In this document: piece after piece, positions 1 through 64,000 of the stretch
How positions within the stretch are numbered: position 1 is the stretch's first letter
Layout of the letters: each line of letters starts with the position of its first letter
NCBI GenBank assembly: GCA_964016885.1
Contig: OZ024743.1
Span: 125,054,001-125,118,000 of the forward strand
Length of the DNA: 64,000 nt
Source: Eledone cirrhosa
Taxonomy: Eukaryota
Direction: 5' to 3'
The notes under the pieces: generated by a model
The model's database searches: none
Seen by the model: the letters and a program-made list of their open reading frames with translations, nothing else
What the model was told of the DNA's origin: nothing
Position numbers and translations under genes: made by a program

Positions 1-567
1 AAAGCTTTCCCTATATTTCGAAGAAAGGGAGAGAAAGGGAGGGAGGGAGATGGGAGGTAATGGAGAGGAGAGAGAGATTGCTATACTTAAGTTACCCTGT
101 AAATGACCGTATCGTATTAATACTCTTCAGTGTGCCCTGCGATATCCATTTTCATTCATAAATCTAGATTAAGATTATTCCGGTAGATCAGAGGTCAGAG
201 GTCAGGACAGCGATCAGTCTAGAAAGTTTATTTATGAGCTTAAAGTTCTAATTTTGACTTACGCCTAGAGTGTAATAGCGAAACAAACTGAACTTCATAA
301 AATAGTAGTAACATCAGTAACATATTGGAAATATATCAAAAGCTAGACTATATTTTATCTACTGAGTTCGTGAACAATGAATTATCTCCTCTTTCAATTT
401 TTACTGTCCACCCTTCAAAAATATTATATAGTAACCATTATAGTGACAGCAATTTCGACAATATTCTTTAAATGACTTTTCCTTATAGTTATACCATTGC
501 GAGTTTCTTTTCTTTTCTGTTTAATCTGTGCTTTCTAATTTTTTCACGGTATATATATATATATATA

Positions 568-1518
568 TATACATTATGAAGAGAGAAGAAACATTTAGAT
601 ATAATTAGTAATAAAATGTATCATACCTAAACTGTTCCTAAATTCCTCGACTACGTAGTTTCGTGGCATAAACAAAAACAATATATCAAAGATATAGAGT
701 CCTTGCGAGGTCTGCCGACTTATCAAGAGGATACCTCATTTTACTAGTCTCAAGAACGCGTCTACACGACGTGAGAAAGAATCCCAAAAGGCGGAGGGGG
801 AGATAGTCACGCGATATAACGGTCGAGAAACAGAGCTAAGCCTCTTATAACCACGAAGAAAATACCACGGAGGCGGAGGGGGTATTCATATCGAGGCCGC
901 AGAAGAGGTAGTGAAGAAGGCGAGAAGTATGAGTAATGGAAGCTTTCCAGTTGTCCCCACACTTCAAAGATTGCTCGACCAGAGGGAGTTATTAATATAT
1001 TTAGAAACACACAGATACATGCGGATACACACATATATACATGAATGCATCCGCACCCAACTGTGAGTTAAGGGTGCCAACTTCACCGATGTTGCTCAAT
1101 GAATGACTGGGACAGACCGCGTGACTATCTCCCCCTCCGCCTTTTGGGATTCTTTCTCACGTCGTGTAGACGCGTTCTTGAGACTAGTAAAATGAGGTAT
1201 CCTCTTGATAAGTCGGCAGACCTCGCAAGGACTCTATATCTTTGATATATTGTTTTTGTTTATGCCACGAAACTACGTAGTCGAGGAATTTAGGAACAGT
1301 TTAGGTATGATACATTTTATTACTAATTATATCTAAATGTTTCTTCTCTCTTCATAATGTATTTTTAACTCTGATACTGGTTCAGTCTAGTTCAAACTGA
1401 ATTGGTCTGTCCCAGTCATTCATTGAGCAACATCGGTGAAGTTGGCACCCTTAACTCACAGTTGGGTGCGGATGCATTCATGTATATATGTGTGTATCCG
1501 CATGTATCTGTGTGTTTC

Positions 1519-1524
<6 letters not shown>
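568..1524. mobile_element. Non-autonomous, probably PLE-derived element inserted in (TA)n as a nested inverted duplication
   Basis: 568-813 is the reverse complement of 1118-1362, and 997-1118 is the reverse complement of 1404-1524; both outer ends run into (TA)n; no ORF. Confidence 0.7.
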
Positions 1525-1554
<30 letters not shown>

Positions 1555-2224
1555 AATACGGTTTATGTATGTTATATGCCTGCATATATATATATACACA
1601 TGCTGACTGACTGACTGAACCCAGAACCACGTGGCTGCGAAGTGAATCTTTAAGAACACAGCCATGTCTGCACCGATTACGAAATATTTTATTCTCAACA
1701 AATAAAGTAGTCAAAAGAAAATGCTTGAAATATTTTCTTTTAAATGATAAAACACAGTGTATATTATAATATCTAAGATAAGTTTAATGTAGGTTTACCT
1801 AAAATTTATAAAAAACATAACAGATTGTTGACTTTCATATATTACGACTAATTGACCGATCATCAGCACACAAGCATCTTTTTCACTCTGTCTAAGAAGA
1901 TAATTATAGTCAAACGCTAATTATATTAAGCACAAACCAGAACTTACTCTATTTGATAGCATATAAAAACCTTTCACCCCAGTAGAAAATGGCTTTAAGA
2001 TAACAAACGCGTCTTATATGCGAGGTTGAAACAGTCATAATATTACATGCTTACACGTAAACACACAAACACATTTTCTTAATACTCCTTGCTAAAATAG
2101 AGGCAGGGATCTTATATGCACCGAGGCCCTATTTGCCATCTAATGCAGTAAATGAAATGGCTAGCCTAATTTGCATAATGTGCATTCGTTGGTGACGTAA
2201 CTATCTATTATATTTTTATTTCAG

Positions 2225-2386
2225 GAATTGTTGACTAAGATTGCTTCAATGAAAACTGACAAAGCCACAGGCATGCCTAAAAAGAAAATCAAGATCGTCG
2301 ACTGTGGTACTGAAGAAGTACTGAAACCTGTCTGTCTGACTACGGATCAGATTATGGCTGAGAAAGACTTCGATATTTCCGCATAA
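2225..2386 (+). CDS. Last coding exon of a cyclophilin-type peptidyl-prolyl cis-trans isomerase (upstream exons not found in the window)
   Basis: Acceptor tttatttcag| then ELLTKIASMKTDKATGMPKKKIKIVDCGTEEVLKPVCLTTDQIMAEKDFDISA*. P-x-K-x-I-x-I-x-D-C-G is the cyclophilin C-terminal motif. Same phase-0 exon boundary as the last exon of the paralog at 19215-19364. Confidence 0.85.
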   Translation, partial: ELLTKIASMKTDKATGMPKKKIKIVDCGTEEVLKPVCLTTDQIMAEKDFDISA

Positions 2387-2726
2387 ATCCATAATTTAAA
2401 AAAAAATTAAAATCGAGCAAAATATATAATTACTTCCCCTTTTCACTCTCTCATCTTCCTCATCATATTTCTTTTTCGATGTTATTCCTTTGAGGAATAT
2501 ATAAGAAAATGTTAACGAAGAGACGTGTAATTTGCAAAGAATAGACAAACCAGAGAATAGATGACAACACCATCAATATATATATAGATAATATATATAT
2601 ATATACATATATAAAAGGAGATTAATATCCCCACAGGTACTAAGTACCTCTGGAAATATATAGGGTGTCTATGATACAGTGGTTATTTAAAAAAATTGTT
2701 TGAATCTTGCTTGCTCCGCTTATCTC

Positions 2727-2775
<49 letters not shown>

Positions 2776-3218
2776 TGGAAATTTCCTTGGACATTACATA
2801 GCAGTGATATATGATTCAGCACATACTGGCATATAAAACGGCTAAAGTTTGTCAATTTCGTTATATTTTTCATCAACAACATTCCTTGTATATTTTATGT
2901 TCCTAATTTTATGCTCCAAATTACATTGACACAGCTTTTTTAAAAATTTTTTTTTCTTTTCCTTTTTTTGTATTTCTGAAATGTTATTTTCTTCGTAATT
3001 AAAACAAAAACGAAACAAAAAATTATTAATCTTCATCGATGCTACTTAAACGTGATTAAGAGCCTCTCACGACCTGTTGTGTATGAAGTACAGAAAAAAT
3101 AAACGTTTTGTGGACTAAGTACTCAAGAGTATTTTATAATTAACTCTTTTATAATTAACTATATTAATTAACTGTTCGCTGATTAGAATCATTTTAATTT
3201 TCATTATACCCAGAATTT

Positions 3219-3425
3219 AGGGCAGAATCGTTAAAGGATCGGAAAATGCTTTGCAGCATTTACGTTTTTTTCATTCTGGGTTCAAATTCCGTTGAAGTCA
3301 ACTTTGTCTTTTATCCGGCTGCGTTCGATAAAATAAAGTACCAGTCAGATACTATGGTCCATGTAATCGAATTTTCCCTCATATCCATGTTGCTGGTCTT
3401 GTGTGTAAATCAGAAATCGTTATTA
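3219..3425 (+). mobile_element. tRNA-derived SINE with Nin/Deu-like central domain (major octopod SINE family)
   Basis: A-box GGCAGAATCG, B-box GGTTCAAATTCC, central ...GATAAAATAAAGTACCAG, ATT tail. Confidence 0.75.
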
Positions 3426-3701
3426 TATTCGGAAGTATCAAAGGTGAGACCAACTTTTCTTTTCATCCTTCCAAGATTGATAACATAAAGTGCTAGTAAA
3501 ATACTAGGATAGATTTAATCAGCTGTTCCCTTCCCCCGCCATCTTAATTTCTGGTTATAAGTCTATGAAATAAATCAAGGCTGATGGAGTAGCAGAATTA
3601 TTAGAGCATTGAATAATATGTATAAATAATCAGTTCCGTTGAGGCCGGTGTTCAAGATCGAAGTCACTGTTGCAGCATGTATATATATATACACACATAC
3701 A

Positions 3702-3751
<50 letters not shown>

Positions 3752-4189
3752 TACAAATATATATATATATGTGTGTGTGTATAAAATGTAACAACGGAGG
3801 TCAAGACTCGCGTTTATCTCTGTAATTTAATGAGCTCAAGGGAAAGATTTTTCCGGGCTCTTCAAAATACAATATAGAGAGGAGAATGCACAAGAGAATG
3901 TGTTTTCAATTACAGCGCGTATAAGGACCTAGAGTGAAACACATAAAAACTACGAAAGGTAAGGCAAATACATCATAATTTAAAAGATAAATTAAAATGG
4001 AATAACCCACCTTTGTAACTATATATATATATATATATGTTATATATAATAAGTATATCTATCTATCTAATATGCATATGTATATATATGGATTTATATA
4101 TATATATATAATATACAGACAATAATAAAGCAAACGACACAGTGCAATGAAAAAAAAAAATTATTATTTTCGCTTGATATAGTAGGAAA

Positions 4190-5055
4190 AGAATCTTAAC
4201 GATTCGGACGCTAGTCTTTCATCAGAAAGTAGAATGAGAAATTTAAAAAGAAAGATTGGGGAGACGGACAGGGCGAAAAACATTTTTGTAGAGAAAAATA
4301 ACAGTTCCATTCATGTCGCCATCTCTTGGAAAACTGTTGCTGCTGGTGTTTTGTGTCTGATATACTTGTTTGAAAAGGTGGTGATCGAGCCGCGTCTATC
4401 TGAAAGGGAAAAACTGTTTTGTATACTGTTTGTGTGTGTGTGTGTGTGCGCACACACCTTCACCCCGTCAGCACGAGCATATGTGTGTAAGGATAAAGAA
4501 ATTGGGGAGGGAAGTTGAATCCATTGGGGAAATTATTACCAAGGAGGAAAATCAGACTCTGCCCAGTTCGGGTGCGCTAGGCCTGCAACGCGTGATGTAA
4601 AAGGACCCTAAGGACTAAGACATTTAAGGAAGAGTGGCCTGTGGAACGGAAGTGATGGGGGCATCCAAACCGAGACGTATGTCCCTCAAATGTTCAACAA
4701 AACTGTCCGCCAAACGGCGTCCTGTTTGTCCAATATATAAGGATCCGCAAAGGGAACACGGGAGGGCATAGACTTCGTGGGTGGATGTGCAGGTGAAGAA
4801 GTGGTGGATACGGAATGAACCATTGGTGCCTGTGAGAGTAGTGAAGTTAGAAATGAAGGGACAGGTGTTGCAGTGGGGACGAGAGCCGGCTGGAGTCCTA
4901 GGAGAGGAAGTGAAGGGGGCATTACGTACCAGGAGGTGACGGAGATAACGTGCCTGCTTAAAGGCGGTGATAGATGGGTTTGGAAAAAAGCAAGACGTGA
5001 TGAGGTCAGAAGAGAGAGTGCGGAAACAAAGGAACGCAGGTCACCGGAGAGGTAG
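4190..5055 (-). mobile_element. Penelope-like element (Neptune-type) 3' fragment: GIY-YIG endonuclease plus pseudo-LTR
   Basis: Minus frame reads CNTCPFI...FTCTSTHEVYALPCSLCGSLYIGQTGRRLADSFVEHLRDI...LIFLLGNNFPNGFN (frameshifted); degenerate hammerhead CTGATGA-AAGAC-tagc-GTCC-GAAT at ~4200-4225. Confidence 0.85.
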
Positions 5056-5514
5056 GGTGATGGCGTGGTAGGTGGGAGAGGGGGGGGGTATTGCGAAGGC
5101 GGTGGATTGGTAAATATAACCAATTGAAATTATAATTGTCAATCACAGAAATGTTCAATGCGAGCAAACGAACACATTCATATATATATATTCTTTTTCA
5201 TTTTCATTTCATTTCAACGATTTTTTTGAACCAGTTGTTTTTATTATAGTCTAATCCGTTATTTTTTAAACAAAACTTGTTCATGTTTTGGAAAATTCTC
5301 TGATTCCTTTTTTTATTTCTAGATGGGATTTATTTTAACTGGTAACTATATGTGGGTCTTTTTTATGGAGTGTGGGAAGTAGCAATATGGTAGTTAACGT
5401 TCCTGTAAGTTCTGAACTCAAATCCTGCCGAAATTTACTAAGTTTTTCATCCTTCTGGGGTCAATAAAATAAGCATCAGTCAACTACTGAGTCTATGTAT
5501 TCGATAGTTATTTT

Positions 5515-5760
5515 ATTATTATTAATACACTTCTTCCCGATTCGGAAACAAGGCTTCTATGATTCGATGATATTCACACTGGTCTTTAGCATCTCACTGT
5601 ACTCCATGTAAGATGTATTTCTAAGTTCACCTTCCACTGTTCTACATCAGACTTTCACTTTTCAAGTTGTGACCATCTTAATGCTGCCTTTGGTATCCTG
5701 TCATAGTTCAATCTGAGTGCCTGGCCTAGTTAACTGAGCCACTGGCATTTTCCATGGATC
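5515..5760 (-). mobile_element. Degenerate RTE-type LINE 3' end
   Basis: Minus-strand remnants of ..ALRLNYDRIPKAALRWS..., ending in a (TAA)n tail. Confidence 0.45.
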
Positions 5761-5949
5761 ACACTATTACAACCAGTGTTCCGGTACAAATGCTTATTTG
5801 ACACTTTGTTGGATCAAAAGATGCAGCAGAATTTCCTCAGACACTCAGAAGAAAGCAATAGTGTTATTCAATTGATAGTTCCCACAAACAGTTTCGTATT
5901 GTACTAGTAATTATTAATTTCTTGTTTATGATATATAACAACAATACAG

Positions 5950-6780
5950 CCAGAAGGAATGACGTAATAAAACTGAAAACAATTTGGACAATATAATACG
6001 GTTAAAGCTTTGAATAAGCACATGTTTACATAAAATGTTCGTTGGTATGCGTCCTATGTTGGTTTCTGTTCCAAGCGGATGCCGATTTACTCCACTCACA
6101 AACTTATTCACCAACCTTGTAAATTTGTTGCTTCATATATAAGTAACTACTTTTCTAGAGCACAAAATACAAAATAATTTCAGATATGCTAGAATAACTC
6201 ATTAAATTTTTGGGTTGCCAAGATTTTATGCCAATCCATGGTACCATACTCAAAGATTCAATTGACCAAATAAAATTTGGTCAATCGTTTTGCCAGATAT
6301 AACAGCAAAATTCTCCTCGAACCATAACCTATTGCGTCAAAGAAATGTACACATTTGATAATGTGGTCTGGGGATGAAACACTGGATGGTCCTCTACTTT
6401 CACGTACCACATGGGTTAGCGGATTGGACAATAGAGCCGTACGTACATGTAAACGAATTGGATTAGTAATTTTTCAATATACTATAGCATATTGCCACAA
6501 AAGCAAAAGGTCCCTACAGTTCTGTAATGGAAATTGGGGAAGATATATTTCCGTTGACAGCCCGAGATCATTACAGACGTATTTTAAATCGTAAAGACAA
6601 TACTCTCTTCAATCGACCAACGCTTTAACCTGGCGAGTTACATGGTACATTCAAGACTGGAGACATTGCTTCTAAATGTGCCAACATGAACAACACCTCA
6701 GCAGAAATCGACTTTATTAAGGCAAAATACGCCGATGAGATTGACATCAATTAGTTTATAGCTCAATTTCTGTAATTTGA
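5950..6780 (+). mobile_element. Degenerate hAT-type (ZMYM1-like) transposase remnant
   Basis: Frame fragments TARDHYRRIL / IVKTILSSIDQRFNLASYMVHSRLETLLLN / SAEIDFIKAKYADEID resemble the hAT C-terminal region. Confidence 0.45.
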
Positions 6781-8243
6781 AATGTCTGTATGTCCTCTAT
6801 TTTGTAATTACAGGAAATACTAGGAGTGGAATGATTTGAAAGAGATGGTTAGTTAAACACGAACCCTGTTTAGTCTAGCTTTTGACTTATTTATTCGATT
6901 ATTCATACGATACGCACACATCTGATTCTTTGATTCCTTTCCCTACATAGGAATACATTAATTAAAGTTACTGAGAGTTATTTGAGAACAATTCAACTGT
7001 TAAATCTACCAGGTTGAGCAAACATTGTAATGACTCCATCGTTTTCTTGTCATTTGCAGTAATAAGCAGAAGTCTATTTTATTAAATATATTCCCCAATA
7101 TACATAAAAATATTCGCTTGAAAAGAAATAGTAATAAAGATAATGATTTCTTACACGGAGACACAAGGCTATAAATCAGTAGTGGCAGTAAATTGAATCG
7201 CCTCAGTACATTACTGGTACATATTCTATCGAAGCCCGAAGGGATTTGAACGCGTAATTTAATATTATCATGCAGTTTGGCGTTTCAGCAATCTCTTGCT
7301 TTTATAGTACCGTATTAATAATTTCTAAATTAAGCACAAGCAATTTTGAGAAAGGTGAAAGTCGATTATATCGACCCCCATTACTATACTGGTACACAAT
7401 TTTATCGAACCCGGAAAGATAAAAGGCAAAGTTGATCTTGGTTAGAACGTAAAGTGTTAAAATAAATACTGCTAAGCATTTGTCCGACGCTCGAACGATT
7501 TTGTGTATTCACTACCATTCTGCTTTCATGGTCATAATGATTTCTAACATAAGCACAAGGCTTATTTGGGTAAAGGGGAACGTCGATTATATCGGCCACG
7601 AAAGGATGAAAGGCAAAGTTCCCTCCATAGGATTTGAACACACAACGTAGAAAATCGTAACTAAATACCACAAATCATTTTGTTCGACGCTCTACCGATA
7701 CTGATAACCCACCATCCTTGCTTACCTGGTAGTAATGAAGCTCTCTATCATCGGCACACACCCCTAGATTAGGATAGAGGGCACAACCGATAAAATCGAC
7801 TCAAATACTTGCCTTTCATCCGCCTCAATGAAGTGAGTGAACTTATATAACCATTGTCAGTCATGTACTGAAAGAGATCAATACAATCTACAAAAGGTCT
7901 CACTGTAATATATTATTTTTGCCTAAATTAGAAATTATCGTTATTGTTGTTAGCACCCTCCTCATTTTCGTAATTAAAATGAAAGTAGCAGTTAATTGTG
8001 TTGACGATATTCATGGCCAAAAGGCTTAACATTTGCTAGTCCACTACAAACTGTTACTGCGAGTAGTTTACAGGTCAGTACTGGTATGAGCGGGACGAGT
8101 GCAAAATTAACGAGTGTTTCGTTATGTTTCAGTATTACATTCAAGTAATTGTATAAATCATGATAGACACCCACTCCCAACCAATTTCTATCATCATAAA
8201 GTACAATATTCCATTCTATCTTAAAATGATTCAATAAAGGTTC

Positions 8244-8435
8244 ATGAATTTAGATAAATTTGTGCACCGTGCGGCAGAAGAGAAACCTGAGGTACCCTTC
8301 GTCTTTTGTAGACGTGTTGTTGTGGATGTTCTTGTTCTTACGGATCACATTTGCGACATTGCATCTCGTAGGAAGTTTCTTGGGTGTTTTAATGATAAAG
8401 GCCCAAATCCTATCATGACACCAGTTTTCTGGTGA
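8244..8435 (+). mobile_element. Possible degenerate PLE reverse-transcriptase fragment
   Basis: FCRRVVVDVLVL resembles RYVDDVF and FLGCFNDKGPN resembles FL..LN..HPN; heavily decayed. Confidence 0.35.
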
Positions 8436-9469
8436 CCGGAATACGGGATATGGACTCTGAATGAACGTACACAGCTGGAACAGATGCTACAAAAAATCAT
8501 GTCCGACGCTCTAACAATACTGCCAGTCTATTTAAATTTATAAACCGATAAATTTATGTATCGATACCGAAAGGATAAAATGCAATGTTGATTTCGCTGG
8601 GAGTTGAACTCAAAGCGCAGAGAGTCGGAGCGAAGAATGAAGAATATTTCACCCGATGCCTAACTGTCAATTTGCTACCTTCGTCTGAGAGACATCGGGT
8701 GTAAGATTATTATTCTCTTCACAACATACGATGGCTTTAATCCCTCATGAACTTTACTGTATACTTTTTTCTTCTTCTTGTCGCCCATTTATTCCTTAGA
8801 GGGTCCTATCTGAAGCAGCAATCTCCATTTTTTTCGGTTGGATCCTCAAGCGACACCAACCGAGCATATGGATGTTTCCAGCCTGTATAATGTTTGGAAG
8901 AGGAACAAGGCCTCGAGTTTAGAGGAAAGAAACAATTGGTTATATCGACCCAAGTTCTTAACTGGTACTTTATTTTATTGACCCCCGGAAGGATAACAAA
9001 ATTGACTTCTGTGAGATTTGAACTCAGAAAGTTAAGAACCGGAAGAAATACCTGAGGACATTTTGTCCGACACTCTACCGATTCTACCGGCCACCACAGA
9101 GCACCACCAATTTCCTCAAACTTTGTTCTTGTTGTTCTCTTTACTTAATTCAATGAATCATCATTAATAAATATATTATATTATAAAATTATATTTAAAA
9201 AAAAAACTGCGGCAAATGTACTTAAAATATTAAGCTAACAATTTCATTTTATTGTCTTTTTGTATTTTATTTTGTTTCTATAAATCGGTGGTAAAAACTA
9301 CATGACTAGCTGATTGTTTCTTATTGGTGTTTGTCAGGCGGGCGGTGGAGTGGAGAAAATACCTTGCTGTATTTACTTGTATATCATCACATTCTGCGCT
9401 GAAACACCATCGAGTTTGACTCCGTCTGTCGTCCTTTGGAGGTCGATAAAATATGTACCAGCTGAGTCT

Positions 9470-9742
9470 AAAGTCTAAAGTCTTAAACCAGAACGCTCGT
9501 TTGGCCAGTGCTTATCCCAGTTTCATGGCGTGAAGCGACTGAGAGAACAAGACTCCCCACTGGACAGGACGCCAGTCCATCGCAGGGTTTAAACCCCCAG
9601 CTATTGCTGGTACTCATTTTCAGCTGAGTATACTGGAGCAACGTGAAATGAAGTGTTTTGCTCGAGAACACAACACGCAACCCAGGAATCGAACCCACCA
9701 CATTATGATCGTAAGTCCAACACCCTTACTACTAGGACATAT
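9470..9742 (-). mobile_element. tRNA-derived SINE with CORE/V-like domains (second SINE family)
   Basis: Minus strand: B-box GGTTCGATTCC, GTGTTCTCGAGCAAAACACTT, CCTGCGATGGACTGGCGTCCTGTCCAG, (AGACTTT)n tail. Related fragments at ~10610-10710 and ~44330-44430. Confidence 0.75.
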
Positions 9743-11035
9743 GAATCCACACCAGTTGAGTACAGGGGTTAATTTAATCGGCCATATCCATCCTCCACTT
9801 TTGATGTCTTCTGTTCTCAAATCATATTTTGTATATAGTATGTATTTTCCCCACCTACTCGTATGTTTTCTTCTGTAAATAACCTTAGTTGTCCGACTAC
9901 AATAAATAGTTTTAAAATGTCTATTTATAGTGGTTTAGTAATATAACTAACTTTCTGAAAACGAATGCTCAGTCATCGCTGCCTCAAAGATGACAACCCG
10001 AACAGTGTGGGAAAACACTCTCTGGTGTTCAGAACCCGGGTGCAAGCCTCCTTATGGTCACATCTGAGAGAATGGCGAAAGCGTTCCTCCGGAAGATAGC
10101 GAGGGAGACGCGTTGAAATAGCCATTCTAATTCACGGAGCTCTCTCTTATGGGTGGCCAACTACACCCCGGTAGTAGTAAACAAGGAGGTGGTACGGAGA
10201 CCAAGAACGCTAGAAGTCTCCACTGCTACAAGTTCAACGACAAACCTATCAGAAAATGGCCGATACTTCAACAGCTTGCGATTTTCAAATTATCGGTAAA
10301 CGAAGCCTGGATCAAGTTACTGCAAGAGAAAGTGTTATATGTTTGCTTGCTGATATTGCTGGCTTAGTTGCTGTTTTATATTAAAGCTGCAACTAAAATG
10401 CTTTATCAACATCGATTAAATTTTCTATGCTATGCTGCGTCTTCGTCCATTAGGTCGATGAGTGTTCTAGCTGATGCAATCAACGCAGTAACCCTACTTG
10501 TGAAATTACGTACAAGTGGCTGCGCATTCCACAGCCACTCATACTGTTAACGTAGTTTTCAGGAAGATTCTGCATGACGAGACTCACCAAATTACAACTA
10601 ATTTTGATATCTATATGAACTGGAGCTGTTTTACTACAGAATTCGTAAATCGAACTCACGATCTTACTATTGTGAGCCCCAAACACCCTAACCACTATGT
10701 TGCGTAGCTTCAATTAAATTTACAATTTTCTAATTGAAAAGAAATGTCGATATGTTGTTTTGTTTGTTGGTCTCTTAATAATTGTTTTTGTTGAGTAGTT
10801 CCGGCCAACTCTTGGTCAGATCAATGACACAGAGGTGAGAAAGACCTAAATGTTAGACATATTGTTTTGGCAAAGATGTGCAGAGGTCGGCTTGGGTGAA
10901 ACGTCGTATTATTGCTGTTCTAGTGGCAGCCATTTTTCTTGAATTACGGAGACCAGCAAACACTCACCAAAAATATATGATAAATAGGATTCTTTATCAA
11001 CTACTGTTTATGCGTCGTCCATGTATGTTGAGCAA

Positions 11036-11432
11036 ACGGTAGATTGGCAGAGTCGTAGAACATCGGACAAATGCTTAATAGTATTTGTTTCGGTTCTTTG
11101 CGTTCTGAGTTCAAATCCTGCCGAGATCAACTTTGCTTTTCCTTCTTCTGAACTTGATAAAGTACCAATAAATTACTGGCTTTGCTGTAATCAACTTTCC
11201 CTTACATTAAAATTGCTGGTTTTGTGCTTATATTGGAAATCATTTGGATTGGCAGTATCAGTAGAGGGTTGACGCAATGCTTTGTAGCATAGAGTTACTC
11301 CCTTTACGGTCTGAGTTCAAATCCCGCCGAGGTTAACTTTGCCTTTCATCCGTACAGGGGTCGATAAAATAAAGTACCAGTAATGCACTGGGATAATTGC
11401 TGGCCTTGTGCCAAAAATAGAAACAATTATTA
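11036..11432 (+). mobile_element. Two tandem Nin/Deu-domain SINEs
   Basis: Two heads with GAGTTCAAATCC and GCCTTTCATCC..GGGGTCGATAAAATAAAGTACC. Confidence 0.8.
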
Positions 11433-11499
11433 TGCCACTATACTAATCTTCCGGGCGATTCACTTTACAATGAATCTTACTCATCAATGAGACTAAAAC

Positions 11500-11820
11500 A
11501 ACGAAAAATAAAATAAGATGGTTTTAAGAATATTTTTAAATGTTGGACTACAAAAGTAACTTTGGCAATTCATCCAATTAATAAATATCACTGTGACCTA
11601 AGCAATAAAGTCTGGCAATATACAAATTAAAATATATGGAATAACACTGCAGTAGTTATTAAATGGTTTAACAACGTCGACAGGAAAACAAACCGCATAT
11701 ATATATAATTCACCTCGTTGCTTTTTATATACTTATCAGCCAGAATCTTCTAAAATATATTTCCTTTGTAAAATCACACACAGACATTATAAAGCATGAC
11801 CTGCAGATCATGCAAAACAT
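11500..11820 (+). mobile_element. Degenerate PLE RT fragment, same clade as 26441-29134
   Basis: WNNTAVVIKWFNNVDRK...SFVKSHTDI aligns by eye with WGNTSEAIRWFNNVKNK...SFAKVNSDL of the larger PLE. Confidence 0.5.
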
Positions 11821-12845
11821 ATCTTTTTTTTTTTTTTTTTTTTTTTTTTTTGTAGATCTAATGTCCTTCTAAAACCAATGTGATCGGTACCATTAAGCTG
11901 TTGCAATTGCACAACTTTTGGAAACGCATGAATAGTGTGTGGATAGGTCCAGTGGGTCTACGTTCTGGATAGGAAGGACTGGAAGTAGTAATTAGTGCGG
12001 TGCTAGGGGCGTTGGACACAACATAGGTGATGAGAGAAGGAAAGATGAGTAAGTCATGAGTACCTAAGTGGAGGTGACATGAAATCAGCAAGCACTAAAA
12101 ACAAACAAGATACAGAGGTAAAAGAGAGCATGTCTGTGGGCTAGAGGCAGGAGAATAGAGGCCTTATACTAATTAGTCGATTGGCTTTTGTTTAGATGTA
12201 GTCTAGAATGTCAGCGTGAACAACAGCAGCGCCGTAAAAGATCTGGAAGCAGCCCTTCATTGTGAGCCTCACCTGAGACAGGTAGATAGTAACGATATCT
12301 CCAGTGGCTGGACCATGTTCACTACATGTTAAATGGAAGGATCCTGAATACTATACAAAGGGTGATCACATCTTTGTTTCAATAATGTCTACAAAAGAGG
12401 CATGAACATTAAATTTCCCTGAACATTAAATTTCAGCCTAAGTGGACCTCATCAGCCTCAGTACCGTTAGAACCATGTATGCTGCATTATTCAGCGACTT
12501 TATATATCAGTCAATATCCAGAATACACCAAACTTCAGTTCAATTTTGCAAGACACGTTTTTTTTTTTGATTTTTAAACTTTTGAGCTCAGAGAAATAAA
12601 GTTCAATGTCCTTCTTCTCTGATATACATTAAACACTTTTATATGATTCAGCGCTTGCACGATTTTTCCCACTGATTTTAATTTAAAGGTCATCTGTCTC
12701 CAAATTGTTTCAAATTTCAAAGACTTCCAAAGAATAAATACTACAGAAAACATTTGGTAGATGCAAGTACTGAAAGTGTTGAGTTTGACTAGAACAAAAT
12801 ATATCCTCTAATGTAAGAGCTATTTATTAGTTATTGCTGTTTATG

Positions 12846-13041
12846 CAAACCTGTCAACTCTCCCCGTCCGACGGGAAGATCTCCCACCCACTTTGAGGTG
12901 GGTGAGAGATGTCTTCTCTTGTGAAAATGGGTATAGCTTTCATTATGTAAAATCTCCCCGTTTTGCCCCATTTCTCCACCGTTTTGGGGCACCTTTTTTC
13001 ATGGTACTCCCCGTTTGGATTTTTAGAGGCTGGCAGGTCTA
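12846..13041. mobile_element. MITE with imperfect terminal inverted repeats (hAT-like)
   Basis: aacctgtcaactct ... agaggctggcaggtct. Confidence 0.4.
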
Positions 13042-13814
13042 GTTGATTTATAATCTCAGGTTAATTTTGATCAAGTTCATCTATTATCAACTTCTTCCAC
13101 TCATGATCATCTCGTATTTTCAGACGAAATATTCAAGAATATATTATCCAATGTCTCCTTCCTTTTTATAAGGCAACAAGGTGTGGTCTGGGGGCCATTT
13201 CGTTGTTATTTTAAGTAGGTTGAGTGACAAGATAGTTGCTCTCTTGTTGGCTATAATGTATGTAAAGTGAAATAGTTTCACAGACTCGGGTAACCTTGAC
13301 CTTATATCTACTCTACGTTGTTCAAATTGAATATATGAAGAAATAAGCATAATAATAATAATAATAATAATTGTTTCTACTTTTGGCACAAGGCCAGCAA
13401 TTATCCCAGTGTATTACTTGTACTTTATTTTATCGACCCCGTAAGGATGAACGGAAAAGTTAACCTCGGCGGGATTTGAACTCAGAATGGCAAGGGCCGT
13501 AACACTATGCGTCAAAGCATGGCGTCCGACCGACCCTCTACCGATACTGCCAATCCACCGCCCTATAATAATAATGGCTTCTATTTTTAGACACAAGACC
13601 ATCAATTTAGTGGGAAGGGAAAGTTGATTAAATAGACCCTAGTGCGTTACTGGTACTCTATTTTATCAACCCCGAAGGATGAAAATGCAAAGCTACTTCA
13701 GCGGCATTTGAACTCAACACGTAAAGGGACGTAACTCTATGCCATGAAGCAGGAAGCCCGATAAAGATGGTACAAGACGGTACAGTGTGGGTATTTTGTG
13801 TAAAATAAACATTT

Positions 13815-14330
13815 AAAAAATTAAACAACAAATTCCCCAAAGGTAGGGATACCTACGATGGTCCGCCACTCAGTGGGTGTTGGTCGCAAATGGACCGCCT
13901 GACCATTGGCACGCGTTTCTTCCACAAAAAGTATGATCAGTATGGTCAGACGTTGACCAGGACAAAGAACGACGGTCAGCCGGTAGCAGATGACAGACAC
14001 GATGTACGCGTTCGCCACCTTTGTCCGACATTTCAGAGATAGCTTCTTCTCGGCCCATTTTTGAGTGAGAGTGGCCACCTTGGTTATTACTTCATCCAAA
14101 ATTTCGTCCATTTGGAAGTCTGGACCAAACCAGACTCCGAGCAAATTAACCGGTCCATTAAGCGCCAAGCGATTTTGTTTGACGACATAGACATTCCTCT
14201 CCAGGTGCCGAGCCGCAGACCCACTGATTTTCCTGGTTAATTTTTGCTCCTATTATCGCTCCATATTACTCGAAGGCGGTGCCGATCAACTCAGTATGTT
14301 TGCTGCTCGACACCACTACGGTGACGCTCT
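13815..14330 (-). mobile_element. Tx1/L1-like LINE RT fragment
   Basis: GPVNLLGVWFGPDFQM...KLSLKCRTKVAN is homologous to the ORF at 39647. Confidence 0.8.
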
Positions 14331-14339
14331 AATGATATT

Positions 14340-17232
14340 AAGCAAGAAAAGCAAAACTCACACAATCATGGAAATCTAAGGATTAGGATAGAATAGGATA
14401 GAAAATAAAATAAAAGACCTCTCAATCTTAAATGAAATAGAAAAGAAAACAACAAAACTGGGAATAGGAAAGAAAATAAAAATACTAAAAAAATATAATG
14501 AAACAGAAAAGGAAATCCTGGAGACTAAAGAATGCCTTAAACTGTCATTCTTCATTGCTTTTCTCTACTAATGAATTATATTTGGAAAAATAAAATAATT
14601 AATTTACGACTAAAAAAAAAAAAAAAAAAATACTTGCAAAGACACAAATAATCCGAAGATATGAAAAGCGCCAAAAGTTTTTTGGTTTTTTTTTAACAAA
14701 ACCAGCTATTTCATGCCAGACTTAAACGGCTATACCACGAACTTAATAGGAGCAAAATAAAAGTAAAAATAGTCCCAAAAGTAAAATAAGTTGAAAAGTC
14801 TTGGAGAAGATTATAGGCAGAAGGAGAAGAGAAATTCCCATGCAAAAAACTAGCAAGAACAATGAACACAGCAGCTGAGCAACAATGGAAGGATATTACA
14901 ACAGATGATGAAATATTCAACAGGGACACAAGGTGTACTGGCAAAAGATTTGAATGAGATGCTGACAGAACCATAAAACACCTGAGTGGCTCACTAAGGG
15001 GGAAATCCCCCTGATCCCAAGAATAATGACACAGAAAACCCCTAAAACTACAGGCCCATAACATACCTATCTACTATATACAAAGCTTTAACTGCAATAC
15101 GAAGGCGGAGATGAAAAGTTCCTAACCTTAAGAGAATCGCGAAAGAGTAGAGCTGTTAACTTTACAGGGGAGGTAAGGACCGCCGCAATAAGTATGTGAA
15201 TCTGAGAGGGGAATATGTTAAGTAAAATCATAATTAACTGATCCTCCTGTATTTTATTTGACTCAAAGCCAGGAACTTTTTAGCACCCCGTCGCAGAAAT
15301 TGACCAAACACCTGAACAAAAACCTGCTTCCAGAAGGGATGCTGCAAAAGCTCATATGGCCGTAGAGACTAGTTGCTAATCACTAAAACCGAAAACAAAA
15401 ACCCACAGCATGACATAAATCGACTACCAAAAGGCGTTTGACTATGTTCCCATGGATACTAAACACACTAGCATGAATAAAAGGGCAAACAGTCCTACAG
15501 ATATAAACGGAGGGTGGAACTATAAAAAACTGAGCCCATCCCAATCAACAGAGGGATATTTCAAGGAGACTTCCTATCACGACTGCTTTTCTGCCTAGCA
15601 CTAACATCTTTACCTGAGACACTAAACACAACTGGACTAGGATATAAATACTACAATAAAATTAATCATCTCCTCCATATGGATGATCTAAAGCTGTATG
15701 CTGCAAACGAAAGACAACCCAAAACACTGCTACAGACAGTACATAGATTCACTAAAGAAATAGGCATGAAATTTGGCCCAGCAATATGCGCCAAGGCAAC
15801 TCTGGAGAGAAAAGAACTGGTGAAAAACACTAATATCATGCTAGATAAAGAAACTGAGATAAGAGAATTAGATGAAACACAGACATACAAATACTTAGGA
15901 TTCAACGAATTAGATAGGGTTCAACACACAGTGATGAAAGAAAAGATTAGAATGGAATACTACAAATTAGACTACTACTTAAACTGAGCTAACTGTAATG
16001 ATCATCAATAATCTAGCGATCCCAGGAGTATGCTACAGTTTTAATATTTTGAACTGGACACTAAAAGAACTAGCTGGAATATACAGAAAAACAGAAAAAT
16101 AATGAGTGAATTTAGAATTCACGATCCATCCAAAATCAGATGTAGACAGATTATACCTATCATTAACACAAGGAAAAAGGGGCCTTGTGCAACTAGAAAA
16201 CTGTTATAAAATAACTTCTGTAGGACTACAAAGATCTAATAAAGAACAAAGGAAAGTTAAGTTAACAGAAATAGCCACGAAACACGAACAAAATGAAATG
16301 TTCTCTGCGTTCAATGAAACCAATAAATTCAAAACAGAAGCTGGATTAACAAATAGCTGTGAGGAAGATGAAAACAAACAAGAAACAACAGCAGAAATTC
16401 TGAAAAGCATAAAATCTAAATTGAAAACAGAGCTCCAGAATGCCATGTTAAAATGATAGGAAGAAACCCTTACATAGCCAATACACCAAACAAGCTGAGT
16501 GGAAGTAAACAAGCAAAACTCACAAAACTGGCTACGATGCACTAGAATTAAAGCTGAAACGGAAGAATTTTTAATTGCAGCACAAGATCAAAGCCACCTC
16601 ACCAGAAGTATATAATGAAGCAGAACACAGTAAGTAACAGCAGAATATGTGAAGGTGGGAACAAACAATTAATCCCATTATCTCTGATTGTCTAGTCTTA
16701 GCCAAAAAGGAATATATCCACAGACATAATAGAGTTTGGATTGACATACACTTGAAGTTATGCCAACATTATGAAATACCAACAGAAAAAGATGGTGCAG
16801 ATACACACAAGAAAATGTGTCAGAGAATGACAAAGCAACCATTCTCTGGGATATGCCAATACATACACACAGGGAGATTAAAGACAACAGACCGGATATT
16901 ATAGTAAAAGACCACAAAGAAGACATGTCTTCTTATTGATGTATCAATTCCTACAGATGACAATATATCTACCAAGGAAATGAAGAAACTATCCAAATAT
17001 AAAGGTCTGGAGATAGAAATAACCTGAATGTGGATAACGAAAAGAGAAATAATATCTATAATAATAGGTGCATACAAAGATAGCGCTGCTAGGCACTACG
17101 CACATATTGCGAAGAGTACTCTCAATACAGTAGAAACAATACCACCAAAAACTACACTGCATATACCCAAGGTGCACAGACCTACTCTCGGTAATACAGT
17201 GACGATGCGCAACAAAATTAAGGCTAATAATA
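14340..17232 (+). mobile_element. Degenerate R4/Dong-clade non-LTR retrotransposon (RT plus restriction-like endonuclease)
   Basis: Motifs IDYQKAFDYVP, GIFQGDFLS, HLLHMDDLKLYA, YKYLG, HPKSDVDRLYL, LIAAQDQ, RHN, RPDIIV..LIDVSIP, KLSKY; ends in (TAA)n; many stops and frameshifts. Confidence 0.85.
15098..15295. mobile_element. Mariner-type MITE nested in the R4/Dong element
   Basis: TIRs tacgaaggcggagatgaaaagttcct / aggaactttttagcaccccgtcg interrupt the RT frame. Confidence 0.6.
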
Positions 17233-17351
17233 ATAATTATTTCTACTTTTGGCACAAGGCCAGCAATTACCCAGTGCATTACTGGTACTTTATTTTATCT
17301 ACCCCGTAAGGATGAAAGGCAAAGTCAACCTCGGCTGGATAATAATAATAA

Positions 17352-17736
17352 TCGCGAATACAAGCGGCCAAAATGGGAATCCTCCGAAGTGTCTTTGGAG
17401 TAACGTTACTCGATGGAGTGCGTAGCTCCGAGATCAGAGACTCACTCCAGCTAGACCCGCTACTTCTTCGAATTGAGAGATCACAGCTCTGGTACTGTGA
17501 GCATGTGGTTAGAATGTGTCAGAAAAGAATCGCTGGGCAGATTTTACGGGCAAAACCAATTGACAGGAGACCCAGGGGTAGATCACGAGCAAGATAGTTG
17601 GATAACATCCATGAGCTTGGCTGGTCTCGCTTGTGGATCCAGCCGGATCAACTGGAGATGGTTGCTTCTGAGAGGCCCCGCTAGAAAAAATATTTGAGGA
17701 CTATGCCCCCACGACCCTCTCAGGAATAAGTGGATG

Positions 17737-17766
<30 letters not shown>
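17352..17766 (+). mobile_element. RTE LINE 3' fragment with (GAA)n tail
   Basis: MGILRSVFGVTLLDGVRSSEIR...IERSQLWYCEHVVRM...RRPRGRSR; microsatellite tail. Confidence 0.8.
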
Positions 17767-17767
<1 letters not shown>

Positions 17768-17982
17768 CAAAACTTTTTTTAAAGTAAAATAAATTTAAGT
17801 TCATTATTTTATTTTCAGAAAAATACATATGTGTCTTGTGACTAGGTATAATCACAAAAGAATGATTTAAATTAGCAATAGAGTAAAAAAAAGTATATAA
17901 AAAAAGGAACATAACAATTTGATGCAGCATACAACTTATAATAAGAAACATAGTGATTGCACACACACACACACACACACAC

Positions 17983-18027
<45 letters not shown>

Positions 18028-18028
<1 letters not shown>

Positions 18029-18218
18029 CGAAGGAAGTGTGGTAAGGAACCAGGTGGACCATAACGCACCAAAGTACTCAATACTTAGGGTAGTAGAGTG
18101 GGTAATAGGAATCAGTAAGACCCCGACGGCTGAGCTCAAGCCGTTTCGACGGCTAATTCTGGACTCCAGAATTAGCCGTCGAAACGGCTTGAGCTCAGCC
18201 GTCGGGGTCTTACTGATT

Positions 18219-18223
<5 letters not shown>
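18028..18223. repeat. (TA)n-embedded element with a perfect 59-bp-arm palindrome carrying the 3' half of a hammerhead
   Basis: 18105-18163 and 18165-18223 are exact inverted arms around C18164; each carries GAAACGGCT-TGAGCTC-AGCCGTC (stem III plus GUC). Confidence 0.8.
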
Positions 18224-18293
<70 letters not shown>

Positions 18294-18297
<4 letters not shown>

Positions 18298-18824
18298 ATA
18301 ATAATAAATGCGAAGACTAAAATCCAAAGAGGGATCGAAAATATATAAGAACCCTAGAGCAAATATTTATCAAAATAACAGATTAAAGTTTAATCAAAGA
18401 ATCGCTGCTTTGATCCTTAACGGGATCTTCTGAAACTAAAAAGAAATCAATCTGTGAACGCAGAAGTAAATATTTCGAAAAACGTTGCAACCAAAGGAAA
18501 ACAGGAAGACGATACTTTGGTTCGTGAAGATGTTCCCTGGCAATACGTCGTTTATGGTATAAAGACTCCATTTATACCATAAACGTGGTTTTGTCTTTGC
18601 GTGAAATTGTTCTCACGCTCCACATAACGACGTATTGTCTTCGCTTTTTCCGTTCATTGCCAGGGAACATCTTCACGAACCAAAGTATCGTCTTCCTGTT
18701 TTCCTTTGGTTGCAACGTTTTTCGAAATATTTACTTCTGCGTTCACAGATTGATTGTTTTTTAGTTTCAGAAGATCCCGTTAAGGGTGAAAGCAGCGATT
18801 CTTTGCTTAAACTTTAATCTGTTA

Positions 18825-18830
<6 letters not shown>
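18294..18830. mobile_element. Head-to-head inverted pair of a short non-autonomous element in (TA)n
   Basis: ~18373-18545 is the reverse complement of ~18656-18828; further family copies at 21081-21141 (-) and 22740-22848 (+). Confidence 0.8.
18745..18822 (+). ncRNA. Type-I hammerhead-like motif with variant core CAGAAGA
   Basis: Stem I AGTTT/AAACT (distal ACAGATTGA/TTAATCTGT), core CAGAAGA 18768-18774, stem II T-CCC gttaa GGG-T, GAAA 18788, stem III AGCAG/TTGCT, site CUU. Confidence 0.55.
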
Positions 18831-18873
<43 letters not shown>

Positions 18874-19214
18874 TAAATTTATATATATATAATTTATATA
18901 TATATGTATGTGTATGTATGAATGAATTTATAAGTATTTGTGATCACACAAGGAAATAAGCAATGAATTCGTGGTATAAAAGTTTCTCAAATATTTTCGA
19001 AATCATAGATTTTACACAGAAACACATTTATACACATATTCAGAATTACAGGAATGTCCCCACAGACAAGCTTAATTACATATATGCATACATGCTGTCT
19101 TTTATATTTTACACTATGTCTTGGATCAAGAAGACTATATTTCCTACCAAACAAAGTCACTTTTCTGTCTCTCCAATCACGTTTCCTATCATTTTTTTTT
19201 TTAAATTTACTTTA

Positions 19215-19364
19215 TTACAAATCTTTACTTGACGCGGCCTGCTCTTCTGTCAGCATGTATTTCCTGTCTATGTTATTCAGACCACAGTCTAAAACTTTCA
19301 CGTGTCTTTGAGGAACTCCTGTGTTTTTATCAGATGGAACATCTCCAATTTTTTCTACAAAATC
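19215..19364 (-). CDS. Cyclophilin B/C-like PPIase, last coding exon
   Basis: ttcttacag|DFVEKIGDVPSDKNTGVPQRHVKVLDCGLNNIDRKYMLTEEQAASSKDL*; phase 0; completes a 217-aa ORF. Confidence 0.92.
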   Translation of the reverse strand, partial: DFVEKIGDVPSDKNTGVPQRHVKVLDCGLNNIDRKYMLTEEQAASSKDL

Positions 19365-21874
19365 CTGTAAGAAAATCAAAACAATTATGAGATTTCTTTC
19401 TTCTTTTTTGCTTTTTTTTTTGTTTTTACCTTAGTTGATTAGGAAAGAGGTAATGTGAGAGTGAGTATTGTGGTCATTTACTAGCACGATGATATTGGTG
19501 ATACTGATGATGATGATAGGCTGTATAATGGTTTCTGATTAAGGCACAAGGCCAACAGTGCATTACTGGTACTTTATTTTATCGACCCCGTAAGGAAGAA
19601 AAGCAAAGCTAACCACGGCAGGATATAAACTCAGAGTGCAAAGGACTTTAACTCCGTGCTGCTAAGCATGTTGTCCGATGCTCTACCGATATTGCTAATC
19701 CACCGCCCTAAGCTGTATAATAAAATATATTAGCACATGCTCTTCTACCAATCCTCCATTTCCATACGTTGCATTGTAATAATTTAAGGTATTTGATAGC
19801 ATTCAGGTCTTGTCAACATTTTTTTTTTTTTTCATAAATAAAAAAGGAAAGGAACATATAATCAGATCAGATCAAGATAACTATTAGTTTTTCAATTGCT
19901 GATACTATCTGCCGGTCGCAACTCCTTGCAGAAGGGTGTGAAATTTGATTTCAGAATGCACAGAGCCGAATCAGATACCAAATTGTTAACAATTCTGCCT
20001 GTCCACTATTCCCTAGACTGTTACTTTTTATCGACTCCGAAAGGATGAAAGACAAAGTTGACCTCGACGTGATTTGAACTGAAAATGCAGTGAATCAGAA
20101 CAAATATCTAGGCATTTAAATATAACGCCCTAACGATTCTGCCAGTTTGCTGCTTTATTGACAAATGTGTCGCTGCCAAAAATTCCCAGCTCATTTTTTT
20201 TTTACTTGAATATTTGATTTTCCAGGCGAGTAACTACTGTAATGTAATGAACCTACCTAGTGTAATACAGAAAATGTCTCCTTGATAAATGTAGCACTAA
20301 GTGGTTAACCTACTAATTAAAAACCATTAATCTGGACACCTAAATATGGAATGTTACGCGATGCCAGCGTATCTACCCTTCTCTAATGGCTATATAAACC
20401 AAGACAACGTGGTAGAATCAACGAACTGGGAACTCTCGTTGGCATATATATTGTATGTATGAACCCGTTACTCCCCAGGGAGTCATAGAAGCACCGTAAG
20501 AGCATACAGCGTTTCTATGGCATTATTTTAAACCTGGTAGAACCCATCTCCTCTCTAGGTCTGAATACAGCAGAGTCTTCCATAGAAGGATAGCGAGTGA
20601 GAGAAAAGAAGAGGGAAAGAGATATAGAGAAAAAAAATGACTCCACTACTAGACTGGTACTTTTTTATCGACCTTAAATGGATGAAAGGCAAAGCTAACC
20701 TCGGAGGGATTCGAACCGAGACGAATGCCGCAAAGTTCTAACGCCTCTGCCAATTCGTCGTCTACGATAACTGGAAAAAGCTAGAAACTAGTTCATCGTT
20801 CCTTAGTCAGTGTTGAACAAAAGGGCAACGATTATTGCCGAACACTGTACGGCTACTAATTCGGGGTGTTTGTTTACAAACAAACCGAGCATTATAATAA
20901 ATGTTCGGTAAACCCATACGTACATATATATATGTGTGTGCATGTATGTATGTTTATACATGCTAGTGTACGTCTGTATACATATATGTATGTACGTATA
21001 CATACTTATATTTAAGTATCAGCCGTACTAAGAGTGAGAAATGAAATTTCATTTTTTCTATATATATATATATATATATTAAAATAACAGATTAAAGTTT
21101 AAGCAAAGAATCGCTGCTTTCACCCTTAACGGGATCTTCTGTATATATATATATAAACATAATGTTAATACTTGCTAACTCGATCGGATATTACATTATG
21201 CACTAAGTAGCTGAAATATAGGATAAATACATACATATACAGAACAAGATCTAACTAAAGCTGTGTAAGTATGTAGGATAAAGGATAAAGAACCCATAAC
21301 TCCTTGTGGAGTCGTAGAGACACCGTCACACGGCGTGGTGTCTAGGGCACTTTTAAACCCGGCGGAGCCCAACCCTCTCCAGGTCTTAACACAGCCGATT
21401 TTTTTTTTCTCTAGAGGAAGAATTGACCCCAGTACTGGACTGGTACTATTGTTATCGACCTCGAGAGGATGAAAAGCAAAGTTGACCACGGCGGGATTGT
21501 GAACTCGGAGCGCGCAAAGAGGTGGGTCCAATGTCGCAAAGCATTCTATTCGACGTCTTAACGACTCTGCCAATTCGCCGCCTTGTGTAAGCATGTACTG
21601 ATATGTAAATGGAGAAATACGTAAACAAGAAAAAGACTGTTTACATGTCACCTTTACGTTGTTTGTGTTAAACTTTGTACTGCTCCTGAATGTAATTATT
21701 GTAAATCTCAGCTACTTAGAGTACAGTTTTGTACAAAATTGTATTTATCGAACATTCAAATCTTTTTTTCTAGTATCTACTTTACAAACTCATAAAACAT
21801 GTTCGTGTATACGTAGTTGTTTTCATACAATCACATTTTACAGGGAAACAAAATATTAAGAATTTGCTACTTAC

Positions 21875-22059
21875 CATTCCTTTGATGACCTTCCCAAAAA
21901 CAATATGCTTTCCATCCAACCATCTGGCCTTGTTCAGAAGAATAAAGAATTGAGAACCGTTCGAGTTCCTACCGTGATTAGCCATAGAAACATAACCTGC
22001 TGCTTTGTGGCTGAGAACGAAGTCTTCGTCATCAAATTTCGTACCATAAATGCTACGAC
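21875..22059 (-). CDS. Cyclophilin B/C-like PPIase, coding exon 3
   Basis: tgtgtag|(G)[61 protein letters not shown]|gtaag; 185 nt, phase 1->0. Confidence 0.95.
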
Positions 22060-22409
22060 CTACACAGAAAAAAAATTATTTGAAGTTCTAATAGATTTCA
22101 TGAAGTATTTTGTAATCCACTAAAAACAAACTCTCGAATCACCTTAACTCATCACTTTTCATCGAACTGTTTCCTACAGCTAAGTGAAAACACAGAGAGG
22201 TGGGAAATGGAGTAAGTAAGCCAGTTGTCATGGGCCTACAATTTTGAGGGAACTTATAGCCCCAGTTAGAAGCAAAGATAGGTCCTGTACTAAAGAATTA
22301 GCCTTTTGTTTATAAATCGTTTTAGTAATGTTATTCTGTTATTTTATTTGTATATACACCATGTGCACTACACGTACATGTACGCGTAAGCCATTCATAA
22401 GTCATAGAT

Positions 22410-22679
22410 ATACAGTACTGATTACTAAAATACTTAAGCAGCCTGCCTGCCTGTCTATCTGACTCCCTAAAACTCGAGAACCACCCAACCGATTGTTTTC
22501 AAAAGAGCAAAAAATATTTAAAATTATCAATGTCCTAGAGACCGCATTAGGCGATTTAGCGATCTCTCTCTATAATTCTTAGTCTTTCTTTTTTAGATAG
22601 ATACATAGATATAACGTTGCGCCCTTATAATATCTGTCTGTATGTCTGGCTGTCTGCATTACGACATTATGACGCTATA

Positions 22680-22730
<51 letters not shown>

Positions 22731-22845
22731 TGTGTGTGTAACGTTTTTCGAAATATTTACTTCTGCGTTCACAGATTGATTTTTTTAATTTCAAAACATC
22801 CCGTTAAGGGTGAAAGCAGCGATTCTTTGCTTAAACTTTAATCTG

Positions 22846-22897
<52 letters not shown>

Positions 22898-23358
22898 CGG
22901 CGATGAATTAGTTTTGCGAGGTTTTTTTATATGAAATCGTGTGTCGAAACAGATATTGTTATATTTGGGGAGGGTCATATTTGCGTAATATTGCCAGAAT
23001 TAATAACAGAACACACTCACTGTTTGGTTGGTTTTCGCTTCTCGCTGTCTTTTATATCTGCGGTCTAACTTACTCGGTCCTCAATGTTGCCATTGACTGA
23101 CCGACGGTCAAAAATAATACAGATACAATATAGACACAAACACATATATATAGTTTACATAAATCTTTCGTTGCACATCTGCAACATCGTCAGTGGTGTT
23201 ATATTCATTGTTCCTCCTGTTGTGTTGTATGTCTACGCCATTTTTTTTAATTCAGTCTGTCTATATATTTATTTATTTATTTGCTTGTTTGTTTATCAGT
23301 GAGTGTGTTCTGTTATTAATTCTGGCAATATTACGCAAATATGACCCTCCCCAAATAT

Positions 23359-23430
<72 letters not shown>

Positions 23431-23659
23431 GTGTACAGATATTTTTGCATACACAATAACAAAATATAAACAAAAGTACTTATTTCGAGATAAAGTATTG
23501 ATTTTCTTCGCACGGAAAAGACCCTGGTAATCTACGACGAATGTAGACATCATCCCGAGGCCGAGGTATTACGTACTTCTCTGTAGTGTTTCAGAAAGGA
23601 AGGGTAAACATGCCAATCTAGGTTTAGAATCCCGAGCAACGCCGGGCCATTCTGCTAGT
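22410..23659 (+). mobile_element. Non-autonomous Helitron-like element with nested repeats
   Basis: 3' end hairpin CCCGAGCAACGCCGGG followed by CTAG|T (23631-23659); 5' region with (GCCT)n and ACCCAACCGATT. The 5' boundary is approximate. Confidence 0.5.
22956..23366. repeat. Inverted repeat with ~66-bp arms and ~275-bp spacer (MITE-like)
   Basis: atattgttatatttggggagggtc...cacactcactg and its reverse complement at 23297-23366. Confidence 0.7.
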
Positions 23660-23757
23660 ATGATATATATAATATACATATATAAATATATATATTTAGA
23701 TTTAATAAAATGAATATATATATATATACATGTGATACATATATATACATACATATA

Positions 23758-23803
<46 letters not shown>

Positions 23804-23804
23804 C

Positions 23805-24137
23805 ACCAACACCACCCTCTCTCTATAAAGTTGGTACCACAACATCCAGTCCAAATAAATGAGATAATGAGATCGAGATCGTCTAAGTGTCACGACAAAA
23901 AAACACACAATCCACGCTGTAATGTGGCCGTGTAGGTAACACGGTAAAAAGTTCCCAGTTCCACACTGTAAATGTGGTTGGTGTTAGGAAGGGCATCCAG
24001 TCGTAGAAAACCTGCCAGACAGTCCTATATGACCGAGACCAACCTTGCCTCAAGTGGGACAACTCCCGTCTAACCCATGCTAACGTGGAAGATGGACGTT
24101 AAACGAAGATGATGATGATGATGATGATGATGATGAT
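23805..24137 (+). mobile_element. RTE 3'UTR fragment, same family as 55765-56140
   Basis: GTGGTTGGTGTTAGGAAGGGCATCCAG...CCGTCTAACCCATGCTA...(GAT)n tail, near-identical to the 3'UTR of the RTE at 55765. Confidence 0.8.
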
Positions 24138-24260
24138 ATATATGGAGAGTGTTTACTTTCATTACATGTGTTTCACCTTTGACAATTACATGATCCGTAT
24201 GTAACTATAGCGTACGTCTCGGTTCGTCGTGTGAGTATAAACAATCAATCATTATTTGCA

Positions 24261-24367
24261 TTCATCTGATGAGTCCGTAATTCTGGAGTCGAACCCCCAT
24301 TGTTGTATACAAATTTTGTAATCGCAAATGGTTTTGAACCGACTTACGAGTGAACACGCGTAATGAA
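24261..24367 (+). ncRNA. Degenerate type-I hammerhead motif
   Basis: TTCAT-CTGATGA(24266)-long stem II-GAACACGCGTA-ATGAA; the inverted partial copy at ~24157-24176 preserves GAAACACATGTAATGAAA. Confidence 0.45.
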
Positions 24368-24518
24368 AATACACATATGTTTAATTGATAACGCACTCTC
24401 CATTTTTATACTTATAATCTGTGGTCACATTTGACACAAGGTAATTGTTATTCTTCGTCCTTTGTGTTGACATATTACATCGAGTGCTAAATATGGTTAA
24501 TTGCAATCAAACCAACAG

Positions 24519-24589
<71 letters not shown>

Positions 24590-24655
24590 TATACACACAC
24601 ACACACATATATATATATATACATATATATAGGTATACACACACACACACACATA

Positions 24656-24683
<28 letters not shown>

Positions 24684-24686
<3 letters not shown>

Positions 24687-25200
24687 GACAAGTAAGTATG
24701 TTTTGAAACAGTGAGCAGGTTTGAAATTAGAAAATAGAATAACTTTCACCATATTTTTGACTAAAGAAATTTTAGTCTGATAATGGGGTTTAGAACCCTC
24801 AGATAAATGGAAAAAGATGAGTATTGACGTACATGGGAGTCGAACCCACATCTTTAGTTATCCAGACCACTGTGCTACCATTACACCAACACATCACTCA
24901 TCTCCTTCCATTCAAATTAGAAGCTACATTCTTAGCGATGGGTGATGTGTTGGTGTAATGGTAGCACAGTGGTCTGGATAACCAAAGATGTGGGTTCGAC
25001 TCCCATGTACGTCAATACTCATCTTTTTCCATTTATCTGAGGGTTCTAAACCCCATTATCAGACTAAAATTTCTTTAGTCAAAAATACGGTGAAAGCTAT
25101 TCTATTTTCTAATTTCAAACCTGCTCACTGTTTCAAAACATACTTACTTGTCATTTATACTCGCTAAGAATGTAGCTTCTAATTTGAATGGAAGGAGATA
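24684..25200. mobile_element. Head-to-head, circularly permuted pair of a ~260-nt element containing a tRNA-like module, inserted in (TA)n
   Basis: ~24684-24896 is the reverse complement of ~24943-25154, and 24899-24939 is the reverse complement of 25161-25200; A-box TGGTGTAATGGT and B-box GGTTCGACTCC. Confidence 0.75.
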
Positions 25201-25204
25201 TATA

Positions 25205-26391
25205 TGTATAAAAATATAAATTCAGAGAGAATCGTATTTCGGCGGGTAGAAATAAGCGAAACGCAATTTCCGAGTTGTGTTGGCAAGCGCTCCATGGACC
25301 AAAAGAGACCAGAGCAATAAACATAAGTTATAAAGGCCATACAAACTGAGACGACAACCACCTAAGCCAAAAAGAACGAGGCAAGTTAAACGGGTCAAAC
25401 AAAATAAATGAAATATTTACCCGGACCCTGGGAAATGATGGTATAATCCAGTACAGAGTTTCTGCGACACCTAAATCAATAATACTGTCTGCTTAAAAAA
25501 ATAAGCTTTTGGTATAATGATCGAACAAGGTTGTCACTTTCTCAACAGGTATTTTGTTCTGCACCAGCGTTTTGAATCACACAGTGTTTTGTAGTAGTCA
25601 AAGCACATGTGTAACTCTACAGGGGAGAAAACCCCAAATTTTGGCAAATGAATTCAGTATGTGTAAATCAATGCAAAAATTGCAAAAACACTACAAATCG
25701 AATTAAGCTCTCGACCGGCGGCGTAAAGAAGCTGTTAAAACAGCAAAATGCCGTGGAAACGGCGTTGAATAAAACATTATCTCGAAGAATAGGAATCAGC
25801 GGCTCGAAGAATTGATAGGAAGGAAAGAATAGAGTGGATTAGAGATCACAAACATTTAAATATACTAATCAGCTTTCAGACCATCTGCAGTTTCAAAGAT
25901 TTGACTGAAAGGACTGCGAAGGACAGGCGGCTCGTAACAACGGAGAAATAAATATCTCCGTAGGTATGATGTTATAATGTTTGTGTTGAGACAGGTCAGA
26001 GAGAGAGTGAGAGAGAGAGATGAATTGCGTCCACTCGTCGTCGCAAGAAAGGAAGAACAATGTCATTGTAAGCGGAAGTGGCCTGTAGAAGGTAGAGGGA
26101 AAGAAAGAAAGCAAGCAGTGAGAGGGAAGGGAGAGAGAGAACGAAAGAACGGGGAACAAAGGAAGAGGGAAGAAAAGACAACTCACCTTAAGCATGGTAT
26201 AAATCCGCAATAGCTACAATAGGTATGATAATGTATAAACAAAATTCGCACTCCTTTCAGTCAAATCGTTTTACTCTACGTCGGTTCGACGGCATTCTTC
26301 TGTTTTAACAGCTTCCTTACGCCGGGCTTTTCCATTTTCCTACGAATTCTAATACACTTGCATTTCAAAACTCGATATTCGAGTTAATTTT

Positions 26392-26400
<9 letters not shown>
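25205..26400. mobile_element. Unclassified non-autonomous DNA element with nested inverted repeats
   Basis: ggcgtaaagaagctgttaaaacag..tgccgt (~25720) versus its reverse complement at ~26287-26325; tttgactgaaagga (~25900) versus tcctttcagtcaaa (~26252); flanked by (TA)n. Confidence 0.4.
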
Positions 26401-29933
<3,533 letters not shown>

Positions 29934-30055
29934 ATTATATATATTATATATGTATGTATGTATGTATATTGTAGTACAAACTTGGTATAAATATCCAAGA
30001 GTCTAGAGCTCTCAGTCCGTGGGTCGAGTTATGTATAAGTATTTAGAACAATGCT

Positions 30056-30166
30056 ATACGCAGATACTTAAGTTTCGTTGGGTTTATCACCAACTCATTC
30101 AGTCCGTCATGTTGGCAGACTGAATGAATTGATGTTAAACCCAACGAAACTTAGGTATCTGCATAT
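30056..30166. repeat. Imperfect palindrome with a hammerhead 3' half on both arms
   Basis: gcagatacttaagtttcgttgggttta... / ...taaacccaacGAAActtaggTAtctgc. Confidence 0.6.
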
Positions 30167-30211
30167 GCCACTTATTAATATATATATTTAAAATACGTGG
30201 CTGATTCTTAC

Positions 30212-30305
30212 CTCCCGTGCCATCTCCTTTTGTGATATCACCCATCTGAATAACGAAGTCAGGAACGATTCGGTGAATGTAAGAATCTTTGTAATGTAGC
30301 TTATC
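30212..30305 (-). CDS. Cyclophilin B/C-like PPIase, coding exon 2
   Basis: aacag|[32 protein letters not shown]|gtaag; catalytic HR..P.F..Q..D motif; 94 nt, phase 0->1. Confidence 0.93.
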
Positions 30306-30765
30306 CTGTTAATAAATTACAATGAAACGGATATAAAACAGAATAAATATTAACCCTTTCGTTACTTTATTTCTAATGAAATACACTGCCAATGTGTTTT
30401 AATTATTTTTTGTTCGTGTTTTAATTAATGAGGAATTAAAAGAATGACAAACAAATAGACAGAAAGAAATACAGAAGAAAGACTGATAGAATATAGGAAT
30501 GAAGGGCAGAAAGAGAGGAATGAAAAAAAGGATGCTTGAAAGAGAGAAAACAAGCAAGAAAATGGAATAAATAAAATATAGAAAGAAGAAAAAGAAAATG
30601 TGAGAAAAGAAAGGAAAGGGGGGGAAAGGAACAAAGAAAAGAGAGAAGTATGAAAGAAAACTAAAAAGAATGAAATAAATAAAACGAGAACAAAGAAAAA
30701 GCAAGTCAGAAAAGAGACAACGAAGACAACGGATTATAAAAATGAGGAAAAGTAGCTAAACATAC

Positions 30766-30990
30766 CTTCCCTCGGTTGTATCCTCGTGTGATTGCTACAA
30801 AATTGGTGACTGTCATAGGCGCAACTATGCCAAATAAAGCAATGACTACACGACCCGTGTCGTCATCTCCATGTTCATCAATGATGGAGAAATCAAACCA
30901 AGCTTCATCAGTAACAGTATAGTTGGAATTTGCAGAAGTAGTTTGACTCAGCAGAAAGAAAACCGAAGTAAATAAACAGAATTTGATCAT
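30766..30990 (-). CDS. Secreted cyclophilin B/C-like PPIase, coding exon 1 (signal peptide plus N-terminal strands)
   Basis: [20 protein letters not shown] (hydrophobic signal peptide) [16 protein letters not shown]...[25 protein letters not shown]; donor AAG|gtatg, phase 0; upstream acceptor ttacctag at 31093-31094. Confidence 0.93.
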
Positions 30991-31803
30991 TGTGGATTTT
31001 TGTTGTTGTTGATGTTTTATCTTCTAGTTTTTTAGTTTTCTTTTATTATTTTCAGGCCTTTATATTTCTATTTCTTGGTGAATGGGTGAAATCTAGGTAA
31101 AAAAAAAGAAAAGATCAACTCAACAAACATTGCGAGTTACTTCTTGCATCACTTCATTTTTTGCTTTTATTGTTTAGTTAGGAAAGGAAAACCAATACCC
31201 GTGACCCTTTTCAGTTCCTCAGAGATTGGTGGAATGAAAGGGAAGATGAAAGGCACTCTCAAATCAGAGACCTGATTTCAATGTCCACATCAGAAATGGC
31301 TCAGATAAAGGCACCCCCAAACTAAATAGTATTATACCAGGCGATAAATTAGGTCTACTACTCAAGTAGGAAAAAACAGGATTTGAACTAAGAACGCGCA
31401 AATAGTGGGAACAAATACTGGAAGGTATTGCGCCCGACTCTCAAATAGTCCCACTAATCCATCGTTCTTTATTTTATTGACCCAGAAAAGACTACAGGCG
31501 AACCAGAAAAAATACCGCAAGGCATTATATCCTATGCTCTAACGATTCGGCAAATTTATCGTCTTGTATCTGGTATTCTTGTATGTAGACCCCAAATATT
31601 GTTCATAAAGTTTTCTATCAGATTAGTGACTTCTCAGAGCATTCTTGAAAACATCTCCGAGTATATGTGAAGACAACATATAATCCATGGGAAATTGTAT
31701 TATTATTGACAAAAGAAGAAAATATACATACGTCAGTATTATGTACTAATCCTTGGTCAAGACAATTTTGACCAGTGAAATACAAGAATAAAAATTTACT
31801 TAC

Positions 31804-31860
31804 TTTCTAATTGTTTTTTTCTTTTTTCGTCACAACAGTGGTGGCACAAGCTGTCTTACT
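31804..31860 (-). other. Putative non-coding 5'UTR exon of the cyclophilin gene
   Basis: Runs from the Inr to a consensus donor |gtaagt (31803-31798); a matching acceptor at 31093 precedes coding exon 1. Confidence 0.6.
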
Positions 31861-31891
31861 GAGGAAAATTCTACAGCAGTTCTTTATATAA
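31858..31891 (-). promoter_or_regulatory. Core promoter (TATA box plus initiator) of the cyclophilin gene
   Basis: On the minus strand TATATAAAG begins at 31890 and a TCAGT initiator has its A at 31860, the canonical 30-nt spacing. Confidence 0.65.
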
Positions 31892-32534
31892 GAACTGGTA
31901 AAAAATAAACGACGTGCCACGATATCTCGTTGAATTCTGAACCAATCAACGCAATTTCACCTGCTTCATTACTGAAAAGAAGCCACGTAAATGTAGCACT
32001 TGTTGAAATAAAAACAATTTGTGCATGTCGACAAAATGAAAAAGTAATAATGATTTCAAAGTCGATATGAACAATGGGTAAAAGGATAATACCAAATACG
32101 CCGATAGAGATGGTATCAGAATTTTCTCACCAACAAATAAAAATACCATTATGAATCAACGAAAGTAATTGATTTTCTCAAGTTATATTATAGTTCATTG
32201 ACTTTGTATATGTAAGCTTTCCATTCAGCTCAATATTTCATGTGAAAACATGAAAACAAATTTTAAATATAATAATGCTAAAAACAAACTTTATCCAGAT
32301 AAAAATAAACTTTTTTTTAATATAATAATTTCAACTGAAAACGAATATATCAAAGAGGATTTTTTTCTTCTATTCTAACCAGCTTTTTCACTGCCATTAG
32401 GGTCCACAAGCAGGTAAGTAACTTTGGTTTATTTAATATACAATAATTAGTCAATCATAGACACGGCCTCCGATAAAAAATGTTCAAGGTGGAACAAGAC
32501 TCTCAAATCAAACCAAATATCACTAGACGTGTAA

Positions 32535-33715
32535 AAGAGGGTTGGCTGGAAAATTCATAAAATGACCAAGATACTCTCATGGAATGTGACCAAATGAGGT
32601 TTATTTTTCAACATAGTCCTCTTGCGGTCCACACATTTTTTCCATTGGGGTTGCAGTGCTTAGATCCCATTGGTGAAACAACTTTCATCCTGTTGGTAAA
32701 AAAAAGTCAACAGCAGATATGACGTCATCATCACCGCGATACTGGTGCCCAGAAAAGTGTTTTTAATGTTGGGGAACAGATGATAGTCATATGGGGCAAA
32801 ATCAGGAGAATTGGGGAGATGATCAACCAATTCAAACCCACAGCCCCGCACAACAACCATTGAAACCAAAGACTTGTGTGCTGGAGCATTGTCCAGATGA
32901 AAAAAAATCCTTGCGTCAGTTTTCCTGGGCGTTTGGTCTTGATAGCCTTTCATAACTGCCTCAGCAAGTTGTCATAGTACTCTTCATTGATGGTGTGGCC
33001 CTTGTGAAGATAGTTAATAAACATAGTGTATTTTGCATCCTCCGAAACTGACGCCATCTTTGCGAGAGGTGAGGATGGGTGTTTTCACTGCATGGATTGT
33101 CTCTTTGTCTTTGGCTCAAAGTGATGGACTTAACGCTCATCCTAGGTTAGGAAACTTTCGGCTGGATCTGACTCAAACAATGTCAGATTTTCGCGTGATG
33201 TGATCAGCCTGATGCGCTTTTAATCTGGTGTCAGAAGACGTGGCACCCACTGAATAGAAACCTTCAACATGCTAAGTTCATTGTGCAGAATATTCTCAAC
33301 TATCTCACGGGATATACTAATCATCACTATGTGGTGAACACAATCAATCTTTTCCTCGGAGGTGGCAGTTGCAGGACGTCTAGACCTAGGCTCATCCTCC
33401 CCTCCTAAACTCAGCTGTTGATAAAGCTGAAGCATTATCCATAAATGTAGCAGCCATGTCAGCATGAATGTTCTTGGGGGTTAAACCCTTTTTATGCACG
33501 TACTTGATAACACCACGATGCCAAATGTTGTCTATTTTCAAGAGACATCGCTACTAGTTACTTTTGAAGTCTTCTTTGAACAGTCAAATGTCAGTTTGCC
33601 TAGAACGAAACAATGCAGTTATTAATAAGAAGAGGTGAAATTAATGCATGCAAGATTTCACAGCTCAAACATCACTCCTTCATAGTCAGCGTGTGAACTT
33701 TTAAGCTCACCTTCA
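32535..33715 (-). mobile_element. Degenerate full-length Tc1/mariner transposon
   Basis: DEPRSRRP, WVPRLLT, HLDNAPAH, HLPNSPDFAPYDYHLFP (D,D34D-type motifs); decayed TIRs at both ends; ~1.2 kb. Confidence 0.88.
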
Positions 33716-34179
33716 GAAATGGGGACTGAAGAACAGGTCGCTACTCTTCCAGCTCAGCTGGAAAATTTCGGGGAACGCGAAAACCCAGAGATTTTATTTG
33801 CTATAGCACCCCACTTGAACAAACTTTATGCGCGCTTGTAATCATGAACACACAAGAGTTTTGCAACATACAAACACTTCAAGCCGTTCAGTTACCCTAG
33901 TCGCCAATGATTATGCATATTTGACTGCGCCATTCTTTAAATGTCTATATATTTTTTACATTTTTCTCCTGATTGATTTACATTTCGTGCCTCCATCGGA
34001 ATACACTTGTTTAGTTGCTGTGTTATATATTATGTACATTCTATCGACTTCCTTTTACCGCCCATACATCTTCCAATGACTATCTTTTCCACACACCACC
34101 GAGCAATATCCTTGCATTATCCTTGACTGTATATTGATTATATCCTTCTTCACCCGCCATGCTTCCCCTACAAATAATT

Positions 34180-35610
34180 CTTCCTGGCATTAGCACAAAG
34201 TTAGCAATTTGGGGGAAAAGGAAAGTCGGTTATAACGACACTGGTACTTCACTGGTGCTTTATTTTATCGACCTTGAAAGGATGAAAGGTAAAAGTGACG
34301 TCAGCGAGATTTTAACATAGAATGTAGAAAGTTATAACTAAACACCATAAAACTGGTTCTTTATTCTATCGACCCCGGAAGGATTAAAGGTAAAGCAAAC
34401 CTCAGCGGGATTTGAAATCAGTACGTAGCATGGCGTCCGACTCTCTACCGATTCTGCCAATTCACACCCACCAATAGTAATTGTTTCTACTTTTGGCACA
34501 AGGCCAGAAATTATCCCAGTGCATTACTGGTACTTTATTTTATCGACCCCGTAAGGATGAACAGCAAAGTTAACCTCGGCGGGATTTGAACTCAGAATGG
34601 CAAGGGCCGTAACTCTATGCGTTAAAGCATGGCATCCGACCCTCTACCGATACTGCCAACTCACCGCCCTTCACCCACCAATAATAATGATTTCTACTAT
34701 AGGCACAAGGCCAGCAATTTTGGGGGAGGGGAAAGTCAATTAAATCAACCCCAGTGTGTGACTGGTACTTTATTTTATTGACCCCATAAGGAAGAAAGGC
34801 AAAGTTAACCTCGGCGGGATTTGAACTTGTAACGTAAAGGGCCGTAACTCTATGTCGCAACGCATGTTGTCCGTCGCTCTACCGATACTGCCAATTCAAT
34901 GCACAACCACCACTAATAATAATGATTTCTAGTATAGGCACAAGGCCAGTAATTTGGGGGGAGGGGAAGTCGATTACATGAACCCCAGTACGTTACTGGT
35001 GCTTTATTTTTTCGACCCCATAAGGATGAAAGGCAAAGTTAACCTCAGCTGGATTTGAACTCAGACCGTAAAAGGCTGTAACTCTAAGCTGCAAAGCATA
35101 GTGTCCGACGCTCTACTGATACTGCCAATTCAACGCACAACCACCACTAATAATAATTGTTTCTACTTTAGGCACAAGGCCAGCAACAATCCAGTGCATT
35201 ACTGGTACTTTATTTTATCCACCCCGTAAGGATGAACGGCAAAGTTAACCTCGGCGGGATTTGAACTCAGAATTGCAAGGGCCGTAACTCTATGCGTCAA
35301 AGCATGGCGTCCGACCCTCTACCGATACTGCCAATCCATCTATAATAATTGTTTCTAGTTTTGGCACAAGGCCAGCAATTATCCCAGTGTATTACTGGTA
35401 CTTTATTTTATCGACCCCGTCACCTATAATAATTGTTTCTACTTTTGGCACAAGGCCAGCAATTATCCCAGTGTATTACTGGTACTTTATTTTATCGACC
35501 CTGTAAGGATGAAAGGCAAAGTTAACCTTGGCGAGATTTGAACTCAGATTATAAAGGGGCGTAACTCTTTGCTGCAAAGCATAGTGTCAGACCCTCTACT
35601 GATACTGCCT
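34180..35610 (-). repeat. Head-to-tail array of ~8 Nin/Deu-domain SINE copies
   Basis: Repeated tttctacttttggcacaaggccagc...ttttatcgaccccgtaaggatgaa...gatttgaactcag...gatactgccaa units separated by (AAT)n. Confidence 0.9.
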
Positions 35611-37029
35611 TATTTTGTCCTCACTTTCATCCCACTATGTTTAGTTATCTTTGTAACCTTTTTCATTTCCCTACTCTCCCTCTTAATAATAACTACCACC
35701 TTTGCTTATAATCAGTTAAGCAGACCTTCTTTCTTATTGTTGTCATGAAATGCTCTTACTTTACACAGACTTCAATTAATACGCTTACAATGACGTGTGA
35801 TTGCCTTACAGTTACAATGCTAGTTATTGCTTTTGTGGCAATAGGCAATCCTTCCCAAAATGGGGTTGACCAGCATTTCTCAATGTATACGAATCCCTTG
35901 ACCCTTTCTAATTAGACTGGCTTTCTTATTTTTCTCTACCTATCAACGCCTTACGACTTATGTAATTTTATTTCATTCTTCTTTATAGGATATTTTCCTC
36001 TACCCATATCACTAACATCATCTCTTTGTTATAATCCTCACTCTATCTTTTCTCCCTCTGATAATTATCCCTTATTTAATGACTTCATAGTTTTCACCCT
36101 TTAACGCCTTCTCGTGATTACTAACCCTCTAATCACTTCTTTTTTACATGAGAAGTCTTAATCAGATGCGGACTGGGTTTTAAAACCAGCCCGGATATCT
36201 GTCACCTATCAGGTCAAGCCATTGTTCATTAATATGTTGCTTACTTAAGAAAATAGAGAGCATGCTTATAAACACGTTCCATTTTCGTTCAAACTTTGTG
36301 CTGTGGTTATGAATTTTAGTTTTACGCGACATATCTTCAGCTGTTTTTTTTTATTCCCCCAGACCTGAGGCCCACCACACATTACCTGAATGTTTGCTAG
36401 AATATGAAAACCCAGCTAATTATAAAAGACTTTAATCATTTAAACAATACTTCGTCCGATTGCCACACTGAAGCATTACATGGATATAACAATTATTACC
36501 TACTGGTATATATATAGTGTATACATTTTGGGCATTTTTGTCTCCACTGTATACTTGTTGCTAACTTGTCTTTCAGTGGTATCCCAAGATTTTCGTGCAT
36601 TAAAGAGGTAATCTCTTACGTTTTACTGCGTACAGAGAAATAGTTGAAAGTACTTTACGCTGTATTCGTTTCACAGCAAAAGCTTCTCATTAAAAAAAGC
36701 TGTAGTTATATCTGCATTAAATTTACCTTAAATCTTCAAATATATCCTGTGTTCTGGCATAAATATTTACCATTTAATTAATTACGCTGCGAAAAGTATG
36801 CACGCATTGCCCAACAATCGCTAAATTTGCTTATAACTATGAAAGGGCTGCAAAAAATATCAATAGATTAGGAAAAATATAAATCAATATTAAGAAGGCC
36901 AATGTTCACGTTTTTGCAGTCAAATTGTCTCCCTTAGATCATCCAGATTATGTTTGGGGGATCTTCTATCTTTCACTGTTCTGTATTTTCCTTTTTGTTT
37001 AAACATTTTCCGGTTCAATTTCATTGTCA

Positions 37030-37945
37030 CAGGTTAAACAAGTTGGTCCTCAGGGTTCACAAAACGTATGTACCTGGTATGGTGCCGTTGTAGTAACAGG
37101 CCTTAATTATATTCAAACTCGCCCTACGAACTTGAGTTGCGCTATACCTTGGATATGTTTACCTACCTTATTACTACTATGTAAAAGGACGAAAAAACGG
37201 GTCAGTACTATACGAACATGCCAGACGACAACATGACGGTAACATAGACAACACAGAAATTAGAATAATATCTAAACATAGAAATGACCCAGCAGATAGG
37301 CAAATCAGAAAGGCCAGTGAAATAGAAATTAGAAGACCAAAGCTAAACAGAAAGAATTAATGGAATAACAACAACACCCAAACAAACAACACTGACACCT
37401 GGAATATAGCTTAAGAGAAACTTGAAGATAGTGATATGATAGGCACCAAATATTTTGAACTGGTCTATAGAATTCTCTTGGCCTTTGTCACTCTAAGTAG
37501 AACTTTAAAGAATTAGCTTTTAAAGAATTTCCCTTTTCTTTAAATCCATCAACCATGACCGACCCCCAAGGATCTTATAGACACCTGAAATATAGGCATT
37601 GTTAACTTAAGAGAAACTTAAAAATAAGGAGTGGCACCCCATTCTGAACTTGTTTATAGAATTCTTTCTGCCTTTGTCACTCTAAATATAAATTATATCT
37701 TTAAAGAACTAGCCTTTAACGAATTCCCTTTTCTATCAACCAATGACCTCTACCCATCCCACTTCTACCACCTGAAAGGACCTATAAATACCACATTTAT
37801 TTTGGGATAGCCAGATTCCTGATGATTTCTAAAGAATGAAACAGTTCTAGTCCTGTAGAATCTCATCTATATTAAAACTTTTATACTCTGCTATGTATTG
37901 AGTACCTTACTTACTGTGGTTACCTCCGATTCAACCCGGAATAAC
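37030..37945 (+). mobile_element. PLE 3' remnant with internal ~185-bp tandem duplication and pseudo-LTR
   Basis: GIY-YIG C-terminal-like RKASEIEIRRPKLNRK; duplicated units ~37395-37580 and ~37580-37760; hammerhead at 37813; ends in (TA)n. Confidence 0.55.
37813..37863 (+). ncRNA. Type-I hammerhead ribozyme with a monomer-competent stem III
   Basis: AGATTC-CTGATGA-TTTCTaaAGAAT-GAAA-CAGttctagtcCTG-TA^-GAATCT; GUA cleavage triplet. Confidence 0.78.
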
Positions 37946-37949
37946 GTAC

Positions 37950-38029
<80 letters not shown>

Positions 38030-38045
38030 ATATATATATATATAT

Positions 38046-38455
38046 TGAAGAGTTAAACAAAATTCAATGAGTATATCAAAGAATGAGTTTTACAGTAGAT
38101 TGGAAGCACTCTACGAAAAATAATTTTCCAGAGTTATTAATATTAGAATATAAATATTAATAAAATAGATGTTCTTTTGATGAATTACATTTTATTATAC
38201 ATATTTCGGATGTACAACAGTACGTCCTCATCAGACAAAATATAATGATACATGACATACCCTGAGATGTTAAGATTTAATGGTTAAGATTTAATCAATG
38301 GTTAAGATTTAATATTAACCATTTAACATCTCAGGGTATGTCATGTATCATTATATTTTGTCTGATGAGGACGTACTGTTGTACATCCGAAATATGTATA
38401 ATAAAATGTAATTGATCAAAAGAACATCTATTTTATTAATATTTATATTCTAATA
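38046..38455. mobile_element. Head-to-head inverted pair of a hammerhead-bearing element in (TA)n
   Basis: ~38142-38272 is the reverse complement of ~38323-38454; the centre has (ggttaagatttaat)-type stutter repeats. Confidence 0.8.
38347..38416 (+). ncRNA. Minimal type-I hammerhead ribozyme; mirror copy on - at ~38184-38249
   Basis: TTATATTTTGT-CTGATGA(38362)-GGAcGTACtgttGTACaTCC-GAAA-TATGTA-TA^-ATAAAATGTAA. Confidence 0.8.
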
Positions 38456-38513
38456 TATAGATATATAGTGACGAAAACATAAGTCAATTGCATGAACTCA
38501 TAATCCTTTATTT

Positions 38514-38569
38514 ACTGCTATATATATTTCGATGATAGCCATTGAATGGCTATGACCTCATCAGGCAGT
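38514..38569 (-). ncRNA. Minimal type-I hammerhead ribozyme (different family)
   Basis: Minus strand: ACTGC-CTGATGA-GGTcATAGCCATtcaATGGCTATcATC-GAAA-TATATA-TA^-GCAGT. Confidence 0.8.
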
Positions 38570-38683
38570 TAGTCAGTTCTTAGATATGCCAGCTCTGTGT
38601 TTATAGTGTTGATGGTATCAGAGCCTTGGGACATATATATATATATATATATATATAGATATATATATATCTCTCTATCTCTT

Positions 38684-38798
<115 letters not shown>

Positions 38799-39337
38799 AG
38801 GAATTGATACTAGTTATAATCATAACAATGAAAACAACCCAACACGTGTCTTTCATATCTTTGGTGGAGATCTTTTTTTAGGAACAGGGGTGAATTGTAA
38901 GTGTATAATAAGCTGCAGTGGTACATATGTGATAAGAAATTGGTAGACGTATAGAATAATTGTTTCTATTTTTGGCACAAGGCCAGAAATTACTCAGTAC
39001 ATTACTGGTACTTTATTTTATTGACCCTATAAGGATGAAATGCAAAGTTAGAATAATTGTTTCTACTTTTGGCACAAGGCCAGCAATTACCTCAGTGCAT
39101 AACAGGTACTTTATTTTATCGACCCCGTAAGGATGAAAGGCAGAGTTAACCTCGGGGGGATTTGAACTCAGATCATAAAGGGCTGTAACTCTATGCTACA
39201 AAGCATGGCGTCCGACCTTCTACCGATACTGCCAACCAACGTCCAGTTAGAATAATGAACCAATGTAATTTGAAAAAAAAAGTCTTGTTGAAATGAGTGT
39301 AATGAAAGAACATATTTATCTATCTATCTATATATAT

Positions 39338-41268
39338 TTGGATCAGTCTAGGGCATTCGATAGGGTCGACCATCGATACTTGGAAGCGGTTCTCAAGGCG
39401 GCCGGTTTCGGTCCCGTGTTCAGAGGATGGATCGAGGCGATGCACACCAGCATCTGCTCGAGGGTCAAGGTGAACGGCTACCTATCGGAGCCGTTCGCAA
39501 TCACGCGTTCCATTCGACAGGGATGCCCTCTCTCCTCCATTCTGTATGTATTGACTCTAGAGCCACTACTGCGGAAATTGGAGCTGTTTTAGGGCATCCC
39601 CCTAGAACCGGTACTGCGCAAAGCGGCGTCGGCTTATGCCGACGACGTGACAGTAATGGTGTCGAGCACCTCGGAAATCGGGGTGATCGGCAACATACTG
39701 AAAGAATACGAAACGCTGACGGGAGCAAAACTAAACCCAGACAAGTCTGTCGGTTTGCAACTCGGTACGTGGAGAGGCAAACCGATGACATCCGACAGCG
39801 TCGTTGGACGCTGGACGGACGGACCGGTGAAATTGCTCGGGGTCTGGTTCGGTCCAGACCTCCAGGTGGAGAAAAACTGGAACGAGGTCACGGCCAAGGT
39901 GTTTGCACTCACTCAGAAGTGGACAGAGTGCAAACTGTCCTTGAAAGGTCGAGCGGAGGTGGCGAACACTTTCATAGCGTCCGTCATCTACTACTGCTTG
40001 ACTGTCGTGCCTTGTCCCCGTGAACACCTCGCCAAGATGGAACGCATGCTCTTCCAGTTTCTGTGGAAGAAGCAGGCTCCGCTGGTGAGGAGATCCGTCT
40101 GCTGTCAGCACCCTTCCAACGGAGGGCTGGGAATGCCGTGGCTGATGATGCGCAAACATGCGCTGAGGCTGCGGCATCTCCAGGTATTCCTCACCGACCC
40201 CCAACCGGTGTGGGCACCGTTTGTGAGACAGGCTTTCCCACAGCTCGTCTCGCTAACGGAGCTGCAGTCCTGGGTGAAGAAAAGACCGAAAACGATGGGC
40301 GCCTGGCACATTGAATGCGCTCAGGCGCTCACAGTCCTCTGGCAAGCGGGCGCAGCAATCAGTGGAGACTCCACTTCGACATTCTATAGAGGGATTGTAC
40401 GTTACAAGGGCGACGACGTGCTCGGAGAGACTCTGGGCGTCGAAGACGATGAGCTCACCAGTATGTTTGGTAGGACTTTCCGCCCGGGACCTATGGACAA
40501 CTTCCAGAGGTCCCTGGCCTGGCAGTGCTACCGAGGAGCTCTACCGGTTCGTGACAAGATCTACAGGCACGGACGCCCTGGCAGGGATCCTTCCAAGAGG
40601 ACGTGTCCAAGATGTGCGCAGGACATTGAAACAGTTCTGCACGCAATTGTACACTGCCCGGGCGTAAGCGACCTGTGGAACTATGCAGAACAACTGCTGT
40701 CGCGTATGGGACAAATACAGTTGACTGCCGAGTCCATAGTAAGGATCAAACCGCCAGACTCTTTCAAAAACGAAAGAGAGGCGGTTTTCCTCTGTACGGT
40801 GGCTATGGTGAAAGAAGTTATATGGTGGACGAGGTTGAGAGGACTGAGGACAGATGCCTTTCTCTCCGGACAACAATTGATTCCATTCTTTAAGTATCAC
40901 TTTAGAAGGAGAATCAGGGTGGAGAGAGAGGCACTGCACCCCAGTAAATTTACTGAAAGGTGGGTGAATGAAGCGAAAATGGCCCGAGTGATTGGGCCTT
41001 CTCTGTTTATAAGCCTGTAGGTTGAGGAAGAGAGCAAAAGGAAGAAAGGAGCACTTGCACAACACGCTCCTTGAGTTGAGGGTTGTTCTATCGACGGGGT
41101 ATTAAACAACCCATTTGTGGCGCCTCCCCCCTATTGGGGATTTCGATTGTTGAAATTGTTTGTTTTTATATTTTTTACACGACTGTATGTAAAATCCCCG
41201 GCATGTCTTTGTATTGTCCCCTTTCTTGTTGCGCCCTTGTGGCTAATAAAGAAATCTATCTATATATA
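39338..41268 (+). mobile_element. Tx1/L1-like LINE, 5'-truncated (RT plus CCHC zinc finger), one in-frame stop
   Basis: LDQSRAFDRVDH, SIRQGCPLS, AYADD; TAG at 39590; ORF 39647-41020 with CPRC...H...C; 3'UTR with AATAAA. Confidence 0.92.
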
Positions 41269-42731
41269 TCGGATCGTGGAGAGGCAAACCGATGCCTTCC
41301 GATGGCGTCGTCGGACGCTGGACGGAAGGACCGGTAAAGCTGCTCGGGATCTGGACCTCCAGGTGGAGAAGAACTGGAACGAAGTGACGGCCAAGGTGTG
41401 CAAACTATCCTTGAAAGGTCGAGCGGAGGTGGCGAACACTTTTATAGCGTCCGCCATCTACTACCGCTTGACCGTCGTGCCTTGTCCAGCCAAAACGCTC
41501 ACTAAAATGGAGCGCGCGCTCTTCCAATTCCTTTGGAAGAGGCGGGCTCCTTTGGTGAGAAGATCCATCTCCTGCCAACACCCTTCTAACGGAGGGCTGG
41601 GGATGCCGTGACTGACGATGCGCAAACACGCGCTCAGGCTGCGGCATCTCTACTTATTCCTCACCGGACAACCGGTGTGGGCCCCGTTCGTGAGGCGAGC
41701 CTTCCCACGACTCGTCTCGCTGACCGAGCTACAGTCCTGGGTCAAGCAAAGACCGAGGAAAATGGGCGACTGGCACATCGAATGTGCTCAGGCGCTCACA
41801 GCCCTCTGGCAGGCGGACCCAGCGATCAGTGGAGACTCCACTTCGTCATTCTATAGAGAGTTGATCCGCAGCAAGTGCGACGCCGCGCTCGGAGAAACTC
41901 TAGGCGTAGAGGAAGATGAACTGGCCAGTCTGTTCGGTAGGACCTTCCGCCCGGGACCGATAGACAACTTCCAAAAGTCCCTGGCCTGGCAGTGCTACCG
42001 AGGAGCTCTACCAGTTTGAGACAAGCTCTACAGACATGGGCGCCCGGGCAGGGACCCTGCAAAAAAGATGTCCGAGGTGCGTGCGAGACGAAGAAACCGT
42101 CGCGCACGCATTCATACACTGCCCGGGCGTCACTGACCTGTGGGGCTATGTAGAACGACTATTTTCGCGGGTGAGACCAATCCGGTTGACCACCGAATCC
42201 ATTGTCATGATCAAACCGCCACCCTCCTTCAAAAACGAAGGAGAGGCGGTTTTCCTTTGTGCGATAGCTATGGCGAAAGAGGTTGTATGGTGGACAAGGT
42301 TGAAAGGGCTGAGGTCAGACACCTTTCTCTCCGGCCAACAACTGATTCTTTTTTTCAAATACCACTTTGGAAGAAGAATCAGGTTGGAAAGAGAGGTACT
42401 GTACCCCAGCAAGTTTTATGAAAGGTGGGTGAAAGTGGCGAGAATGGCTCGAGTGAATGGGCCTTCTCTCTATATCAGCCTGTAGGTTGAGGAAAAAGAG
42501 GAAGAGAGGAAAGGGGTACAAACTCTTCGTACTCCTGGAGATGAGGGTTGCACATTTTTTCGGGGGTATGTGTTACCCATATGAACTGTCTCCCCCTATT
42601 GGGGAAAATCGACTAATTTTTTTAATTGCATTTGTGATATTATTTTATGTTTTTATTGTATGTAAACTCCCCCCTTTGTATTTGTCCCCTTCTTTTGTGC
42701 CCCTGTTGCTAATAAAGAAACATATCTATAT
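41269..42731 (+). mobile_element. Second, diverged Tx1/L1-like LINE copy directly in tandem
   Basis: Homologous to 39770-41260 with a deletion and stops; has its own 3'UTR ending ctaataaagaaacatatctata. Confidence 0.9.
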
Positions 42732-43071
42732 TACACACACAGACACGCGTGTGTGTGTGTGTGCGTGTGCGTGTGTGTGTGTTCTTTCTTTCATTACACT
42801 CACATTTCGAAAAAACGTTTTTTTTTCTCCAAATTACGTCCCTTACATCGCTTCGTTATTCTATACGTCTACTTAAGAAATGTAACAAATCTTTAACTTT
42901 ACAAATTAGCAGGTCTGCTACTTATATTAAAATTGATAATATAATAAAGTAGTATAGCTAATATAAATCATTGTGAGATATGTAATAAATAACTGATAAG
43001 TTTCAAAAAAGCCAATTCAATACATTAGAAATATAGAAAGGGCAAAAGATGACAAATAAAACAAAACAAAG

Positions 43072-43243
43072 TACTGTATTTCCTGGTGCTGAAGATGCTT
43101 CTACCTCGAGGACACACGCTAATTTTGACAACCAAAAATTTGATAAAGAATAATAAATAACCTTCGGCCTCAAGGACACATGGTAGATTTTTGAGACTTG
43201 TTTTAGGGAAAAAGTAGCGTCTTCAACGCCGGGAAATACGGTA
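43072..43243. mobile_element. Tc1/pogo-type MITE
   Basis: TIRs TActgtatttcctggtgctgaagatgct / agcgtcttcaacgccgggaaatacggTA with TA target. Confidence 0.75.
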
Positions 43244-44811
43244 ATGTTTTACCTAGTTTATTTCAACATAATATTTCGGGGTTAAACCCATTTTTCAAAT
43301 AATGAAAGAACATATTAAATAATTGTTTCTACTTTTGGCACAAGGCCAGCAATTACCTAGTGCATTACTGGTACTTTATTTTATCGACCCCGAAAGGATG
43401 AAAGGCAAAGTTAACCTCGGCGGGATTTGAACTCAGACTGTAAAGGGGCGTAACTCGGTGCTGCAAAGGCTGCCAATCCACCACTCTTAAATAATGAAAG
43501 GATAAATTAAATGTTTTATTCCTACATATCCATAAAAAAGATGAGTCATGGCTAGAATGCCTTTCATCATATATCTACTCCATCTGCTTGACCTGGAGTT
43601 AAAGAACAACAAAAACAACATAGCAGTAAAAATAAAAAGTTTAATATTTTGAATAAATTTAACAATTTTAAGAAGCTGTGTACTAAACTGGAAATAGAAA
43701 TATAAAATATATAGTGAAGAAGATTTAGTTTAGTATAAATTCCATTCTAAACAGATGTGATAGTAGATGGCCAGACAAAATAATACTTTTTCCCATTAAA
43801 ATGGGGTAAGTGACTTGTCTAGAACCCCACGTATTATGACATGTTTTCTAGTGCCAACATTGTCATTTCAGTCATAAACCCAAAAGTTGTTGCTTGCAAA
43901 ACAGAGAAGATAAATAAATACCGATCATAAATGGGTAAAGACGCTGGTTGCTGCTGAAACCTTATATCCTTGGTCCCTGCACTACTACTCTCCCCTACCA
44001 AGTACCTAGTCAGGTGGAATGACTTAATGCCATTATTGTTGGCTGTTCTTCATGGGAATGATTTGCCATTTTGTCTAAGTTATGCTGTTCAATTCAGGAT
44101 GTGGAATTAGGTCGTGTTTTTTTTTTTGTGGAGGGTATTTACCTTTTTCTTTCTTTCTTTTTTTTCTTTTCCTTCTGTTTTTTTTCTTCTTTTCTTTTTG
44201 TATTTCAATCCTTTTACTATCAACCTACTCAAAACTGGCTCTGGCTTTATGGAACAAATTTTCCGATCGACTTTTGTCAAATCGGACCAAGGAAACAATG
44301 TTTCCGTTGGTATTTCCAATTGCTAATACTATCTATCAGTTGCAACTCCAGGTAGAAGGAGCAACGTGAAATAAAGTGTCTTGCTCAAGGACATAACGCA
44401 TCATCTGGTCCAGGAATCGAACTGACAACCTACTCAAAACTGGTTCTGACTCTATGGAACAAAACCACCCCTAAAAGAGTTCTAATATAAATTGAAATCT
44501 TCCAACATAATTTTATATGAGAACCATATATTAAATTACTATCTTAGTAATGGAATAATTAAGAATTTCAGTAAATCCTTTAAAATTCTTCATTAATTAA
44601 AATCGAATATATTTCATTAGTCCCAAAAGAGTTAAAGAATGTGCCATGGAAAACAATTGCTAAGATATATAATAGATATTAGCTGATGGATAAAATTATA
44701 TAGGTATTGATCTTGTTATGATGTTCTAATTTGATAAAAAAGAATGTTACAAATTTACAAATATAAAAATATATTTGTCAATAATTCTATGAAAGCAGAA
44801 GTTGAAAGAAA

Positions 44812-44933
44812 TTATTTAGTTGGTGGCTGAAGCCCCATTTTTGGACCTTTGAAATTACCTGGAGCAACCCAATCAGGCCAGAATGCACCTTTCATTCTTT
44901 CAACATAATCTGTTAGGTTTGGGTATCTGTTAT
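44812..44933 (-). CDS. FAXC: FAXC-like, last coding exon
   Basis: ttaccag|(D)NRYPNLTDYVERMKGAFWPDWVAPGNFKGPKMGLQPPTK*; PNL..Y..RMK...WPDW signature. Confidence 0.9.
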
Positions 44934-45188
44934 CTGGTAAAATAAAACAGAAATAATACCATAAAAATACAATTCTGTAATGAAAACATTTTTTTTTTTA
45001 AATATTGCGAGAGGTAAAAACAGAAATCTTCTTAAAATTAGGATGGTTATGCAGTCCTTATTTACTGTTACAAATATTGAAGGATTTGTTGGTATAGATA
45101 ATATAGTAGTATACTATCTTATGCAACTTGTTACACCAATAACCTTGTTTTTACATTAATAACTTGAAGCTTTCAATGCAATTATTCA

Positions 45189-45416
45189 TTAACCCTTTAG
45201 TATTTACATTACTTTATATATACTATTACATTTCCGTGGGTAGACTTTATCTCACATGATTATCTCACATAATCTCGAATCTATGAGATTTTGATATTAT
45301 TTATTTTGAGAACAATATCTTAACATCAGTATGAGTGGCTAGTTACAGCTAGTTTGAACAGAAAGAGGTGAGAGAATTTTGGCCAGACACAGATGGTTTA
45401 AATGCTAAAGGGTTAA
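45189..45416. mobile_element. piggyBac-type MITE
   Basis: TTAA-CCCTTTAG...CTAAAGGG-TTAA. Confidence 0.8.
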
Positions 45417-46127
45417 CTTATCAAGGATTGTGATAGGAATTGATCTCAATAATGCAAGTTAACAAAACACTCTTTAATAATTCATTTCTCCAAATTATTT
45501 AAAGCATTTGGTTTTAATTGACCATGACAGCTGCTTATAGTGAGATAGACTGAGTTAGTGAGAGCTATGTCTTGAATATAGTCAGCTCAACTAGTCAAGA
45601 GGAAGGGAACCATTTTATGTTGGAAGGCTGCATTGAATTTAAATTGACATCCAATAAAGATGAACAAATTTAGAAAAGATATTGTCCCATTTAACTTCAT
45701 ATAATTACAAATGTAAATATAAAAATATATAAGTGGGTTTTTTTATGAGCCAAATTAAATTACAAGAATATATGTTAAATATGAAAGAAGCAAAACGATT
45801 TTGCTTCTTTCAGAAGTCCGTATGTGGCCTTAAGACCACAGGTTCTTCACTCATGGACTAGTCAATAGAGAATTAAGTAGGCTTTTTGTTATTTATTATT
45901 TTTTCATACAGGGACACAATGTCTGTCAACGATTCTTACTCTACAAGTCGTATGGGATAAAGGAATTTTTCTAGACACAAAAATATATCCACTACTAGCC
46001 CTGTTTCATCCAGTTTTATTTAAACAATTATTGGTTTCTTACTGAGATAATAGATAGTATGGTTTGAGAGGAGAAATGTAGAGTTGATTGAATCAACTGG
46101 ATCAAAACCCACAGGTACAAAACTAAA

Positions 46128-46510
46128 TAATTGTTTCTAGTTTTGGCACAAGGCCAGCAATTACCCCAGTGCATTACTGGTGCTTTATTTTATCAACTCC
46201 GTAAGGATGAAAGGCAAAGTTAATGTTGGCCAGATATAAACTCAGAACGTAAAGGGCCATAACTCTATGCTGTAAAGCATGGTGTCTGACGCTGTACCAA
46301 TACTGCTAATCCACCTCCCAAAACTAAATAATTGTTTCTACGTTAGTCACAAGGCCAGCAATTACCCAGTGTATTACTGGTACTTTATTTTATCGACCCC
46401 GTAAGGATGAAAGGCAAAGTTAACCTCGGCGGGATTTGAACTCAGAATGGCAACTCTATGAGGCAAAGCATGGCATCCGACACTCTACCAATACTGCCAA
46501 TCCACTCCCA
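46128..46510 (-). mobile_element. Two tandem Nin/Deu-domain SINEs
   Basis: Same unit as the 34-35 kb array; flanked and separated by caaaactaaataat. Confidence 0.85.
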
Positions 46511-46718
46511 AAATTAAATAATGTAAGGAATTTAGTCAGACTTCAAAGTCTCATTAAAAATCACATATCATGAGATTATACTATCTTTTTATATTCTATT
46601 TTATTTATTGATGGCTTATAAAACTGTGCAAATATTAAATGTCAATTACATTAAATATCAGCACAGTTTTGCAATAATACAAGACTTTCTCACATAGTGA
46701 TACACTTAGCTTTAACTC

Positions 46719-46933
46719 TTAACCCTTTAGCATTTAACTGGCCATATCTGGACTGAATTCTCTCACCTCTATCTATTCAAACCGCCTGTAACTGGCCACT
46801 CATACTGACATTAAGATATTTTTCTCAAAATAAATAATATCAAAATCTCATAGATTCGACATTATGTGAGATAAAGCCTTTACCACGAAAATATAATAGT
46901 AAATATAGAGTAATATAAATGCTAAAGGGTTAA
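46719..46933. mobile_element. piggyBac-type MITE, same family, opposite orientation
   Basis: TTAA-CCCTTTAG...CTAAAGGG-TTAA; the interior is the reverse complement of 45189-45416. Confidence 0.8.
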
Positions 46934-47424
46934 TGTTCTGTATCACATGAAACGACACAATAGCATGACATTCTTGAAAAGTACAAAGCAACACTATGAC
47001 CACATCACAAAATTAAAGCCTTTACTCCAATACTGCAAATGTTCACACCGCTCTGTCTACTAGTAAATATACTATAAACATCTGAATTAACCCCCCCCCC
47101 CTTTTTTTTATTGGCATTTTTGATATTTTCTGCTAAATCATAAAACCAGCCATAAAATCACTCGGTATGCAAATGAGGCTAATCAGCCGATGTATATTTT
47201 TGAGAATATTATGTATTCTCAGCAGTTCCAGATGGTAGCTAATGAGCAGAATACACAATCTTGCAAGGAACAAAGAAACTCCGAAACAATTAACAATTGT
47301 AAATTGTCGTTTGTTTTCTCTCAGTTACCGCTGGAACAAAAGGAGGACCTTGTCATCTCTACTACGTGGTTTTTATGAGGCTTGTAAACAAATGGAATAT
47401 TAATAATATGATATTATTATAAGT

Positions 47425-47603
47425 GGATTGGTGGTATCGGTAAAGGGTCAGACGCCATGCTTTGCAGCATAGAGTTACGTCCCTTTGCGGTCTGAGTTTA
47501 AATCCCGCCAAGGTTAACTTTGCCTTTCATCCTTACGGGGTCCATAAAATAAATACACTGGGATAATTGCTGGCATTGTGCCAAAAGTAGAAACAATTAT
47601 TAT
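47425..47603 (+). mobile_element. Nin/Deu-domain SINE (plus orientation)
   Basis: GAGTTTAAATCCCGCC...GCCTTTCATCCTTACGGGG...GTAGAAACAATTATT. Confidence 0.8.
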
Positions 47604-47766
47604 AATATTATTATTATTCACTCATGAACACACATTACAGGGGATTTTATTTATAATCAATACTATAGCAAACTTGTTCAATGATAATCAAATATATTAC
47701 TGCCCATCCTATGATACAAAAATGCTCTGCAAACATTCTGTTTTAAAAGAAAGAAGTCATACTAAC

Positions 47767-47883
47767 CTGTAAACATCTTTATTAAAAAGCTACTGTCTGG
47801 CATATATCTTGCACAAGAAATGATTCCAAATATAGCACAATCAATTTCACAAGGTTTGTCCCCCATAAGAAACTTTTTTTTTC
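47767..47883 (-). CDS. FAXC: FAXC-like, penultimate exon
   Basis: ttgcag|(G)KKKFLMGDKPCEIDCAIFGIISCARYMPDSSFLIKMFT-G|gttagt; GST-C FLMG.KP...D.A.FG motif. Confidence 0.9.
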
Positions 47884-48680
47884 CTGCAAGATACATATGG
47901 AATGAAATCATTGTATACAAATTCTCCATGTAAGTTTTATATGGATTAAAACTAAGTAAAATATATTTATTTCAGTATAGCATTTATTTTAACTTTGTCT
48001 ATGTCATAAAAGACAATGATTGTTACATTGACACAGGCACATACAGTTTCTGTGAACCAAAATTTACTCACATGGTCTGGGCCAAGCCAGGGCTACAGTA
48101 AGAGACACTTGCTCCCAAGGTGTTACAAGATGGATCAAACCCAGAACCACATAGTGGCAAAACAAACTTCTTTTCTACACAGCTATGGTCGTTAACAGAA
48201 TAGATTCATAAATAATCAATTTTATTTTATTTCATTTTATTTATTATTTTTTGTGTATATTATCCATGTTTATTCCAATGTTTAGAATAAGAACACCATA
48301 TCCCTGTATGTTGCAAGAGGTGACTAAAAGCTTTGGCATCAAGAAAAGCATTGGCTGTAAAACAATGCTCCAAAAAGCCGTATCAAACCCATGTCAGCAT
48401 GGAAAATTATACATAAAAATGATGATGATGATATTAACTCTTAAAATCCTGTTCCACATAAAACTGCATGAAGAAAACATTCTTGAAAACCACAAAACAG
48501 CTCCTTAAAAAAATTAGTCTGCAAATTTTATAATGATCTGTTCTGTAGCAAAAATACTATGAACATTTGAATTAACAAACCCATTTCCTTTTAGATATTT
48601 TCTGCTAAATCATTACAGGATACTCAGAGTTATTTATATATGATGATGATAATACAAATTATATATATTCAATTACTTAC

Positions 48681-48880
48681 CAATAAAGTCTGAGAGAGCC
48701 TTTATATCTCCCATTGCAATATGTTCGACTTCTGAAGGAGTATGTCGACCAATACCCTGGCAGTATGCTTGTTTTTCTACCATTCTTTTTATCTTCCAAA
48801 TCACGAATCTTGGAGCACCAATCAATTTTTTGAGGGATGGATCGGAATAACTAAAAACCCATCGACTGAGAGCCAAAGTC
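48681..48880 (-). CDS. FAXC: FAXC-like, internal exon
   Basis: ttgaag|(W)TLALSRWVFSYSDP...AYCQGIGRHTPSEVEHIAMGDIKALSDFI-G|gtaagt; QGIGRH..E.....D..ALS signature; phases 2->1 match neighbours. Confidence 0.9.
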
Positions 48881-48914
48881 CTTCAAGAAAAAAAAAAAAG
48901 AATAATAGTAACGA

Positions 48915-51060
48915 TAATAATAATTGTTTCTACTTTAGGCACAAGGCCAGCAATTTTGAAGGAGAGGAAAGTCGATCAAATCGACCGCAGTACATTACTG
49001 GTGCTTTATTTTATCCACCCTGTAAGGATGAAAGGCAAAACTAACCTCGGCAGGATTTGAACTCAGAGTGCGAAGGGCCATAACTCTATGCTGCAAAGCA
49101 TGGTGTCTGATGCCTTACCGATTCTACCAATAATTATAATGGTTTCTTTATTAACCACACAGGGCTGACATTAAGTAAACAATACAGACGGTACAGGATA
49201 ATACAATGTGGTGTTTTGTGTGTAAAAAAAATGGTTATAACAAAAACTAAAAGAATAAAATATATAAAATACCAAACAAATGAAAACAGATTACCCAATT
49301 GAGTCACTCACGGAGAAAGCACACAAAAAGCCACATTCACTCTGATCGCTAAGGCAAATGCCCTCTCTCAGTTGTCCTCCTCCAATTTACAGGTGCATAC
49401 TTAGAGCAGGTCTATTCACTTGGACCATGCTTGCCATTCTCACTCACGTTTCAATAAACTGGATGAGAGGTAGCAATTTCCTCTCCACCCTGATTTTCCT
49501 TTTCAAGTGAAAGTTGAAAAAGTTAATCAGGGCTTCGCTGAAGAGGAAAGAGCGTGTGTTAACCATTTTAAACATATCCATCACACGACCTCTTTCACTA
49601 TGGCCACTAGGCAGATAAAACCTGCTTGTCCTTCCCATCGGAAGAAAGGCAGTGGGGCAATCTTCACGGTGGACTTAGCTGATAGCCAGATTCATTTTAC
49701 ATGTGACAACAGGTGTTCAACATTAACCCATAATAATGGTTTCTTATATAGGTACAAGGCCAGCAATTTTGGGAGCAGGGAAAGTCAATTAAATCGATCC
49801 CAGTGCGTGACTGGTACTTTATTTTATCGACCCTGTAAGGATGAAAGGCAAACTTAACTTCAGCAGGATTTGAACTCAGATCATAAAGAGCCGTAACACT
49901 ATGTTGCAAAGCATGGCATCCGACCCTCTACCGATACTGCCAATCTACCGCCCTCACATTAACTCATAATAATAATAATTCTTTCTAATTTCGGCACAAG
50001 AACAGAACATTTGTGGGGAGGGGAAAATGGATTATATCAAAACCAGTACTTGACTGGTACTTTATTTTTTCAACCTTGGAAGGATAAAAGGCAAAGTTGG
50101 CCTCATCAAGTTTTGAACTCAGAACATAGAAAGTTGTAACTAAATACAGCAAAGCATTTTGTCCAACACTCTACCGTTTCTGCCAATCTATCACCCTTTG
50201 GTTTGTAATTTGTTGGACGAGAAGGAAAGTCAATTATATCAACCCCCAGCATTTAACTAGTATTTTATTTCATTGGCCTTGGAAGGATAAAAGGGAAAGT
50301 TGCCCACAGCAGGATTTAAACTCAGAATGACAAAAAACAAATATTGTAAAACATTTTGTTTGATGCTCTGCTGGTCAATGATAATATTAAAGATTTTTAA
50401 CTGTGGCACAAGCCCAGCAATTTGTAGGGTAGGGAAAGTTAATTATTTCAACCTCAGCACGTGATTTTATTTTTTAATTTTTTATTTATTTTATTGACAC
50501 CAGACGGATGAATGGCAAAGTTGATTGCAGCAAGATTTTAACTCAGAACGTAAAGAGTAGGAACAAATGTTGGAAAGCATTTTGCCCAAACACACAATTC
50601 TGTCAATTCCTGGCTCATTTTCTTCTATTTATAATGATTTTTAATTTATTCACAAGGTCAACAATTTGTGGAGAGGGGTAAATCGATTACATCAACTCTA
50701 AGACTAGTCAATAATAATGGTTTCTACTTTTGGCACAAGGCCAGCAATTATCCCGGTGCATTACTGGTACTTTATTTTATCGACCCCGTAAGGATGAAAG
50801 GCAAAGTTAACCTCGGCGAGATTTGAACTCAGACCATAAAGGGACGTAACTCTATGCTCCCAAGCATGGCGTCCGACCCTCTATCGATACTGCCGGTCAA
50901 TAATAATATTAATGGTTTCTTACATAAGCACAAGGCCAAAAATTTGAGGGAAGGATATAAGCAATTATACTGAACCAGTACTAGACTGTACTTTATTTTA
51001 TCAACTCCAGACAGTTGAAAGGAAATGTTGATTTCAGCAGGATTTAAAGTCAGAACAAAT
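48915..51060 (-). repeat. Cluster of ~8 SINE copies plus a Tx1-like 3' fragment (49150-49712) in a FAXC intron
   Basis: Repeated SINE units; ORF 49444-49638 FFNFHLKRKIRVERK is homologous to the Tx1 C-terminus. Confidence 0.8.
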
Positions 51061-52424
51061 ACTGAAATCCAGGGCCCTTTCATAAATGCAATAATAAACG
51101 TTATATTGGGGTCAGCAGTGTCACAACAGTTCTCAACGACTGGGAAGGGAGGTAAAAATACTTTGGATGTCCCCCATCCCTTCCATCTACCTTAACTATG
51201 GCTTGAACCACTGCTTGCTTTTTTAGCTATTCACAATCAAAACCTCGAGTGTCCTCAGTCCCCAGACTAATATTTTCATTTACAAAACTGAATTCATCCC
51301 GCCTGAGGAAGGAATGACGTGGGATAAAGTGGCTGATGCTGTGGGTGTCAGTCGCTATTCTCTGCAGTAAGGCTTTTGCAATTTTGTCTTGAGGGTGCAG
51401 CTGTGATATATCACCCAGGCTGGAGTGTAGCTGCCACTCCCTCCCCTCCTCTTTATTTCATTATTTAACTTTTTTTCTTTATTGCAAACATGATATAATT
51501 TAATTGGGATTTATTGAATAAAAGTTTGCTTTCGGTTCGGAGGGAGATTGAAAAACTTTAAAATTACACAAAATTTTTTTAAACTGATCACAATTACGAT
51601 ACAAATTCAAGGGAAGCAAAAAGTCGATTGTTTCAGAGTAACCTCCCTTGGCTATAAAGTTCATTTCGTTCTTTTCTTATTTTTCTTAGTTTTAAATCCC
51701 TAAAAATATAGGCGATCATCGAACCAGACCTTTCTATTGCTAATACTATTTGTTGATTGCACCTCCTGGCAGTAGGAAATTTAAAATCAGAACGGACCGA
51801 GCGGGATCAGATATCGCATAGTAATTCATTCTGCATTTTAACATCACTGCCAATCCATCATCCATGGATTGGTACTTTATTTTATCAACACCGAAAGGAT
51901 GAAAGGTAAAGTTGACCTTTGCAGGATTTGAACTCAGATTGCACTGAGCCCGAACAAATACTGCAGAATTTAATCCGACGCCCCAAAATTGTAATTTATT
52001 TAAAACAAATGAAAGACAAAGTATATGGCAATCGTAAAATAAATTTGTTGAATTTATCATGTTGTCCAGAATGTATTACATCAATGTTAAAATTTCTTTT
52101 GATACTAAATATTTGGCAGTGATGTGGTAGAATCATTAGAATGTTGAATAGAATGCTTTAGGATATTTGTTTTGACTCTCTGTGCTCTGAGTTCAAATTC
52201 CACCAAGATAAACTAAACTTTTCATTCTTTCAAGGTTGATAAAGAAAGTACCAATTCAATATTGGGGTTGATTCCCACCTTTATCAATCTATCTCTGGAA
52301 TAAATCAGCTGGAGAAACTGTTATGATGTCACCCCAGGAGTTAATGCGCATACACCCATGGACATGGACTAAACATTCAAAGTAAGAAACATCATTTAGA
52401 AAATAAGAAAGAATGAAACATTAC

Positions 52425-52621
52425 CAATACAAATTCTCTTCTGCCATTTTCTGCATAGCTCTAGCCATACTTCGTTCTACATCAGTGAGATGACTGTTTA
52501 GATCAACTTTGAATTTCTTATTTAGATACTCAATAATAAACTGGGAATCACTGACAACTTCTTCATTGTAAGAAATCCATGGTGTCTTGCATTTAGGTGA
52601 CATTTCATATGTATATTCAAC
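52425..52621 (-). CDS. FAXC: Failed axon connections homolog (FAXC/metaxin-GST-like), internal exon
   Basis: ccag|VEYTYEMSPKCKTPWISYNEEVVSDSQFIIEYLNKKFKVDLNSHLTDVERSMARAMQKMAEENLY-TG|gtaat; GST-N cis-Pro and DS..IIEYL motifs typical of fax/metaxin. Confidence 0.9.
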
Positions 52622-52635
52622 CTGGTAATAGTAAT

Positions 52636-53629
52636 ATATATATATATAACAGTCTGTTTGTTTCTATGCATTCTCAAACAGCTCAACCAAATCAAATCAA
52701 ATTTTATATGGTCGTGGAGGTGCCATGGCAAAAAGGCACCCAGCCCACACTGTAAAGTGGACGTGTAGACGCCACGGAAAAAAGCACCCAGCACTCACTG
52801 TAAATGAGGTTGGTGTTAGGAAGGGCATCCAGCTGTTGAAATCAAGCCAGAATCGGTTCCTGTATGAGCAAGACAAAGTCAGCCGACTGGACATTGCCCA
52901 CAACAGGACAACCCGTCTAACCCATGCTAGCGTGGAAGAACGGACGTAAAACGATGATAATGATGATGATGATGCCTGTCTTAGTATATGTATGCGAATG
53001 TATGTGTGAGTGTGTGTGTTGACTGACATAACAATATTTTCTTTAGTCAACTATAGTAAACCACCACCACGTCACATTTTTTATATGAGAGAGCACGCAG
53101 ACAATTAAACACACACACACATCTACACATACAGATACATATGTGATGACAGACAGGTGTGCGTGAATGTATGTCTGTGAGTGTCTGTCTTAGTTTATGT
53201 ATGCGAGTGTATGTGAGAGTGTGTGAGAGCGCATGTGTGTGTGAGTGTATGTATGTGTGTATGTGTGTGAGTGTATGTGTGATCATTTTTATTTTAATTT
53301 GGATTAAAACAATAGGACGTCACATTTTATATATGAATATGTGTGTGTCTGTGAGTGTGTGTGTTTGTGCATTCATTAGGTATGTTATTAAATACCCACA
53401 CACATCTACACATACATGAATTACACAATGAATATTGTTTACCCTAAGGTGCTTCAAGACAGATTTTCATTTCTAAATTCTATTATCATTACAATTATGA
53501 TATTTTTTAAAATAAAATATAGATATTTTGAAATAATTATGAGAAAAAAAAACATATCTTCATATTTATTGTTTACTAATCTGAATAAGAACAGCAGTAA
53601 CCCGGGCAATGCCGGGTAATTCAGCTAGT
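52636..53629 (+). mobile_element. Non-autonomous Helitron-like element with a nested RTE 3'UTR (52707-52975) and (GT)-rich repeats
   Basis: 3' hairpin CCCGGGCAATGCCGGG plus CTAG|T at 53601-53629; 5' gtctgtttgttt...ctcaaccaaat. Confidence 0.5.
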
Positions 53630-53667
53630 ATACAATAAAGAGAGACAAACACAGATATATACATATA

Positions 53668-53945
53668 TGCTTTCAATTCACAAGGGACATACATTTAATA
53701 GGTCCGATAAAAGATCTTCCACTTCACTTTCACATTTAATTTGGAATTTAAAAGACAACAATATCTTGGGGAACGATTTCGAAAGCACCTGCATACCAAA
53801 ATATGGCTTTCTCAAGAATCTGTCATTTGTGTATCGAAGACATTTTTTATATAATTAACTGTCAAATCTCTATTAATCTTAAAACAGAATTATTTTCTAG
53901 TTGCAGACATCGCCAAAATTCCACTTTCAGAAGTATTTTTAATTT
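53668..53945 (+). mobile_element. PLE GIY-YIG C-terminal fragment
   Basis: STSLSHLIWNLKDNN...CHLCIED...ELFSSCRHR. Confidence 0.7.
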
Positions 53946-55079
53946 ATGATATTCATTACACTTGACTATATCTTATACACCTTTAAAATGATCCTATTAT
54001 TTACTGAGTATTTCTTTAAAAATTTAAATTTTTTTAAATGATCTTCCTTCTTAAATTTAATATTTTTACCAGTTGACATTATTTTCCTAATGATACTCTT
54101 CTAAATCTATTTTTTTTAGATGTAGATTGATAATCTTTAATTGACATTATGAAAGATATCCTCTTTACGATAGTTCTTCTAAATGCACAATACTTTTTTC
54201 CTCTTTTTTGATCTTCAAACTTTTCACACATCTTTCGACTAAAATAATATATAATTGAAACTCTCATCCTTGAAAAAATTAATCTCACACTAAATAATAT
54301 ATAATTTTCTCTACATACTTTCTGAGTAAATCATTCATCAAATTTAACGGTTAGCAAATAAGATTGGAGTTATCTTTTCCTTCACAATCGAGCAAACAAA
54401 CATTATAACTTGTATGATAAACTATATAACTTCGCTAAATTAACAATATTCTGAAAACATTTTCAATGTTGGAACAAAATATTTGAATCTACAAATTGTT
54501 CCCCTCTTACAACTTGAACTACGTGTTTTTCTTAAAAAATTTTAATGTAAAATGCATAATCAACTTCCTGCGTAACTCATATAAGAAATGTAAACAACTA
54601 ATAATTGTGATTTATTTCTATAAAATCACCAATAATACTTATACTTGCACAATTATTAATCTATATAGATATTTATATACTTATAACCTGTTGCAATAAA
54701 ATAAGATAAAATGTACTTACAACTATAATTCTTCATATAATCTAATTGATTATATATACAATATTATAACTCATAATTGTTTCTACTTTAGGCACAAGGC
54801 CAGCAAATACCCAGTGCATTACTGGTACTTTATTTTATCGACCCCGTAAGGATGAAAGCCAAAGTCAACCTCGGCGGGATTTGAACTCAGATCGTAAAGG
54901 GACGTAACTATGCTGGAAAGTATGGCGTCCGACCCTCTACCGATATTGCCAATCCATAGCTAAATAATTTTAAATTCTGGAATCATATTCCACCATTCCT
55001 ACAAACTGTTAATTCTTTTTAAATTAACGTAAATACAAGCTCTTCTTTCTTTCTCTTTCTTCTTCCTTTACATACATAC

Positions 55080-55599
55080 ATATATCCTAATAATTATTTA
55101 AACTACATAGCATCTAAAAATAACGTTTATTTTCAGCCCTATACATCAACTTCATTTGCATATGCATCTTAATAATTTGAAATATTTGACTTTTCTTCTC
55201 TTTCCCTTCTTTCCTTTACTATCCAGGAAAAACTTGAACTGTTAAGTTATTCTTTCCTGGTTATGTCAATATTTATAAAACAAACTTTGTATTTTATCTG
55301 ATGAGAGCATACCAAAGTTTTGGTACCCTTGAAATATATATAATAGAATAAATATGGTTTTATAAATAGTTTCCATTTATTTAATATAATTGTATATATA
55401 TATATATTAATATATATAATGATATTAAATAAATGGAAACTATATTTATAAAACCATATTTATTCTATTATATATATTTCAAGGGTACCAAAACTTTGGT
55501 ATGCTCAAATTATTAAGATGAGTATGCAAATGAGGTTGAAGTATAGGGCTGAAAAAAACGTTATTCTTAGTTGCTATGTAGATTTAAATAATTATTAGG

Positions 55600-55605
<6 letters not shown>
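55080..55605. mobile_element. Tail-to-tail inverted pseudo-LTR pair
   Basis: ~55420-55600 is the reverse complement of 55305-55387 joined to 55085-55180, with an internal deletion that removes the ribozyme core. Confidence 0.7.
55290..55350 (+). ncRNA. Minimal type-I hammerhead ribozyme
   Basis: TATTTTAT-CTGATGA(55298)-GAGcaTACCAAAgtTTTGGTAccCTT-GAAA(55331)-TATATA-TA^-ATAGAATA. Confidence 0.78.
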
Positions 55606-55645
<40 letters not shown>

Positions 55646-55674
55646 TATATATAATATATATATAATATACATAT

Positions 55675-55709
<35 letters not shown>

Positions 55710-55764
55710 CAATACATAAACAGAGAAAGCCTTAAGCGATACTCCGACCAATTATATATATATA

Positions 55765-58700
55765 TCATCATCATCAACTTTGTTTTAACGTCCGTTTTCC
55801 ACGCTAGCATGGGTTAGACGGGAGTTGTCCCACTTGAGGCAAGGCTGGTCGGGTGACCATGTCTCCTATATGAATAGGACTATCTGGAAGGTTTTCTACG
55901 GCTGGATGCCCTTCCTAACACCAACCACATTTACAGTGTGGAACTGGGATCTTTTTACCGTGTTACCTACACAGCCACATTACAGCGTGGACTGTGTGTT
56001 TTTTTGTCGTGACACCTACACGAACTCGATCTCATTTTCTCGTGCTGTTGGTGGGAGTGGGAGGATAGGGTAGGGGTAGTAGATTGGGGTGTATATTTGG
56101 TGAAGAGGTGCCTACTACTGTAGTAGGTTTCGCTTTGTACTTAGGCAAGGCGGGTCTTCTGTATTACTGCGTAGCGCCAAAGATCTCGGTCCAGTGACAT
56201 TGTCTTGGAGAGGTGTAAATGTGTAAGGTCGGAATTTATCAGATCGTCCCAGCTTTTTCTGGGTCTACCTACTCCGTAACTTCCATCAATTTTGATCACC
56301 CTGCACTTTTTTATACAGCTGTCGTCTTTCATGTGCATCACATGACCATACCAAATTAGTCTTCTCTCGAGTAAACAGCATCTGATCCCTCTTATTCCTA
56401 ATTTCTCACTTAGTTCATTTATGCTTTGCCGTTCACGTATATTACTATTACACATCCAACGGAGCATGCATGCTTCGTTCCTTTCCAGTCTACGCAGGTC
56501 CTCTGCATGTAAGGCCCATGTCTCACTGCCATGTAGCATTGCTGTTCGTATGCAGGCATCATACAATCTGCCTTTCATTTTTAGAGAGAAACCTTTTGTG
56601 GCCAACAGCGGTATAAGCTCTCTGAAATTTTTCCATCCCGTTCTGACTCTGGCTACTGTACTTTCAGAAAACCCTCCACCACTGCTGATTTCGTCACCCA
56701 GGTAACGGAAAGTGTCTACTATTTCTATAAAACTATCGGGGCAATGGAAGGAGCTAGTATCCTTTGCACACTTGCTACTTATTGCACTCGAGCATCGGCC
56801 ACATATAAAGTCTATGTTCTGAGATAGTTTATCTGTGATCCCACTACATCTTTTATGTACCCATAGTTTGCATTTGGGACATAAAATGGAATTTCTGCCT
56901 ACACACTGAGCATGGCCATTTCCCTGAGGGCACCTGTGCCCTATTTTCCTTTCTACAAACTAGGACTTTAGTCTTAGACAAGTTAACTTTAAGGCCTTTT
57001 GATTCTAGGCCATGCTTCCATGTTTGGAATTTCTTCTCTAGTTCAGCCATTGATTCAGCTATGAGCGTTAGATCATCTGCGTATAGGAGTTCCCATGGGC
57101 AGCCGGTCTTGAACTCCTCTGTTATAGCCTGAAGAGCAATAATAAATAAGAGGGGGCTAAGGACAGAGCCTTGATGAACGCCGACTTTTACACTAAATTC
57201 TTCACAATATTCATTGTTAATTCTAACCTTACTGACTGTTTCATTATACATAGCTTGTATAGCTCTCACAAGCCATTCATCCACACCTAGTTTTCTAAGA
57301 GCCCACCAGATAATGAAGCGGGGGACTCTGTCAAAAGCTTTCTCCAGGTCTACAAAAGCTAAGTAGAGGGGTTTACTTTTAGCTAGGTACTTCTCTTGTA
57401 GTTGTCGTACAAGGAAAAGAGCGTCTGTGGTACTTTTACCTGACACAAACCCAAACTGCATTTCATCTAGATCAATTCGCTCTCTGATTAGTTGCGCTAT
57501 AACTCTTTCTGTGACCTTCATGACCTGGTCAACTAACTTAATGCCTCTATAGTTTCCCCTATCTAGAGCATCCCCTTTATCCTTGTAGCAGTTAATGATG
57601 ATGTTGCTACGCCAGTCTTTTGGTATGACCCCGTTCTGTATTACTTGGTTAACTATACAGGTGACCATAGTGTGTCCCACAATACCAGATGCCTTCTACA
57701 TCTCAGCAACTATTTCCGAAGGCCCAGCTGCCTTGCCTGTCTTCATATCTTTGATTGCCTTACTTATTATACTACCTTTAACTTGCACCGTTGGTCCTTC
57801 TATTGGATCGATTTGGGGCAGACTATCTTTTTCCCATTTATTCTCCTCATTTAATAGTCTCTCGTAGTGACACTTCCAGGCTATCTTCTTATCAGTATCA
57901 GTGAGCGCAAGTACACCATTATCATTACGGACACACTTCTCTCTGACAATATCACGGTTTTCCTTGACACATTGTCTAGCAATCCTGAACGCCTCGCGTT
58001 TTTGGTCCTCATGTTGTAGTACATGCTTGAACTTTCTATCCTCTGCTACCCTTTTTGCAAGGTACACCTGTCTCCTAGCTTCTCTCCTGTCCACTTGATA
58101 GTGCTCTCTACTTCCCCCATCCTGCCATACTTTCCAAGCCTGCTTTTTGGCCTTGATTGTCTCCTCCACCTTAGTGTTCCACCACCAAGTTACTCTCCTC
58201 CTGCCAATAGGTCTGCTCCAGCCACAGATTTCATCCGTTGCTTTCAGCAGGTTCACTTTCAAGAATTGCCACTGTTCCTCTATATTGCCCGTCTCTAATT
58301 GCTCTTCCTTATTGTCAAAGGCATCAAGTAATAAGCTTTTACATTTGTCACTGGCTATGGGGTCCTTCAACTTCCATATTCTTCTCCTCAAGGTAGGCCT
58401 CCTCTGTCGTCGAGTACGTTTATTCCTGACTATGAAGTCACTAACTACTAGGCTATGTTGGGAGGTGCATTCTTCACGGGGGAGGGATTTAGTGTTTACA
58501 ACAGACATTTTGTCCCGTCTTCTAGTAAGGATATAATCTATCTGGCTGGCGTGGTCCCCTGATTTATAGGTGATCAAGTGGTTTTCACGTTTTTTTGAAG
58601 TTTGTGTTACAGATAGTTAGGCTATTTGCGTCACAGAATTCCAGGATTCTGAAGCCATCCTCATTTCTATTTCCAACCCCATAGCCTCCATGGATTCCAT

Positions 58701-59310
58701 CATAGCCATCACTATGTTGTCCAACGTGACCGTTTAGATCACCAGCAATAATTAAGTAGTCACTGTCGGTTATTTGGGAGGTAGTGTGCATTAGCATCTC
58801 ATAGAACCTGTCCTTTATAACATCAGGTAGACCAGATTGGGGTGCATCAGCAGATATTATTGTCACAGTAGTTCTATTTAGAACTAGTCTTAATTCAATT
58901 ATTCTGTCATTCACTCTATTTACGTCAATTACCTTATCTACCCATTTTTCAGCTAACATAATTCCTACACCACACTGTCCGTTGTCATTTCCCACCCAGA
59001 AAAGTTTATAGCATCGTTTTTTACCTACGATGAATCTGGCAGACCGCCCTCTCCACCTAGTCTCTTGGAAACAACAAACATCAACTTCTTTACGTTCAAG
59101 CATCTCTACAACCTAATTTGAGTGACCTTTCAATGTGCCTACGTTCATGGTACCAACTCTGAAGTTGGGAGGGTGGGATGGATGGGTTGGAGGGGCAGGC
59201 AGGGGTGTAGGAGACGGGATTTTGTTGGTCTTCTGTGTCTGAAATAAAGAGGGGTCCTTGTATTCTCATCTTGCAGCAGGAGGTGAATTTATCTTTATCT
59301 GTGACATTGT
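55765..59310 (-). mobile_element. Near full-length RTE-clade LINE (APE endonuclease, RT, PHD-like insert), frameshifted
   Basis: VGTMNVGTL, QETRW, GDLNGH, SQIDYI; FVDLEKAFDRVP, GVHQGSVLSP, LYADD; RTE C-terminus; (GAT)n tail. Confidence 0.93.
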
Positions 59311-60007
59311 CATTGAGTGCTTAGACTTTTCAAATGTCTAAACTTAAGGAGTAGTAACAGGGGTGGTAGCTTTGCTATACTGATTTGTTAGAGAACTTAC
59401 TAAAGTCGCTGAGTTATGATTGGACCATATAGCAATGGTGGTGTGTGGGAGTGGGAGGGCGGGAAATGGGTGACTTTAGGAGAAGTTTAGTTTTTAGGAA
59501 AGATCCAGCAGATTTAGACATATTAAAAAACATAATAATTTAAAATCAGAGAGGAAAAATGGAGAATTTGAATTTTAGAGTGGTAAATAAGATTATAAAA
59601 ACACTGCTTAATTGAGGAGACTACGGAAATAAAGAAAAGACAGGTTTTGCTTACATTCTCAAAATCGACAGTTCGCCCTTAAGATAGATTAGATAGATAA
59701 ATTTTGTCGTTGGAAGCCAGCAAGATTTATTTTATACTTGCGATCAGGCGGGGGGGGGGGGGGGGGGTGAGAGAGGGAGAAAAGTGTTTACAAAGTTTGC
59801 GAGCGAGATGCAGGAAGGTTCTAGAATAATTATAGGTGACTTTAGGAAAAGTTTAGTTTTTAGGAAAGATACAACAGATTTAGACATATTAAAAAAATAT
59901 AATAATTTAAAATCAGAGAGGAAAAACATATATATATATAATTTATAATATATATATTATATATATATATAATATATAATATATATATTATATATATATA
60001 TATATAT

Positions 60008-60038
<31 letters not shown>

Positions 60039-60062
60039 ATATATATATATATATATTATATA

Positions 60063-63000
60063 TCATCATCATCATCATCATCACCGTTTTACGTCCGTTC
60101 TTCCACGCTAGCATGGGTTAGACGGGTTGTCCTGTTGTGGGCAGTGTCTGGTCGGCTGACCATGCCTTGCTCATACAGGAACTGATCTGGCTTGATTTCT
60201 ACAGCTGGATGCCCTTCCTAACACCAACCTCATTTACAGTGAGTGCTGGGTGCTTTTTCGTGGCGCCTACACGTCCACTTTACAGTGTGGGCTGGGTGCT
60301 TTTTTGCCGTGGCACCTCCACGACCACCTTGCGGTGGGGGGGGGGGGGGGCATATTGTTTATATGCTTCAGCATGTACCCATGGGAGGTCGGGTACCCTG
60401 TATTACTGCGTGACGCCAGAAGTCACGGTCGTGTGTCATTGACTTTGAGAGGTGTAGTTGGGTAAGGTCGGCTTTTATCACCTCATCCCAAGTCATCTTG
60501 GGTCTCCCCACTCCGCGGTTTCCATCAACTTCTAGTGCTCTGCACCTTTTTATGCAGCTGTCATCCTTCATACGCATCACATGTCCATACCAGCGTAACC
60601 GCCTCTCCTGCACGCAGCATTTGATTCCTCTTATGCTCAGTCTCTCTCTCAATTCATTTATGCTTTGTCGTTCACGTATATTACTGTTACACATCCATCG
60701 GAGCATGCAGGCTTCGTTTCTCTCTAATCTACGTAAGTCTTCCACCTTCAGCGCCCAGGTCTCACTACCATGCAACATCGCTGTTCGGATACACGCATCA
60801 TACAGTCTGCCTTTCATTCTGAGGGAGAAGCCTTTTGCAGCTAGCAGTGGTAGTAGTTCCCTAAACTTCTTCCATCCCGTTCTTACCCTAGTTATTGTAC
60901 TTTCTGAGCACCCACCTCCGTTGCTAATTCGGTCACCTAGGTAGCAGAAGCTGTCTACTGTTTCTCCAGGGCCCTCCCAGAGATTGGTGGTACTTGTTTC
61001 CTGTGGCTGTTTGCTTGCTGTTTCAGCACAGCTGCTGCATGTGAATCCTACATTCTTAATTAAGCTTCCTGAGATCCCGCTACATCTCTTGTGTACCCAT
61101 TGTTTGCATTTGGGGCAAAGAATGGAGTTCCTACCTACACCTTTCCTACATACTGAGCAAGGCCATTTCCCTGAGGGGATCTGGGTTCTGTTTTCTCGTC
61201 TACTTATAAGGACCTTAGTCTTTGTCATGTTGACTTTGAGGCCCTTTCTCTCTAGTCCCTGCTTCCAGGTTTGGAATTTATTCTCTAGTTCTACCATAGA
61301 TTCAGCTATGAGTGCGAGGTCATCAGCATACAGGAGTTCCCATGGGCATCCGGTCTTAAACTCCTCCGTTATTGCCTGCAGGACTATGATGAACAGGAGA
61401 GGGCTAAGAACAGAGCCCTGGTGGACCCCAACCTGTACGCTAAATTCCTCGCTATACTCATTGCCAATCCTAACTTTGCTGACTGCTCCCCTATACATGG
61501 CTTGTACCGCTTTCACAAGCCATTCATCTACTCCTAGTTTTCTAAGAGCCCACCAGATTACTGCACGTGGAACTCTGTCAAAGGCTTTCTCAAGGTCGAC
61601 AAATGCCAAGTAGAGTGGCTTACTTTTAGCTAGGTACTTTTCCTGTAATTGCCTCACAAGGAAGAGCGCATCAGTGGTGCCTTTCCCTGGAACAAACCCA
61701 AATTGCATCTCGTCTATATTCACCCGGTCCCTAATCAGCTGTGCTATAACTCTTTCTGTTACTTTCATGACCTGGTCCATCAACTTTATACCTCTATAGT
61801 TTCCTCTATCTAGTGCATCGCCTTTACCTTTGTAGCAGTTGACAATGATGCTACTGCACCAATCTTTTGGTATGGCCCCCTCTAGTATTACCTGGTTAAC
61901 GATACGTGTGGTTATAGTGTGACCTACAGACCCAGATGCCTTCAGCATCTCGGCAGCTATACCCGATGGACCGGTTGCCTTCCCTATCTTCATATCTCTG
62001 ATTGCCTTACTTACTACGCTGCCGCTGACTTGTACTGCTGGTCCCTCTATAGGGTCTACGTGGGGTAGGGTCTCTTCTTCCCATGCATTCTCCTCATTTA
62101 GTAATCTATCATAATGACTCTTCCATGCATCTTTCTTCTCAGCACTTGTGAGGGCAAGCTCACCTTTATCATTCCGGATACACTTCTCTCCAATGACATC
62201 ACAACTATCTCTGACACACTGCCTCGCAATCTTGAATACCTCCTGTTTCTGGTCCTCACGTTGTAAAACATGCTTGAATTTTCTATCCTCTGCTTCCCTC
62301 CTAGCTAAGTATACTTGTCGCCTAGCTTCCCTCTTGGTCTCTATGTAATGTACCCTGCTCCCCCCGTTCTTCCATTCTTTCCATGCCTGTCTCTTGGCCT
62401 TGACTGCTTCATCTACTTTATTGTTCCACCACCAAGTCACTCTCCTCCTGCTTGAGGTCTTACTCCAGCCACAAACCTCATCCGTCGCCTCTAGTAAGTT
62501 ATTTTTTAGGAACTCCCAGTTCTCTTCTACGTTAAATGTCTCTATCTGTTCTTCTTTACTGTCGTAGGCGTTGAGTAAAATATCTTTAAATCTGTTACTG
62601 GTTGAGGGGACTTTCAGCTTCCAGATCTTTCTTCTCCAGGTTGGCCTCTGTTTCAGGGCTCGTCTAGTTCTGACCGTGAGGTCGCTGACAACTAAGCTAT
62701 GTTGGGATGTACATTCCTCACTAGGAAGGCTTTTGTGTTACGACCGTCCATCTGTCACGTCCTCTGATGAGAATAAAATCTAACTGACTAGAGTGCTCCC
62801 CTGATCTATAGGTGATCAGGTGGTTGTCGGGTTTTTTAAAGTTTGTGTTACATATCGACATGTCATTGGCGTCGCAGAATTCTAGAAGTCTGAATCCTTC
62901 CTCATTCCTTGTGCCAACTCCATGGCCTCCATGTACTCTATTGAAGCCGTCGCAGTGTTTACCTACGTGTCCGTTAAAATCTCCTGCAATGATTAGGAAG

Positions 63001-63131
63001 TCCTTGTCGTCTGTTAGAGCAGTAGTGTGTATTAGGGACTCGTAAAACCTATCCTTAAGTTCGTCTGGCAGCCCCGATTGGGGTGCGTAAGCTGATATTA
63101 TTGTGGTAATTGTCTTATTCAGGACTAGTCT
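60063..63131 (-). mobile_element. Second RTE LINE (diverged subfamily), 5'-truncated, with a long open RT region
   Basis: 690-aa ORF 60368-62440 with RT motifs and CSVC..CPKC..H..C..CSSC; APE fragment 62721-63131; (GAT)n tail. Confidence 0.95.
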
Positions 63132-63149
63132 GAATATATATATATATAT

Positions 63150-63609
63150 ATGTAGGAGGTGAGTTTTATTGTAGTACAATAAAGCAATGCAGATATCGGA
63201 TAAGAAGCACTCTACAGTTTGTGGGACTGGAGTATGCATAATATAAGATCAAAAGATGGTTAAAGGAGTTCCATATATTTTATTATGCGCATTTCAAAAA
63301 CAAACATCATCAAGCAATAATATTTGTGTTATATATATTATATGTAGGAGGTGAGTTTTATTGTAGTACAATAAAGCAATGCAGATATCGGATAAGAAGC
63401 ACTCTACAGTTTGTGGGACTGGAGTATGCATAATATAAGATCAAAAGATGGTTAAAGGAGTTCCATATATTTTATTATGCGCATTCAAAAACAAACATCA
63501 TCAAGCAATAATATTTGTGTTTTCATCAGATAAAACAGGAGAACATGATATGAAGGCTAAAAAACACTTGTGGATAGTGCAGTTATATATGTTGATTTAA
63601 AACTGCAAT

Positions 63610-63610
<1 letters not shown>
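63150..63610 (-). mobile_element. Tandemly duplicated pseudo-LTR-like element with a damaged hammerhead
   Basis: 63150-63331 is repeated at 63342-63520; minus strand TGTTTTAT-CTGATGA-stem II-GAA(A)TGCGCATA-ATAAAATA. Confidence 0.7.

Positions 63611-64000
<390 letters not shown>

What the first reader, a model, noticed from the sequence alone, without database searches (positions are those of the whole stretch)
24684..25200. tRNA-like module inside a permuted ~260-nt unit inserted in PLE fashion
Seen: same architecture (minus arm B-A, plus arm A-B, both ending in (TA)n). The unit carries Pol III A and B boxes (TGGTGTAATGGT, GGTTCGACTCC) in a tRNA-like segment (~24943-25014). In the B-A order this segment is clamped by a long stem (AATGGAAGGAGATGAGTG pairing with TACTCATCTTTTTCCATT) that contains a T5 terminator-like run. 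The tRNA part is internal, not at the 5' head as in ordinary SINEs. Inference: a Pol III-driven or tRNA-processing-dependent mini-element mobilised by PLE machinery, where tRNA maturation might substitute for a ribozyme. I could not fit a canonical hammerhead.
Basis: partly seen in the sequence, partly recalled or inferred. Interest (0 to 1): 0.72.

Follow-up and report, generated by a model that had tools for sequence, protein, structure and literature searches.

The report
Penelope-copied tRNA mimic with methyl footprint
This is one copy of a non-coding, roughly 260-base repeat with thousands of copies that carries a tRNA look-alike and no self-cutting ribozyme and is likely pasted into TA microsatellites by Penelope-type retrotransposon enzymes; about six in ten copied arms that reach the tRNA break off just before its base A58 unless that base is changed, so the DNA copies likely record a host methyl mark on the RNA.

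Summary
Observation confirmed. Two head-to-head arms of a circularly permuted 260-nt unit end in TA runs; each holds a cloverleaf (Rfam tRNA 49.7 and 45 bits) that in B-A order sits on a 19-bp stem. The family has at least 3,393 exact motif matches and five subfamilies. Across 89 loci it shows the Penelope-like (PLE) signature: 129 of 150 arms join (TA)n (background 15%), 59 loci are head-to-head, and the two 3' ends use two sites about 45 nt apart (36 of 36). It is not a 5'-headed SINE and has no hammerhead. Arms stop just 3' of tRNA base A58 in two A58 subfamilies (39 of 61, 25 of 41) but not in a T58 subfamily (4 of 52), which points to an m1A58 reverse-transcription stop. No helper PLE was identified and no RNA could be tested. 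Closest known: animal non-LTR retrozymes and schistosome Sm-alpha. This scan reported the same family at eight other places in this genome.

The parts
24521..24686 (.). (CA)n/(TA)n microsatellite target, left side
24684..24938 (-). Left arm, about one unit, u218 through u260/u1 to about u212-216 (u1 = first tRNA base = window 24944 on the plus arm); 3' end joins (TA)n
24825..24895 (-). tRNA-like module of the left arm
   Evidence: ARAGORN; Rfam 45 bits
24896..24914 (-). 5' strand of the 19-bp clamp that extends the acceptor stem
   Evidence: fold; duplex kept in 5 of 5 subfamilies
24804..24822 (-). 3' strand of the clamp, containing the T5 run
24937..25199 (+). Right arm, u254 to u256 of the next turn (1.01 unit); meets the left arm head-to-head with a 2-nt overlap
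24944..25014 (+). tRNA-like module: cloverleaf, short variable loop, anticodon loop not conserved between subfamilies
24951..24961 (+). A-box-like D arm
   Evidence: sequence; 1,306 exact 19-mer matches in the genome
24993..25003 (+). B-box-like T arm; A58 equivalent at 24999 (u56)
24998..25009 (+). u55-66: zone where most family arms begin (inferred reverse-transcription stop), with the CATG palindrome at 25004-25007
25024..25028 (+). T5 run, Pol III terminator-like
25095..25117 (+). u152-174: first family-wide 3'-end zone (inferred reverse-transcription start site A)
25143..25159 (+). u200-216: second family-wide 3'-end zone (inferred start site B)
25161..25199 (+). Segment B (u218-256): the 39-40-nt one-sided extension of this copy, PLE-tail-like
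25198..25205 (+). (AT)4, right side of the target

Best explanation
It is a non-coding, permuted tandem repeat with a conserved tRNA-shaped module that is likely copied from its own RNA into (TA)n by the reverse transcriptase and GIY-YIG endonuclease of an autonomous Penelope-like element. Inferred steps: read-through transcripts of tandem copies (more likely Pol II than Pol III) fold each unit into a tRNA on a long stalk; the host T-loop methylase marks A58; the PLE enzyme nicks both strands of a TA run and starts two cDNAs inside the unit, one at about u170 and one at about u216; most cDNAs stall at m1A58, the rest run on to the tRNA 5' end or into the upstream unit; the two cDNA ends are joined back to back, often at the CATG palindrome. 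The tRNA module most likely stands where the hammerhead stands in retrozymes, as an RNA-level handle that sets the 5' end of, or protects, unit-length RNA; that last step is the least supported.
For: Shown: 129 of 150 arms in 89 loci join (TA)4+ versus 1,370 of 9,371 background positions; 59 of 89 loci head-to-head; 61 of 89 with an arm over 1.05 unit, 19 with 2 or more. In 43 head-to-head loci with both arms TA-joined the offsets are 33-153 nt, median 46, and 36 of 36 with both ends in the two zones use one of each, p 1.5e-11. This matches the PLE tail, inversions and two-site internal initiation on both strands (PMC8557442; PMC11167929). Intact 784-aa PLE ORFs exist in the genome. u8-63 varies at 2 of 56 columns versus 58 of 141 elsewhere among four subfamilies, p 1.6e-8; 4 of 4 stem changes in the T58 subfamily keep or restore a pair. 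Stops at u55-66: 39 of 61 and 25 of 41 arms in A58 subfamilies, 4 of 52 in T58, which keeps the same T stem and CATG; one arm per locus 51 of 81 versus 3 of 44, p 3e-10. m1A in GUUCRA T loops is written by TRMT6/61A, also on non-tRNA transcripts, and truncates cDNA (10.1101/202747). Excess of 5' ends at the tRNA start: 8 of 19 (p 0.003) and 20 of 72.
Against: No helper identified: no significant nucleotide match between the unit and 31 + 50 PLE loci (best E 0.56 and 0.12). No empty-site or transposition evidence. Misincorporation at A58 in read-through copies is not raised (4 of 186; 16 versus 8 at a control A, p 0.15). Most stops lie 4-9 nt 3' of the expected u57 (only 5 of 39 at u55-58), so trimming must be assumed. 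T58 differs at two loop bases and is older, so age or a different enzyme is not excluded. The tRNA-start excess is weak in the 290-nt subfamily (2 of 12) and not above the local rate in T58 (7 of 20). The 290-nt subfamily loses pairs 1:70 and 2:69 in register. A paired leader would be expected to hinder RNase P (general knowledge). An m1A58 mark needs only the T hairpin, so it does not prove that the full cloverleaf is recognised.
Confidence: 0.65

Rival explanations
1. Same PLE passenger, but the tRNA module is kept as an internal Pol III promoter that transcribes the downstream part of tandem arrays, as proposed for schistosome Sm-alpha.
For: A and B boxes intact in 4 of 5 subfamilies and the most conserved part of the unit; 5' ends cluster from u8 to -10 (20 of 72); Sm-alpha precedent.
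Against: T5 (T8 plus T7 in T58) lies between the tRNA and the start sites in 5 of 5 subfamilies; T58 lacks the B-box consensus yet has 377 motif matches; 52 of 72 arms extend more than 10 nt upstream of the tRNA.
Confidence: 0.2
2. The copies are 5'-truncated terminal repeats (pLTRs) of an autonomous PLE, not yet found, that holds a tRNA-like sequence.
For: Same end pattern as autonomous PLEs, e.g. the Hydra-type copy at window 26443-29830; retrozymes derive from pLTRs (10.64898/2026.07.22.740005); only part of the genome's PLE families was sampled.
Against: Arms run through up to 4.1 perfect units with nothing between them. In the 90 loci, PLE ORF pieces occurred in 4 and none was a sense-strand ORF running directly into an arm. 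No match to 81 PLE loci.
Confidence: 0.07
3. The pile-up at u55-66 comes from nuclease cutting of the RNA in the T loop (3' tRNA-fragment-like), not from a methyl stop. This rival concerns one step only.
For: It also predicts dependence on loop sequence; no misincorporation signal at u56; tRNA fragments are known to be retroposed (10.1101/2025.02.02.635956, for halves).
Against: The boundary falls at the A58 position and vanishes with loss of the GUUCRA motif, which is the known TRMT6/61A rule.
Confidence: 0.15
4. An ordinary tRNA-headed SINE mobilised by a LINE, with tandem and inverted forms made later at DNA level.
For: Some arms begin at the tRNA start; one 25-unit array has turned over like a minisatellite.
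Against: No fixed 5' end, no fixed 3' tail, two internal alternative 3' ends, 59 of 89 inversions, permuted arms.
Confidence: 0.02

Closest known systems
Animal non-LTR retrozymes (PMC7229834, passages; 10.64898/2026.07.22.740005, parts 1-3 of 5)
   Same: Short AT-rich non-coding tandem unit of about 300 nt, dispersed monomers to multimers, proposed PLE passenger
   Different: Defined by a type I hammerhead in each unit; none here. A conserved tRNA-like module on a stalk instead; no homology to a sampled pLTR; circles not shown
Schistosome Sm-alpha / Sj-alpha SINE-like elements (PMC2770079, PMC6765202, PMC8490949, passages; the 1998 original was not held)
   Same: tRNA-derived (tRNA-Gln-like) part plus tandem organisation in one short unit
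   Different: Sm-alpha keeps an active hammerhead and is described as Pol III-transcribed; the passages seen describe no PLE-type inversions, tails or A58 stop
EN+ Penelope-like elements, Hydra / Neptune / Naiad (PMC8557442, passages and sections 6, 11; PMC11167929, parts 1-2 of 4)
   Same: (TA)n target, partial tandems, inverted 5'-truncated arm, one-sided tail of about 30-45 nt, two internal start sites
   Different: No ORF; tRNA module; no shared sequence found
Non-autonomous Chlamys elements such as MRC1 (PMC8557442, passage)
   Same: Non-autonomous PLE passengers with multicopy head-to-tail insertions in a clade mostly without hammerheads
   Different: Those resemble autonomous families at the 3' end; no tRNA part is mentioned in the passage seen
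Helenus / Ajax / Cassandra (TRIMp3; PMC10886601, passages)
   Same: Small-RNA-gene-derived sequence placed inside a non-SINE passenger element
   Different: LTR-type with PBS, PPT and 4-5 bp TSD; here PLE-type ends
tRNA-derived SINEs (definition from PMC10886601 passage)
   Same: tRNA-derived A and B boxes, short, non-coding, high copy
   Different: tRNA is not a fixed 5' head; no LINE-like 3' tail; permuted, tandem and inverted copies

Membership tests
PLE-mobilised non-autonomous element | 3' ends joined to AT-rich / (TA)n target | tested here: met
   129 of 150 arms versus 14.6% background; 43 of 76 in the older T58 subfamily
PLE-mobilised non-autonomous element | Partial tandems and inverted 5'-truncated arm | tested here: met
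   61 of 89 and 59 of 89 loci
PLE-mobilised non-autonomous element | One-sided tail from two internal start sites | tested here: met
   36 of 36 A+B pairs; median offset 46 nt in 43 loci
PLE-mobilised non-autonomous element | Sequence shared with the pLTR of an autonomous PLE | tested here: inconclusive
   No significant match in 81 PLE loci, a small sample of more than 10,000 candidates
PLE-mobilised non-autonomous element | Mobilised in trans by PLE protein | not testable with these tools
   Needs an in vitro or cell assay
Non-LTR retrozyme | Type I hammerhead in each unit | tested here: not met
   No exact core on either strand of 5 of 5 subfamily units; three one-mismatch hits, all antisense; cores found in neighbours as positive control
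Non-LTR retrozyme | Short non-coding tandem unit | tested here: met
   260-291-nt periods
Non-LTR retrozyme | Expressed as circular RNA | not testable with these tools
   No RNA run available; within-array variant test mixed
tRNA-derived SINE | tRNA-derived A and B boxes | tested here: met
   4 of 5 subfamilies
tRNA-derived SINE | tRNA as fixed 5' head | tested here: not met
   52 of 72 arms extend more than 10 nt upstream; 8 of 87 arms chosen by a 3' motif start near u1
tRNA-derived SINE | Fixed LINE-like 3' tail | tested here: not met
   Two internal 3' zones, no tail repeat of its own
Sm-alpha-like element | tRNA-derived part plus hammerhead in a tandem unit | tested here: not met
   Hammerhead absent
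Sm-alpha-like element | Pol III transcription of multimers | not testable with these tools
   Sequence argues against it: T5-T8 run, broken B box in T58
Functional tRNA gene | Conserved anticodon and isotype identity | tested here: not met
   Loop differs among subfamilies; GGA anticodon with a short variable loop; 36-48 of 71 identity to the genome's tRNA hits examined

The most novel reading that the evidence does not exclude
A ribozyme-free retrozyme: host tRNA enzymes do the hammerhead's job. RNase P cuts tandem transcripts at each tRNA 5' end, the clamp holds the new 3' end next to the 5' end and shields the RNase Z site, the monomer is ligated to a circle, and a PLE reverse transcriptase copies it by rolling circle. 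The thousands of genomic junctions are a fossil map of m1A58 on a parasite RNA, subfamily by subfamily.
Probability: 0.22. Interest if true: 0.86.

Novelty: new variant of a known kind. Interest (0 to 1): 0.66.

Why it matters
It would add a third way to use a tRNA-derived module in a passenger retroelement, beside SINE heads (LINE-driven) and TRIMp3 LTRs, and show that PLE passengers need no hammerhead, which bears on the open question of what hammerheads do for PLEs. The strict pairing of two start sites on opposite arms gives a genome-scale test of the two-strand, internal-initiation model shown in vitro for one PLE. A modification-dependent breakpoint with a natural A58-less control means genomic DNA can report a germline RNA modification, and suggests host tRNA methylation limits this element's copying. 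Practically, thousands of copies will be mis-called as tRNA-Ser genes or SINEs.

Tried and rejected
No RNA holder listed; three coded contig sets were laid instead and show joints at the same T-arm zone but no empty site (one sample, depth is no copy number). Source tRNA: not found among 23 ARAGORN genes in 16 Rfam loci; the D arm recalls eukaryotic tRNA-Gln (recalled, not tested). Helper search: no nucleotide match to PLE loci; four 5' joins to other TA-inserted elements looked like co-insertions, but on reading only L014, L019 and L088 abut directly and nesting is not excluded. The neighbour at 24139-24500 shares 15 of 16 nt with the B box but is an old unrelated family. Palindrome-only cause of the pile-up rejected: T58 keeps CATG and lacks it, and 10 of the 39 stops join TA directly. 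A single fold-back master rejected: 17 CATG-centred loci differ in subfamily letters and 3' ends. An apparent pile-up at u41 was an alignment artefact removed by stricter scoring. Rolling circle: within-array variants were 24 shared by all copies, 29 partly shared, 321 private in 19 loci, and second-pass stops were rarer (3 of 13 versus 43 of 65, p 0.006, different samples); inconclusive. Misincorporation test negative or inconclusive. RNase Z release: 0 of 87 arms start at u72. Searches (poorly chosen ranges; wrong frame) were not used. Rfam found no hammerhead anywhere in the window, including elements with clear cores, so it was not used as a negative.

Full report
OBSERVATION. The window holds two back-to-back arms: 24684-24938 on the minus strand and 24937-25199 on the plus strand. 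The shared A part is 223 nt and 98% complementary, the B part 39 nt and 100%. The left end joins a long TA run; the right end joins (AT)4. Each arm has a cloverleaf (ARAGORN; Rfam tRNA 49.7 and 45 bits). In B-A order the cloverleaf sits on a 19-bp extension of its acceptor stem (z -4.26). There is no hammerhead core in the insert, though the same scan finds cores in neighbouring elements. Below, u1 is the first tRNA base (window 24944), and A58 of tRNA numbering is u56.

FAMILY. The genome is 3.0 Gb and unnamed; a neighbouring repeat recalls octopus SINEs (recalled, no call). A DNA search gave 1,936 candidates, 40 scored. Exact motif counts: 1,306 for the A-box 19-mer, and 1,756, 1,260 and 377 for 3' motifs of three subfamily groups; tandem arms count more than once and mutated copies are missed. 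Five subfamilies were resolved: two of 260 nt, one each of 269, 290 and 289 nt. The window copy is young: its right arm differs from the 260-nt majority at 1 of 256 positions.

END STRUCTURE. I mapped arms in 89 loci (100 fetched, 10 overlapping duplicates and the long array L081 left out). 129 of 150 arms of 50 nt or more join (TA)4+ at their tRNA-sense 3' end, against 1,370 of 9,371 random flank positions. 59 of 89 loci are head-to-head, 2 have a tail-to-tail join, 61 have an arm longer than 1.05 unit and 19 one of two units or more. The 3' ends fall in two zones, about u152-174 and u200-216. In 43 head-to-head loci with both arms TA-joined the two ends differ by 33-153 nt (median 46), and all 36 with both ends in the zones use one of each (p 1.5e-11). 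Partial tandems, an inverted 5'-truncated arm, a 30-40-nt one-sided tail and (TA)n targets are the described PLE pattern (PMC8557442; passages and sections 6 and 11), and a purified PLE protein cuts and extends both strands and starts at two internal sites (PMC11167929, parts 1-2 of 4). Young intact 784-aa Hydra-type ORFs and long Neptune-type ORFs are present, but the unit shares no significant sequence with 81 PLE loci, so the helper is not identified.

THE tRNA MODULE IS CONSTRAINED. Among four subfamily majorities, u8-63 varies at 2 of 56 columns, both in the anticodon loop, against 58 of 141 in u126-237 (p 1.6e-8). The more distant T58 subfamily is 62 of 71 identical in the tRNA and 146 of 225 elsewhere; its four stem changes all keep or restore a pair, each on one side only, and the clamp is kept with both strands lengthened. 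The 290-nt subfamily loses the first two acceptor pairs in register. The anticodon loop has three versions, so this is a mimic, not a decoder.

5' ENDS RECORD THE T LOOP. To avoid selecting for the tRNA, I chose arms by a motif at u131-153. Of 87 arms, 38 of the 60 that reach u65 end at u55-65, a rate of 0.091 per nt against 0.004-0.005 on either side. Of the 39 ending at u55-66, 19 start at the CATG palindrome at u61 and 10 join TA directly. The CATG-centred loci belong to several subfamilies with different 3' ends, so they are separate events (17 loci). Contigs of one DNA sample show joints in the same zone. I had this result before reading the scan's earlier notes; two of them named a subfamily without A58, which I then found and tested. 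Its T loop reads TTCGTGT while the T stem and CATG are unchanged. Stops at u55-66: 39 of 61 (260 nt), 25 of 41 (290 nt), 4 of 52 (T58); with one arm per locus 32 of 50, 19 of 31, 3 of 44 (p 3e-10). TRMT6/61A methylates the A of GUUCRA in 7-nt loops, also outside tRNAs, and m1A truncates cDNA imprecisely (10.1101/202747, passages); it acts on precursors before end processing (10.64898/2026.05.17.725798, abstract). An m1A58 stop followed by a few nt of trimming is the simplest reading. It also implies an RNA template in tRNA sense. Limits: T58 is older and differs at two bases; only 5 of 39 ends lie at u55-58; read-through copies show no excess change at u56; a T-loop cut would look similar.

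WHAT THE MODULE IS FOR. A second, smaller pile-up lies at the tRNA start: 8 of 19 and 20 of 72 in a set chosen by the A box, 5 of them at -1; it is weak in the 290-nt set (2 of 12) and not distinct in T58. None of 87 arms starts at u72, so RNase Z release is not recorded. Pol III drive is doubtful: a T5 run (T8 and T7 in T58) lies before the start sites, and T58 spread without a consensus B box. Since 52 of 72 arms run well upstream of a tRNA, many templates were multimeric or circular; variants within arrays do not decide between these. I therefore favour read-through transcripts in which the stalked tRNA acts at RNA level, setting a 5' end or protecting the unit. This step is inference.

COMPARISON. 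It works like an animal non-LTR retrozyme (PMC7229834, passages; 10.64898/2026.07.22.740005, parts 1-3 of 5) but fails the defining hammerhead test. Schistosome Sm-alpha combines a tRNA-Gln-like part with tandem units but keeps a hammerhead (PMC2770079, PMC8490949, PMC6765202, passages). Helenus and Ajax place tRNA-derived sequence in LTR passengers (PMC10886601, passages). [quoted passage not shown] Eight full-text searches listed no paper describing a hammerhead-free, tRNA-bearing PLE passenger or an A58 breakpoint in genomic copies; most hits were seen only as listings. An octopus repeat annotation (PMC13282606, part 1 of 3) lists hundreds of unclassified SINE families, so the family may sit in a library under another label. 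The scan itself reported this family at eight other places in this genome (the sequence look-up was blank); those are unchecked notes, not independent support.

VERDICT. Real, multi-copy and well supported as a PLE-type passenger; a new variant of a known kind. The A58-dependent breakpoint with its natural control is the most striking part. Interest 0.66.

Noticed in passing
window 26443-29830: Broken Penelope-like element on the minus strand with a terminal repeat, an inverted terminal repeat, (TA)n at both ends and a hammerhead-like core. Intact 784-aa relatives carry RWK, DKT and CxCX5C motifs, i.e. Hydra clade; its tail offset is about 160 nt, unlike the 45 nt of the tRNA unit. My note calling it Neptune-like was wrong.
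   Followed up: partly
L103, L105-L113 (about 1150-1950 in tRNA orientation): A second dispersed repeat of over 1 kb with a high-scoring tRNA (often anticodon GGC) about 305 nt inside a fixed 5' end that starts with a short hairpin next to TA; internal inverted repeats; looks like a non-autonomous DNA or rolling-circle element.
   Followed up: partly
L081:912-7830: About 25-unit array of the tRNA unit, still bounded by an inverted arm and (TA)n, with diverged units sharing deletions, i.e. later minisatellite-like turnover.
   Followed up: partly
window 38046-38630, 55069-55616, 22897-23362, 24139-24500: Other short (TA)n-embedded fold-back elements with hammerhead-like CUGANGA cores; 24139-24500 is an old low-copy family.
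   Followed up: partly
window 18074-18222 and 18363-18837: Further (TA)n-embedded palindromic repeat families, found next to tRNA-unit arms in several loci.
   Followed up: partly
L102, L104: Tandem cluster of tRNA-Thr-like genes, 7 and 5 calls in 3 kb.
   Followed up: no
window 39593-42485 and 56141-63248: Fragments of LINE-type ORFs, including a 789-aa open frame at 60368-62737 minus.
   Followed up: no
T58 subfamily, e.g. L303-L332: 5' ends are spread through the tRNA body (28 of 48 arms end at u54-15, several at u32-39 in the anticodon loop), and 3 arms of the 260-nt subfamily end at exactly u34: possible further modification stops or loop cuts.
   Followed up: no
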